A stretch of DNA of 40,703 nt from IMG/VR virus record IMGVR_UViG_3300010285_000005; one strand, given 5' to 3'. Below, piece after piece: positions 1 to 40,703 of this stretch. Position numbers and translations under genes: made by a program. The notes beneath the pieces are model-generated. The model ran no database searches. It worked only from the letters and a program-made list of their open reading frames with translations, and was not told where the DNA came from. How positions within the stretch are numbered: the stretch's first letter is position 1; each line of letters opens with the position of its first letter. The stretch is from a virus.

Positions 1-123
1 CCTTTTTTGCCCGCACTTTTTGGATATTGACCCACGGGTGTTCTTTTGATGACTTTCGCCAGCAGCCTTGCAGCCAGTTCCTTTGCAGCTTGCTGACAGA
101 ACACTTCCACGTCCTTTTCCTGC
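1..123. repeat. Terminal direct repeat, left copy (assembly overlap of a circular molecule)
   Basis: Bases 1-123 (ccttttttgcccgcacttttt...gtccttttcctgc) are identical to 40581-40703. Confidence 0.95.
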
Positions 124-188
124 AATCGATCAAGTTTATCCTGCAAGGCAATCAGGTCTTTGAAATCGGCTTTTCCCCAGCGTCCCAT
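1..188 (-). CDS. HK97 gp10-family head-tail protein, N-terminal part (gene wraps the contig junction)
   Basis: ATG at 188-186 overlaps (ATGA) the stop of the upstream gene. Translation MGRWGKADFKDLIALQDKLDRLQEKDVEVFCQQAAKELAARLL runs off the left edge and continues in ORF 40277..40690 through the duplicated 123 bp. Confidence 0.7.
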   Translation of the reverse strand, partial: MGRWGKADFKDLIALQDKLDRLQEKDVEVFCQQAAKELAARLLAKVIKRTPVGQYPKSAGKK

Positions 189-547
189 CAAGCCCACCCC
201 TTGAACAGCACCAGGGGGATTTCCTGGTGATTTGTGAATCGACCAGGTTCACCGCTGCTTTCGTAGTCCACAACCTTTCCAGCCTTCGTGACCGAAATCT
301 TTGATCCTGGGGGAATGTCGATTTCGTTCCCCAGGATCAGGACAGCAGCCTGGGACACCAGTGCAGCGTTTGAATCGTCCCTGTTCGCTGTCAGGGCTTT
401 GAAAGATAATTTGCAAGGTTGATCCCGATACAGTGTTCTTTCGACGAACCGTGTCAGCTTCGTGGTCTGATCAGTCACCTTATCACGCACGATGACGCTG
501 CACCGATCGTGCCACAACATTTCCAGTGCTTTTCTATGATCTACCAT
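188..547 (-). CDS. Head closure / head-tail adaptor protein (XkdH/YqbH-like)
   Basis: ORF track 188..598. The internal ATG at 547 is preferred (AGGTG 6 nt upstream, 7-nt overlap with the upstream stop). Position is between the connector and the gp10-like gene. Confidence 0.55.
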   Translation of the reverse strand: MVDHRKALEMLWHDRCSVIVRDKVTDQTTKLTRFVERTLYRDQPCKLSFKALTANRDDSNAALVSQAAVLILGNEIDIPPGSKISVTKAGKVVDYESSGEPGRFTNHQEIPLVLFKGWA

Positions 548-945
548 GTGAAGCACCTGTATGAAGCCAGCAGCCCGTTCTTTCCGTTGATCAGCCATTC
601 GACCAATTCATCGAACCTTTGTTCGGGGGTCTTGTCCCCGTTGCCGATGGCAAACGTCGTGCTGGTATCACCTTCCTGAATCTGTTTGACGGCTGCCGTC
701 AGATCGAAGCCTGGGATCGATCCCGTGGCCTTTTTGCTTTTCAGGAACTCGCCACAGACACGATCGACAGCCAGCTGGTGAAGCGCATCGGGTATGATCA
801 AGCTGTCTTTGCTTGCGTCAAACAGACCACATTCACGGATCAGCTGGTTTTCAACGGTGTCGCTTAAATAATCAAGCAGCCACTTGTCGTGATCTGTCAC
901 CGTATATCCCAGGCTTTCCAACCGTTCGCAAACACCTTGTATCAT
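541..945 (-). CDS. Head-tail connector (gp6-like / DNA-packaging QLRG-type) protein
   Basis: ORF 541..951. ATG at 945 is preceded by GGAAGG. Position immediately after the capsid block. Confidence 0.5.
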   Translation of the reverse strand: MIQGVCERLESLGYTVTDHDKWLLDYLSDTVENQLIRECGLFDASKDSLIIPDALHQLAVDRVCGEFLKSKKATGSIPGFDLTAAVKQIQEGDTSTTFAIGNGDKTPEQRFDELVEWLINGKNGLLASYRCFTW

Positions 946-966
946 GATCACACCTTCCTTCGCTGC

Positions 967-1206
967 TTATTTGGATTTGCGGGGCTGCCGACCAGCGGTC
1001 TTCTTTTCGGGTTCGACTTCGGGTTCGGGTTTGGTTTCATCGGGTTTTTCGGGAACTGGATCAGCCTTTTCGTCCTCGACGGTGTAACCGTGTTTTCTGA
1101 ACCAGTCAAGCAAGTAGGGATCGGAACATTCTCCGATCCCTTTGCTGAACTCTATGGAAGCAGACACACCGTCATATTCTCTGTTCGGTGCGTATATCCT
1201 CGCCAT
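967..1206 (-). CDS. Small head-associated protein with Pro/Glu/Lys-rich tail
   Basis: 79-aa ORF, RBS AAAGGTGA 5 nt upstream, directly after the capsid gene stop. Confidence 0.5.
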   Translation of the reverse strand: MARIYAPNREYDGVSASIEFSKGIGECSDPYLLDWFRKHGYTVEDEKADPVPEKPDETKPEPEVEPEKKTAGRQPRKSK

Positions 1207-1217
1207 TCAGATCACCT

Positions 1218-2174
1218 TTACTGAACCTTGATCTTGCGGAAGACACCAGCTGCTTTTGTGGCCTTCAGTGCGACGGCTGCGACCATTTCAACCTCGCCCT
1301 TTTTGACTGCTCCAGCGGTCTTGAAGTCCGGCAGCCAGGTCTGAACAGGGGCGACACCAGCCATCGAAACGGCATGGAATCCATCAAGGCCGAAGCGCAC
1401 GGCATAAAGGGAAGTTGTGCCAGTGTCAGTGTCAATCGAAACGATGGGGCTGTTCGATCCAGGCTTTGCGCCCAGGTCAACGAACGGAACAGCACCGTAA
1501 TATTCGACGGGCTGACCGAAATCGTTTTTCGTCAGCTGGTACATTCCCATTCTGCGGGCGACAGCACGAAGCTTCGCAATCATCTTCGTGTTTCCGGCGA
1601 TCATGCTGGGTGTGCCGTCAAGCTGCATCAGGAATTCGTCCAGAAGGTCAACGAAAGCCTTATAGTTGGAATCGACGGCTGCCGATGTGGAAAGATCAAT
1701 CACGCTGTCGGTGTTGAACTCCGTGGAAGAACCAGTCAGGGCTTTGTCCAGGCCGTCGAAAGCGTTGGCATCGACAGCGGAATCGCCGTTGATCACGGTG
1801 TCGCTGAACAGTGCGGAAGCAGCCTTGATCTTCTGCTGCATCTGAAGGGTGACTTCGTTAATGATACCGCCCATGTTGGAAATAACACGGTCAATCTCAA
1901 ACGATCCACCGAAGACCTTCAGATCGACAGTGTAACGCTGCTTTGTGACCTCGCTGGGGGTGTATTCCGTGTTGATTGCACGGAACGCAGCTGTCGGCTG
2001 GGTTGTAAGTCTTGTATAACCATAGGTAAGTGTTGCGCCACCGCCTGTCGGGGAAACGCAGTCATCAAAAATGATGTTGTCCATGATGAAGCTGGACTTC
2101 TGGAACTCGTCGATCACGCCGACCTGAAGATCATCTTGTACATTCTTTTTCGCTTCTGCAAGTGTTACGGGCAT
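1218..2174 (-). CDS. Major capsid protein
   Basis: 318-aa ORF with RBS AAAGGAAGG. Lies after the scaffold and before the connectors. N-terminus MPVTLAEAKKNVQDDLQVGVIDEF is typical of SPP1/PBSX-type capsid proteins. Confidence 0.7.
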   Translation of the reverse strand: MPVTLAEAKKNVQDDLQVGVIDEFQKSSFIMDNIIFDDCVSPTGGGATLTYGYTRLTTQPTAAFRAINTEYTPSEVTKQRYTVDLKVFGGSFEIDRVISNMGGIINEVTLQMQQKIKAASALFSDTVINGDSAVDANAFDGLDKALTGSSTEFNTDSVIDLSTSAAVDSNYKAFVDLLDEFLMQLDGTPSMIAGNTKMIAKLRAVARRMGMYQLTKNDFGQPVEYYGAVPFVDLGAKPGSNSPIVSIDTDTGTTSLYAVRFGLDGFHAVSMAGVAPVQTWLPDFKTAGAVKKGEVEMVAAVALKATKAAGVFRKIKVQ

Positions 2175-2209
2175 AATTCAAAACCTTCCTTTACTTAAAA
2201 TTTTGTTGT

Positions 2210-2815
2210 TTACTGTTGAAAATCTGCTTGATAGCGCATCTGAATCGCTTCAGCCAGGGTTTTCGGCTTTTCACCGCCCCCTGGTGCGCCTTCCTTATGC
2301 TCACCAGGCACAAAACCCCTGAAGTTCGGCTTTGACGGCTTCGTATCCAGGTTGAAAAGAAACTTTGTGTCTTCCGATTCGGTCAGCTTTTTGATTTCAG
2401 CGTCCAGACCCTTCACGGAATCACCATCAAGTTCGGCTTTCGCCAAAAAGTCAGCCAGCAAAGCCTTAACCGCCGTGTTGTTTTTTGCCTTCGCAGCTGT
2501 CAGGGCTGCGTTCACGGCGTTGTCGATCTTCAGCTGCGTCATCTGCGCTTCATAGTTGGCCTTGTCCGCTGCGTTCTGCTTCTGAAGGTCTTCGATCTGC
2601 TTCTTCAAGGCTTCGACATCGCCTGTGGACTGTTTCAGCCGTTCCAGCTGTTCGTCCCTGGCCTTGATGTCCTTTTCAAGCTTGTTCTTTGCTTCGTTCA
2701 CTTCATCGAACCTGGTTTTCGGAATAAATCCTTTCAGTTCTTCAGCCGATGCCTTCGCAGCCTTTTCCGCTGTCGCTTCGTCAAGACCCAAAGCGATAAA
2801 GTCTTCTTTCTTCAT
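2210..2815 (-). CDS. Scaffolding protein (GP20-like coiled coil)
   Basis: MKKEDFIALGLDEATAEKAAKA... followed by a long charged coiled coil. ATG at 2815 with GAAAGGAAGG upstream. Track ORF 2210..2836. Confidence 0.7.
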   Translation of the reverse strand: MKKEDFIALGLDEATAEKAAKASAEELKGFIPKTRFDEVNEAKNKLEKDIKARDEQLERLKQSTGDVEALKKQIEDLQKQNAADKANYEAQMTQLKIDNAVNAALTAAKAKNNTAVKALLADFLAKAELDGDSVKGLDAEIKKLTESEDTKFLFNLDTKPSKPNFRGFVPGEHKEGAPGGGEKPKTLAEAIQMRYQADFQQ

Positions 2816-2916
2816 GTGTTTGCGCCTTCCTTTCAAAACATTTTTTAACCTGGTTCAGTCCAGTCATTTTGTCTTTCAGTTTTCGTCCGAAATACCAAAG
2901 TGACGAAAAATGGGTA

Positions 2917-2949
2917 TGAAAAAAGCACCCTGGATCACTCCAAGATGCT
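2917..2949 (-). terminator. Rho-independent terminator inside the head operon
   Basis: Minus-sense AGCAUCUUGG-AGUGAU-CCAGGGUGCU (10-bp stem) followed by UUUUUU. Lies just after the stop of 2976..3317. Confidence 0.65.
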
Positions 2950-2975
2950 TTTATCATTAAATTGTTTGAAGCTGA

Positions 2976-3317
2976 TCAGAACAGCGTCTGTGTCAGCAGC
3001 TTCATCTGTGTTTCGTCGATTTGGATCAGGCTTCGCAGCCCGTCCTTGAATTCGACTGCGACGTGATATGTGCCTTTTTCCTTCGCCGATAGAAGTCCGG
3101 CAACAGCACCGACACCACCGAAAACAGCACCGCCCAGCAGACCCCTTGCGATCCCGCTTGCTGCGCTCTTTCGATGTTCTTCGGTGACGACCTCATGGGC
3201 TTTGACTGTTTCCTTGTTCAGTTTGACCTTCTTGAATCCTTTCGTCAGCACCAGGCCACCCGAACCAGGCTTCACAAGCCAGCCGGAATAATCACCAGCC
3301 AGAACATAAGACACCAC
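2976..3317 (-). CDS. Small protein with Gly-zipper membrane segment (possible moron or immunity protein)
   Basis: 113-aa ORF, GTG start with AAAGGGGG RBS. Segment GLLGGAVFGGVGAVAGLL. Followed by its own terminator. Confidence 0.55.
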   Translation of the reverse strand: MVSYVLAGDYSGWLVKPGSGGLVLTKGFKKVKLNKETVKAHEVVTEEHRKSAASGIARGLLGGAVFGGVGAVAGLLSAKEKGTYHVAVEFKDGLRSLIQIDETQMKLLTQTLF

Positions 3318-3352
3318 GATGAATGACCCCCTTTATTTAATAAAGCTGTCGC

Positions 3353-3529
3353 TTAATAGACCACCGAACCGTCCGAATAATCGGGTTCATACGGCTTCCC
3401 GTCGTCCAGACACTTCCGAATGATCTTGACGATCTGACCATCGTCCAGGTGTCGTAAATGGAAGATCGGAAAGTTTTCGTTGAACCGATCGGCGTATTCG
3501 GTCAATTTTTCGCTTAATGTATCACTCAT
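3353..3529 (-). CDS. Small hypothetical protein (58 aa, below ORF-track cutoff)
   Basis: ATG at 3529 with GAAAGGGTGA RBS overlapping the MuF gene stop. Translation MSDTLSEKLTEYADRFNENFPIFHLRHLDDGQIVKIIRKCLDDGKPYEPDYSDGSVVY. Fills an otherwise empty gap. Confidence 0.5.
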   Translation of the reverse strand: MSDTLSEKLTEYADRFNENFPIFHLRHLDDGQIVKIIRKCLDDGKPYEPDYSDGSVVY

Positions 3530-3533
3530 GGTA

Positions 3534-5432
3534 TCACCCTTTCAGGATTTCTTCAAGCATTTCAAGGAAAATTTTATAAGATTCGGGGAAGTATTTCTTG
3601 ATCGAATCCAGTGATTCAGGGTTCGTCAGCGTCGCTGAAAACATTTCGGCGAAGGCTTCTGTGGGAAGCGTGGTGTCCCGATTCCAGTATGTTTTACCAT
3701 GACCGAATCCACCGTTGACCTTTCCTTTTGTGACACCTTCAATCATATCCGAAATGTCGGATCGTGCCATCTGTGGGATTGCACGGATTTCTTTTTCCAG
3801 TTTGGTGTATGCCATAGACTTTGAATATTTAGGCATACCACCGATCAGCGTTCCGTTCTGTTTATAGAAATTATAATACCAGTCCCCAATATAACCGTTG
3901 TCGTGTAACCATTCGATGTCGTTCCCGTGAACCTTGAAATCTGCTTTTATTTGCGCTGCATAAGCGTCTACACGGTCATTGATTTCTTTTTTCAGGCTGT
4001 CAACGAAAGCCCCGTTCTTGTATGTGTAAGAATAGGGCTGGAAGTTGTAACCGTTGCCGAATTTGACATTCGCAATATAATCGATATTATGACCGAATTC
4101 ATGGAACGTGGTCTGATACGGTGCTGACCAGGATTTCCCGTTTGCGTCGGCACTCACGTCCATTTCAATTCCGGCTGCACCGTGGCAGCACGGGTGACGC
4201 TTGCTTGTCGCACTGACAACACGAAGATCGGATTCAAGCTTGCCCCACACGTCACGAACGACATCGGGGGCTTCGTTCAGCTTTTCATGTAAAGCCAGAT
4301 AATGCTTTTCACCCAGCTTCTGATATACTTCGCTTTTGTCATTTATGGGAAGTTTTGCCTTTAGAATAGCACCCGCATCGACTTCAGTCAAGCCGTCCTT
4401 CGATCCGTCGCTCATGAAGGTCTTTTTCCATTCAGCATATGTCATATTCGACGGCACATAATAGGTCTTGCCATCAGAACCCCGTGCAGCACGTTCCCCG
4501 AAGTTATCATCGAAGAAGGGAATTGTCGTGGTTCTGCACCAGGGGTGAAAGGGCGGTGCTGTGACACCGACTTCATAGTCCTTCATATCCACGACTTTCC
4601 CGTCAAGGCTCTGGCACAGTTTGCTGGTCAGGTTGTCCAATGTGGCGACGATTTCAAAGCGATCCACACCCAGGTCTTTGAAGCAGTCCTTCTGTGCCAG
4701 ACTGCTGAACGCAGCCGATTCAGTCATCACCAGGCGGGCTGACTTCGATTTCGACACATGGAACTGGTGCTGAATGGCCTTAATTGCCCGATCGGGGGGA
4801 TCGCCACGAAGTATGTTCTGCGTAAGCTGCGTCTGGACGGTGTTGACCAGGCTGTCCTTGTCAATCCATACCCGATCCCTGAAAGTCTTCATGTCGTTCG
4901 TCCAGGGCTTCGACAGCACCATATCAAGCTGTTTACTGTTCGGGGTCATCATGTTCCAGCCGACATTCAGACCCCGCTGGATTTCATATGCGGTGTGGGA
5001 ATAGCTGTCTATGTATGTCCGGCGAAGCAGCTTGTCCAGATCGTCCAGCTGGTTTCCATAAAGGGCTTCAATCTGCTGCTGCGCCTGAACCTTCAGGGCT
5101 TCCAGGCGGGTAATGTGCATCTTCGCCGAAGCATTTTCAAGCTGCTTCAGCCACCTTTGATCGATGGCGTTTTCCCGACCATACTTGATGTAGTCTTCGA
5201 CCGTCCACTTGAATTCTTCAAGTTCTTTCGTGTTCAGCAGCCTTCGGGCTTCGGTCATGCTGATCTGATTGTTGTCGGCGAATCGCTGATACCAGGCGTT
5301 GATCTCTTTTTCGATCCTGGCAGAAGCCCGTCTGTATTCCCGTTCAAGGGTTTCAATATAAGCTTCGCCTTTCCTCGCCTGGGCTTCAATCAGGATTTCA
5401 AAGCGTCCACGCCAGTAATCGCTGTTTTTCAT
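3534..5432 (-). CDS. MuF/SPP1 gp7-like head morphogenesis protein fused to a C-terminal anthrax-LF-like (HExxH) metallopeptidase domain
   Basis: The N-terminal ~330 aa sit after the portal, as in the SPP1 gp7/MuF family. The C-terminal ~280 aa carry HEFGHNIDY plus a downstream EAFAEMF, matching the LF/ATLF zinc-ligand pattern HEFGH...E-FAE-F. Confidence 0.7.
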   Translation of the reverse strand: MKNSDYWRGRFEILIEAQARKGEAYIETLEREYRRASARIEKEINAWYQRFADNNQISMTEARRLLNTKELEEFKWTVEDYIKYGRENAIDQRWLKQLENASAKMHITRLEALKVQAQQQIEALYGNQLDDLDKLLRRTYIDSYSHTAYEIQRGLNVGWNMMTPNSKQLDMVLSKPWTNDMKTFRDRVWIDKDSLVNTVQTQLTQNILRGDPPDRAIKAIQHQFHVSKSKSARLVMTESAAFSSLAQKDCFKDLGVDRFEIVATLDNLTSKLCQSLDGKVVDMKDYEVGVTAPPFHPWCRTTTIPFFDDNFGERAARGSDGKTYYVPSNMTYAEWKKTFMSDGSKDGLTEVDAGAILKAKLPINDKSEVYQKLGEKHYLALHEKLNEAPDVVRDVWGKLESDLRVVSATSKRHPCCHGAAGIEMDVSADANGKSWSAPYQTTFHEFGHNIDYIANVKFGNGYNFQPYSYTYKNGAFVDSLKKEINDRVDAYAAQIKADFKVHGNDIEWLHDNGYIGDWYYNFYKQNGTLIGGMPKYSKSMAYTKLEKEIRAIPQMARSDISDMIEGVTKGKVNGGFGHGKTYWNRDTTLPTEAFAEMFSATLTNPESLDSIKKYFPESYKIFLEMLEEILKG

Positions 5433-6934
5433 TCAGCCTGATCACCACCAGGGGATTGATCATCACCGCCATCGTCGGGATCGTCATTCGGCTTTTTTCC
5501 GAAAAGGTTCTGATATTCGTCCATTTCGCTTTCTCGCTGCTTTCTGATTCGTTCCAGTTCCTGCGCCACGTCTGTGACCCAGGGGTGTTCGCCGATGATC
5601 GTTTCGTCGGACAAAATACCGACCGAATTCTTGCAGTTCATGATCGCTTCCGATTCGTTCATCAGGATCGTGCGATCGAACGTGAATGTCACTTCTTCGT
5701 CGAAGAAATCACCGACACCCGTGTTCGCCAGATGGGTGTTTATAAACCACAGCAGTTCTTCAAAAGAAGCCTGGAATTCGGTTTCAATGCCGTTTGCGTC
5801 CAGTTCGATGTCGGAATACATGGACAGAATGTTCATCTGGTTCGGATTGCCGGACAGCTTGTCGTCTTTGGCATCGTAGCCCATAGCGTTTTCGATCAGG
5901 GCTTTCTTGAAAATCTCGACGATCGCCTTGTAATTGTCAGCGTTGACCTTGACTTCCAGGGTGTCCACGCCACCGTCAGCACCGTCCACGGTCTTGACCT
6001 TGACAGCCCCATATGTCGCCAGGTTGTGCCGGAATTCGCCCAGGTTCGTCCCGTCATAGTTCTTGATGACCAGGATCGTGTTCCGGCTGTCTTCTTGCAT
6101 ATTGTTTTCAAAGTCCGACAGCATGGTGTTGATCCCGTCCTGAAGGGTCTTGACCCGCTTCAGAAGGGGCTGTTCTTTGTTGTTGTACTTGAAGGGGATC
6201 AGCGGAATCCGTTCCCAGTTCAGGCCGGACACGTTGCCTTCTTCGTCCTCGATTATCAGATATGCGGAAGACGGGTTTTCCACATCGTCGATCAGCGACC
6301 CATTCTGAAGAATATAGCGTTCGATGCCCGTGGGTTTGTAAACTTCGACCTTTTCAATGATCTTCAGTGTTTCGCCCTCATAGGCTTCGACTTCGTACAG
6401 CCGGACAGCATAATCAAGTTCTGTGTGTTCAGCGTCTTTCCAGAAGGGAAGGATCTCATATCCAGGGAACACCCTGAAGGCCAGCGTTCCATCGGCTGCG
6501 TAATAGGGATAAAGCCAAGCGATCCCGCCGTCGATGCAGTTTTCAGCCAGCCTTTTCAGCTTCCTGTGCATCTTCTTGTTGAAAATTTTCTTCAGGGCTT
6601 CAAGATATGTCTTGTTTTTCGTTTCGATGGTCAGGGGCTTGCCAAGAATATAATTGACCTTCTGTTCGACCATCTTCGCATATTGATTGTCAACGATCCT
6701 GTTGTTCGGAAGGTTATCGACTTCCTGAAGCTTGCCGTCACGACCGATGGCCTTCCGCTTCCGCTGCAAGATGTCATGATCTCCGTTGTGGTATCGTTCG
6801 CCGTCCAGCATGGTTTTTCTGACGGGTGATTTCTTCCAGCGGGCGATCTCCAATTCAAGAAAACGACGTTCGGAAACGGCGGTGTTTGCGCCCGCTTCGA
6901 TTATCGCTTTCGCAACGTCTGTCTGATATATCAT
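5429..6934 (-). CDS. Portal protein (SPP1 gp6-like)
   Basis: 501 aa, downstream of terL. NNRIVDNQYAKMVEQKVNYILGKP-type motif and an acidic C-terminal tail. Confidence 0.8.
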   Translation of the reverse strand: MIYQTDVAKAIIEAGANTAVSERRFLELEIARWKKSPVRKTMLDGERYHNGDHDILQRKRKAIGRDGKLQEVDNLPNNRIVDNQYAKMVEQKVNYILGKPLTIETKNKTYLEALKKIFNKKMHRKLKRLAENCIDGGIAWLYPYYAADGTLAFRVFPGYEILPFWKDAEHTELDYAVRLYEVEAYEGETLKIIEKVEVYKPTGIERYILQNGSLIDDVENPSSAYLIIEDEEGNVSGLNWERIPLIPFKYNNKEQPLLKRVKTLQDGINTMLSDFENNMQEDSRNTILVIKNYDGTNLGEFRHNLATYGAVKVKTVDGADGGVDTLEVKVNADNYKAIVEIFKKALIENAMGYDAKDDKLSGNPNQMNILSMYSDIELDANGIETEFQASFEELLWFINTHLANTGVGDFFDEEVTFTFDRTILMNESEAIMNCKNSVGILSDETIIGEHPWVTDVAQELERIRKQRESEMDEYQNLFGKKPNDDPDDGGDDQSPGGDQAE

Positions 6935-6969
6935 GGTTATTTTTCACCCCGTTTTTATTGCATAATAGA

Positions 6970-7029
6970 ACAGGAAGCCTTGAAAAATCAGCGTTTCCAA
7001 CGGCTTCCTGTTACTAATACGTCACTAAT
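6970..7029. repeat. Composite att-like element in the terL-portal gap: 10-bp-stem hairpin containing CCTTGAA, plus two 8-mers (GTTACTAA, GTCACTAA) phased 11 bp apart
   Basis: Stem acaggaagcc (6970-6979) pairs with ggcttcctgt (7002-7011). 6973-6991 ggaagccttgaaaaatcag matches 27250-27268 at 17 of 19 positions. The agcgtttc..ggctt block resembles 27334-27349. The 8-mer dyad is the reverse complement of TTAGTRAC dyads at 27222-27240 and 27394-27412. Confidence 0.6.
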
Positions 7030-7049
7030 GGGTCATTTTTGGCGCATTT

Positions 7050-8453
7050 TTAGTCAAAACTGAAGGCACTTCCTTGACCGATTTTTTCGGCGATTCCCGT
7101 CGTGCAGTCAGGGGCATCGTCGTGTTTGTTTTTGCCTTCACGCTGGTATTTCGTCATCGCATCGTAATATTCAGGCCAGCGATCACGCCAGTTGACAGGA
7201 AAATAAACGTGATCCATGACCCAGGTTGCGTTTGAAATGATCCTGGCTGTTTTATTCTTCGTTTGATGGAAGGTGTTGATCCTGGTTCGGTTCGTCTTGA
7301 ACTTTTCCAGAAGGATTCTTTCCACGGATCGGGCGAATCCACGACCGCCATTGTTGCTTTCGATGTCGGCGATGTTCACCTTGTCGTCGAACAGCATCTG
7401 TGCCGTGGCGGGTTCTGTGACTTCCATCGGGGCGTTCGTGTAAAGTACATTCAGAACATATGCTTCGTGGTTATAAACGCCATAGTTTATACTGCAAAGA
7501 TAGTCATCGCCTTCGTCTGCGGTGTCCGTATAGTTCCGAATTTCAGTGAAAAGAAGATTCCCGTGCTCGTCCATCGGAAGCTTCGTATATGTTTTGAAGC
7601 TGCTGTAAAGCTTGCCCTTGATGTCGATCGGTTCTTGCTGATAGTTCGCCGAAGCGATGTCCGCACCCATCAGCTTGACCTTCTTTTCATAGGATCGCTT
7701 CGACAAGATTTCAGGACACAGCATCGATCCGTCGTCCTGGACGGCCTTATAAACTATGTGCCGGACTTTGCTGCCGATCTCTGCGAAATGCTTCAGCGCA
7801 CGTCCAGCCAGGTCTTCGCTGTGCCAGCGGGTCATGACGATGATGATTTTCCCGCCTTCTTCAAGACGTGACAGCATCGTGTTCGTGAACCATTCCCAGT
7901 CACGTTCAAGCTTGTCGGCGTTGTTGGCTTCTTCAGCGTTCTTTATAAGGTCATCGATAATCATTAGGGAAACACCGAAGCCCGTCGCTGTACCCGTGGG
8001 GGACGTTGCAAGATAGTTGTTGTAACCGCCTTCCAGCGACCACATATTCATCGCACCGTCGCCACGCTTGATCGTCACACCAGGAAAAATGTCCGAATAC
8101 ACGATCCGATCTTCGTCGGCCTTTTCTTCAAGGATCGTGTTTCGGACATTCTTGCTGAAGTTTGTGGACAGCGTTTCGTTATATGAACCAGTCATGATCT
8201 TCTGCTTCTTATCTTTACCCAACGCCCATTCGACCAGGTTTCCGACCGTTCTCGACTTTCCGTGACGTGGGGGAAGGTTCACGATCATGACTTCATCATC
8301 GGATTCAATGAAGTCCTGGAACTGATCACACAGATCAATCAGGAACTTCCGATCCCGCTTATAAAAATCGGGGGATTTCAAATTACAATAGTCCCAAAAC
8401 CGCCGACGTGCCAGTTCGATCTTCGCAGCCCTTCTGATCCTGGGATCGATCAT
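7050..8453 (-). CDS. terL: Terminase large subunit
   Basis: 467 aa. Walker A-like PPRHGKSRT and Walker B-like LMIIDDL, with a C-terminal nuclease half. Overlaps the terS stop. Confidence 0.85.
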   Translation of the reverse strand: MIDPRIRRAAKIELARRRFWDYCNLKSPDFYKRDRKFLIDLCDQFQDFIESDDEVMIVNLPPRHGKSRTVGNLVEWALGKDKKQKIMTGSYNETLSTNFSKNVRNTILEEKADEDRIVYSDIFPGVTIKRGDGAMNMWSLEGGYNNYLATSPTGTATGFGVSLMIIDDLIKNAEEANNADKLERDWEWFTNTMLSRLEEGGKIIIVMTRWHSEDLAGRALKHFAEIGSKVRHIVYKAVQDDGSMLCPEILSKRSYEKKVKLMGADIASANYQQEPIDIKGKLYSSFKTYTKLPMDEHGNLLFTEIRNYTDTADEGDDYLCSINYGVYNHEAYVLNVLYTNAPMEVTEPATAQMLFDDKVNIADIESNNGGRGFARSVERILLEKFKTNRTRINTFHQTKNKTARIISNATWVMDHVYFPVNWRDRWPEYYDAMTKYQREGKNKHDDAPDCTTGIAEKIGQGSAFSFD

Positions 8454-8869
8454 TCTATTTCACCCGCCAGCTTCCGCAGCTGCTCGACGGTCAGTTCTGC
8501 AAAGGGGTTGCTGTTCTTGACTTCGCCGGACAGTTCCATCTTTTCAGGCGGTTTGAAGCCGGCACGATCCAGGAAATCCTTCGCTGCCATTATCTTGTCC
8601 CTGTCGCTTGCTTCAGGATCGGTCATGATTTCAAACATGATCCGACGGGCTTCTAAAGCGTCGAAGATGAATTCTTCACGGATTTCCTGTGCGATCTGCG
8701 CCCGACGCTGATTCAAATATTCCTGTACTTTAACGTCCTTTAGGATTTGTGAAGCTTGCGATTCGGCAGACTTCGGACTATATCCGGCCTTGATTGCTGC
8801 CAGTTTAGCGTTCTTGCACCGCTGTTTCAGATATTCTTCGATGAACCGCTTTCGCTGCTCGTTTATCAT
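8450..8869 (-). CDS. terS: Terminase small subunit (P27/Terminase_2-like)
   Basis: MINEQRKRFIEEYLKQRCKNAKLAAIKAGYSPKSAESQASQIL. ATG at 8869 with GGAAAGGTGG RBS. The track extension to 8932 would run into a hairpin. Confidence 0.75.
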   Translation of the reverse strand: MINEQRKRFIEEYLKQRCKNAKLAAIKAGYSPKSAESQASQILKDVKVQEYLNQRRAQIAQEIREEFIFDALEARRIMFEIMTDPEASDRDKIMAAKDFLDRAGFKPPEKMELSGEVKNSNPFAELTVEQLRKLAGEIE

Positions 8870-8897
8870 GTTTGTCACCACCTTTCCGGCGAATAAG

Positions 8898-8961
8898 AAA
8901 GCCCCTGGGGAAGTATTCGGGCAGGAGGTCAAAACCCGAAATCCGGCTTCCCTGGGGCTTT
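8898..8961. promoter_or_regulatory. Long imperfect hairpin immediately upstream of terS
   Basis: aaagcccctggggaag (8898-8913) pairs with cttccctggggcttt (8947-8961). There is also an inner stem attcggg/cccgaat. Confidence 0.5.
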
Positions 8962-9024
8962 TTCATTATTCGCATCTTAACAATATCACACTTTGAGTAT
9001 CAATTTCAATCAAGTCCCTGAACT

Positions 9025-9441
9025 TTATTGGAAATATAGTTCATCGAATTGAACCAGCGCACGTTTGCACAATTCCTGAACCCACTGATAAGAGAACCCC
9101 ATGTCAACAGCGCACCGTTCCCATGTGTAACCGTTTACGAAACGCAGCGTCAGGATCAACCTATAATCGGCATACGGCATCGCATCGATTCGCTGGATAG
9201 CTTCGGCCTGAAGTTCACACAGTTCTTTGATCTGTTTTGAAAGTTCATTTTCAAGATCGACCAGTTTTGCAATACATTCTCCGATCGAATCCTGATTCGC
9301 ACCACCCTCAACGATGTCCTTTGAATAATCTATACAGCCGATGCTGGTGATCTGGCTTCTGATCTGCTCTATTTTTTCAGCTTTCGCTTTCACACTGGCG
9401 TTCAAGCGTCGAATATTCATAAAATAGTCTTTCGCCTTCAT
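9025..9441 (-). CDS. Late transcription regulator, sigma-70 region-4-like (RinA/ArpU/DUF1492 type)
   Basis: C-terminus YRLILTLRFVNGYTWERCAVDMGFSYQWVQELCKRAL resembles a region-4 HTH. Lies directly upstream of terS. ATG at 9441 with GAAAGG. Confidence 0.6.
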   Translation of the reverse strand: MKAKDYFMNIRRLNASVKAKAEKIEQIRSQITSIGCIDYSKDIVEGGANQDSIGECIAKLVDLENELSKQIKELCELQAEAIQRIDAMPYADYRLILTLRFVNGYTWERCAVDMGFSYQWVQELCKRALVQFDELYFQ

Positions 9442-9465
9442 TTTCTCACAACCTTTCACCGATAA

Positions 9466-9640
9466 CCTTGAACCGCTTCAAAGCCTTGATTTTACTGGCT
9501 TTTCAGCGATTTCGGGGGGAAGGTTCAAGGTAGTGTCTATATATTTATTATTTTCTTGTTATATAGATTGAATTTGTATGTAAATCAAGAAAATCTTCGT
9601 ATATAAACAAAACCTTGAACCTTGAACCGTTGCCCCGAAA
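9466..9640. repeat. TTCAAGG/CCTTGAA heptamer cluster with 21-bp inverted repeats flanking an AT-rich promoter region
   Basis: CCTTGAACC at 9466-9474, GGTTCAAGG at 9522-9530, CCTTGAACCTTGAACC at 9613-9628. Arms 9510-9530 (tttcggggggaaggttcaagg) and the reverse complement of 9620-9640 (tttcggggcaacggttcaagg) match at 18 of 21 positions. Confidence 0.8.
9560..9588 (-). promoter_or_regulatory. Candidate sigma-70-type promoter for the late regulator / late operon
   Basis: Minus-sense TTGATT (9588-9583), 17-nt spacer, TATATA (9565-9560). The context is AT-rich, so a chance match is possible. Confidence 0.35.
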
Positions 9641-9682
9641 GCCGTGACGATAGAAGGGTTTGCGACGGTTCAATGTTTGAAT

Positions 9683-9922
9683 TTAACCTTCCACCGACTT
9701 TGAACTTTTGCGAAGAATCCGCTTCATTTCCCTCATTAACCGCTTCAGCTGCTGCTTCGTCAAGGTCACGTCCGGCGTAAATGGGTGAAAGCATCGAAGG
9801 CCAGACATATTCTGCGGGCTGTTTATTTCCAGGACACGAACACCGCTGTCGCTTCGGAAGTTTGTGACTTCACGTCCGTCCAGGATCACGATCAGATTGC
9901 TTGTAATCAGATCGTCCTTCAT
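9683..9922 (-). CDS. Hypothetical protein (79 aa)
   Basis: ATG at 9922 overlaps (ATGA) the stop of the HD gene. The track ORF 9683..10012 extension overlaps the HD gene and is unlikely. Confidence 0.5.
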   Translation of the reverse strand: MKDDLITSNLIVILDGREVTNFRSDSGVRVLEINSPQNMSGLRCFHPFTPDVTLTKQQLKRLMREMKRILRKSSKSVEG

Positions 9923-10482
9923 ATCCCCTTGACCCTCGCTGCCACCATGTCGGCGGTGTGGGTGAATAGGACATTCGGATATTTCGCACACGCCCGCCCG
10001 TAATAGTCCCATTCTTTCGGTTCAGTAAACGCCCCCATGTGAAAGCGTATGCACATCATTTCTTCATCGGTCAGCTGAAGGATCGTCGAAGCCAGGATCA
10101 CGGACTTTTCACCGTGGCCTTCCATCAGCTTTTCTTTCCGGCGATCCCAGTGACTGACCCGTCCTTTGATCTGACCACCGAACACTTCCACGCCAGGATC
10201 ATCAATGACCAGTTCGTAATCGTCCAGTTTGCACAGATCGTGCAGCAGTCCCACCACGGCGGGGGATCGTGGGTGCTGCCAGGTCAACCCCAGCTTGTCC
10301 GTCATTTCGATCAGGGTTTCAGCGACACAGATTGAATGTCTTGCCAGATCGCCAGGTTCGTTTCCGTGATGACTAATGGAAGCGGGGGCTTCAAAGAATT
10401 TGTGTTCGATCAGCCAGGGAACAATCCTGTTCGCCAGGTCATCGCCCAGCATGGTTTTGACTTTTTCGATTGTCGTTTTCAT
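9919..10482 (-). CDS. HD-domain phosphohydrolase
   Basis: SHHGNEPGDLARHS and GLLHDLCK (H...HD motif). RBS AAAGGTGGA. Confidence 0.75.
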   Translation of the reverse strand: MKTTIEKVKTMLGDDLANRIVPWLIEHKFFEAPASISHHGNEPGDLARHSICVAETLIEMTDKLGLTWQHPRSPAVVGLLHDLCKLDDYELVIDDPGVEVFGGQIKGRVSHWDRRKEKLMEGHGEKSVILASTILQLTDEEMMCIRFHMGAFTEPKEWDYYGRACAKYPNVLFTHTADMVAARVKGI

Positions 10483-10615
10483 TGATTCCGTCCACCTTTC
10501 GATATAATTGATTGACGTGTTCGATCATCAGCCGAAATAACGAAACGTATTCGTAAGGTGTCAAGCTTTCCTTCAGCTGACTGTGAAGACGCTCGACTTT
10601 TTCTTCTGCCTTCAT
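10439..10615 (-). CDS. Possible small protein (58 aa, below ORF-track cutoff)
   Basis: ATG at 10615 overlaps (ATGA) the stop of 10612..10827. Translation MKAEEKVERLHSQLKESLTPYEYVSLFRLMIEHVNQLYRKVDG... The 3' end overlaps the HD gene start by 44 nt. Confidence 0.35.
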   Translation of the reverse strand: MKAEEKVERLHSQLKESLTPYEYVSLFRLMIEHVNQLYRKVDGINENDNRKSQNHAGR

Positions 10616-10827
10616 TTGTAGACCCTTCCCGTTTTCATGTCCTTGATTTCGATTCTGTTAAGCAGTTCAAAACCGCATAAGTTCAGCAGTTTCTTGATGA
10701 CGAAAATCACGTCGTTGACACGCTTTTGCTGTGCGTCATTTTCACGATCCGCAGCCTTGATCCCATAATAAGCTGTGGGATCGGGGTAACCTTCAGCGTT
10801 CAGCATCGGATTTTTATTTTCTGCCAC
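10612..10827 (-). CDS. Hypothetical protein (71 aa)
   Basis: ORF track. Contains the EGYPDPTAYYGI motif, which I recall seeing in small Firmicute-phage proteins. Confidence 0.5.
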   Translation of the reverse strand: MAENKNPMLNAEGYPDPTAYYGIKAADRENDAQQKRVNDVIFVIKKLLNLCGFELLNRIEIKDMKTGRVYK

Positions 10828-11152
10828 TGACTTTCCCCCTCACAATTTCAAGTTCCACTTCTTCCTTCAGTGTGTTTATGCAGTCTTCAAGTTCGATGTA
10901 ACCTTTGTCGAATGAATCATATAATTCCAGGACGAAATCGGCGAATTCCTGACAGCGTTTTTTCCCGAACCCGTACTTGTCCCGAAGAACCATGATCGGA
11001 AGCCCCAACATCAAAGGGATCGCCAGGTCTGCTGCCTTTTCCAGTGCTGCCTTTTCCGTCGCTTCTCTGATCGCATGAAGATCACTGGCCTTGATGTTGT
11101 AAACGACTTCGGCCTGTTTGATCTTTTTCTTCCGGCGTTCTGCTCTGTTCAT
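10814..11152 (-). CDS. Hypothetical protein (112 aa)
   Basis: ORF track. Basic N-terminus MNRAERRKKKIK. Tightly packed in the operon. Confidence 0.5.
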   Translation of the reverse strand: MNRAERRKKKIKQAEVVYNIKASDLHAIREATEKAALEKAADLAIPLMLGLPIMVLRDKYGFGKKRCQEFADFVLELYDSFDKGYIELEDCINTLKEEVELEIVRGKVSGRK

Positions 11153-11159
11153 GTTTCAT

Positions 11160-12110
11160 TCACCCTTTCCGTCCGACGAAGTATTCTTCAAAGCGTTTGA
11201 CTTTATTGAACACGAATCTGTTGTTGCACCATCTTTGCATTTGATGACAGATTTTGAAGTGTATCAATTCGTCCAGGTCATATTTCTGCCAGACATCGGG
11301 AAGCCAGTTTCCAGCCTGGTCAACGAATTTTTGCTTGTCGTAGATCATGACATATGGCGAAAACCCATTATCCCGCAGCCAGTAAATCCTTTTCAAGTCT
11401 TCTTCTATTGTTGACCAGTAATTTACCAGGACATAAACCGTCAGATCATTATCACGCTGTTTCAGCTGCGGGCGAAGCCATGTGAACACGTCACGAAGGT
11501 CTTCACGGGGATCGTCCCAGGCGAAATAATGGTTCGGAATCTTCATGCTGTTCAATAGGTTCAAGCATTTCTGATCCAGCAGCCGAACATCAATCCCGCC
11601 GTTGAATTCGACTTTCGCTTTTGAATCGACCAGCTGCTGAAGAAGATCAATCCGATCTTTGCAGGCCAGAATGTTTTGATCAAGCAGAACGATCTTTTTC
11701 TGGCTTGTCCAGAATTCGGATAGGTCTGCGACCTTCTTGCTTTTCGCCCCGTCTTTTTCGGGCGTGATGCAAAACGTGTGATTGCATCGGGGACAGCCAC
11801 GGGTCAGAAAACCTAAAGCGAAATCGAACTGTGGATATAAACTGTAATCGGGACACTGGTGTTCGATTTCGTCCGGCAATCTGTTCTTCAAGTCATATCC
11901 GCTGCCACCCCGCCGGACTTCGTCACAGTGAAAATTGATATTCGGTTCACGGGATTCCGTGAAAACCTTGCTAATATAAACCCTGTCATATGTACCGCCA
12001 TCGCTGACGAATTCCACGGTGTCGCCCTGGGATTTGTGAAAGGCCGAAATTTTCATCAGGGGAAGGTTCGGGAAGCCGTGGGAATCAACGTCGATCAACC
12101 CGACCTTCAC
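11160..12110 (-). CDS. Radical-SAM-like protein with a B12-binding-like N-terminal fold (putative)
   Basis: N-terminus MKVGLIDVDSHGFPNLPLMKISAFHKSQGDTVEF and TRGCPRCNHTFC resemble B12-rSAM enzymes. The Cys spacing is CxxCxxxxC, not the canonical CxxxCxxC. Confidence 0.45.
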   Translation of the reverse strand: MKVGLIDVDSHGFPNLPLMKISAFHKSQGDTVEFVSDGGTYDRVYISKVFTESREPNINFHCDEVRRGGSGYDLKNRLPDEIEHQCPDYSLYPQFDFALGFLTRGCPRCNHTFCITPEKDGAKSKKVADLSEFWTSQKKIVLLDQNILACKDRIDLLQQLVDSKAKVEFNGGIDVRLLDQKCLNLLNSMKIPNHYFAWDDPREDLRDVFTWLRPQLKQRDNDLTVYVLVNYWSTIEEDLKRIYWLRDNGFSPYVMIYDKQKFVDQAGNWLPDVWQKYDLDELIHFKICHQMQRWCNNRFVFNKVKRFEEYFVGRKG

Positions 12111-12730
12111 GTTTCCGTCACCCCAATGTCATCGAATAGGACGGGGGCTTTTTCCTGAAGCATTTTCAGCAGCTTGATTGCCACTTCACGAATTTGCGGG
12201 TGTGCTGCGGGTGAAGTCCGAAGCTTCAAGAAGTGTCGCCACTCTCTGATATTCGCCGTCATGACGACCTCGGTCTTCAGGCTGTTCGGAAGAACGCTGC
12301 GGGCTTCCTGTGGTGATGCACCGCTTTCGATCAGGGACATATAAAATCGTTCGGCTGATAACATGGCAGCTTCCCAGTTCATATATTTCGGATCGTTTTC
12401 AGACCAGAAGCAAGGCCGGATCACCGCGATTTCGTCGGCCTTTGCATAATTGCAGTAACGGGTTGATTCCTGGCTAAAGGAAGCGATTCTGTGCCTGACG
12501 ATTTCGTGTGACACGCCACGATCGACGATAAACTTGACCGTGAAAGAAACATGTTCCAGGACAGATTCGTGTCCACGCTTTATGATGTTCCTGATAAATG
12601 TTTCAGCCGACCCCCTGGCAATCTTGTCTTCGGATTTGTAGCACACACGACCGCAATATTCCAGCTTGCGAAGGATTGTTTCCTGTCCAGGGAAATCGAT
12701 CAAAATGACATCGGCATCGATTATGTTCAT
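12107..12730 (-). CDS. thyX: Flavin-dependent thymidylate synthase ThyX
   Basis: ThyX signature RHRxxSxxxxSxR is present as VRHRIASFSQESTRY. 207 aa. Confidence 0.85.
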   Translation of the reverse strand: MNIIDADVILIDFPGQETILRKLEYCGRVCYKSEDKIARGSAETFIRNIIKRGHESVLEHVSFTVKFIVDRGVSHEIVRHRIASFSQESTRYCNYAKADEIAVIRPCFWSENDPKYMNWEAAMLSAERFYMSLIESGASPQEARSVLPNSLKTEVVMTANIREWRHFLKLRTSPAAHPQIREVAIKLLKMLQEKAPVLFDDIGVTET

Positions 12731-13260
12731 TTCTGTTCTTCCTTTCTGTTTATGCTGCGTTCGGCTTCAAAGCCGTTCGGATAACGATCCAGCAGTTTCT
12801 GAATGTTTCTTTTCATCACGTCGGATAGGGGGACACCCAACCCGAAGGCTGTCGTCGCCACATACCACAGAATGTCGCCCAGCTCGTTGATTATGTAATC
12901 GGGATCAAGGGTGTGATCCTGGAATCTGGCCTTCTTGACGTGATCAGCCACTTCACCGCTTTCACCAGCCAACCCCAGCGCACCGTTCAGGACGGGATCA
13001 GCCAGGGTCTTCTCCGACATGGTTCGCATGGCTTTCGCCTGGTATTCGTTCGCATAAATGTCGCACGACACCGTTGTTGACAGAAGTTCCTTGAAGTGTT
13101 CGGCATACATAAGGCCGTCGATCAGTTCCTCTTGCAGATAGGTCAGAACCTCTGTCGGTGACAGGACTTTGTTGTCCTCAAGGACTTGACCGTATTTTTC
13201 AAGTCCTTTTTGCGTTTGCTTCGCCTGAAGCTTGCATATTCTGTCCCAATACTTTCCCAT
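12727..13260 (-). CDS. mazG: MazG-like nucleoside triphosphate pyrophosphohydrolase
   Basis: GLAGESGEVADHVKK (ExxE) and ELGDILWY (E..D). ATG at 13260 with AAGGAAGGG RBS. Track start is 13269. Confidence 0.75.
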   Translation of the reverse strand: MGKYWDRICKLQAKQTQKGLEKYGQVLEDNKVLSPTEVLTYLQEELIDGLMYAEHFKELLSTTVSCDIYANEYQAKAMRTMSEKTLADPVLNGALGLAGESGEVADHVKKARFQDHTLDPDYIINELGDILWYVATTAFGLGVPLSDVMKRNIQKLLDRYPNGFEAERSINRKEEQK

Positions 13261-13265
13261 GAATA

Positions 13266-15161
13266 TCAACCCTTCCTTTTCACGAAAATGCGATATTTAA
13301 CGCCCTTAATCTTTTTGTCTTCCACTTCCAGACCATAGCGTTTCTTCATCTGAAGTGTGAAGCTGATGTGTGAATAAACTTCTTTCAGCCCGCCCAGCTG
13401 ACAGAATTCGCAGTAATCTTGATAAACCTTGTTTGTCGGTTGAAGTTCCACGTTTTCGATCCCATAGTCTTCGATGAAGCTGACGATCGAATTGTTTTCC
13501 TTCTCATATTCGACCAGTGCCTGGTCAACCTTTGCGGGTGTCGTGAATTTCCTATTTGCCAGGACACGCTTCAGTCCCCGAATACCCAACAGGATCAGAT
13601 ATTCCACAGCGTCGGGTTCTTGAAGATCGTACTTGATGAATGGCCTGTAACCTGGATCGTCTGGTGTGAACCTGGCTTCAAAGGGAATGATGACCAACCT
13701 TCGGCGAAGTCCACCGCTTTTGTCCTTGATCCTGGGGATCGCATTTGCTGAAAACAGCATCTTTGAATAATTGCAGAACTCAAAGGGATCGAGACCCTTC
13801 CTTTCAGCGTTCACCGCTTCGCCTGTGACCAGCTTTTTGAAGACCGAAGGGTTTGCGATGAATTCTTCGCCGATGTCGTCACCCAGGTTTGCCAGCTTGC
13901 CAGCCAGTTCAGCCGTCTTGAAACGATCCCCCAGTTCCTTCAGGTCAAGCGAAGTGACGTTTTCTTCGCCCAACATGGTCTTGATCATATCGATAAATGT
14001 GGACTTGCCGTTTGCGCCGTCACCCGTCAGAATAAAGGCTTTTCCCAGTTCGTTCTTTCTGAAAAAGCAGTACCCGACACATTCTTCAAGCAGCGCACGA
14101 ATTTCAGGATCGTGACAGGATATTTTGTCCAGGGTTTCATCGACCAGCTTCGCCCCTTCAGTCCCAGCAGCTGCCGGATTGTAATTCCAGGGGATTTTGT
14201 TCGTCAGAATAATGTCGGGGCTGAAGGGCATCAAGGTGTCATTCACGAAGTCATAAAGACCGTTGTTGAAAGCGATCAGGTTCGTGTTCGACTGGTGTTT
14301 GTACTGCGGAACGATCAAAGACAGGTATGACAGAACTTCCTTCCGGCGTGTCTTGCTTAACCCGCTGATATGTCTGATCATCGCAGCTTCGATCTTGTCC
14401 TGGTCTTTCGTATAAATCCCGTTGTCATATATGTGCAGCTGCCCGTTCAGCTTGATTACATGGTCATTGTTCTTCAAGTAGACGGCGAACTTGTCAAACA
14501 GGAACGTGTTGCCCTTCAGGAAGATCGGTTTCTTGAACGCTTCGTCACGAATGATCGTTTCCAGTTCACGACCAGACAGCGGGTCTTTCATGACATAGTT
14601 GTTGATGATCCTGATCGTTTCCCTGGCTTCCTCGATCGTGAAATCTTCCGATTGTAATGTCAGAATGTAGTTGAACAAGGCTTGATTTCGACCGTCGCCA
14701 GCTTCCATGTCCATGAATTCCTGGCTTGTCCTAATGGGAAACAACCACTTTGGAATTGTCTGAATTTCGTCTTCAGGCGTGTCATAAATGACTTCACGTT
14801 CGACGTTGTTGAATTTCAGAATTGCATATGAATTCCGACAGCCCAGCTTGATGTCCGCTGTGATGCAGATCGCCAGTTTTGTGTGTGTTTTACACGTCTT
14901 CAGTCCGTCGTTCTTGAAATAGAAATGCTTGCCCCGTGATGTTTTATAAACCTTGCACTTCAGTTCACGGTCTTGAACGATTTTGAACAGAATTTCGCTT
15001 TGTTCAAAGTCATCAATATCGATCAGAACCGTGTCTTCTGAAAGGATTCCGGCGAATTCGGGAAGATGCTTCACCTGGTCATATGTCTTCAGGTCTGTTC
15101 GGTTCTTGAATTTTTCAGTACATTCTTTGTCTTTTGTGGGGACATATCCACGGAACAGCAC
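13266..15161 (-). CDS. Bifunctional primase-polymerase / D5-P4-type primase-helicase
   Basis: N-terminal prim-pol motifs (VLIDIDD, SRGKHFYF). P-loop FILTGDGANGKSTF is typical of the P4/D5 primase C-terminal NTPase. Confidence 0.8.
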   Translation of the reverse strand: MLFRGYVPTKDKECTEKFKNRTDLKTYDQVKHLPEFAGILSEDTVLIDIDDFEQSEILFKIVQDRELKCKVYKTSRGKHFYFKNDGLKTCKTHTKLAICITADIKLGCRNSYAILKFNNVEREVIYDTPEDEIQTIPKWLFPIRTSQEFMDMEAGDGRNQALFNYILTLQSEDFTIEEARETIRIINNYVMKDPLSGRELETIIRDEAFKKPIFLKGNTFLFDKFAVYLKNNDHVIKLNGQLHIYDNGIYTKDQDKIEAAMIRHISGLSKTRRKEVLSYLSLIVPQYKHQSNTNLIAFNNGLYDFVNDTLMPFSPDIILTNKIPWNYNPAAAGTEGAKLVDETLDKISCHDPEIRALLEECVGYCFFRKNELGKAFILTGDGANGKSTFIDMIKTMLGEENVTSLDLKELGDRFKTAELAGKLANLGDDIGEEFIANPSVFKKLVTGEAVNAERKGLDPFEFCNYSKMLFSANAIPRIKDKSGGLRRRLVIIPFEARFTPDDPGYRPFIKYDLQEPDAVEYLILLGIRGLKRVLANRKFTTPAKVDQALVEYEKENNSIVSFIEDYGIENVELQPTNKVYQDYCEFCQLGGLKEVYSHISFTLQMKKRYGLEVEDKKIKGVKYRIFVKRKG

Positions 15162-15167
15162 TCCGAA

Positions 15168-15398
15168 TCACCGCCTTTTCTGTTTGATGAATTCAGACCA
15201 GTATTTGTATTTCTTCCTTTTCAGGAATTCTTCGATCCGATCAATCGTTTCCTGATCGCAATATTCGTGGGTCATCTGGAAGATTTTCCTGACGTTCTTC
15301 AGCGGAATCATTCCGTCTGCTGCGCCGATCTTTGTTGAAGTTAAACTTTCAAGATCGACCATTATGAAGCCGGAAGGGTGTTCAATTTTGTATGTCAT
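15168..15398 (-). CDS. Hypothetical protein (76 aa)
   Basis: ORF track. Overlaps the polymerase stop by 4 nt. Confidence 0.45.
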   Translation of the reverse strand: MTYKIEHPSGFIMVDLESLTSTKIGAADGMIPLKNVRKIFQMTHEYCDQETIDRIEEFLKRKKYKYWSEFIKQKRR

Positions 15399-17158
15399 AA
15401 CGTCACCCCGAAGTCTTCAAGTCTTTTGATTGCTGTGTCGATGTACCACTGACGATCAAGATAATCAGGGATCGGGACATCGTTCACGTTTTCGTTCATG
15501 ATGAAGCAGCGTTCCGGCGTGTTTGCGAACTTTTCTGGATTCGACCCATCACCCTTGACTTTGAAAATCCCACCATCTTCCGGCCTGGTAGATGCAAAAA
15601 CCCTGAAGCATTTTTCATTCGGGATTGTTCCACCCTCAAAGACCTTGACGGGTTTCGTCTTGCCGTCCACCCTTATTTTCTTTTCTGTGATCTTTGGATT
15701 GATCAGGGCGTGACTGTATTTGCTGCTGACTTTGACGATCTTCTGGAAGTCCTTCAGCTTGTTGCAGCTGTTGATCGTGTCGGCTGGGTGAATACCCTTC
15801 AGGAAGTAGTTCTTGACCGCTTCATTCAGGATCGGCAGATCATAGTCCAGGTTAGACAGGGCTTTCACATATGCGCCCTTCGTTTTGCACTTGCCTTCGG
15901 CGTTTACAAGAATGTAATTGTTCACGTCCTTCTGAAACACTTTCGTGAACAGTTCAAATTCCATGTTCATTCCCGTGGCTTGCTCCCATTCATAAACGAT
16001 GTCATCTATTAAATCGAAATCTTCGATCCTATTCAGTTTGATCAGAAGACCGTCTGTATTGCTCTGGATCAGCTGTGCGTGATCCTCAATCATTTCGATC
16101 AGCATCAACAGCATCAGCTGACCGTTTACGCACACCGCATTATTCATCATCGGATCATATAATTTGCTGTTTTTGTCCTTCAGCTGACCGCTTATGCTGT
16201 TATCTGCGATCTTGAAGGGAAGGCGGGCTTTTTTGTCGCCCAATGCCTTGAAGCGAAGGTTTTCTTTGTGGATCAATTCAAAGTTTTCCGGCTTCCCCAT
16301 GTTGCGATAACCGAATTTATACTGAAGCTGTATGCTGGGATAATAAGCCGTCACGTCCATGTTCAGAAGGACACCTTCGACCATGTTCTTCGGCTTCGCC
16401 CCGTGAATCCCACCCCAGGCGAACGTGTGGGGAACTCCGGCGACGATCGTGTCCAGCTGTTTGTCATAGTCATGGTTTTCGGGGTTCTTGTACCAGTCCA
16501 GGACATATCTGTATTTTTTCAGCTTCAGACAGGGGACGATCGGGAAATCAAATTCGTTGTCCTTGAAGCGTTTCCCCATGCCCCCGCAGATTTCAGCCAC
16601 CAGCTGCGCTTTCGTTTTGCTGAATGACGTGATCGGTAGTTTGAAGATTTTGATCAGTTCCCTGACTGCTTCAAATTCTTCCTTGCGCTGCATGAAGACA
16701 TCGATCGTTTTGTGAACATCGTGTCTGCAATATTCGATTGTTTCCTGGATTTCATCGTCCGTCAGCTTTCGGTTGATATTGAAGGGGACGCTTGTTTCCT
16801 TGATGTTTTCACCCATCATGCCTTCCAGGGATTTTAGACCGCCGTCATTGTTTAGCATGACATCATAGTTGATCATCTGGATTTGCTTGAACAGATCGCT
16901 GATCTGCCAGCCTGGTTTCCCTTCCTTGATGATCTTGTCGCTGACCACCTTCGGGTCAAGATCGCACAGAATCGCCTTCATGATGTACTGGTCATAATGT
17001 CTGTTGTTATAACCGACCCAAATCCCGTGCGATCGCTCCGTGAAATATTTCTTCAGCCTTTCGGGATCGTTTACGATGACTGTTTCCGAACGCTCGTCAG
17101 TGTCCACCAGGACGACCAACCAATCGAACGGGAACACCTCAAAGTCATAAAAGACCAT
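15395..17158 (-). CDS. DNA polymerase, family-B-like, with 3'-5' exonuclease domain
   Basis: ExoI YDFEVF, ExoII YNNRHYD, ExoIII YCRHDV. Motif A DVTAYYPSI. Motif C-like SNTDGL (NTD instead of DTD). ATG at 17158 with GGGGGA RBS. The track extension to 17227 lies in a GC hairpin. Confidence 0.7.
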   Translation of the reverse strand: MVFYDFEVFPFDWLVVLVDTDERSETVIVNDPERLKKYFTERSHGIWVGYNNRHYDQYIMKAILCDLDPKVVSDKIIKEGKPGWQISDLFKQIQMINYDVMLNNDGGLKSLEGMMGENIKETSVPFNINRKLTDDEIQETIEYCRHDVHKTIDVFMQRKEEFEAVRELIKIFKLPITSFSKTKAQLVAEICGGMGKRFKDNEFDFPIVPCLKLKKYRYVLDWYKNPENHDYDKQLDTIVAGVPHTFAWGGIHGAKPKNMVEGVLLNMDVTAYYPSIQLQYKFGYRNMGKPENFELIHKENLRFKALGDKKARLPFKIADNSISGQLKDKNSKLYDPMMNNAVCVNGQLMLLMLIEMIEDHAQLIQSNTDGLLIKLNRIEDFDLIDDIVYEWEQATGMNMEFELFTKVFQKDVNNYILVNAEGKCKTKGAYVKALSNLDYDLPILNEAVKNYFLKGIHPADTINSCNKLKDFQKIVKVSSKYSHALINPKITEKKIRVDGKTKPVKVFEGGTIPNEKCFRVFASTRPEDGGIFKVKGDGSNPEKFANTPERCFIMNENVNDVPIPDYLDRQWYIDTAIKRLEDFGVTL

Positions 17159-17183
17159 TTTAATCCCCCATTCTTCTGAATTG

Positions 17184-17220
17184 CTGGGGGGAAGGGGTTT
17201 CCCCGATCCCCCCCGCCAGG
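17184..17220. other. GC-rich intergenic hairpin between the DUF669-like and polymerase genes
   Basis: ctgggggg-aa-gggg ttt cccc-gat-ccccccc-g-ccag. No U-tract follows on either strand. Confidence 0.5.
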
Positions 17221-17227
17221 GTTTCAA

Positions 17228-17692
17228 TTATTCGCCGACTTCGTAAACCTCTATAATCTCAAAGGTGTTGAAGCCCTTGTTTGTCTTGCCGTACTTCAGC
17301 AGATATTCAAGTTTACCGTCAATGGCTTCAAAGATGTCCATGATCAGCTGATCCCACTGTTTATATGATTCAAATTCGACTTCCAGGCCGGAATCCAGGG
17401 AACGAAGGAACTCGTCCACGATGGCGATCTGGAAACGCTGCGTCACGACCTGGTTCATGAAGATCATGCTGCCGTTGTATTCGCCAGCCAGAACCTTGAA
17501 CCAGCAGCTGAACATCGGATTGCCGGAAGACTTCGCCGTGGTCAGTTCCATCTTGTGAATCTTGACTTCATATGTACCGTGGGGAACTTCCTTGAAGTCA
17601 TTTGTGCTGCCGTTCGCTTCGGCTTCTTTCAGTTCTTCTGCCAGTGCCTTCGTGTTGAATTCCTTGTCGAACTTGTCCCAGTTGATGCTCAT
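17228..17692 (-). CDS. DUF669-like protein (phage ssDNA-binding partner of Sak4-type ATPases)
   Basis: VPHGTYEVKIHKMELTTAKSSGNPMFSCWFKVLAGEYNGSMIF matches the DUF669 pattern. ATG at 17692 with GAAAGGTGAGG RBS. Confidence 0.6.
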   Translation of the reverse strand: MSINWDKFDKEFNTKALAEELKEAEANGSTNDFKEVPHGTYEVKIHKMELTTAKSSGNPMFSCWFKVLAGEYNGSMIFMNQVVTQRFQIAIVDEFLRSLDSGLEVEFESYKQWDQLIMDIFEAIDGKLEYLLKYGKTNKGFNTFEIIEVYEVGE

Positions 17693-17750
17693 AATTGACC
17701 TCACCTTTCATTGAAGTATTTGATTTGAATAATTTTTTCGGATCGCCGGA

Positions 17751-19451
17751 TCACTGACCACGGCGTTTGCGCTGCGGGGTTGTGGGTGCTGCGGGGGTTG
17801 CTGGTTCAGCTTCCTGAACTTTTTGGTCAAAAAAATTCGCAGCTTCGCCAGCGGAAGCGTTTTGTTCAGCTTCCTGATTCGGCACGTCGTCTGAAGGCTC
17901 TGCGTTGCGTTCTGCGGGCTTTTTCTCCCTGGGAGTGTTGCTGGTCATGGACTTGTCTTTTTTGTCCTCTGCTGCTGCCCTGTTCGCTTCCGCATAGACT
18001 TCCATCAATGCGTCATAGTCCAGCGGGATTTCGTTTTCCGTGACCTTCAGCCTTCCACCACCGAAGATGACTTCCGAAGTTTTGAAGGAAAGAACACGGC
18101 GATCGTCTTCAGCGATGACCCTGGCAACAATATCCACCATTCCGGCGATCTTGTTTGCTGGTTTTTCAGCCAGGTTTGGCCTGATCGTGGACAGCTTGTC
18201 GCCACCCTTTTTCGTCAGGTCTTTGCTGCGGTCTTCGTGGCTGATCAGAACGATGTTTTCATAGTCCAGATTGACCAGGCGTTTGATCGTGGACAGGAAT
18301 TCCGTCCGAACGATGTCCCAGGCTTTGAAGCTGTCATCGGATTCGTGTTCCCAGCCCCTTTTGTCGTAGATATACAGACGACAGTGCTCATAAAGGTCTT
18401 CAAGCAGATCGACGACGATCGTCTTGAAATCATTCTGCTTCTTTTCCAGTTCGTCCACGACTTCCTTGAATACCGCCCAGGCCAGCTGACGCTTCGTCTG
18501 TCTGCCCTCGACCGTCACTTTGTCCTTGATGGGGATATACGGCGCATCGACATATTTGATGTTGCCGTCCGTGTTCAGCATCAGCGGATCGGGGAACTTG
18601 TTCGCCAGTGTGGTCTTGCCACTGAAGGGCGCACCATAAATCCAGATGACTTTCTTCTGAACTTCCTGAATGTTTCTTCTTTGGTTTGCTGGTAACAGCA
18701 TATAATCGACCCCTTTTTCACAATATTCCTGGTATTCGCACCAGGCGCAAAGTCTGGATTCTTCCTTCGGAAATTCGTCAAGTTCAAGAATTCGCTTGAC
18801 CTTTGTGACGAAATCAATCACCTTCGTCGGATCATATACGACCTCGACGATCTGGATTTCATTTCTGTCCAGTTCGGCCTTCAGCCTTTGCCGGAACGTG
18901 AAAATGTCTTCGTCTTTTCGTTGCTTGATCGTGACCTTCGGGAAGAACACGAAGAACATTTTCCGAATCTTCCAGCCAGGGTGATTCTTTTCGATATAAT
19001 ACTTGTATTCATGCAGCTGACCCGATTTCAGATAGCTTTCGACGTTGTTTGAGTATTTGAAATCATACAGATCGAAAACCTTTGTGACACCCCTTGTCAG
19101 GACACATTCGTCCGTCACGTCATGCAACAGGTCAGCATATCCGATGAAGTCATCGTCTTCAATCGGGAATTCATAGATACCCTTCGGAAGCAGCTGATCG
19201 GCTTTTCTGATCCAGTGTTCAAGCTTGATCGCTTCGTTCACATGAAGATCATCGATCACTGGAAAGCTGAAAAAATATGTATTGATTCCGGCTTCCACAC
19301 CGTTTTCGATTCCTTCATGAAGGGCAGTTCCCAGGATCAGCGCATTGTCTGGTTCACAGCTGGGAAGCGTAATCAGCTTCCTTTTGTATCGCAGTTTGTA
19401 TTTGAATTTGCACTGATCAGCTGTTTCAACACGGGAATGTGAGAATCGCAC
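17751..19451 (-). CDS. Fusion protein: Cas4/RecB-like PD-(D/E)XK nuclease (4-Cys cluster) plus Sak4/AAA_24-like ATPase, with an acidic disordered tail
   Basis: N-terminal ADQCKFKY plus CAWCEYQEYC (Cas4-type Cys pattern). P-loop IWIYGAPFSGKTTLANKFPDPLMLNTDGN. GTG start with AAAGGGG RBS. Confidence 0.7.
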   Translation of the reverse strand: MRFSHSRVETADQCKFKYKLRYKRKLITLPSCEPDNALILGTALHEGIENGVEAGINTYFFSFPVIDDLHVNEAIKLEHWIRKADQLLPKGIYEFPIEDDDFIGYADLLHDVTDECVLTRGVTKVFDLYDFKYSNNVESYLKSGQLHEYKYYIEKNHPGWKIRKMFFVFFPKVTIKQRKDEDIFTFRQRLKAELDRNEIQIVEVVYDPTKVIDFVTKVKRILELDEFPKEESRLCAWCEYQEYCEKGVDYMLLPANQRRNIQEVQKKVIWIYGAPFSGKTTLANKFPDPLMLNTDGNIKYVDAPYIPIKDKVTVEGRQTKRQLAWAVFKEVVDELEKKQNDFKTIVVDLLEDLYEHCRLYIYDKRGWEHESDDSFKAWDIVRTEFLSTIKRLVNLDYENIVLISHEDRSKDLTKKGGDKLSTIRPNLAEKPANKIAGMVDIVARVIAEDDRRVLSFKTSEVIFGGGRLKVTENEIPLDYDALMEVYAEANRAAAEDKKDKSMTSNTPREKKPAERNAEPSDDVPNQEAEQNASAGEAANFFDQKVQEAEPATPAAPTTPQRKRRGQ

Positions 19452-19786
19452 CCGATCGCCCCTTTCACGATGTTTTTGAAGTTTTCAAAACCCTTCGGAT
19501 ATAACACCAGGCCGATCCCGTTTCCGGCGTTGATCATTTTGATGTTCTTTTCCTGAAGATCGGAAGCCTTTCCGTTCGGGGCTTTAAGCTCGACCCCGAA
19601 GAAGAAGCCGTTCACATTGATGATCAGATCGGGAAGGCCGTTCTTCTGCCGTCCACCGCCCCAGGTTTTGAAATACCACCCAACAGGGGGGACGGGTTGC
19701 TTGTCGTCCGGCGTTCCGGCATCGTAAATGCCGTTTGATTCAAGCCAGCGTCTGACCTTCTTTTCAAACGTCTTTTCCTGTGCCAT
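19373..19786 (-). CDS. VRR-NUC domain nuclease
   Basis: GLPDLIINVNGFFFGVELKAPNGKASDLQ (D...ExK). The 3' end overlaps the next gene by 79 nt. Confidence 0.65.
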   Translation of the reverse strand: MAQEKTFEKKVRRWLESNGIYDAGTPDDKQPVPPVGWYFKTWGGGRQKNGLPDLIINVNGFFFGVELKAPNGKASDLQEKNIKMINAGNGIGLVLYPKGFENFKNIVKGAIGCDSHIPVLKQLISANSNTNCDTKGS

Positions 19787-19890
19787 CAGTCTTTGAACAC
19801 CTTCCCGTCCTTATACAGTTTATATCCGGCTGCCCGCATCTGCTTCCGTGTTTCCTTGTCGGGAATACACTTTTCGCTTTTGGTACTCAT
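19786..19890 (-). CDS. Possible micro-protein (34 aa)
   Basis: ATG at 19890 with GGAAAGG RBS. Translation MSTKSEKCIPDKETRKQMRAAGYKLYKDGKVFKD. Its stop overlaps the next ATG (TGATG). Confidence 0.3.
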   Translation of the reverse strand: MSTKSEKCIPDKETRKQMRAAGYKLYKDGKVFKD

Positions 19891-19915
19891 GTACACCTTT
19901 CCGTCCTTCTTGACT

Positions 19916-20374
19916 TCAAACAGCATCGTCATCACCCTTCACGCTGATTTTCACATATGCTGCTTTGGTACTGGTTTTGGAACATTCTTCGGCAATCGCC
20001 GGATATTTCTTCTTTAACTTCGCCGAATCGATGGACGTGGACGTTGTGGCTGCGACATAGGTGATGGACAGAACGTCGTTTTCAAATTTTTTCAGACCAT
20101 AGGCTTCCATCGCCTGAAGCAGCTGCGCCTTCATCTTCTTTTCCAGGTCTTCAAGTCTTTTCTTTTCTGTGACCAGATCAGCGATCCGCTGAATCACAGC
20201 CATTTGTTCGGCCTGGAACGTAGCCAGGGTTGCGCTGTTGTCTTCTTCAGTGATACTGAATCCACATTTGTCCGGCGTGTCAGTACAGATTGATTGACAG
20301 TCTTCACGATCTGGACATTCGCAGCAGCACCCGTCAAATTTGCTTTCAGGACACCGATTTTCGCATTTGATCAT
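19916..20374 (-). CDS. Hypothetical protein with Cys-rich N-terminus and coiled-coil C-terminal domain
   Basis: 10 Cys in the first 38 aa (MIKCENRCPESKFDGCCCECPDREDCQSICTDTPDKCGF). Confidence 0.55.
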   Translation of the reverse strand: MIKCENRCPESKFDGCCCECPDREDCQSICTDTPDKCGFSITEEDNSATLATFQAEQMAVIQRIADLVTEKKRLEDLEKKMKAQLLQAMEAYGLKKFENDVLSITYVAATTSTSIDSAKLKKKYPAIAEECSKTSTKAAYVKISVKGDDDAV

Positions 20375-20526
20375 TTCTTACAGACCCCCTTTGAAATGTC
20401 GATTCTAATGACCGTCCCGCAGCTGTAAACCTTGATCGTCTTGTCGGGATTGTCGATCCTGTTGGTGATTCCCGACGATACAAGTTTGATCGCACCTTCG
20501 ATCCACTTCATATTCTTTTCATTCAT
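20371..20526 (-). CDS. Small hypothetical protein (51 aa, below ORF-track cutoff)
   Basis: Translation MNEKNMKWIEGAIKLVSSGITNRIDNPDKTIKVYSCGTVIRIDISKGVCKK. The start overlaps the upstream stop and the stop overlaps the downstream ATG (ATGA). Fills the 20375-20518 gap. Confidence 0.5.
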   Translation of the reverse strand: MNEKNMKWIEGAIKLVSSGITNRIDNPDKTIKVYSCGTVIRIDISKGVCKK

Positions 20527-21148
20527 TTTTCTGACCCCCTTCTATGATGAAAACTTCACGGTGTTGCTTGCCGAATTCGACGGCTTCCTGGTGATCGGTG
20601 AAGTATATGTCGATGACCTTGCCGTCATAGTAATCTGCGACCCGTTGCGCTGTCCTATCGTGGACTATGTAATTCCCCAGGCCGTCAATATAGATCGATG
20701 TTCCGAAAGGTAACGGGGAAGCCACAGATACCCCAGGTTGAAGAATGACATTCGCTGCACCTTTAACGATCGGTTCGCCAGTCACTGGATCGATCGGCCT
20801 GTTCAAAGCCCAGTCACCGCAACAGGTTTCACACGAACAGTATGCTGTGATCGTATATTCTCCCAGGGGTGTCAGCCGGATCAACGGTTCGGGTTCGAGT
20901 TCTGGCTCTTGTTCTTCAAATTTGAGTTCCGTTATTAGTTCAGCATCTTGAACTTTTTCGGTAAAAAAATTAAGGTGTTCCGCCATTTGTGGCGGTGATA
21001 ACCCCTTTGAAGTGTCCTTCTCCGACCTTGACGGTTTGATCAGAATCGACATCGCCGTCATTCCGATTATAACACCCAGGGCGAAAAATACCACATTCAA
21101 ATTGATCCGTTTACTTGATTTGGCCTTCATATTCCGTGAATAGTTCAT
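20519..21148 (-). CDS. Membrane-anchored 3D-domain (MltA/YabE-like) cell-wall protein
   Basis: N-terminal TM VVFFALGVIIGMTAMSILI, an acidic PE linker, then TAYCSCETCCG...PLPFGTSIYIDGLGNYIVHDR...IDIYFTDHQEAVEFG (3D-domain pattern). Confidence 0.65.
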   Translation of the reverse strand: MNYSRNMKAKSSKRINLNVVFFALGVIIGMTAMSILIKPSRSEKDTSKGLSPPQMAEHLNFFTEKVQDAELITELKFEEQEPELEPEPLIRLTPLGEYTITAYCSCETCCGDWALNRPIDPVTGEPIVKGAANVILQPGVSVASPLPFGTSIYIDGLGNYIVHDRTAQRVADYYDGKVIDIYFTDHQEAVEFGKQHREVFIIEGGQKNE

Positions 21149-22388
21149 CAGTATAATCCTTTCGCATTTTCAGTGTGTCAAGAATGTGTTCCTCAACGCT
21201 GTCCCGACACATCATGTAATAATAAAAGCAAGTGTTTTTCTGTCCCAGCCTGTGTGTCCGTTTGTGGCTTTGAATCCACTGTTCGGCACTCAACGGCAGG
21301 GTGAAATAAATGGTCTTGTTCGTTTTCTGAAGATTCAACCCCATCGATCCGGCCTGGTATTGAACGAATGTGATCGAATCGGATCGGGTTTCGTATGCTT
21401 CCAGGTCTTTCGTCTGCCCGTTCACTATGGAACACGGCCTTTCAAAGTGTTCGCAGATTGCCAGCAGCTTGTCCAATTCTTCGTTGAAGTTGTAAAACAC
21501 GATCAGCCTGTCACCAGTGCTGTTGATCAAGTCCCTGAAAGCTTCAAGCTTGTCCTGGTTAAACTGTCCGCACAACATTCGGGCATATAACAGCTTCGTC
21601 AAGGCTGTGTCACCGACCAGTTCACGACCTTCCACCGTGACCAGCCTGGACTTCATGAACTTTTTGTATTCTTTCGACGATTCGACCGTGACGGGAACGA
21701 TGATCTGCTCTGGAAGTTCGATTCCGGCTTCCTCGGTTTTCATGAAGATCGCACCGTGTTCAGCCAGCTTCCGCTTCAGCCGATCGACGTTCTTATAACC
21801 GACGATTGCTTGTCTGAAATGTCCGTCACCGTCATCGACCCACACCGTTTCGACATACTGCTTCATGAATGTGTCTTTTCGGATCGACCAACCCAACAGC
21901 TGGATTTGTGACCAAAGTCTTTCATATTTTCCGTCTGTGGGCGTTCCCGACAACAAAATCACATTCTTCGGCTGCAATTTCATTACGAACTTTGTCCGCT
22001 TTGCCGTTTCGTTTTGGATCAGCGAAGATTCGTCCAGCATCAGGGTGAAATCTCGTAGCATCAGCAATTCGGGTCTTCTGAACGTCAGTTCATAATTGAT
22101 GATCCCGATCTTCGGACTGCTTTCGACCTTGCAAAGAAAATCGACCAGTGCGTCCTTCTTCGTTAGATCGTAGACCAAAAATTCAGGATAGTTTTCCTTG
22201 AAGTGATTGATCCAGTCTTTGATCTTCGATTTCTGACAGATCAGAAGGTTCACATGACTTCCCAGGACAGCCAGCTTTTCGCTTCCGACGAAGGTTTTCC
22301 CCAACCCCATGTCCATATAATAGGCCACACGGTTGAAGCCCTTCGTCCGTTCCAGGACTGATCGCTGGAATCCGAACAGCTGGATCAT
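21111..22388 (-). CDS. SNF2-family helicase/ATPase
   Basis: MDMGLGKTF (motif I), LMLDESS (motif II), LLSGTP, and a C-terminal QAGSMGLNLQ. Confidence 0.8.
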   Translation of the reverse strand: MIQLFGFQRSVLERTKGFNRVAYYMDMGLGKTFVGSEKLAVLGSHVNLLICQKSKIKDWINHFKENYPEFLVYDLTKKDALVDFLCKVESSPKIGIINYELTFRRPELLMLRDFTLMLDESSLIQNETAKRTKFVMKLQPKNVILLSGTPTDGKYERLWSQIQLLGWSIRKDTFMKQYVETVWVDDGDGHFRQAIVGYKNVDRLKRKLAEHGAIFMKTEEAGIELPEQIIVPVTVESSKEYKKFMKSRLVTVEGRELVGDTALTKLLYARMLCGQFNQDKLEAFRDLINSTGDRLIVFYNFNEELDKLLAICEHFERPCSIVNGQTKDLEAYETRSDSITFVQYQAGSMGLNLQKTNKTIYFTLPLSAEQWIQSHKRTHRLGQKNTCFYYYMMCRDSVEEHILDTLKMRKDYTDELFTEYEGQIK

Positions 22389-22804
22389 GTCAGGCCACCG
22401 ACATATTCAAAGAACTGCTTCGGGTTTATGTAGTATGTGTAAACGCTCGACATTTTGACCGCCACACCGAAGGGCAGTTGACCACGCTGAAGCCCAACCC
22501 TGATAAAGTCCTTTGAAACGCCCATGATTTTCGCTGCCTGATCCACGGTGATCCGTTTACTGTTTAGGATCAGTTCCGCTTCTTCCTGATCCGCTGGTTC
22601 GTCCTCTGTTGTGCCGTCCAGCCATGATTCTTCGACATTCAAAACTTCGGCGAACAGCCGGATCGTTTTCTGCCTGGGGACGTTCTTGCCGGAAAGATAC
22701 TGGCTGATCGAAGATTTTCCGATCCCCGTCGCTGCTGAAAGATCGGCCTGGGTCATTCCCGCATTTTGCATCGCCGTCTTCAGCCGTTTTGCAAAAATCG
22801 TCAC
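22385..22804 (-). CDS. Two-domain DNA-binding protein: XRE-type HTH plus excisionase/MerR-like HTH
   Basis: MTQADLSAATGIGKSSISQYLSGKNVP, then ITVDQAAKIMGVSKDFIRVGLQRGQLPFG. Confidence 0.65.
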   Translation of the reverse strand: MTIFAKRLKTAMQNAGMTQADLSAATGIGKSSISQYLSGKNVPRQKTIRLFAEVLNVEESWLDGTTEDEPADQEEAELILNSKRITVDQAAKIMGVSKDFIRVGLQRGQLPFGVAVKMSSVYTYYINPKQFFEYVGGLT

Positions 22805-22839
22805 TTGATATGACCCCCCTCAAAATGTTCGTTGAAAGT

Positions 22840-23064
22840 TCAGGAATTCTGAACTTTTATCGTAAAAAAATAGATGCTGATTTCGTCCTTCGGGATACCA
22901 AGCAGATCGGTTGCCAGGTCAATTTCTTTTGTCGTGAAATCGACCAGACCGTTCAGTTTCTTCGACAGGGAAACGCTGGACATTCTCATGGCCTTTGCGA
23001 AGGCGGTTTCCGTTCCGAAAACTTCACGAATCTTTCCACGCAGCTTGCAATAATCAAACATCAA
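22840..23064 (-). CDS. Cro-like XRE-family HTH protein
   Basis: 74 aa. TETAFAKAMRMSSVSLSKKLNG resembles an HTH. Confidence 0.55.
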   Translation of the reverse strand: MMFDYCKLRGKIREVFGTETAFAKAMRMSSVSLSKKLNGLVDFTTKEIDLATDLLGIPKDEISIYFFTIKVQNS

Positions 23065-23077
23065 GCATCACCCCCTT

Positions 23078-23701
23078 TCACTCCGCTTCTTCCATCAGGC
23101 AGTCACAGTCTTTGCAGACGATCCTGACTTCTTTCGTCGCTCTGACTTTTGTCCCGCAATCTGGACAGACGTATTTTCTGGACGAAGATTTCTTCTTCGC
23201 TTCCAGCTTCAGCGTCTTTGTCCGATGAAGGGTGAAGCCTGATTCGTTGTTGAACATCGACGTGATCCAGGAAGCAGCTTCTTCGGTCAGCGTGGTTATG
23301 CACCAACCATATTTTTGATGCTTTTCGACTGATAGACCGTGCTGTTCAGCAGCTTCTTTGAATCGCTTGTTGTGATACAGCCCGCTGCGTGACGTGTCAT
23401 GAACACCTTCCTGAAGGTTCAGAAGATGTACCATTTCGTGAATCAACGTGCTGCACGTTTCAAGAAATGGCCTGTTCAGGTATTCGGCGCAGATGTTGAT
23501 TTCATAATATCCTTCAGTTTCGTTGCCCGAACCATCTGCCCAGGCTTTCCAGCTTGTACACCAGCCATATGAACCCCTCGTCGTGTCCGGCGAAACGGTG
23601 ATCACTGGTTTTGAAAGTTTATTTTCAAAAAAGTGATCATTGAAAACACCGAACAGACGATCCAGGTCTTCGATGACTGGTTTCAGACTAACGCTGTCCA
23701 T
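23078..23701 (-). CDS. SprT-like zinc metallopeptidase with C-terminal zinc ribbon
   Basis: HEMVHLLN (HExxH) and CPDCG...CKDCDC. ATG at 23701 is preferred (GAAAGAAGG upstream). The track start is 23719. Confidence 0.7.
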   Translation of the reverse strand: MDSVSLKPVIEDLDRLFGVFNDHFFENKLSKPVITVSPDTTRGSYGWCTSWKAWADGSGNETEGYYEINICAEYLNRPFLETCSTLIHEMVHLLNLQEGVHDTSRSGLYHNKRFKEAAEQHGLSVEKHQKYGWCITTLTEEAASWITSMFNNESGFTLHRTKTLKLEAKKKSSSRKYVCPDCGTKVRATKEVRIVCKDCDCLMEEAE

Positions 23702-23786
23702 CGATCGACCTTCTTTCATATTCGTGTTTTTTGCAGTTTACCAGATTTCCTGTCCAATAAAACGGACAGTATGCTGACGATGGCTG

Positions 23787-23846
23787 TCGGGGTTGTGACC
23801 GTCTGCCCGCCCGCATTACCCCGCCAGAAGGCGGGTCACTCTGCGT
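23787..23846. repeat. Conserved structured element, copy A (60 nt)
   Basis: tcggggttgtgaccg tctgc cccgcattacc CCGCC-agaa-GGCGG gtcactctgcgt. It ends where the stop codon (23846-23848) of the upstream ORF begins. Confidence 0.8.
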
Positions 23847-24082
23847 CAATCGCATCTTGTTTCCCTGTAAAGCCGGAAAAGGGCTTTTAAGTCTTTTCGT
23901 GTCCTCGGCACTGGGACGAATTCACTGTTCGCCGGATCGTGGAATCGACGTTCATCTTCACCGCTGATCCAGTCAGCGATCTGTTGATCTTCCCAACATT
24001 CGATGATTACGTCACCGCCCCTGTTGTAATTTTCAAGTGCCAACCTTTTGACTTCTTCGACCGTCAGCATCTTCTTTGCCAC
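23846..24082 (-). CDS. Hypothetical early protein (78 aa)
   Basis: GTG at 24082 lies 8 nt after AAGGGGG. The track ORF 23846..24163 extension overlaps the upstream gene. Confidence 0.45.
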   Translation of the reverse strand: MAKKMLTVEEVKRLALENYNRGGDVIIECWEDQQIADWISGEDERRFHDPANSEFVPVPRTRKDLKALFRLYRETRCD

Positions 24083-24102
24083 AATGTTGACCCCCTTTCG
24101 CC

Positions 24103-24408
24103 TTATGCGAAAGTTGAAGCCTTGCGTCTTGCCATAATTTCCGCACGTTGCGTCCCAGCCCACAAGACGGTTTCCTTCGCCAGTCCGATCTGTTTACCCG
24201 TTAGGTATGCGATCCGACCGTCACGGCTGTTCATCACCGCCAGCAGCAGATCGTTCAGATCGTCTAACAGCTTTTCCAGCCTTTCAAGTTCAGCGTTCGT
24301 GGCCTTGATTTCGCCGGACAGAATGTCATAAATGATGTTCTTTACACGGTTTCTGCGGAATTCGATGTCGTGTGCGTGTTTCTGAACCGAAAAAGGATAA
24401 AGCTTCAT
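24103..24408 (-). CDS. Hypothetical early protein (101 aa)
   Basis: ATG at 24408 with AAGGGGG RBS. Track ORF is 24103..24438. Confidence 0.45.
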   Translation of the reverse strand: MKLYPFSVQKHAHDIEFRRNRVKNIIYDILSGEIKATNAELERLEKLLDDLNDLLLAVMNSRDGRIAYLTGKQIGLAKETVLWAGTQRAEIMARRKASTFA

Positions 24409-24421
24409 TTCGTTGACCCCC

Positions 24422-24736
24422 TTAATATGAATATCCAAAAATCATCACGTCCGTAAACCCTTCAAGCCGTGTGGACTTTTTGATTTTGTTGTTCCAACGA
24501 TACGCCCGCAGACCGCCACGCTTGCCGATGAATATTTGACGTTTCTTTCTGCACAAGACCGAAGCAAGCGTCCCTTCGTCGTCCTTCAGGCCAGTCACGA
24601 TATAAAGCTGAACGAAATCGCCTTCGTCGGTGATCTCAAATTCCTTGATTTCATAGCGTGGATCGTTCCTGAAAAGATCGTTCTGTTCGATGTATTTTCT
24701 GATCTTTGCGATCGCTGCTTCCTGATGACGTGTCAT
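24422..24736 (-). CDS. Hypothetical early protein (104 aa)
   Basis: ATG at 24736 with AAGGGAAGGAA RBS, which begins 13 nt downstream of element B. Confidence 0.5.
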   Translation of the reverse strand: MTRHQEAAIAKIRKYIEQNDLFRNDPRYEIKEFEITDEGDFVQLYIVTGLKDDEGTLASVLCRKKRQIFIGKRGGLRAYRWNNKIKKSTRLEGFTDVMIFGYSY

Positions 24737-24766
24737 GTCTGTCGTTCCTTCCCTTTATTGTTTTGA

Positions 24767-24822
24767 TCGGGGTTGTGACCGATCCCCCGCATTACCAGGG
24801 CGAAAGCCCTGTCACTCTGCGT
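24767..24822. repeat. Conserved structured element, copy B (56 nt)
   Basis: tcggggttgtgaccg at-c cccgcattacc AGGGC-gaaa-GCCCT gtcactctgcgt. Its gtcac supplies the TGA stop (24812-24814) and the last three codons (N-A-E) of the upstream ORF. Confidence 0.8.
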
Positions 24823-25087
24823 TTTTCAGTTGCTGGTATTCTTCAGTTAGCCGTGCAAGCTGGGACTTCGTTGCCATGATCTTGTCTTCAAGTTCCTTTG
24901 CTTTTTCGGCTGTAGGGATCATGTCCATGATTATCCGCATACCGAACATATTGAAAAGCTGTGCAATTTCGTCCTTGCCTTTGGTGTCGCTGATCGACGG
25001 GTGATATGTATAAACGAATTCAATTTTCTTGTAATCGCTGTCACTGACTGGCCTGGAAGTTCGGCTTTCAAATTCTTGTCTTGTCAT
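24812..25087 (-). CDS. First early-operon protein, hypothetical (91 aa)
   Basis: ATG at 25087 lies 9 nt after AGGGGG. The track start is 25111. No HTH is recognisable. Confidence 0.5.
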   Translation of the reverse strand: MTRQEFESRTSRPVSDSDYKKIEFVYTYHPSISDTKGKDEIAQLFNMFGMRIIMDMIPTAEKAKELEDKIMATKSQLARLTEEYQQLKNAE

Positions 25088-25136
25088 TAAGTTTAACCCC
25101 CTGATCTGCATTAGTTCATTTTACTGATCAATTTTT

Positions 25137-25152
25137 GTTCATGATCCTGAAC
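25137..25152. promoter_or_regulatory. Candidate operator palindrome GTTCATGATCCTGAAC at the early-promoter start site
   Basis: Perfect 5-bp half sites GTTCA/TGAAC with a 6-bp spacer. Additional half sites at 25114-25118 and 25240-25244. Confidence 0.45.
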
Positions 25153-25160
25153 CTGATTAC

Positions 25161-25189
25161 ATAATACACTATCTCCACCCCGATGTCAA
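25161..25189 (-). promoter_or_regulatory. Early (lytic) promoter
   Basis: Minus-sense TTGACA (25189-25184), 17-nt spacer, TATTAT (25166-25161). Confidence 0.6.
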
Positions 25190-25228
25190 CACAAAAATAA
25201 AGTTTTCTTAACTTTCATTAAATTTATG

Positions 25229-25257
25229 TTGATTTTTTCTGAACTATAATTTATAAT
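25229..25257 (+). promoter_or_regulatory. Repressor (maintenance) promoter
   Basis: TTGATT (25229-25234), 17-nt spacer, TATAAT (25252-25257). The ATG at 25267 lies about where transcription would start. Confidence 0.5.
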
Positions 25258-25266
25258 GGTAATAAA

Positions 25267-25977
25267 ATGAAATTAAAAGTTATAAACCAACATGAACCCA
25301 CAAGAAACGACAACAGTGAAAGGAAGGATAATCAAAAGACCATGAAAGAATCATTCAAAGACCGTCTTCGTCAGGCCATGACGCTTTGCAACATGAAACA
25401 GGCTGAACTGTCTGAAATCACTGGCATCGGAAAATCAGCAATCAGTCAATATGTTTCCGGCAAATACGAACCAAAACAGACCCCGCTTTATCTTATAGCG
25501 AAAGCCCTCGATGTGAATGAAGCCTGGTTGATGGGCTTTGATGTCCCGATGGAAAAGAATGACACCTATAAAAACGACAAAATTTCTGAAGTTGAAGTAA
25601 AGAAATATCCACTTCTAAAAGCCGTTGACGAAAATCGTACTATATTTGAAGAAGATTCTTTACAAGTCATACTTCCTCACAATTATCTGATCGACGCTGA
25701 TTTTTGTTTAATCGCACCCGACGATAGCATGACGGGGGCGGGTATCAAAAAAGACGACTATGTATATGTGAAAAGTCAGCCGTCAGTGAATAATGGTCAG
25801 ATCGCTGCTATCGTGTGCGGGAAGGAATTGATGCTTCGGCGCATTTTCAAAGAAGGGGACACCTTCATTCTTTCTTCTGAAAACCCCGCATATCCACCGA
25901 AAGTGTTCCCAGCTTCGGGGAAAAACAGCGTCACGATCCTGGGACTTGCAGTCATGACGCAATCGCTAATTAAATAA
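25267..25977 (+). CDS. CI/LexA-like repressor: XRE HTH plus peptidase S24 domain
   Basis: QAELSEITGIGKSAISQYVSG (HTH). S24 motifs APDDSMTGAG (Ser154) and ELMLRRIFKEGDTFILSSENPAYP. An alternative start is ATG 25342 (MKESFKDRL). Confidence 0.8.
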   Translation: MKLKVINQHEPTRNDNSERKDNQKTMKESFKDRLRQAMTLCNMKQAELSEITGIGKSAISQYVSGKYEPKQTPLYLIAKALDVNEAWLMGFDVPMEKNDTYKNDKISEVEVKKYPLLKAVDENRTIFEEDSLQVILPHNYLIDADFCLIAPDDSMTGAGIKKDDYVYVKSQPSVNNGQIAAIVCGKELMLRRIFKEGDTFILSSENPAYPPKVFPASGKNSVTILGLAVMTQSLIK

Positions 25978-25978
25978 C

Positions 25979-25994
25979 GGTTCAAGGTTCAAGG
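25979..25994. repeat. GGTTCAAGGTTCAAGG (two heptamer units), upstream arm of the int promoter cassette
   Basis: Exact reverse complement of CCTTGAACCTTGAACC at 26083-26098. The same 16-mer occurs as CCTTGAACCTTGAACC at 9613-9628. Confidence 0.85.
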
Positions 25995-26036
25995 TTGCTT
26001 CTTATATTTAATATTTTTCATTTTTTTAATTTTTGA

Positions 26037-26066
26037 TTGACAGAAAAAACATGATCAAAGTATAAA
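26037..26066 (+). promoter_or_regulatory. Candidate int promoter
   Basis: TTGACA (26037-26042), 18-nt spacer, TATAAA (26061-26066), within the AT-rich spacer between the inverted heptamer arrays. Confidence 0.4.
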
Positions 26067-26082
26067 ATTCAAGAAATATACA

Positions 26083-26105
26083 CCTTGAACCTTGAACCTT
26101 GAACC
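26083..26105. repeat. Three tandem CCTTGAA heptamers (+CC) between the int promoter and the int RBS
   Basis: ccttgaa ccttgaa ccttgaa cc, read directly from the sequence. Confidence 0.9.
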
Positions 26106-26136
26106 CTAAAAACCACTGAAAGGGGGGTGATGGGTT

Positions 26137-27165
26137 GTGCGAAATCCGAATGGATATGGATCGGTTGTGAAGCTGTCCGGCAACAGAAGAAGGCCATATT
26201 GTGCAAGACGAACCATCGGCTTCAATGAAAAAGGACACCCGATATATAAAGCGATCGGGTATTATGCGACCCAGGACGAAGCACTGATCGCCCTGGCACA
26301 GTACAACAAAACGCCGTATGACCTCGACCTGGCTAAAATTACACTGAAAGGGTTGTATGAATTGTTGATGAAACGTGATGATGAAAAGCAACGTGACAAA
26401 TTCTCAAAATCCACTAAAGCTGCTTTGAGGGCATCGTTCAAGAAAAGCGAACACCTTTGGAACGTCCAATATAGGGAAATCAAAGCGTTCCATATGCAAG
26501 AAATTGTCGATGGTTGTGGTTTAAGTTATGCCACACAAGGTCACATAAAGACCTTCTTCACGAAGCTGGACGAACTTGCACTTGAACTGGACATCGTGTC
26601 GAAGACATATTCATCTTTGATCCGTGTCGATCCTGTACCAGAAACATCGAAAAAACCATTCACCGAAGAAGAAATAAAACTGCTGTGGGAACACAAAGAC
26701 GAACCGTTTGTCGATTCAGTCCTGGTGCTTTTATATTCCGGCTGGAGAATCAACGAATTCCTGTCATTGAAAAGGGAAAATGTGAATATTGAAGAAGGCT
26801 GGTTCAAAGGGGGATCGAAGACCCGCAGCGGAAAGGACAGGATCGTCCCAATCCACAGCAAAATCTTCGACATCGTGAAACGTCAGTATGAAAAGGGAAA
26901 CGAATTCTTGTTTGACTATAAAGCCGAAACGGGCAAAAAATCGTTCAATTATTACGACGGCTGGAATCAAGTCATGCAATCCCTGGGAATGGAACACACC
27001 CCGCACGAATGTCGCCACACCTTCCGATCCAGACTGGACGCTGCTGGTGCAAATAAGGTCAGCATCAATCTGATGATGGGTCATAAATCGTCTGATGTCG
27101 GTGAAAGGGTTTATACACACAAAACGATCGAACAGCTGCGTGAAGCCATTGAAATGATAAAATGA
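26137..27165 (+). CDS. int: Tyrosine integrase with AP2-like N-terminal arm-binding domain
   Basis: GTG start after GAAAGGGGGGTGA. N-terminus NGYGSVVKLSGNRRRPYCARRT. C-terminus HECRHTFRS (HxxR) and GERVYTH (Tyr nucleophile). Confidence 0.85.
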   Translation: MRNPNGYGSVVKLSGNRRRPYCARRTIGFNEKGHPIYKAIGYYATQDEALIALAQYNKTPYDLDLAKITLKGLYELLMKRDDEKQRDKFSKSTKAALRASFKKSEHLWNVQYREIKAFHMQEIVDGCGLSYATQGHIKTFFTKLDELALELDIVSKTYSSLIRVDPVPETSKKPFTEEEIKLLWEHKDEPFVDSVLVLLYSGWRINEFLSLKRENVNIEEGWFKGGSKTRSGKDRIVPIHSKIFDIVKRQYEKGNEFLFDYKAETGKKSFNYYDGWNQVMQSLGMEHTPHECRHTFRSRLDAAGANKVSINLMMGHKSSDVGERVYTHKTIEQLREAIEMIK

Positions 27166-27415
27166 CTATCTAAAATCGAAAACAATTCAAGGATCAAAAC
27201 TTGATTGATCATAAAATTGAACTAATAACGCATTAGTAACAAAAAAGCCGGAAGCCTTGAAATATCAAGAACTTCCGGCGATTTCAAAATTATTATATCA
27301 TAGTTAGTTCAGAAAATCCGATCCTTGAATTGCAAGCGTTTCAAGGCTTGTTCAATTTTCTAAACCGTATAAAACCCCGCAAAATCGTGTTCGTTAGTAA
27401 CACATTAGTAACATA
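27166..27415. other. Probable attP region
   Basis: 250-bp non-coding gap between int and the lysin. Inverted CCTTGAA(27323-27329)-10 bp-TTCAAGG(27340-27346) is a candidate core. Phased 8-mer dyads CTAATAAC/TTAGTAAC (27222-27240) and TTAGTAAC/TTAGTAAC (27394-27412) are candidate arm sites. Confidence 0.5.
27241..27279 (-). terminator. Rho-independent terminator after the lysis cassette
   Basis: Minus-sense GCCGGAAG..CUUGA-UAUU-UCAAG..CUUCCGGC followed by UUUUUU. Confidence 0.65.
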
Positions 27416-28426
27416 TCACACGGGCTGTAAATGCGATTTTTTGACCGCTGCGGTGACTGTTTTTCCGATCCCGATGACCACCCTGTCACCGCTGATCTGA
27501 ATCACGTCATACTGGTCATAATAGGTCTTGAAGGCTTTCCCGTCATAGGTGACGGCCTTCAAGACTTTTACTTTGCCACCGACTTTGATTTCAGCTTCCG
27601 TGGCCTTGCTGATCGTCGATGCATCGACCCAGCCATAAACACCCTTTGTAAAGTTTCCGTTTGCGTCGATTGCCCTGACGTGATAGGGGTGCTTTCCGGC
27701 GACATAGATCGAAGTGATCTTCGCCTTCGACGCTGCGACCCACGAACCGCTGACCGCCGTCGCTGAAGGATAGTGCAAGCCCCCAGCGAAGGAAACAACA
27801 TCACCCACTTTGAAAACCCCGCCTGACGTGTTCTGTGCGTCCTGGACGGGTTTTTCTGTTCCCTGGGTATTTATATTCATCGCAGCAGCAACGTCACGCC
27901 TGAAGCCGTCCATCGTCAGCCCGAAGGCTTTCCAAAGGTGTTCGACATCGCCGTGATTACTGGCGATCCCCAATGCATGACCTTCGCTATGACTTATGAT
28001 AACATTTTCCCCCAGCGGATTCAAGTGATACATTTTGCAAAGATAAGCGAACAGCTGCACGGCTGTCGCATATGTGCGAAGGACATGATCTTTTGTGACG
28101 ATCGGATTCAGATCGACCCAGGAAGCCCCGCCAGTATATTTGATCGTCGCTGGTTCTGTCATTTCGATCCCGATGTGGGTGTTGTTGCAGCTGCCCCCAC
28201 CGTGCCAGCCACGATGATCCCAGGGAAGTAACTGGAAGACGTTATCTTCAGCATCGACGATGCCATGAACAGCGACTTCGACACCTGGTTTATTCCAGTT
28301 GTTGATGAAGACAGAAGCCTTCGGCTGCGGACAGCCGACGCTGTGCAGCATCAGTCCCTTGACAGTGATCTTCCGTCCGGCCTTGTAACAGTCATTTTTT
28401 GTGATGAAAGTTTGTGTGATCGTCAT
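27416..28426 (-). CDS. Endolysin: N-acetylmuramoyl-L-alanine amidase (Amidase_2/PGRP) with C-terminal SH3-like repeats
   Basis: MLHSVGCPQP...WHGGGSCNNTHIGIEM, plus two repeats of FKVGDVV / IKVGGKV type. Confidence 0.8.
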   Translation of the reverse strand: MTITQTFITKNDCYKAGRKITVKGLMLHSVGCPQPKASVFINNWNKPGVEVAVHGIVDAEDNVFQLLPWDHRGWHGGGSCNNTHIGIEMTEPATIKYTGGASWVDLNPIVTKDHVLRTYATAVQLFAYLCKMYHLNPLGENVIISHSEGHALGIASNHGDVEHLWKAFGLTMDGFRRDVAAAMNINTQGTEKPVQDAQNTSGGVFKVGDVVSFAGGLHYPSATAVSGSWVAASKAKITSIYVAGKHPYHVRAIDANGNFTKGVYGWVDASTISKATEAEIKVGGKVKVLKAVTYDGKAFKTYYDQYDVIQISGDRVVIGIGKTVTAAVKKSHLQPV

Positions 28427-28650
28427 TTCTGATCACCGTCCTTTTCTTTCACCCTCGCAGCATCGACCATTCCTTCACCGATTATGTATGCGATCAAGGT
28501 TGCACCAGCCGTGATGATTGCGATGATCTGTTCAATGGTCAGATCGTCTACCCTGAAAGCGGTCAGAACGCACGTCACGAACCCCGTGGCCGCAGCCCAA
28601 AACTTTCGACTTGTCAGCTTTGACTTCCAGTCTATTTTCATACTTTTCAC
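28423..28650 (-). CDS. Holin
   Basis: 75 aa with two TM segments (FWAAATGFVTCVLTAF, IIAIITAGATLIAYII) and a charged C-terminus. Overlaps the lysin start. Confidence 0.7.
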   Translation of the reverse strand: MKSMKIDWKSKLTSRKFWAAATGFVTCVLTAFRVDDLTIEQIIAIITAGATLIAYIIGEGMVDAARVKEKDGDQK

Positions 28651-28653
28651 CCC

Positions 28654-29103
28654 TTATATTTGAATCGTGATGTCTTCCTGGATCGCTTCAATCATTGTCT
28701 GATCGACTTTGCTGGTCAGGGCTTCATCGATTTTTGAAAGTTCATTTTCAATTTCATGCTGTTGATCCGGCGAATGATCTTTCATCAGCTTCAGCTTCAG
28801 CTTCAGGAATTCTTCTTTTCCCTTCAGGCAGTTTTCAATCTTCGCCTTGTTCAGATAGAAGACGATCGCTGCGCCATAAATCCCGCCAGTTGACGGGATC
28901 GTGTACACGAAGATCGAAGTGTCTTTTCCGAACCAGGCGAAGATCGTCGCTGCGATCAGCTGCGAAATGAAGATCAGCTTTGTTTGATCCAGAATCTTTT
29001 TTGAAAACTCTTTTTTACTGCCCGCCGTGATCGATCGCACAGTGTTCATCAAGCCTTTTGTGGGCTGCTTTCGTCGATTCATCGATCCTTGCCACCCGTT
29101 CAC
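28654..29103 (-). CDS. Two-TM membrane protein in the lysis cassette (start uncertain; ATG 29049 possible)
   Basis: LIFISQLIAATIFAWF and GGIYGAAIVFYL, followed by a coiled-coil tail. The 5' end overlaps the XhlA-like gene. Confidence 0.5.
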   Translation of the reverse strand: MNGWQGSMNRRKQPTKGLMNTVRSITAGSKKEFSKKILDQTKLIFISQLIAATIFAWFGKDTSIFVYTIPSTGGIYGAAIVFYLNKAKIENCLKGKEEFLKLKLKLMKDHSPDQQHEIENELSKIDEALTSKVDQTMIEAIQEDITIQI

Positions 29104-29314
29104 GCAAAGAATCCAGATCGGTTTTCATCGTCCTGAAATCGCTTTTAATTTCGTTGATGCCAGCATTGATGTTTTCCAGCTTCACGATCAACGTGGTCAT
29201 TTCAACGGTGTCGTTTTTCGTTTCTTCTTTTAACTCTTTTCTGTTCGTTCGGATCGCTGCGTATATTGCAAGCGCAACGCTGATCACCGAAACATAAGGA
29301 AGAAATGCTTCCAT
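29015..29314 (-). CDS. XhlA-like membrane protein
   Basis: N-terminal TM LPYVSVISVALAIYAAI, then a coiled coil with ...LRERVARIDESTKAAHKRLDE, as in the PBSX XhlA family. Confidence 0.6.
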   Translation of the reverse strand: MEAFLPYVSVISVALAIYAAIRTNRKELKEETKNDTVEMTTLIVKLENINAGINEIKSDFRTMKTDLDSLRERVARIDESTKAAHKRLDEHCAIDHGGQ

Positions 29315-29333
29315 AGCATCACCAGGCTTTCAT

Positions 29334-29369
29334 AAAAAATTGTCCCCCTGGGTATTTCACCAGGGGGAC
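29334..29369 (-). terminator. Terminator between the tail operon and lysis cassette (possibly bidirectional)
   Basis: 10-bp stem gtccccctgg (29342-29351) / ccagggggac (29360-29369). Minus-sense it is followed by AAUUUUUUAU. Plus-sense T-runs follow at 29376-29388. Confidence 0.65.
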
Positions 29370-29398
29370 GTTCCGTTTTTAGTTTTTTATGTCAGACT

Positions 29399-29557
29399 TT
29401 ATGCGCCCAGTGTACCGCCATATTCGACTGGGACGATTTCGGGCAGATTGAAGTCATGAATGATTATATCTGCCACTTGCTGCTTCAGCTTCGCCGGAAC
29501 AGCATCGAATTCGGTTCTTCCTTCGACAACACGACAGGCAAACAACATAGCCATCAT
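29399..29557 (-). CDS. Small conserved tail-region protein (XkdX-position)
   Basis: MMAMLFACRVVEGRTEFDAVPAKLKQQVADIIIHDFNLPEIV. ATG at 29557 with GAAAGGAA RBS. Track start is 29617. Confidence 0.5.
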   Translation of the reverse strand: MMAMLFACRVVEGRTEFDAVPAKLKQQVADIIIHDFNLPEIVPVEYGGTLGA

Positions 29558-29609
29558 TTCACACATTCCTTTCAAGTAATTTTTTATAGCCAGGGCAAAA
29601 GCCCGCAGC

Positions 29610-29834
29610 TTACGCATAGACGATCATCGCCATTTCGACGATGCAGTCTTCCAGGAAAGCGTTGCTTTCCGTCACAGCCTTCAGCTGCGCTTTCAGAAGC
29701 TTGTTTTCATTTATCAGGTTTTCACGTTCCTGCTGTTCGGGCGTTTTGATCAGCGTCCTTGTCCCGTCTTCAAGTTCGACTTCGATATAACCTGGTTTCG
29801 GTTCAAGGGTATAATTTGAAATGGGTCTGTACAC
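29610..29834 (-). CDS. Small tail-region protein with coiled coil (XkdW-position)
   Basis: 74-aa ORF directly after the fibre gene. Confidence 0.45.
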   Translation of the reverse strand: MYRPISNYTLEPKPGYIEVELEDGTRTLIKTPEQQERENLINENKLLKAQLKAVTESNAFLEDCIVEMAMIVYA

Positions 29835-29849
29835 GATCTTTGCCCCCTT

Positions 29850-31127
29850 TTATGATTTCACCTTGATGAAACAGTTCGCACCGTTGACGTTGACGGAAGG
29901 AAGGGTCATTGTGTCCCCCGTCACCTTTGAAGAAAACAGTGTAATCATATTTCCGTTATAGACGAAGCAGAAATAAAGCCGTCCGTCGTTCGCTCTGGGT
30001 ACATATTCGTAATCAGTTAATTGCCAGCTTTTTACTCCCGAAGCCATACTTGTTACGTTGATTGAGCCTGCACCCGGCGGCGAAGAATCGGGATTCTTCG
30101 CATATGCGATGTATGCAGTTTCAGAATGATCGTATGGGTACATGAAGTAATCATCTACGGGGTCATACATAAGAATCCTGGTGCTTGTGTGACGTACAGA
30201 CCAGTTGCTTTCTGTCCAGGCCGTTGCAAGGTTGTCTGTCCAATAACCCGCTGAAGCATAATAGCCACCGCTGTCATAAAGGGACATTAGATAATATCTA
30301 TTGCCCCTTTTGGCGATAGCACTACACCCGAAGTTCGCCTTCGGAATCGATTGACCAGTTTCCGACAGGGCTGGTGTAGTCCCATAATAAACTCTGCTGC
30401 TGTATGTGGTATAAAAATACGTTCCATCATAACCCAGGGGTCTCGATGCCCTATTTGAGACCTTCGTCCAGCTGTTATTCGTGAAGTCCGTGCAATAATA
30501 CACACTGTTTTGATCCACGATAATATAATAACCACCCAAGTATTGAAGGTACGTCGGTGTGCTTGTCCCCATCAACGAAATGGTATAGGTTGTCCACGGG
30601 CCATCAAGCGACGTTGCATAACAGGCGATCGACTGATTTCCCGATTGATAGTAAATGATTGTGCAGTAATGTGTCCCGTCCCATATGGTTTTACAGCGAC
30701 CATAGCTGGTTACACCAACCCAGGGGATCACCTTTTTCCACGTCCCGTTCCTGGGGTCATCGGTGTACCACAGACAAGCTTGAGAAGTATTATCGTATCC
30801 GTTTACAACATGGAAATTGTTCGCACGATTATAAGCCATTGACCAGGTTTGTGTGCTTCCAACACTGACGGTTCGAATACCCCAACCCGACGATGGGAGA
30901 ACCTCTGCAAGTTCTGGATAGGTCAATGTGTCCACCTTTGCGCCGTTTGCTGCAAGGAATTTGTCGCCCAGGGAAGTTCGTTTTGAAAGTACCATATCCC
31001 CAACACGAAGCGAAGCTTCTTTGACACCTGCGTCGATTTTGTCCATATTTTCGTTCATCACGCCAATGTCATAAAAATCATCAGGCGCGGGCTTCGTCAG
31101 TCCCAGGTTTGGCGTCTTCGTCGCCAT
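29850..31127 (-). CDS. Tail fibre / receptor-binding protein
   Basis: N-terminus TPNLGLTKPAPDDFYDIGVMNENMDKIDAG is typical of XkdV-like fibres. The C-terminal half is Trp/Tyr/Gly-rich. Confidence 0.7.
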   Translation of the reverse strand: MATKTPNLGLTKPAPDDFYDIGVMNENMDKIDAGVKEASLRVGDMVLSKRTSLGDKFLAANGAKVDTLTYPELAEVLPSSGWGIRTVSVGSTQTWSMAYNRANNFHVVNGYDNTSQACLWYTDDPRNGTWKKVIPWVGVTSYGRCKTIWDGTHYCTIIYYQSGNQSIACYATSLDGPWTTYTISLMGTSTPTYLQYLGGYYIIVDQNSVYYCTDFTNNSWTKVSNRASRPLGYDGTYFYTTYSSRVYYGTTPALSETGQSIPKANFGCSAIAKRGNRYYLMSLYDSGGYYASAGYWTDNLATAWTESNWSVRHTSTRILMYDPVDDYFMYPYDHSETAYIAYAKNPDSSPPGAGSINVTSMASGVKSWQLTDYEYVPRANDGRLYFCFVYNGNMITLFSSKVTGDTMTLPSVNVNGANCFIKVKS

Positions 31128-31669
31128 TATAAAATCACTTCCTCTCTCAAGTTTGCGTGTGTGTATGCCGAAAGCTGTGCGTGTGTCAGACCTGAAAAGG
31201 CTTGATGTTTGTTGTATTCCAGGCTGATGTCGATCAGCATATTCGCCGGAACAACCTGGCTGACCATCTGGTTCACCACGGGGAAAGCCGTCTTTCCAGA
31301 CAGTTGAACCCTGATCGTTAATGTGTATGTGTCATTCGATAGGGTCATCGTGTACCCGTCAGCCCCGCAGATCGAATCAAGCCTTTCTTTCAGAATCCGA
31401 AAAGTGTATGGAAGCCTTTCGTTCATCTTCGCCAGGATCGTCAGCTTCCGTTCCTGAAGACTGCTTGTCGGGTTCGGCGTGATTGAAATGATCTTTTCAA
31501 GCCTTGCCACCCCGTTTTCCGTCGCATCTTCAATGAATTGATCGTTCAAGGCATTTTCCAGCGCAACCCATAGATCAGACACTTCCGGCTGTTCCGCATC
31601 GACCAGGGCTTTGAATTCCCTGATCGATTGCAGAACGGGGGGAAGATAATCAATCATGTTTCTGTTCAT
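31127..31669 (-). CDS. Baseplate/tail protein XkdU-like (DUF2313-type)
   Basis: MIDYLPPVLQSIREFKALVDAEQPE. Follows the baseplate J gene. Confidence 0.6.
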   Translation of the reverse strand: MNRNMIDYLPPVLQSIREFKALVDAEQPEVSDLWVALENALNDQFIEDATENGVARLEKIISITPNPTSSLQERKLTILAKMNERLPYTFRILKERLDSICGADGYTMTLSNDTYTLTIRVQLSGKTAFPVVNQMVSQVVPANMLIDISLEYNKHQAFSGLTHAQLSAYTHANLREEVIL

Positions 31670-32736
31670 TACGAAGCCACCACCGTTCCACGAATGGGAA
31701 TTTCATCAGCCCCCAGGACTAAATTCGTCGCCGATCCGTTCAATTTTGTTTCCATCACATCGACGATTCCAGGAACATCAAGCAGCCTGTTTTCCAGTTG
31801 ACTGATTCGCACGACGACAGAATCCTGATCTTGCCATGTCGCAGATAATTCCTTGAAGTATGCGTCGATTGCCCCATGAACCGCAGACTGAACCGTGACC
31901 CAGTTCCACCCGCTTTGATAGGTGATGTTTAGTTCGATGTCCACTGGGGTTGCAGCGACCCCCGTCACCGTGACCACATGACCGATCGGTGCAAGGCCGA
32001 CACCCTGTCCGGCGTTCACCGTCGGATCGATCGCCGTCTGTACCGCATCGATCAGTGTGGAAGACGGAACGCTGTGCGTGGAATCGATGATCACCAGCTT
32101 CACCGTCCCGCCACCGTTCCAGGCCGGATATACTTTGACCCCGCCGACACCCGCCATGCTGCCGACCTTCTGTTTATAATCGGCGATGTTCCCGCCGAAA
32201 GCCTGGGAAGAAAAGCTGTTGAAATATCGCTGTCGAAGGGCTTCGGTGTCTTCTTCATCTTCGCCAGGGATCAGCACGTCCGTCAGTTCCGCACTGGTCA
32301 GCCCGTTTATAAACTGGATCGGAAGCAGCGTTCCCGAATCCCCATTTCCTACTGACCCAGCCGTTTCACATTCCAGTTTGAAGACCCCGTTTGAAATTTT
32401 TTCGATTACGGTGTAATTCAAAAGATTCAGGCTGAACCTTGAACCGATCGGAACGTCGATGTTAAATTCACCTTTGCGGATCGCCTTCGTCGCTTTCTTG
32501 ACGTTTATGCCACGTTCAGCAGCCCGCTTGATTAAATATTCCCTGCTTGCCGTGTCCGCAAAGGTTTCATTCAGAATCGTGTCAAGTTGTATGTACATAT
32601 TCTGAAGTTCGACCGCAGCGGGGGCAAGTGCTGTATAAATCAGCGATCCTTCCCTGGTGTCGATGTTCGGATTTGCAGCCGTCACCCTGTCCAGCATACG
32701 CTGAAGAATGGTTTCAAAAGTTATCGATTCAAACAT
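31669..32736 (-). CDS. Baseplate J-like protein (XkdT-like)
   Basis: 355 aa. N-terminus FESITFETILQRMLDRV...NIDTREGSLIYTALAPAA. Confidence 0.75.
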   Translation of the reverse strand: MFESITFETILQRMLDRVTAANPNIDTREGSLIYTALAPAAVELQNMYIQLDTILNETFADTASREYLIKRAAERGINVKKATKAIRKGEFNIDVPIGSRFSLNLLNYTVIEKISNGVFKLECETAGSVGNGDSGTLLPIQFINGLTSAELTDVLIPGEDEEDTEALRQRYFNSFSSQAFGGNIADYKQKVGSMAGVGGVKVYPAWNGGGTVKLVIIDSTHSVPSSTLIDAVQTAIDPTVNAGQGVGLAPIGHVVTVTGVAATPVDIELNITYQSGWNWVTVQSAVHGAIDAYFKELSATWQDQDSVVVRISQLENRLLDVPGIVDVMETKLNGSATNLVLGADEIPIRGTVVAS

Positions 32737-33137
32737 TAAATCGTCACCGCCGTTTCTGATTCGATTTCGCCGAAGATCGTCACCACCGTGAACGTGACAT
32801 TGACCTTGCCTTTGTCGGAAGTAAAGGAAAAATCCTTCACGTCCGTGATTCTGCTGTCCTGTTTCAAAGCTTCCGTGATCAATCGTTTCAGTTCCGGCAT
32901 GACCAGGGGCTTCGGCTTTCCGATCAGATCACTGAATTCAGATCCATAATTCCATGAATAAATGATGTGCCGGAAGCGTTCGGTGTTCAGGATCAGGAAG
33001 ATCGCTTGTTTCATCGCTTCGATCCCGTCAATCGTGCCGAACACGACACCACGTTCGATGTCAAGCTTGAAGGTCTTCGTCGGGCGTTCTGTGATTTGAA
33101 AATCATTTTTCAAAATTTCTGCTGTTGCCGGAATCAT
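32736..33137 (-). CDS. Baseplate protein XkdS-like (DUF2634-type)
   Basis: ATG at 33137 lies after the upstream stop at 33142. Track start is 33164. Confidence 0.55.
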   Translation of the reverse strand: MIPATAEILKNDFQITERPTKTFKLDIERGVVFGTIDGIEAMKQAIFLILNTERFRHIIYSWNYGSEFSDLIGKPKPLVMPELKRLITEALKQDSRITDVKDFSFTSDKGKVNVTFTVVTIFGEIESETAVTI

Positions 33138-33141
33138 TTCA

Positions 33142-33606
33142 TCACCTTGCCCTATCCAAAACAATAAACTTCTGACCGCCTTGCTGCCGAATCAGAATGA
33201 CTTTTTCGCCCTTCTTCAGACCAAGATGGACGATGAAAGTCTTTTTTCCTGTGACGGTGTGGGTGTGCGTCAGGTCTGTCGCCCCCGCCGTTGCCGTCGT
33301 GACATCAATGTTGTGTTTATGGTTATCTGAACCGCCTGGATTTGTCGTTCCGCTTAACCCGTGGGTGTGATCCAGATTGACCGAATCCAGTGCGCTTGAT
33401 GTGGTTTCATCGACTGTCATGTCCACAGTGAAGTCAGACACCAGGCTGGACAAAACCAGGAAGGGGGAAGTCAGAATCGTTTTCTGATCGACCTGGATTT
33501 TCAGCGGGGAAGTTTCGATCACTGTTCCGAACATGAACGTGGACGGCATCGCAGCGTTGAAGGCTTCCATCGCTGCCCGCTTCACAAGTTCGACCGCATT
33601 GTTCAC
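33142..33606 (-). CDS. XkdR-like (DUF2577-type) baseplate/spike protein with HxH repeats
   Basis: Synteny, plus DHTH, HKH and HTHTH motifs in a Thr/Gly-rich segment. Confidence 0.55.
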   Translation of the reverse strand: MNNAVELVKRAAMEAFNAAMPSTFMFGTVIETSPLKIQVDQKTILTSPFLVLSSLVSDFTVDMTVDETTSSALDSVNLDHTHGLSGTTNPGGSDNHKHNIDVTTATAGATDLTHTHTVTGKKTFIVHLGLKKGEKVILIRQQGGQKFIVLDRAR

Positions 33607-34559
33607 TGAATCAACCCTCCCTTCAGCGTCAAGTCCATCGTGTGAAGGCTTTCCTTGAAGGTGTGCTTCGCTTTTTCGACCAGCATATAAGTCTTCGGGG
33701 ATATGTCACCCAGGTTCAAATAAACTGGGATCAGCGATCCGGCACGAACCCGAACGTCGCCCCATGCGTTGTTGACCGTCAGCGATCTTGTTTTTTGATT
33801 GTACAGCCCCAGCAGCGCATCAGCTTTCGCCTGTGCGCCCGTGGGATCATCTATTTTTTCAAAATACTGAAGGACACCCCATTCGTTTATATGGCTGCTG
33901 TCCTTTGCGATGTAAATGTCACGCTTTCCTGTGTCTTTGTTTTCATAGGCAAGCTTGATCTGATTGTATGTGTCGCCGTCGATGCTGGATTCATAGCTGA
34001 AGTTTTCGCCAGTTTCGGAATCGATCAGAAGATCAAGCTTCATGCTTTCGATGTTCTTCAGCGTCAGCTTTCCGAAATCGTCATATAACACATAAAGCTT
34101 CCCCGTGTTCATCAGGGTGATTTGCAGCGCACTGTTCACGATGTCAAACAGGGTCTTGTTGTCTTCAGATCGGGCGGGAATCTTCCAGCTTGTATCTTCC
34201 AGCGTCCCACACTGAAGCCGAAAGTCAGCAGCCAGCTTCTGGATCAGTTCCGTCGCCGTCAAATTCTCATAGACATAGGTGTCTTTATTTTTGAAATATC
34301 GCAGCTGGTCATATGCTGTCACGGAAATGATCTGATCCTTGTCACGGGCTTTTTTGAACACGAAGCCATAAAACACGTTCTTCCCGTCAACCTTCAGCCG
34401 GACGGGATCACCTTCCTTGAAGTTGATGATGTCGTCTTTGATGACTTCAAAGGTCAGCTTCCCAGGCGACCCGCTTCTTGCCGTTTCCCAGGCGATCCCT
34501 TCAGGCAAAATCGGCTGATAAACCGTTCCGTTGCTTTCGATCAGAAGTTCAACATTCAT
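33603..34559 (-). CDS. Baseplate hub / late-control-D-like protein (XkdQ-like)
   Basis: 318 aa. Synteny between the LysM protein and the spike. Confidence 0.6.
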   Translation of the reverse strand: MNVELLIESNGTVYQPILPEGIAWETARSGSPGKLTFEVIKDDIINFKEGDPVRLKVDGKNVFYGFVFKKARDKDQIISVTAYDQLRYFKNKDTYVYENLTATELIQKLAADFRLQCGTLEDTSWKIPARSEDNKTLFDIVNSALQITLMNTGKLYVLYDDFGKLTLKNIESMKLDLLIDSETGENFSYESSIDGDTYNQIKLAYENKDTGKRDIYIAKDSSHINEWGVLQYFEKIDDPTGAQAKADALLGLYNQKTRSLTVNNAWGDVRVRAGSLIPVYLNLGDISPKTYMLVEKAKHTFKESLHTMDLTLKGGLIQ

Positions 34560-35242
34560 ACTGAAGCCCCCTGTGTTGGCAACGTCAGGACTTGACCGAC
34601 ATATATCAGGTTCGGATTTTTGATCTTGTCTTTGTTCAGCTCATAGATTTCTTTCCAACGTGATCCGTCACCGAAACACAGCTTCGCAATATTCCACAGC
34701 GTATCGCCTTTTTTGACAGTGTATGTCTTTGGCTTCGGGGCTGTCGTGGTTTCCCGTGGTGTTTCCACCGTCGCCGAAATCGTCGTCGCCCCCGATGACG
34801 ATGTGGTCTTCAGAATTTTTGTCCCATAGTTTCTGAATTGCAGAAGCTTGATTGAAACAGTCAGATCAAGGCCGTTGTTTGCGTCTTCGCTGATCGTGTA
34901 GTCTTCCAGACTGACCTTGATGTTCGTGTCGAACAGCAGCTCGCCGGAAGGCTTCGTCCGTGAACATATGAACTGAAACGGCTTCTTCTGTGTTTTCAGA
35001 AGTTCAAATTTATTCAAATAAAAATCTGCGGGTTTGAACCCGTCAGGGTATTTCGCAAAGGGATATTTAACCTGGGGGATCAGAAGATCGAAGCTGATTT
35101 CAGTCAACCCTGGGGACTTCAGAATGTTGACCGCACCTTCGTTGATCAGGATCACTTGCTTGTTTTGGTTTCCGATTTTTATTTTCAGTTTGGAAGGGGT
35201 GACAGGCATCTGCACCCCGTCCAGATAAAACAGATAAGGCAT
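34556..35242 (-). CDS. LysM-domain tail protein (XkdP-like)
   Basis: C-terminal YTVKKGDTLWNIAKLCFGDGSRWKEIYELNKDKIKNPNLIYVGQVLTLP is a LysM domain. Confidence 0.8.
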   Translation of the reverse strand: MPYLFYLDGVQMPVTPSKLKIKIGNQNKQVILINEGAVNILKSPGLTEISFDLLIPQVKYPFAKYPDGFKPADFYLNKFELLKTQKKPFQFICSRTKPSGELLFDTNIKVSLEDYTISEDANNGLDLTVSIKLLQFRNYGTKILKTTSSSGATTISATVETPRETTTAPKPKTYTVKKGDTLWNIAKLCFGDGSRWKEIYELNKDKIKNPNLIYVGQVLTLPTQGASV

Positions 35243-37167
35243 CAGGCCACCCCTTCCGCACTGGTTTCAAGGATTTCAAGGAAGTCTTTGTTCCACTTGT
35301 TCATCACACCGTCAATATCCAGTTCGGAATTGATGGTGTTGTTGTTCGTCTGTTCGATATGGATTTCAGCCGTCGTGAATCTGTTGATCGTTTCACGTTC
35401 GGCAATATCCCGCAGATACTGAAGGTTGTCTTCCATGATGTCCATCGAATCAGCCAGCTTCGCCGTGTTCGCAGCCGTTTCAGCGGAAAATCGTGCCGTG
35501 TCTTCAGCTGCGTCGTTCTGCTGGGCTGCTGCTCTCGCTGCGTCGATTTCTGCCTGTCGTGCTTGTGCGTTTGCAGCTGCTTCGGCCTTCATCGTCGCCA
35601 GTTTGCTGTCCCTTTCCTGGGCTGCTGCTGCGATGTCGGCTTCATACTGTGCAATTGCAGCCTTCCCAGCCTGTTTCGCTGCTTCGTTTTCAGCTGCTGC
35701 CGTCGCTGCGAAAGTGACTTGTCCAATTAGATCGATGTTGACACCAGGAATCTTGTTCAGCAGTCCGATGAACTTGTTGATGATGTCGATTGCACCGTTG
35801 ATCAGGTTCTGAAGAATTGTCAGAACTCCGACCTTCATGTCGCCCATGAAAGACGTGATCGCAAAACCAGCCTTCATCAAGGCCAGCTTCATCTTGTCCC
35901 ACAGATCGCAGACGAAGTAAACGCCAGTAAAGAAGGCGATCTTCACCCAGTCCCACGCTTTCAGGATCGCATCGACCACGATCAGCCACGCAACACGAAG
36001 ACCGCCAACGCTGTGTACCCATTTATAAATCATTCCGATGACCACACCGATCGCCACAGCGATCCACAGAATCGGGTTCGACATAAGCGAAGCAATCAAC
36101 GCCCGATTCGCTGCGACCTGAAGCCAGGTGACGGCTGTCTGGATTGTGGTCATCAGCGTGTAAAGTGCCACCGCAGCAGCCAGGCCATAGAAGATCGGTT
36201 CAAGGGTTGACCAGTTGTCGTATATCCACTGTGCGCCTGTTCCGATCGCCTGGATCACGGGCTGGAACGTCTGAAGCAGCGTGTTCGTTATGATCGTTCC
36301 GACCTGGTGAAATGTCATCGGCATGGCTTTGAATTTCTCATTCGTTTCATCAGCTGCTGCGAACATTGCGTTCTTTATAACTTCAGCCGAAAGCTGACCT
36401 TCAGCAGCCATGTCACGAATCTTTTCAACCCCGACACCCAGGTAATTTGCGACGTTTTCAAGGATCGGCTGTGCGTTGCTCATTACAGCGTTCAAGTCCT
36501 GACCACGAAGCACACCGCTTGCCAGTGCCTGTGTCAGATTGTACATGGTTGATTCAATACCGCTTGCATCTGTACCAGCAATAACGAAGGTTTTGTTCAG
36601 CAATTCGGCAAACGCAATCAGTTCGTCGTTTGACGAAAACGCCCTTTTCGCTTGCATACCAAGCTTTGACACTATGTCTGCCGTCGTCTGATACGATGCA
36701 CGGGATCGCTGTGCAGATTTGAAAATTTTATCCTGAAGTTCTGCTGTCGTCTGAAGCCCGTCATTTATTAGGTTCAGACGTGCTGTTGTCAACGTCATGT
36801 CATCAGCCAGGTTCTTGATTGCGTTTAACCCAAAAGCAAAACCCAGCGTCGCTGCAAGGTTCTTCGCAACACCCAACACACCAGACATCGAATGTTGCGC
36901 CTGACTGAATTTTTTGTTTGCTTGTTCCTGCTGTTCCTTTATGCGACGAATTTCGTTTTCAAGGAATTCCATGTCAGCGTTCAGCCTGATTATTTCGTTC
37001 CTGGCTTTCTGGATCGCACTGACATCGACGGCGTTCGCTGCTGCTTCATCGATAGCTTCAAAGCTTTGAATGACTGTCTGCAAAGCCTGATTCATGTTCT
37101 TCATCGGCCTGGACACGCCATCAAAGATTTGAATTGCAGTTCGCAGCGTTCCCATGTAAATGATCAC
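35242..37167 (-). CDS. Tail tape measure protein (TP901-type core)
   Basis: 641 aa with a coiled coil, TM-like central segments and an Ala/Gln-rich C-terminal half. The start may be ATG 37155. Confidence 0.8.
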   Translation of the reverse strand: MIIYMGTLRTAIQIFDGVSRPMKNMNQALQTVIQSFEAIDEAAANAVDVSAIQKARNEIIRLNADMEFLENEIRRIKEQQEQANKKFSQAQHSMSGVLGVAKNLAATLGFAFGLNAIKNLADDMTLTTARLNLINDGLQTTAELQDKIFKSAQRSRASYQTTADIVSKLGMQAKRAFSSNDELIAFAELLNKTFVIAGTDASGIESTMYNLTQALASGVLRGQDLNAVMSNAQPILENVANYLGVGVEKIRDMAAEGQLSAEVIKNAMFAAADETNEKFKAMPMTFHQVGTIITNTLLQTFQPVIQAIGTGAQWIYDNWSTLEPIFYGLAAAVALYTLMTTIQTAVTWLQVAANRALIASLMSNPILWIAVAIGVVIGMIYKWVHSVGGLRVAWLIVVDAILKAWDWVKIAFFTGVYFVCDLWDKMKLALMKAGFAITSFMGDMKVGVLTILQNLINGAIDIINKFIGLLNKIPGVNIDLIGQVTFAATAAAENEAAKQAGKAAIAQYEADIAAAAQERDSKLATMKAEAAANAQARQAEIDAARAAAQQNDAAEDTARFSAETAANTAKLADSMDIMEDNLQYLRDIAERETINRFTTAEIHIEQTNNNTINSELDIDGVMNKWNKDFLEILETSAEGVA

Positions 37168-37174
37168 CGTCCTT

Positions 37175-37213
37175 CTAAAAAATGAAGCGGGGAAGAATAA
37201 TCAACCCCGCTTC
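37175..37213 (-). terminator. Terminator-like hairpin between the chaperone and tape-measure genes
   Basis: Minus-sense GAAGCGGGG-12 nt-CCCCGCUUC followed by AUUUUUUAG. Overlaps the stop of the frameshift ORF. Confidence 0.4.
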
Positions 37214-37819
37214 ATCTCTTTTTTCTCTTTGCTTCCTTTTCAGCTTCTTTGTCTTTGGCGATCTTGATTTCGATCGCAGCCGTTATGAACGCCCGTTCTT
37301 CCCTGGGAAGCGCAAGGAATTCTGACGGGAACTTGTGGAATTTGTGAAGGCAATAGTATGCGATATTCGCTTCACTATCGCCTTCATTTATTAGTTTTTT
37401 GCTTCATCAACCAAGTCCTGGAACGTGGTGTCGAACCCGCAGACTTCCTGGACTTTGACCAGATATTCGGCGTATTCGCCAGGGGTCAGCATGGTCTTCA
37501 GCAGCTGATCCGCACCCATCACACCGTATGAATTCTGAAGTTCAGCGTCGTCCAGCTTCGGGAAGACGGTGCAACGTGCAGCCAGCTTTCCAAGATACAT
37601 ATTGTAATCGGTTTCCTGGGTGAACTGATTTCGCTTGCCAGGAATGGGAACACGCTTCGTGCAAGCCTTCCGAATTTCCTCGTCTTCGGCGGGGGTGATG
37701 CACTTGATTTCCCAGGGGATCGGTTTTCCATCATCGCCGATGAAGCGATTAGAAGCGACGAATTTGACGTTTTCAGGTTTCAATGCGTTCTGTGAAAGAA
37801 ATGCAGATAAGCCGTTCAT
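37212..37819 (-). CDS. Tail assembly chaperone, -1 frameshift fusion product (G/GT-like)
   Basis: The -1 frame is open for 60 codons from the slippery site to TGA at 37212-37214 (LINEGDSEANIAYYCLHKFHKFPSEFLALPREERAFITAAIEIKIAKDKEAEKEAKRKKR). A TGA lies in that frame just upstream of the slip site. Confidence 0.6.
37391..37819 (-). CDS. Tail assembly chaperone (XkdN-like), zero-frame product
   Basis: 142 aa, between the tube and tape-measure genes. Confidence 0.7.
   Translation of the reverse strand: MNGLSAFLSQNALKPENVKFVASNRFIGDDGKPIPWEIKCITPAEDEEIRKACTKRVPIPGKRNQFTQETDYNMYLGKLAARCTVFPKLDDAELQNSYGVMGADQLLKTMLTPGEYAEYLVKVQEVCGFDTTFQDLVDEAKN
37394..37400 (-). promoter_or_regulatory. -1 programmed ribosomal frameshift slippery heptamer A_AAA_AAC
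   Basis: Zero frame GCA AAA AAC TAA. The heptamer fits X_XXY_YYZ and sits at the last codons of the chaperone gene. Confidence 0.6.
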
Positions 37820-37852
37820 ATGTCTAACCCTCTTTTCTTAAAATGCCCGGCC

Positions 37853-38335
37853 TTATACCATGCCGGAAAGATTTGTGAATTCTTCGGGAAGCTCGAAATC
37901 CTCAAAGGTAAAGTCCATTTCTTCGTCCAGGTATTCGCCGTCAGCGTCGAACTTCGCCAGAACACCGCCGTCCATGTTGCAATCCTTCAGAATCACCGTC
38001 TGTCTGCCGACGCTGGACGTGGGGTCTTCGTTCGTGACCTGAATGTCGAAATAAATGTCTTCACCAGTTTCCTTGAACCGCTTCAGAAGCTTCCTGAAGA
38101 TGCTGGTGTTGTAATGGAAAGTTGCCGAACCAGTGCCTTCCCAGCCTGTGGACTTGTTACCCTTGCCCGTCTTTCCCAGGACAGGGACTTTCGCCTTCGT
38201 CTTGTCGAACTTCGCTTCCAGGTTGATCGCCTGCATGAAGTTGTAGCGTGTGCCTTCGATGGTCACATAACATTCAGCCAGGGAAGCACTGATCGCATCT
38301 TTAGCGTTCATGATGATTCTGTCAGCCATTTTCAT
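37853..38335 (-). CDS. Tail tube protein (XkdM-like)
   Basis: 160 aa, immediately after the sheath gene. Similar to the XkdM/phage-like element tube family by recall. Confidence 0.75.
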   Translation of the reverse strand: MKMADRIIMNAKDAISASLAECYVTIEGTRYNFMQAINLEAKFDKTKAKVPVLGKTGKGNKSTGWEGTGSATFHYNTSIFRKLLKRFKETGEDIYFDIQVTNEDPTSSVGRQTVILKDCNMDGGVLAKFDADGEYLDEEMDFTFEDFELPEEFTNLSGMV

Positions 38336-38348
38336 TCACCCCTTCCAA

Positions 38349-39659
38349 TTACTGCACGACGACGGTCATATAAAGCTTCGTCATCGCACTGATGACCGAC
38401 ACCTGGTCTGTGATCACGACAGCCTTCTTCGATTCGCCAGCTGCGACGGTGACATCGGCGGGGCTGAAGTTCTCGATCGCACGAAGATCGACCAGGGTCT
38501 GGTGATGCTTCACGATGTCGTTCCACAGACTGATTCTGCCGGACGGATCGTTCGGAATCTTGCCCAGGTATTTGTTGTTAAACAGCGCAGCGATGTCGTT
38601 GCCGATCTGATCCAGCACCCTGATCGTCTGGTTCTCCGCAAAGTCAGCGGACTTGCCGTCCCTGAAGCTGACGAAGGTGTTGATGTCGGACAGCACCCTC
38701 GTCTGACCGTTCACGTTATGGAACATGAATTTTCCGGCTTCGATTCCGGCGATCAGCTGCGCCTGGGTGTATGCTGTGTCGATTTCAAATTCGCCGTCAT
38801 AGACCTTGTTTGTGTTTGTCGTATTGATCGGACAGCCAGCTGCTGCGCCAAGCGTCCAATAAACAGCGGACGGATCGTTCGGCGCACCAACCAGGCCGTT
38901 TTCGACGGAAATGACACCTTCGTGATCCGCTGCGTATCTGAACAGGACGGTCTGGAACTTGACACCCACTTCGTCACGCATACGCTTCGTGAAGTTTGCA
39001 AACAGTGCCTTGATCGTTTCGTCCGTGGACAGACAGCCCAGGGCGTTGAAGGAATAGCTTTCCATCGCATCAAGGAACGTCTGATATGTGGCGTTTTGAA
39101 CTGTTCCGTTCGTGCCACCAGTCAGGGGCGTTCCGGCTGTCAGTGCCAGCGTTGCGTCGGGTTTGAAGGTCACGAAGTCATTCGCCACCAGTTCCGCAGC
39201 CGTGGAAACGGTCTGGACATCGACCAGGGTTGTTTCAAGATAGGTGCTGACATCAAACAGCGGTTTGCCCTCTGTGTGAGCTTCGTTGTATTCGATCACG
39301 ATCTTCAGATCGTTACCCCTTGCGCCCGTGTAAAGGGCATCGGCATAAACGCAAAACGCTTTGTTTCCACCAGTGTTAAGCTTATAGAAATAAACCTTTC
39401 TGGTGTTCAGGAACAGATCACGCAGACCCTTCAGCTGCGGGTGTCTGTATTCATAACCGAAGATTTTCAGGGAATTCTTCTGGAACTCCGCTGCTTCGAC
39501 GGCGAAGACCTTCCCGTCAACGCACCAGGGCAGTTCCAGGGCGATCGCAGCAACGCCACGATCGGACGGTGTTGCGGAAGCCTTCGATGCACTGACAAAA
39601 TTGATATACGATCCAGGAAGGACTTTATTTTCGCTGGTAAAAGTACCGCCACCAAGCAT
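38349..39659 (-). CDS. Contractile tail sheath protein (XkdK-like)
   Basis: 436 aa. N-terminus MLGGGTFTSENKVLPGSYINFVSA is characteristic of sheath proteins. Confidence 0.85.
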   Translation of the reverse strand: MLGGGTFTSENKVLPGSYINFVSASKASATPSDRGVAAIALELPWCVDGKVFAVEAAEFQKNSLKIFGYEYRHPQLKGLRDLFLNTRKVYFYKLNTGGNKAFCVYADALYTGARGNDLKIVIEYNEAHTEGKPLFDVSTYLETTLVDVQTVSTAAELVANDFVTFKPDATLALTAGTPLTGGTNGTVQNATYQTFLDAMESYSFNALGCLSTDETIKALFANFTKRMRDEVGVKFQTVLFRYAADHEGVISVENGLVGAPNDPSAVYWTLGAAAGCPINTTNTNKVYDGEFEIDTAYTQAQLIAGIEAGKFMFHNVNGQTRVLSDINTFVSFRDGKSADFAENQTIRVLDQIGNDIAALFNNKYLGKIPNDPSGRISLWNDIVKHHQTLVDLRAIENFSPADVTVAAGESKKAVVITDQVSVISAMTKLYMTVVVQ

Positions 39660-39669
39660 CGATTTTCAC

Positions 39670-39852
39670 CTAACCTTTCAAGAATTTTTCGATCAGCGCA
39701 TCAACATCGTTCAAGCTGTATGTCTGACCGTCTTTGAGAAGCGCACCAAGCAGATCACGTCTGTTTGAATATCGCTTCATTTTCAGGATTTTTTCTTTAC
39801 TGAAGACCACTTCCTGGGCTTCAGTTTTCTTCTTTTCTGCCACAATCTTCAC
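39670..39852 (-). CDS. Small hypothetical protein (60 aa)
   Basis: ORF track. Overlaps the upstream stop by 4 nt. Confidence 0.4.
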   Translation of the reverse strand: MKIVAEKKKTEAQEVVFSKEKILKMKRYSNRRDLLGALLKDGQTYSLNDVDALIEKFLKG

Positions 39853-40280
39853 CCCTTCATGTCGGTTGTGGTGCTTATAGACCCCATTTCATTGTCCTTC
39901 GGTGCTTCGACGGGTCTGACGATCACGTTGAAGCTGACAAAAAAGTGAAGCACCCCGTCCACCACTTCATATGACATCGACGTTGCTTTCAGCCGATCGC
40001 CGTTTGTCAGGGTGATCAATGACATTTCAACGAACAGACGGGAAGCCACGTCATGACATTCGGCGATCCCGCCCGCTTCGCTGGGGAAATACTTCACATC
40101 AAAGGGGTTGTCCCGCTTGTATCTCTGACCGATGAACTGCTTTTGTGATGGGTTTATAACGCCGATCAGGAAACAGGGGGGGTTCAAGCCCTGTTTCACT
40201 TCGTTGTCGTAAATCTCGACATCATCACCGAAAGCCTGGTTCAGCTTCATCGATATTCCGTTTATGATCTCGTTTATCAT
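39849..40280 (-). CDS. Tail completion / head-tail joining protein (XkdJ-position)
   Basis: 143 aa. Synteny between the gp10-like gene and the sheath. Confidence 0.45.
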   Translation of the reverse strand: MINEIINGISMKLNQAFGDDVEIYDNEVKQGLNPPCFLIGVINPSQKQFIGQRYKRDNPFDVKYFPSEAGGIAECHDVASRLFVEMSLITLTNGDRLKATSMSYEVVDGVLHFFVSFNVIVRPVEAPKDNEMGSISTTTDMKG

Positions 40281-40703
40281 GGGAACAGTCCCTTCAAGAA
40301 TTTTTCAAGTTTCTTTTCCAAGATGCTGACGGATTGATTGTCCAGTTCCCGTTCGGAAATGGTCAGCATAAATTTCCCCTCAACCCAGCCAGTGTGATTT
40401 CTTGTCCGATGTCCATATTCGACATACGACGCATAAGTAACGGGGTTGACGATCTCGATCCTGTAAACACCGCCGTCGTGGGTGACTTTCAGGGAATTTG
40501 CGAAGACTGTCGGATCGTTCTGACCGCCATTTATTGCGTCCTGTTCAGAATTCGCAGTCCACCCACGGCGCAGCGTTCCACCTTTTTTGCCCGCACTTTT
40601 TGGATATTGACCCACGGGTGTTCTTTTGATGACTTTCGCCAGCAGCCTTGCAGCCAGTTCCTTTGCAGCTTGCTGACAGAACACTTCCACGTCCTTTTCC
40701 TGC
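40277..40703 (-). CDS. HK97 gp10-family head-tail protein, C-terminal part (5' end continues at 188..1 via the circular junction)
   Basis: RTPVGQYPKSAGKKGGTLRRGW...YASYVEYGHRT. The frame stays open upstream of the track ATG (40690) to the window end. Confidence 0.7.
   Translation of the reverse strand, partial: QEKDVEVFCQQAAKELAARLLAKVIKRTPVGQYPKSAGKKGGTLRRGWTANSEQDAINGGQNDPTVFANSLKVTHDGGVYRIEIVNPVTYASYVEYGHRTRNHTGWVEGKFMLTISERELDNQSVSILEKKLEKFLKGLFP
40581..40703. repeat. Terminal direct repeat, right copy
   Basis: Identical to 1-123. Confidence 0.95.

Follow-up and report, generated by a model that had tools for sequence, protein, structure and literature searches.

Opposed short iterons around AT-rich spacers at two loci of a temperate phage as candidate replication-origin modules

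Two repeat cassettes and the genes beside them

The window, that is, the whole 40,703-nt stretch of viral DNA analysed (IMG/VR record IMGVR_UViG_3300010285_000005), carries the same repeat in two separated cis regions, 9464-9677 and 25979-26105, which are about 16 kb apart and whose spacers have diverged from each other (Table 1). The late-side region precedes the gene for a late regulator, for which both Pfam matches (DUF1492 and Sigma70_r4_2) are below the curated cut-off; the int-side region is located between the genes for a cI-like repressor and a tyrosine integrase. The original prediction held that int and the late regulator share one unusual promoter cassette, and its description of the DNA is accurate throughout: exact copies of GGTTCAAGG are present on the late side at 9466-9474, 9613-9621 and 9620-9628 (minus strand) and at 9522-9530 (plus strand), the identical 16-mer GGTTCAAGGTTCAAGG recurs before int at 25979-25994 (plus strand), the spacers measure 82 nt (9531-9612) and 88 nt (25995-26082), the extended arms match at 18 of 21 positions in the part quoted, and at both loci an array of repeats brackets an AT-rich spacer.

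The late-side cassette comprises four exact iterons, one with a single mismatch and one degenerate copy; two inner iterons face one inner iteron and a degenerate copy across the spacer, with only one exact iteron on the gene-proximal inner side, and further opposed copies follow outside. Since four nested inverted repeats (I1, I2, I3 and I7) have a common centre near 9571-9575, the region forms one quasi-palindrome of about 214 bp; this palindrome and the copies at 9667-9675 and 9452-9460 had not been part of the original prediction. The int-side cassette has five exact iterons, two and three around the 88 nt, the three inverted ones lying at 26083-26105. Over the whole window GGTTCAAGG is matched 34 times with at most one mismatch, compared to 10.5 ± 2.8 expected (0 of 100 shuffles reached 34), and the exact 9-mer occurs 13 times where about 0.3 occurrences are expected (2 x 40703 / 4^9).

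Table 1. Coordinates of the cassettes, their parts and the associated genes in the window
Feature	Position	Strand	Remarks
Late regulator gene, DUF1492 / Sigma70_r4_2-like	9025..9459	-	likely real start ATG 9441
Outer iteron GGTTCAAGG (9466-9474) and degenerate GGTGAAAGG (9452-9460)	9452..9474	-	adjoins ribosome-binding site; repeat family D1
Late-side iteron cassette, quasi-palindrome of ~214 bp	9464..9677	-	between HD-phosphohydrolase/79-aa ORF and late regulator gene
Local imperfect hairpin GCTGAAAAGCC-N11-GGCTTTGAAGC	9475..9507	-	between inner and outer iterons; in predicted fold
Inner iteron, opposite orientation	9522..9530	+	across spacer; followed by degenerate second copy
AT-rich spacer, 82 nt, candidate DNA-unwinding region	9531..9612	.	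holds TTGATT-17-TATATA on minus strand
Inner iteron pair, 16-mer GGTTCAAGGTTCAAGG	9613..9628	-	two heptads, 7-bp period; overlapping 9613-9621 and 9620-9628
Outer iteron, one mismatch	9667..9675	+	GGTTCAATG on plus, CATTGAACC on minus strand
D5-like primase-helicase (Pri-Rep), putative iteron-binding initiator	13266..15161	-	Pfam D5_N, DUF5906, Pox_D5
C-terminal stretch DKKIKGVKYRIF, residues 615-626, putative specificity determinant	13284..13319	-	tail class predicts repeat unit
cI-like repressor, HTH_3 and Peptidase_S24	25267..25977	+	ends 1 nt before int-side cassette
Int-side iteron cassette	25979..26105	+	two iterons, 88-nt AT-rich spacer, three inverted iterons
Tyrosine integrase gene	26137..27165	+	directly downstream of int-side cassette

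Conservation of the cassette in related phages

Lack of the arrays at one or both loci in related phages would have spoken against a shared cassette; in the relatives, however, it is kept at both positions, before int and before the late regulator, homologues of which come after the cassette there as well. The int-side position, between cI and the int operon, is conserved both in relatives and in integrated prophages. Relatives with other repeat units, which were fetched by protein and not by repeat, display the same architecture built from GTAACA, GTGACA, CTACAC, ATGCTA, GGAACAGAT, CTTCAACAT, CCGTAACC or CCGTAG. Cassettes of relatives contain 7-13 iterons with an inner layout of 2 and 2 and with 1-3 outer iterons at the corresponding place. 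The spacers of 24 distinct GGTTCAA-type cassettes are 83-106 nt long (measured from GTTCAAG to CTTGAAC), all with less than 25% GC, and they show an approximate two-fold symmetry at their ends, where iteron-N3-6-CTTCTTATAT is present on either side. A hairpin comparable to that at 9475-9507, (C)AAAGCCTTGAT or GAAAxCCC..GGGxTTTC, occupies the corresponding position in cassettes built from other repeats and also in the Paenibacillus and Staphylococcus elements. In the latter, phage Wanderer and PI-Sepi-HH2, Pri-Rep is 50% and 43% identical to that of the window, respectively, and the same type of cassette is located directly downstream of pri-rep and before unrelated genes; in several viral contigs the gap from pri-rep to cassette is 0.6-2 kb.

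In 9 of 9 contigs, one of the GTAACA type included, the int-side and the late-side cassette belong to the same repeat family. Because the family is concordant within a genome and differs between phage lineages, one phage-encoded, sequence-specific factor is implied. The single factor of the original prediction is upheld to this extent, but not as the regulator of transcription or recombination it was thought to be, as the C-terminal DNA-binding domain of the primase-helicase is the candidate suggested by tail co-variation and by homology to PriRep5 (see below).

Other routes to relatives were less productive. A DNA similarity search of isolated phages with the window gave no match, nor did a single-protein search of viral contigs with the late regulator; terminase and integrase searches of isolated phages returned only mosaic or distant relatives, phiCT9441A having the terminase alone in common. 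Type-A cassettes were found in genome assemblies, namely Clostridia MAGs and one Bacillales isolate; the genome-wide pattern scan was misleading, as most of its hits were (GGTTCAA)n hairpin arrays of GC-rich MAGs, which are unrelated. A literature search with the repeat sequence yielded primers and noise only, and the small early ORFs matched only PHROGs families of unknown function, except for a radical SAM protein.

It is conceivable that the cassettes serve mainly transcriptional control, that is, that they are promoters bracketed by operator arrays through which one phage factor times late-gene entry and int expression; this factor might be the primase-helicase itself, as repressor or activator and possibly by looping. 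Each cassette directly precedes a gene, whose start codon follows the last repeat at a distance of 20-40 nt, no intrinsic terminator intervenes between the upstream genes and the cassettes, TTGATT-17-TATATA and, in the int-side spacer, TTGACA-18-TATAAA are readable by eye, and TATA(A/T)A-like boxes recur in relatives about 8-14 nt before the gene-proximal iterons. For iteron plasmids it is also established that iteron-binding initiators regulate promoters. However, a consensus scan calls neither spacer promoter, relatives have no -35 element in common, and owing to the symmetric AT-rich spacer ends, equally good boxes point away from the gene. TTGATT-17-TATATA, on which the original prediction had relied, is indeed present on the minus strand but is weak and not conserved in relatives. 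Further, the genes that follow the cassette in Wanderer and PI-Sepi-HH2 are unrelated ones, and no dedicated DNA-binding regulator co-varies with the repeat unit. Transcriptional control as the main function is thus considered unlikely.

Folded as RNA, each of the two regions is far more stable than its shuffled controls (late side, -81.3 kcal/mol, z = -6.6; int side, z = -6.2). The segments 9465-9474 and 9522-9531 pair perfectly over 10 nt, the 29-nt arms 9503-9531 and 9619-9647 are 79% complementary, and a perfect 18-bp stem is present at the int locus. The 10-bp stem, proposed earlier for the 5′-untranslated region, is perfect as a pairing but is not used in the predicted minimum-energy fold. 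The repeats might act at the RNA level by forming alternative long stems in read-through or local transcripts and so control downstream processing or translation, for which they could serve as RNase III site, 5′ stabiliser or attenuator; complementarity being kept while the repeat sequence differs between lineages would fit such a role. On the other hand, neither cassette is matched by an Rfam family, partner arrays are often out of register (a period of 9-10 bp on one side versus 7 bp on the other), and the exact 9-mer has stayed unchanged among phages with a protein identity of only about 40-55%. A 9-mer that is frozen and common to two cassettes with diverged spacers argues for a trans-acting reader, and pure self-complementarity would not require the repeat unit to co-vary with a protein tail, as it does. 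A function as RNA is very improbable.

The two and three inverted short repeats beside int resemble a P/P′ arm layout, and an arm-binding-type domain can be read by eye in the N-terminal sequences of Int, where Pfam detects only the catalytic domain; the arrays could accordingly be arm-type sites of the integrase (attP or Int autoregulatory sites), or else the inverted arms could flank an invertible promoter, given the promoter-like spacer between inverted repeats. Yet integrated prophages on contigs of 93-345 kb, among them prophage L025 (345-kb contig), as well as Clostridia MAG contigs, contain the cassette unbroken, hence it is not attP. The second cassette copy is far from int, and the Int N-termini are nearly alike across repeat types, so that this domain, considered as binder, does not track the repeat unit. 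As for inversion, spacer orientation is uniform in near-identical loci (L003, L005 and L017; L006, L007, L010 and L023; the window and L019), and 82-88 bp is short for site-specific inversion. Both variants are considered extremely improbable.

The primase-helicase and its variable tail

Pri-Rep of the window is a D5-like protein (its Pox_D5 match is just under the curated cut-off, 20.3 versus 21.4 bits) which aligns with PriRep5 of SaPI5 (PDB 7OLA) over residues 238-597 (381-735 of PriRep5; E = 2.7e-36). A profile of its C-terminal domain (A4) matches residues 628-747 of PriRep5 (E = 1.2e-13), covering the helices and ending before a variable tail; there is also a weak winged-helix match to RFX5 (E = 0.31). 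The C-terminal 132 residues, modelled by AlphaFold from a single sequence, gave a structure too poor for use (pLDDT 44). As the alignment stops short of the tail and the model is unusable, the tail would only by inference be the “wing” of the winged helix.

In an alignment of 31 distinct, closely related sequences (tblastn identity to the query, about 85-100%), the variable positions cluster in the last 24 columns. Entropy per column averages 1.1-1.3 bits in the tail, compared to at most 0.63 bits in any other block of 15 columns and less than 0.3 bits in all but two of these blocks. Five such phages are pairwise collinear over about 16 kb with about 70-89% nucleotide identity per aligned block, which indicates that the tail variability is not due to a block swap. 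For 79 of 82 distinct loci, the class of the tail (last ~15 residues) is a correct predictor of the repeat unit, where 10,000 permutations gave a mean of 34.6 and a maximum of 44, although the permutation test overstates independence because loci within a class are phylogenetically related, and most backbone genes likewise track repeat type. The DKKIxGKKxRIF tail goes with GGTTCAAG in 21 of 22 distinct loci, the window among them, xKWIRN with GGAACAGAT (22 of 23), DKWIS with CTTCAACAT (10 of 10) and VVKLNGQ with CCGTAACC (8 of 8). The relation is many-to-one and not without exceptions: in L227 a differing tail nevertheless goes with a late cassette of the GTTCAAG type, and L001, also with a differing tail, has a GGTTCAA-type int-side cassette and no late-side cassette within its locus; Wanderer and L305 differ in their tails and have GTAACAGAT in common. 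Taken at the level of sequence, the tail of the primase-helicase appears to be the specificity determinant for the repeat unit.

Several other candidates for the binder were considered. The late regulator belongs to two non-homologous families with very different recognition helices within one repeat type; the DUF739 protein does not track the repeat unit, and a GGTTCAA-type and a GTAACA-type phage have HTH_3+HTH_17 proteins with 88% identity. Nearest-neighbour concordance over all gene families had low power since the repeat type largely follows phylogeny. Mimicry of a host ECF-sigma -35 element lacks a -10 partner and is contradicted by the phage-specific classes, cruciform-only models leave the co-variation with a protein unexplained, and nut/put-like antitermination RNAs were considered and dropped.

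The heptamers might also be additional operators of the cI-like repressor (or of Cro) that silence int and the late regulator in the lysogen, comparable to the scattered C1 operators of P1 or the stoperators of mycobacteriophage L5. The repressor gene does end 1 nt before the int-side cassette, the repeat types behave like specificity classes, and there are four GTTCA pentamers in the cI-cro region; the cI-cro switch itself (25112-25266), however, is devoid of GGTTCAAGG even at one mismatch. It has its own motif, AAGTTAAG-like boxes, which is common to the window (GGTTCAA) and L164 (GTAACA) and which removed cI from the list of binders. Moreover, repressors of several unrelated families occur with one and the same repeat type, and in some relatives the cassette is preceded by a gene that does not encode an HTH protein at all. 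Additional repressor operators are thus extremely improbable.

A candidate replication-origin module

SaPI origins consist of 6-12 penta- or hexanucleotide iterons with a central AT-rich region and at least two opposed iterons per side, and these iterons are recognised by the winged-helix C-terminal domain of Rep or PriRep5 (PMC9371898); SaPI1 Rep1 and SaPI5 PriRep5 are the self-loading helicases of such origins (PMC9371898, and Ubeda et al. 2007 and 2012 as cited there). The opposed iterons around an AT-rich region in the window match these published origins, and speak for an origin module rather than for a special promoter. It is likely that 9464-9677 and 25979-26105 are two copies of a SaPI/P4-type iteron replication-origin module, and the GGTTCAA heptamers, as far as can be judged from their sequence and arrangement, look like iterons for the phage's own primase-helicase. 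The two copies delimit the early region, which runs from cI through the replication genes. The putative winged-helix C-terminal domain of the primase-helicase would bind GGTTCAA(GG), and the enzyme would assemble on both sides of the spacer and melt its AT-rich centre, as at SaPI Rep/PriRep origins; binding, melting and origin firing at the cassettes are proposed by analogy. The two-fold symmetry of the spacer ends is more in keeping with a loading site that is itself symmetric than with a directional promoter. Both copies may fire, or one may act as enhancer, titration site or regulator; as both end 20-40 nt short of a start codon and -35/-10-like hexamers occur in both, an additional role in transcription is possible, through which int and the late regulator would be regulated as a side-effect. 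GC skew follows the transcription strand in the window and is uninformative with respect to origins.

Like the SaPI/PICI elements, the window phage has an SF3 helicase initiator, fused to a primase as in SaPI5 and with a homologous C-terminal domain, iterons of 5-7 bp, about 5-12 per site, opposed around an AT-rich region of ~80-90 bp, and initiator and iterons in matched, element-specific classes. It differs in being a full temperate phage of Firmicutes, in having extra outer iteron arrays, separated from the inner ones by a small conserved hairpin, and in having two copies per genome, which is unusual for SaPI-type replicons. Also, SaPI origins lie immediately downstream of the initiator gene while the two copies in the window do not; there, pri-rep is separated from the downstream cassette by 3.6 kb and from the upstream one by 10.8 kb, and no intergenic gap follows 13266.

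P4 alpha combines primase, SF3 helicase and a C-terminal origin-binding domain on one polypeptide (Ziegelin & Lanka 1995, as given in PMC7145576). Pri-Rep, with primase, SF3 helicase and putative C-terminal DNA-binding domain on one polypeptide, is likened to the protein of this satellite phage by layout. The two copies at the ends of the early region would resemble ori and crr around the alpha operon, since in P4, too, the same short repeat is present in two cis regions, one on the side of int, that enclose the early/replication operon. The P4 octamer TGTTCACC resembles GGTTCAA. P4 crr is a pair of 120-bp direct repeats and, unlike the second copy in the window, not another palindrome of iterons, AT-rich region and iterons; host and phage type differ as well.

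In plasmids, auxiliary iteron clusters are known from P1 (incA), F (incC) and R6K (alpha, beta and gamma). The window phage shares with them the presence of more than one cluster of (here putative) initiator-binding repeats per replicon, which would make looping, handcuffing or titration possible, and regulation by an initiator bound near promoters may be a further likeness; it is unlike them in that iteron plasmids (reviewed in PMC4980987) employ winged-helix dimers of the Rep_3/RepA type and iterons of 17-22 bp, compared to an SF3 primase-helicase and units of 6-9 bp. A likeness in the repeats themselves, namely 7-bp heptads in direct and inverted orientation, exists to the operators of the Omega repressor. 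This repressor of inc18 plasmids binds contiguous heptads of both orientations at promoters. The arrays of the window, however, flank the AT-rich region rather than cover it, and Omega-type operators were discarded because no small ribbon-helix-helix protein was found to track the repeat and the co-variation points to the primase-helicase.

A further, rather doubtful proposal is that the initiator works as a timer: the primase-helicase would assemble at the cI-to-int and the early-to-late junction, and origin firing, or looping across the 16-kb early region, would gate transcription of int and the late regulator from read-through or local promoters. If this were true, the start of DNA replication would be coupled both to excision/integration and to the entry into late-gene expression. 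Irrespective of a timer, the probable origin modules would allow an origin to be assigned, in place of a shared promoter, in a large family of uncultured temperate phages of Firmicutes, and would extend the combination of a self-loading SaPI/P4-style primase-helicase with short iterons from satellites to full phages. At least 10 natural pairs of tail and repeat in closely related proteins constitute material for studying how the C-terminal domain reads DNA and could be a source of orthogonal origin/initiator pairs for engineering; the presence of one module copy at each end of the early region could reveal a coupling of replication with gene expression. Cultured relatives that carry the cassette are the aforementioned Paenibacillus phage Wanderer and Staphylococcus PI-Sepi-HH2.

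Two cassettes at the junctions of the early region

The window is a temperate tailed-phage genome (see the table below) whose genetic switch lies at 25112-25266 and has two good divergent promoters. A 9-mer search of the window found no heptamers in this switch, and the cassettes thus sit at two co-directional junctions, one from cI to int and the other from the early to the late genes. Between genes of the early operon are two Type-P5 twister ribozymes, at 24767-24821(-) and 23787-23845(-), one of them directly 3' of the cro-like gene; they score 60 and 55.5 bits against Rfam RF02684, each exceeding the gathering score.

Features of the two cassettes and their genomic setting
Feature	Position	Strand	Remark
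Outer iteron CATTGAACC	9675-9667	minus	one mismatch; first late-side element in transcription direction
Gap, outer iteron to inner pair		minus	38 nt
Inner iteron pair GGTTCAAGGTTCAAGG	9628-9613	minus	16-mer
AT-rich spacer, late side	9612-9531	read on minus	82 nt
CCTTGAACC	9530-9522	read on minus	beyond spacer
Stretch with small imperfect hairpin	hairpin 9507-9475	read on minus	47 nt
Outer iteron GGTTCAAGG	9474-9466	minus
Degenerate copy GGTGAAAGG	9460-9452	minus	followed by ribosome-binding site and late regulator gene
16-mer GGTTCAAGGTTCAAGG	25979-25994		first int-side element
AT-rich spacer, int side			88 nt, directly after 16-mer
Three inverted iteron copies	26083-26105		int side
terS, terL, portal	8932-5429	minus
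Late regulator (DUF1492 / Sigma70_r4_2)	9459-9025	minus	both matches below Pfam cut-offs
Early/replication operon	cro-like gene (25111) to HD-type phosphohydrolase (10482-9919)	minus	includes HTH_3+HTH_17 protein, SNF2 helicase, VRR-NUC, AAA_24+PD-(D/E)XK, DUF669, MazG, ThyX
D5-like primase-helicase	15161-13266	minus	early operon
Radical SAM protein		minus	early operon; assigned by PHROGs
cI (HTH_3 + S24)	25267-25977	plus	followed by int
int	26137-27165	plus
Promoter-like site TTGACA-17-TATTAT	25189-25161	minus	switch
Promoter-like site TTGATT-17-TATAAT	25229-25257	plus	switch
Dyad AAGTT-N5-AACTT	25200-25214		switch

The identical 16-mer that had been noted at int and the late regulator is present at both loci. 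On the late side, the nested inverted repeats I1, I2, I3 and I7 have a common centre near 9571-9575, which makes the region a quasi-palindrome of about 214 bp. Folded as single strands, both loci are far more stable than shuffled controls (z = -6.6 on the late side, -6.2 on the int side); these strong folds are due to the inverted repeats and do not by themselves show an RNA function. Allowing up to one mismatch, the window has 34 copies of the 9-mer (10.5 ± 2.8 expected), a count reached by 0 of 100 shuffles; exact 9-mers number 13, compared with about 0.3 expected from length alone.

Five exact copies of GGTTCAAGG (expectation for the whole window, about 0.3) stand alone outside the cassettes, at 17494-17502(-), 29800-29808(+), 32437-32445(-), 36197-36205(+) and 38071-38079(-), and may be weak initiator sites or else chance occurrences; the one examined, at 17494, is inside the DUF669 gene. 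Extra single heptamers occur in relatives too, for example six in the related contig L018, in one orientation throughout. The listed start of the late regulator (GTG 9459) falls within the degenerate iteron; ATG 9441 looks like the real one (138 aa; GAAAGG 10 nt upstream). A 79-aa ORF, 9683-9922(-), overlaps the stop codon of the HD phosphohydrolase gene (ATGA) and ends just short of the late-side cassette; it has no match in Pfam or PHROG, and a similar ORF occupies its place in the related locus L227.

Conserved layout, variable repeat unit

An exact-pattern scan gave 23 viral-contig loci, with proteins only about 40-60% identical to those of the window. As anticipated by the original prediction, which had the cassettes shared between int and the late regulator, each locus has its cassette at one of the window's two positions, in the order cI-like gene, cassette, (small ORFs), int or in the order HD phosphohydrolase, cassette, late regulator, terS. 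Both are occupied in two contigs of this set. In full, the relatives' layout runs from outer iterons through a small hairpin and the inner iteron pair to an AT-rich spacer of 83-106 nt, then through the inverted inner pair, a small hairpin and outer iterons to the ribosome-binding site. Integrated prophages (a 345-kb contig of a Chryseomicrobium isolate, contigs of Clostridia MAGs) carry the cassette intact, which rules it out as attP.

In bacterial genomes, the exact pattern mostly hits unrelated GC-rich hairpin arrays. These long (GGTTCAA)n ... (TTGAACC)n arrays (loci L024-L143), which often include related heptamers (GGTTCAG or GGTGCAA, for example), are intergenic and come from GC-rich environmental bacteria: Acidobacteriota, Planctomycetota, Desulfobacterota, Verrucomicrobiota and others. 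They lack any phage context and are apparently a phenomenon separate from the phage cassettes. Directly 3' of the HTH_3+HTH_17 gene, the related contig L156 has a 15-bp tandem array (3353-3705; about 23 copies of TTGGAACAGCGGTAA, 89% matches); arrays of this kind recur in L148, L157, L158, L166, L170 and L172 and are absent from the window.

When relatives were fetched by protein instead of repeat, with the HTH_3+HTH_17 protein (A1), the HD protein (A2) or the primase-helicase (A3), the same cassette was found built of other units: GTAACA (in several sub-forms), GTGACA, CTACAC, ATGCTA, CCGTAG, GGAACAGAT, (A)GAACAGAT, CCACAGAT, CTTCAACAT, ATTCAAGTT, CCGTAACC, GGTAACGG and GCGGAACA. The repeat family is alike at both cassettes in all nine contigs where both were available (eight GGTTCAA-type, one GTAACA-type). 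Between the window's two cassettes the spacers have diverged while the 9-mers are identical, which calls for a trans-acting, sequence-specific, phage-encoded reader. Two auxiliary motifs, possibly elements for a host factor or for unwinding, are conserved whatever the repeat type or host: CTTCTTATAT lies a few nucleotides inside the inner iterons, and a hairpin-like element, (C)AAAGCCTTGAT / GAAAxCCC..GGGxTTTC, between inner and outer iterons. They were seen in the window (25997-26007) and in the cassettes of L003, L194, L305, L385 (Paenibacillus phage Wanderer) and L386.

The primase-helicase tail and the repeat unit

Several candidate readers were rejected. The N-terminal domain of Int is nearly constant across repeat types; the late regulators of GGTTCAA-type phages belong to two families without homology to each other, and their putative recognition helices vary widely within a type; and between the related contigs L168 (GGTTCAA-type) and L164 (GTAACA-type), DUF739 is 91% identical and the HTH_3+HTH_17 protein 88%. 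cI comes in several families within one repeat type, and AAGTTAAG-like switch boxes are found in both the window and L164, whose switch has three. A nearest-neighbour test over all gene families had too little power, because repeat type largely follows phylogeny.

The unit does co-vary with the very C-terminal end of the D5-like primase-helicase: its last ~15 residues, after a conserved helix (...SNIEFSKQV...), fall into classes with one unit each.

Tail classes of the primase-helicase and their units
Tail	Unit
DKKIxGKKxRIF (window: EDKKIKGVKYRIF)	GGTTCAAG
DKWLN	ATTCAAGTT
DKWIS/T	CTTCAACAT
xKWIRN	GGAACAGAT
A(K/R)YI(K/R)G	(A)GAACAGAT
SRRIKG	CCACAGAT
VKRFRGG	GTAACAGAT
xKR(I/V/L)G(N/S)K	GTAACA
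VVKLNGQ	CCGTAACC

From the tail class, the unit is predicted correctly in 79 of 82 distinct loci (10,000 permutations, relatedness ignored: mean 34.6, maximum 44). Relatedness is addressed by two further results. In a set of 31 distinct, closely related sequences (tblastn identity to the query, ~85-100%), the last 24 alignment columns have a mean column entropy of 1.1-1.3 bits; no 15-column block of columns 1-240 exceeds 0.63 bits, and only two of these blocks are not below 0.3. Five of the 31, compared pairwise, are collinear over ~16 kb (~70-89% nucleotide identity per aligned block), with no replaced block between the end of the primase-helicase gene and the cassette.

An origin module or a promoter

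The window's primase-helicase matches PriRep5 of SaPI5 (PDB 7OLA; E = 2.7e-36), and a profile of its C-terminal 150 residues matches PriRep5 residues 628-747 (E = 1.2e-13). SaPI Reps initiate replication via a winged-helix domain in their C-terminal domain, which recognises penta- or hexanucleotide iterons; the SaPI ori, just 3' of rep, consists of six to twelve iterons, at least two on each side of an AT-rich centre and in opposite directions (PMC9371898). Both window cassettes have this architecture. Since the PriRep5 alignment ends just before the tail and a single-sequence model was unusable, we only infer that the variable tail is the beta-hairpin "wing" of the winged-helix domain.

The Pri-Reps of phage Wanderer and of the Staphylococcus element PI-Sepi-HH2 are 50% and 43% identical to that of the window, and a cassette lies directly 3' of each gene, as the origin does in SaPIs (GTAACAGAT, in a 257-bp gap, and CATAAGACA, respectively). 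Both have CTTCTTATAT beside the inner iterons and a AAAGCCTTGAT-type element between inner and outer arrays, which places the cassette with this initiator family.

Anatomy, conservation, homology and the co-variation of tail and unit argue that the phage probably has two copies of a SaPI/P4-type iteron origin module, this locus being one of them, with its own primase-helicase as the reader. That protein would bind the iterons, and melting and origin firing would then occur at the cassettes. Both copies may be origins, or one may be a crr-like enhancer, by analogy with P4, or a titration or handcuffing site, by analogy with iteron plasmids. That initiator binding also gates expression of int and the late regulator would keep the spirit of the original prediction, but is unlikely to be the main function. 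The promoter hexamers proposed in the spacers are weak, were not called by a promoter scan, are not conserved and lie within a roughly symmetric spacer. On the simplest view, putative read-through from the cI and early promoters would serve int and the late regulator. The origin module itself is of a kind already known from SaPI/PICI origins and P4 ori/crr, and the outcome adds no new category but reassigns the locus in a useful, testable way; new are its presence in temperate Firmicutes phages of a large, uncultured family, its duplication with one copy per end of the early region, the nested outer arrays and the rich natural series of matched tail/iteron pairs.

Wanderer also has, in the gap 5' of its primase operon (36240-36421), a cluster of TGAAGG-N5-CCTTCA palindromes, distinct from the cassette downstream; this cluster resembles an operator for a dimeric regulator.

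Follow-up and report, generated by a model that had tools for sequence, protein, structure and literature searches.

Two elements of the type-P5 twister ribozyme family at gene boundaries in the early operon of a temperate phage or prophage

The type-P5 twister goes back to Roth et al. (2014, Nat Chem Biol 10:56), as that work is cited in PMC6765202 and PMC5408937. The twister fold is defined by the stems P1, P2 and P4, by two pseudoknots, T1 (three Watson-Crick pairs joining the internal loop L1 to the terminal loop L4) and T2 (a conserved 'GC' of L2 with two bulged L4 nucleotides), by two additional pairs that lengthen P4, one an invariant G-C and the other a U-A, and by cleavage at the U-A of junction J1-2, where the A on the 3' side of the scissile bond is conserved (PMC5408937). 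Bacterial twisters share gene neighbourhoods with hammerhead ribozymes and occur near phage genes, and processing of polycistronic transcripts was proposed for them; the in vivo role of bacterial and phage twisters is still a question in the literature (PMC6765202; PMC8782182).

In prophages, hammerhead ribozymes are clustered on one strand, on either side of single genes or of short blocks of genes. This organisation implied that long phage transcripts are processed, and a search for circular or spliced products of these arrays found none (Perreault et al., 2011, PMC3088659). Ribozyme-rich gene neighbourhoods also led to the discovery of the pistol, hatchet and twister-sister classes (Weinberg et al., 2015, as cited in PMC6765202).

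Here we describe two elements of 56-60 nt in the window (the whole stretch of viral DNA analysed, 40,703 nucleotides) that are very probably type-P5 twister self-cleaving ribozymes, encoded by a temperate phage or prophage on the minus strand, within its early (lytic) operon; the host is probably a member of the Clostridia. The two conserved copies lie where the original prediction had placed them, at 23787-23846 (copy A) and 24767-24822 (copy B), as read directly from the sequence. When the whole window was compared with Rfam 15 (cmscan at gathering thresholds, 4227 families), exactly two matches were obtained, both to RF02684 (Twister-P5) and both on the minus strand, each covering the full model with a score well above the gathering score of the family (37.6 bits; the E-values given in Table 1 were computed for the whole window against the 4227 families). 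The earlier statement that the elements fit no known riboswitch or ribozyme class was thus mistaken, and the claim of novelty fails because a confident Rfam match to a known family is precisely the outcome that had been named as speaking against it. The two elements are a real but ordinary feature and represent an already described RNA class, not a new one. No other ribozyme or riboswitch family of Rfam 15 reached its gathering score, a permissive local scan leaving only matches with E above 3, far below gathering; cmscan detected no hammerhead, pistol or hatchet ribozyme in the window, which carries two twisters only, and no tRNAs were found in it. The elements had first been read on the plus strand, that is, as the reverse complement, but the minus strand, which also carries the genes, is the functional one: all long ORFs of the region are on the minus strand and, therefore, the transcript is the reverse complement of the letters first reported.

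Table 1. Coordinates of the two twister elements, of their structural parts and of the surrounding features in the window.
Feature	Position	Strand	Details
Copy B, twister (type P5)	24765..24822	-	P4 reaches 24765, beyond the Rfam match
Copy B, Rfam match	24821..24767	-	RF02684, 60.0 bits, E 3.6e-10, model positions 1-58/58
Copy B, P2	24821-24818 (CGCA) / 24791-24788 (UGCG)	-	
Copy B, P1 hairpin	24811-24796	-	
Copy B, T1	24815-24813 (GUG) / 24777-24775 (CAC)	-	Complementarity read from sequence; covaries in relatives
Copy B, T2	24787-24786 (GG) / 24772-24771 (CC)	-	Complementarity read from sequence; covaries in relatives
Copy B, P4	24784-24779 / 24770-24765 (GAUCGG/CCGAUC)	-	
Copy B, predicted scissile bond	U24794|A24793	-	U^AA between P1 and P2; aligned to Rfam consensus positions 30-32 'UAA'
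Copy A, twister (type P5)	23782..23846	-	
Copy A, Rfam match	23845..23787	-	RF02684, 55.5 bits, E 5e-9, model positions 1-58/58
Copy A, P2	23845-23842 / 23815-23812	-	
Copy A, P1 hairpin	23835-23820	-	
Copy A, T1	23839-23837 (GUG) / 23797-23795 (CAC)	-	
Copy A, T2	23811-23810 (GG) / 23792-23791 (CC)	-	
Copy A, P4 core	23801-23799 / 23790-23788	-	Interrupted helix carries on to 23782
Copy A, predicted scissile bond	U23818|A23817	-	Same Rfam-consensus alignment as copy B
First early-operon ORF	25111..24812	-	99 aa; phrog_31564, annotated as unknown function; UGA stop (24814-24812) inside the L1/T1 strand of copy B
Three small orphan ORFs between the copies	Block 24736..23846: 24736..24422, about 24410..24103, about 24090..23846	-	From the ORF list
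Small hairpin between copy A and the SprT-like gene	23750..23769	-	CUGUCC-8 nt-GGACAG; outside the ribozyme; not terminator-like
SprT-like metalloprotease-domain gene, downstream of copy A	23719..23078	-	PF10263 E 1.3e-7; phrog_6361 E 5.9e-41
Candidate early promoter of the ribozyme-bearing operon	25189..25161	-	TTGACA-17-TATTAT, 11/12, consensus match only; divergent from the CI-like repressor gene
CI/LexA-like repressor, S24 peptidase domain	25267-25977	+	
Tyrosine integrase	26137-27165	+	
Amidase endolysin	28426..27416		

The family membership and the complete fold of both copies were established by computation, and every feature of the published twister definition was found in each of them. 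As RNA, copy B reads CGCA GAGUG AC-AGGGC-UUUC-GCCCU-GG U^AA UGCG GG GGAUCGG UCACAACC CCGAUC; in both copies L1 is GAGUG, L4 is G-U-CAC-A-A-CC-C with the G/C and U/A pairs in place, and GGU^AAUGCG is present. The elements are ordered as P2 (3' strand)-L1-P1 hairpin-UAA-P2 (5' strand)-L2-P4, with P1 capped by a loop and the 5' and 3' ends at the P5 position, as in the circular permutation of type P5. A P5 helix was sought between the 5' and 3' flanks, which are a stop codon upstream and an RBS downstream, and none was evident there. At the positions given in upper case in the Rfam consensus, the window copies are identical to it in 26 of 29 cases; of the three differences, two make up the T2 pair and compensate each other, and the third is A39, replaced by G in copy B and by C in copy A, at a position that varies among relatives. 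T1 is GUG/CAC where the consensus has GgG/CcC, and T2 is GG/CC where it has GC/GC, the changes being compensated in both pseudoknots; since the covariance model leaves pseudoknots out, T1 and T2 count as evidence apart from the Rfam score. The pairings first suggested have to be redrawn accordingly: GTGAC...GTCAC does not close the whole element, its GUG/CAC portion being T1, and for CGGGG/CCCCG the suspicion of a pseudoknot was right, but the pairing named mixes stem P4 with T2.

MFE folding recovered P2, P1 and P4 in both copies. Against shuffles, the folding energy of copy B is significant (z = -3.1), and that of copy A is indistinguishable from them (z = -0.6). The L2 of copy A is 4 nt longer than that of copy B, and one non-canonical pair in its outer P4 is flagged in the Rfam alignment; given this mismatch, the longer L2 and the unremarkable MFE, copy A may be less active than copy B. 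In this subfamily, the P1 pair beside the cleavage site is A·G and not Watson-Crick. The plus strand of the elements folds with similar energy, the helices being self-complementary either way, and its hairpin loops are GAAA and AGAA.

No direct-repeat family of the region is longer than those formed by the two copies. The blocks tcggggttgtgaccg, cccgcattacc and gtcactctgcgt, described beforehand as shared, are indeed present in both and were returned by the direct-repeat search as families D1 and D3, with a spacing of 976-980 nt. Pairwise alignment of the copies with their flanks gave 79% identity over 95 columns, and similarity collapses outside the element; the resemblance is far beyond chance, as the two Rfam E-values indicate (Table 1). 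In the same alignment, the 6-bp hairpin, which corresponds to P1, differs at three pairs, all of them compensated (C-G to A-T, C-G to G-C and C-G to G-C), as had been reported.

We scanned IMG/VR and GTDB with the exact-core pattern CGCAGAGTGAC...GTAATGCGG...GGTCACAACCCCG and retrieved it from 38 IMG/VR viral contigs and from 15 GTDB genomes, all of the latter being Clostridia MAGs (Oscillospiraceae, Ruminococcaceae, Defluviitaleaceae, Limiplasma and others); one IMG/VR relative (L026) is an identical 4.5-kb fragment with both window copies unchanged. Among 48 distinct copies, P1 is free in sequence and length and yet paired, with 97.3% of the cells paired versus 38-47% when the partners were slid. 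A covariance model (R1), built from the exact-core copies, gave 75 matches across the related loci and the window, from which 65 distinct sequences were analysed. In these, 97.6% of the cells are paired (28-42% with the partners slid), both-sided changes are present at 12 of the 19 pairs, and the observed covariation score was reached by none of 500 shuffles. Double changes were observed in P1 (six of six pairs), P2 (two of four, with changes from G-C to A-U) and P4 (two of four), with 95-100% of the cells paired. As for the pseudoknots, T1 has UA as its middle pair in 60 relatives, CG in two and GC in two, one T2 pair is GC in 50 and CG in 12, and one copy (L042:1307) has an AC/GU variant of T2; some relatives contain an optional P3 hairpin in L2. 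The element is thus, as originally proposed, a structured RNA whose pairing is under selection: P1, P2, P4, T1 and T2 all covary in the 65 distinct copies. The identity of the core across 53 independent loci, together with a freely covarying P1, speaks for purifying selection that acts on the fold as a whole and not on one hairpin. This conservation, as well as the intactness of all catalytic-core positions and of both pseudoknots in the two copies, is difficult to reconcile with relics, that is, twister-derived RNAs that no longer cleave, or structured RNAs with another use, such as protein binding or mRNA-stabilising hairpins. The imperfect P4 and unremarkable folding energy of copy A would suit such relics, which we nevertheless consider very unlikely.

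The relatives are also informative on the strand. G-U pairs occur within their helices, which fits an RNA of the minus (gene) strand. An antisense (plus strand) RNA or a structure formed in ssDNA (an ssDNA promoter or an origin-like element), the latter being one of the three hypotheses of the original prediction, could draw on the similar folding energy of the plus strand and on its GAAA and AGAA loops. However, the Rfam match is found on the minus strand only, co-oriented with the genes, all 75 matches of R1 fit the strand-specific model in one orientation, and the G-U pairs would turn into A-C on the opposite strand, so that the strand-specific covariation effectively refutes both forms of this idea. 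Moreover, the window belongs to a dsDNA temperate phage, and no ssDNA transfer stage is evident among its annotated genes. We regard an ssDNA or antisense element as almost certainly wrong.

Two further candidates were considered and rejected. Phage antitermination sites, such as the lambda nut boxB and the HK022 put sites, are formed by boxA/boxB or by paired put stem-loops on the transcript and have an N-type or RNAP-binding function. A site of this nut/put kind seems unlikely for the window elements, since all conserved blocks are accounted for by the twister fold and the GNRA-like loops (GAAA and AGAA) belong to the strand that is not transcribed. Nor did we find an intrinsic (Rho-independent) terminator, since no terminator-like site exists on the minus strand at either element, where the P1 hairpin is followed by GUAAUGCG; none was reported on that strand at the small hairpin downstream of copy A either.

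The window is a temperate phage or prophage, as marked by its integrase, CI/LexA-like repressor, candidate divergent promoter and endolysin. On the minus strand, the early operon comprises, in this order, the first ORF, twister B, the three orphan ORFs, twister A, the small hairpin, the SprT-like gene, a HTH regulator and a SNF2-type helicase; the hairpin and the SprT-like gene thus follow copy A as originally described. The three orphan ORFs have no Pfam or NCBIfam match and a single weak PHROG match, to a family annotated as unknown function, and a megablast search of the segment 21000-29000 against 50,697 records revealed no close relatives among GenBank phages. The contact with stop codons was also seen correctly, as the UGA of the ORF at 24163..23846 ends exactly at the start of copy A and that of the first ORF is located inside copy B. 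The two elements do not strictly occupy the only sizeable gaps of the early operon, since a gap of ~270 nt (23077-22805) is present further downstream.

The arrangement of the two window twisters is typical of related loci. By Rfam scans and the R1 search, we identified same-strand arrays of two to five twisters, sometimes accompanied by pistol or hammerhead ribozymes: five twisters in L042, four and one weak match in L005, three and a hammerhead II in L032, two together with two pistols in L037, one with a hammerhead II in L043, and two each in L015, L018, L024, L028, L031, L035, L041 and L048. The spacing within arrays is ~280-1330 nt, corresponding to one to three small genes. We then applied a simple ORF heuristic to 69 twister copies from the window and the related loci. 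An upstream stop codon is abutted or overlapped by 59 of the 69 copies, this stop being between -4 and +2 nt from the ribozyme start in 39 and, as inferred by the heuristic, a UGA inside GAGUGAC in 20, as in copy B; a start preceded by an SD is found 16-39 nt downstream of the ribozyme in 53. These stop and start positions indicate that abutting stop codons is a general property of the subfamily. For most of the 69 copies, the neighbouring ORFs are on the strand of the ribozyme, and the flanking proteins are overwhelmingly orphans, with eight Pfam families among 59 distinct downstream proteins and ten among 64 upstream ones (sporadic matches include ArdC-like, AcrIC5, HIRAN, GemA and ERCC4).

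Such a setting evokes the third hypothesis put forward initially, a mobile or boundary repeat, in which the ribozymes would chiefly be recombination or module-boundary repeats for the swapping of small early-gene cassettes and cleavage would be secondary. As a description it holds, the copies being exactly at gene boundaries, beside highly variable small genes that are mostly orphans and occasionally anti-defence genes (ArdC-like, AcrIC5), with a core sequence identical across unrelated contexts. Nevertheless, the exact blocks common between loci are core blocks of only 9-13 nt, a length at which homologous recombination would not be efficient; covariation in the variable parts preserves RNA pairing, including the pseudoknots, which a DNA-level signal would not need; and the structurally unrelated pistol and hammerhead ribozymes occupy equivalent positions in the arrays, which argues that cleavage is the selected function. 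The data examined, which covered the gene boundaries, the flanking genes and the core blocks shared between loci, gave no sign of mobility of the copies, and we find it highly improbable that the ribozymes serve chiefly as boundary repeats.

A cis-acting RNA for processing is, among the three hypotheses first proposed, the right one, and the likely role of the two ribozymes is to cut the early polycistronic mRNA into units by self-cleavage. Once transcribed, the elements would fold into the twister double pseudoknot, with P1, P2 and P4 and with T1 and T2, and would cleave themselves at the U^A between P1 and P2 (Table 1); as expected from family membership, this reaction would be assisted by Mg2+ and yield a 2',3'-cyclic phosphate and a 5'-OH. 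The early mRNA would thereby be divided into the first gene, the three-gene block and the part from the SprT-like gene onward, the RNA freed by double cleavage having 976 nt (24793..23818) as computed from the predicted sites. The stop codon would stay on each upstream product, whose 3' terminus would be the P1 hairpin carrying the 2',3'-cyclic phosphate, while the downstream products would start with the 5'-OH, followed by the P4 hairpin (and the optional P3) just before the RBS of the next gene. Cleavage may in this way affect the expression of the neighbouring cistrons, which could come to differ in stability or translation efficiency. Since the upstream stop is inside ribozyme B, terminating ribosomes would transiently melt P2 and T1, and cleavage of this copy would then need to be co-transcriptional or to take place between ribosomes.

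The freed RNA could, in principle, also be circularised, by the reverse reaction or by the host RtcB, into an exonuclease-resistant circular tricistronic phage mRNA. Given the identical cores and the type-P5 order, it would begin with the 3' half of ribozyme B and finish with the 5' half of ribozyme A, and these halves could rebuild a nicked twister fold (P2, T1 and T2) that would bring the 5'-OH and the 2',3'-cyclic phosphate together. Adjacent copies of L005 alternate between two cores, GCG/CGC with CACA/UGUG and GUG/CAC with CGCA/UGCG, so that some of the hybrid ribozymes of this locus would be mismatched and circularisation cannot be expected of the arrays in general. We consider it extremely unlikely for the RNA of the window.

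Compared with the type-P5 twister (RF02684), the elements described here match over the full length and share P1, P2 and P4, T1 and T2, the G-C and U/A pairs of L4, the U^AA site, the loop-closed P1 with open ends at P5, and the Clostridia and phage contexts. The window copies differ from it, as a subfamily, in having GG/CC instead of GC/GC in T2, a U-A middle pair in T1 and an A·G P1 pair adjoining the cleavage site, and in that the P5 helix is not evident. For discovery, they carry little weight, as the class was described in 2014 and is found here in its typical genomic setting. They nonetheless provide a clean annotated example, in which the early operon comes after a CI-type immunity region and has a block of three genes enclosed by two twisters, and this example could help to address what self-cleaving ribozymes do for phages. 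The regularities observed in Clostridia phages, namely the tight packing between stop codon and RBS, the same-strand arrays of up to five ribozymes, and the mostly orphan early genes with occasional anti-defence functions, could guide experiments.

In the 'Tornado' system for engineered circular RNA expression, flanking twisters leave 5'-OH and 2',3'-cP ends for ligation by RtcB. As in the window, two twisters flank an RNA; in contrast, Tornado is engineered, with designed end-pairing, and circularisation of the natural 976-nt product is only a most improbable reading. The ribozyme-rich neighbourhoods of Weinberg and co-workers have their counterpart in the related loci, where twisters are mixed in one array with pistol (L037) or with hammerhead II (L032 and L043), whereas the window itself carries only two twisters. 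The prophage hammerhead arrays of Perreault and co-workers belong to a different class, whose cleavage was shown in vitro and in vivo, while the twisters here are known from their sequence. Still, in both cases same-strand ribozymes flank variable genes or short gene blocks in prophage operons, and just as the anti-restriction gene ardA is found beside ribozymes in those arrays, ArdC-like and AcrIC5 genes are found beside some of the related twisters here.

In the window and the related loci sharing its twister core (L001–L053), we noticed, by heuristic ORF calls, that the UGA within the conserved GAGUGAC, which holds one strand of the T1 pseudoknot, is the apparent stop codon of an upstream ORF in approximately 20 of the 69 twister copies (24812-24814 in the window and 19 others in related copies, such as L002:8056, L008:9708 and L046:1352). 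With that UGA as stop codon, ribozyme folding and translation termination would be in competition for these nucleotides.

In related phage/prophage loci, self-cleaving ribozymes form arrays on a single strand, with one to three small genes bracketed by each (see table). Within the L005 array, core variants alternate between adjacent ribozymes: one combines P2 CACA/UGUG with T1 GCG/CGC and the other P2 CGCA/UGCG with T1 GUG/CAC or GGG/CCC. This alternation, observed in a small sample of four copies, might limit mispairing of neighbouring copies.

Besides ribozymes, Rfam matches in the related loci comprise RT-18 RNA, abiF RNA and a tmRNA gene; the latter and the ribozyme array of L042 are separated by approximately 3.5 kb, so L042 may represent prophage integration close to ssrA. 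The majority of the twister-flanking proteins of L001–L053 have no Pfam family, and the few matches include ArdC-like anti-restriction (ArdcN + MPTase-PolyVal), anti-CRISPR AcrIC5, HIRAN, GemA and ERCC4, which hints at anti-defence functions among the ribozyme-bracketed early genes.

Features of the window and related loci
Feature	Locus	Coordinates	Strand	Context	Basis
12-mer GTTGACCCCCTT (minus strand AAGGGGGUCAAC), two identical copies	window	24086-24097, 24412-24423			repeat search
Hairpin, 6 bp, 8-nt loop	window	23750-23769		between ribozyme A and SprT-like gene	sequence
TTCTGAACTTTTAT-like 14-mer, three copies	window	25205-25218, 25237-25250 (divergent region); 22847-22860 (upstream of HTH gene)			repeat search
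Promoter-like site	window	25189..25161	-		sequence scan
Five twisters	L042	1307-3499	+	array	Rfam/covariance-model scans
Four twisters, weak fifth (1776-1842)	L005	532-4438	-	array	Rfam/covariance-model scans
Three twisters, hammerhead II	L032	4799-7495	-	array	Rfam/covariance-model scans
Two pistols, two twisters	L037	2984-4773	+	array	Rfam/covariance-model scans
Twister, hammerhead II	L043	6910-7403	+	array	Rfam/covariance-model scans
Twister copies compared	L005	4377-4438, 3373-3428, 2721-2782, 532-593	-		
RT-18 RNA	L002	2426-2503	+		Rfam match
abiF RNA	L028	2751-2787	-		Rfam match
tmRNA gene	L042	7012-7394	-		Rfam match

Around the window ribozymes, the repeated 12-mer directly precedes two small ORFs of the inter-ribozyme block and probably supplies them with a common strong Shine-Dalgarno context. 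No obvious Shine-Dalgarno sequence was read upstream of the SprT-like gene, and terminator-like character was not found for the adjacent hairpin in a minus-strand terminator scan. Two of the TTCTGAACTTTTAT-like 14-mers are present in the divergent repressor/early-promoter region, and the third is located upstream of the HTH gene (22804..22385), within an inverted repeat (22830-22862); all three are operator candidates for the immunity switch.
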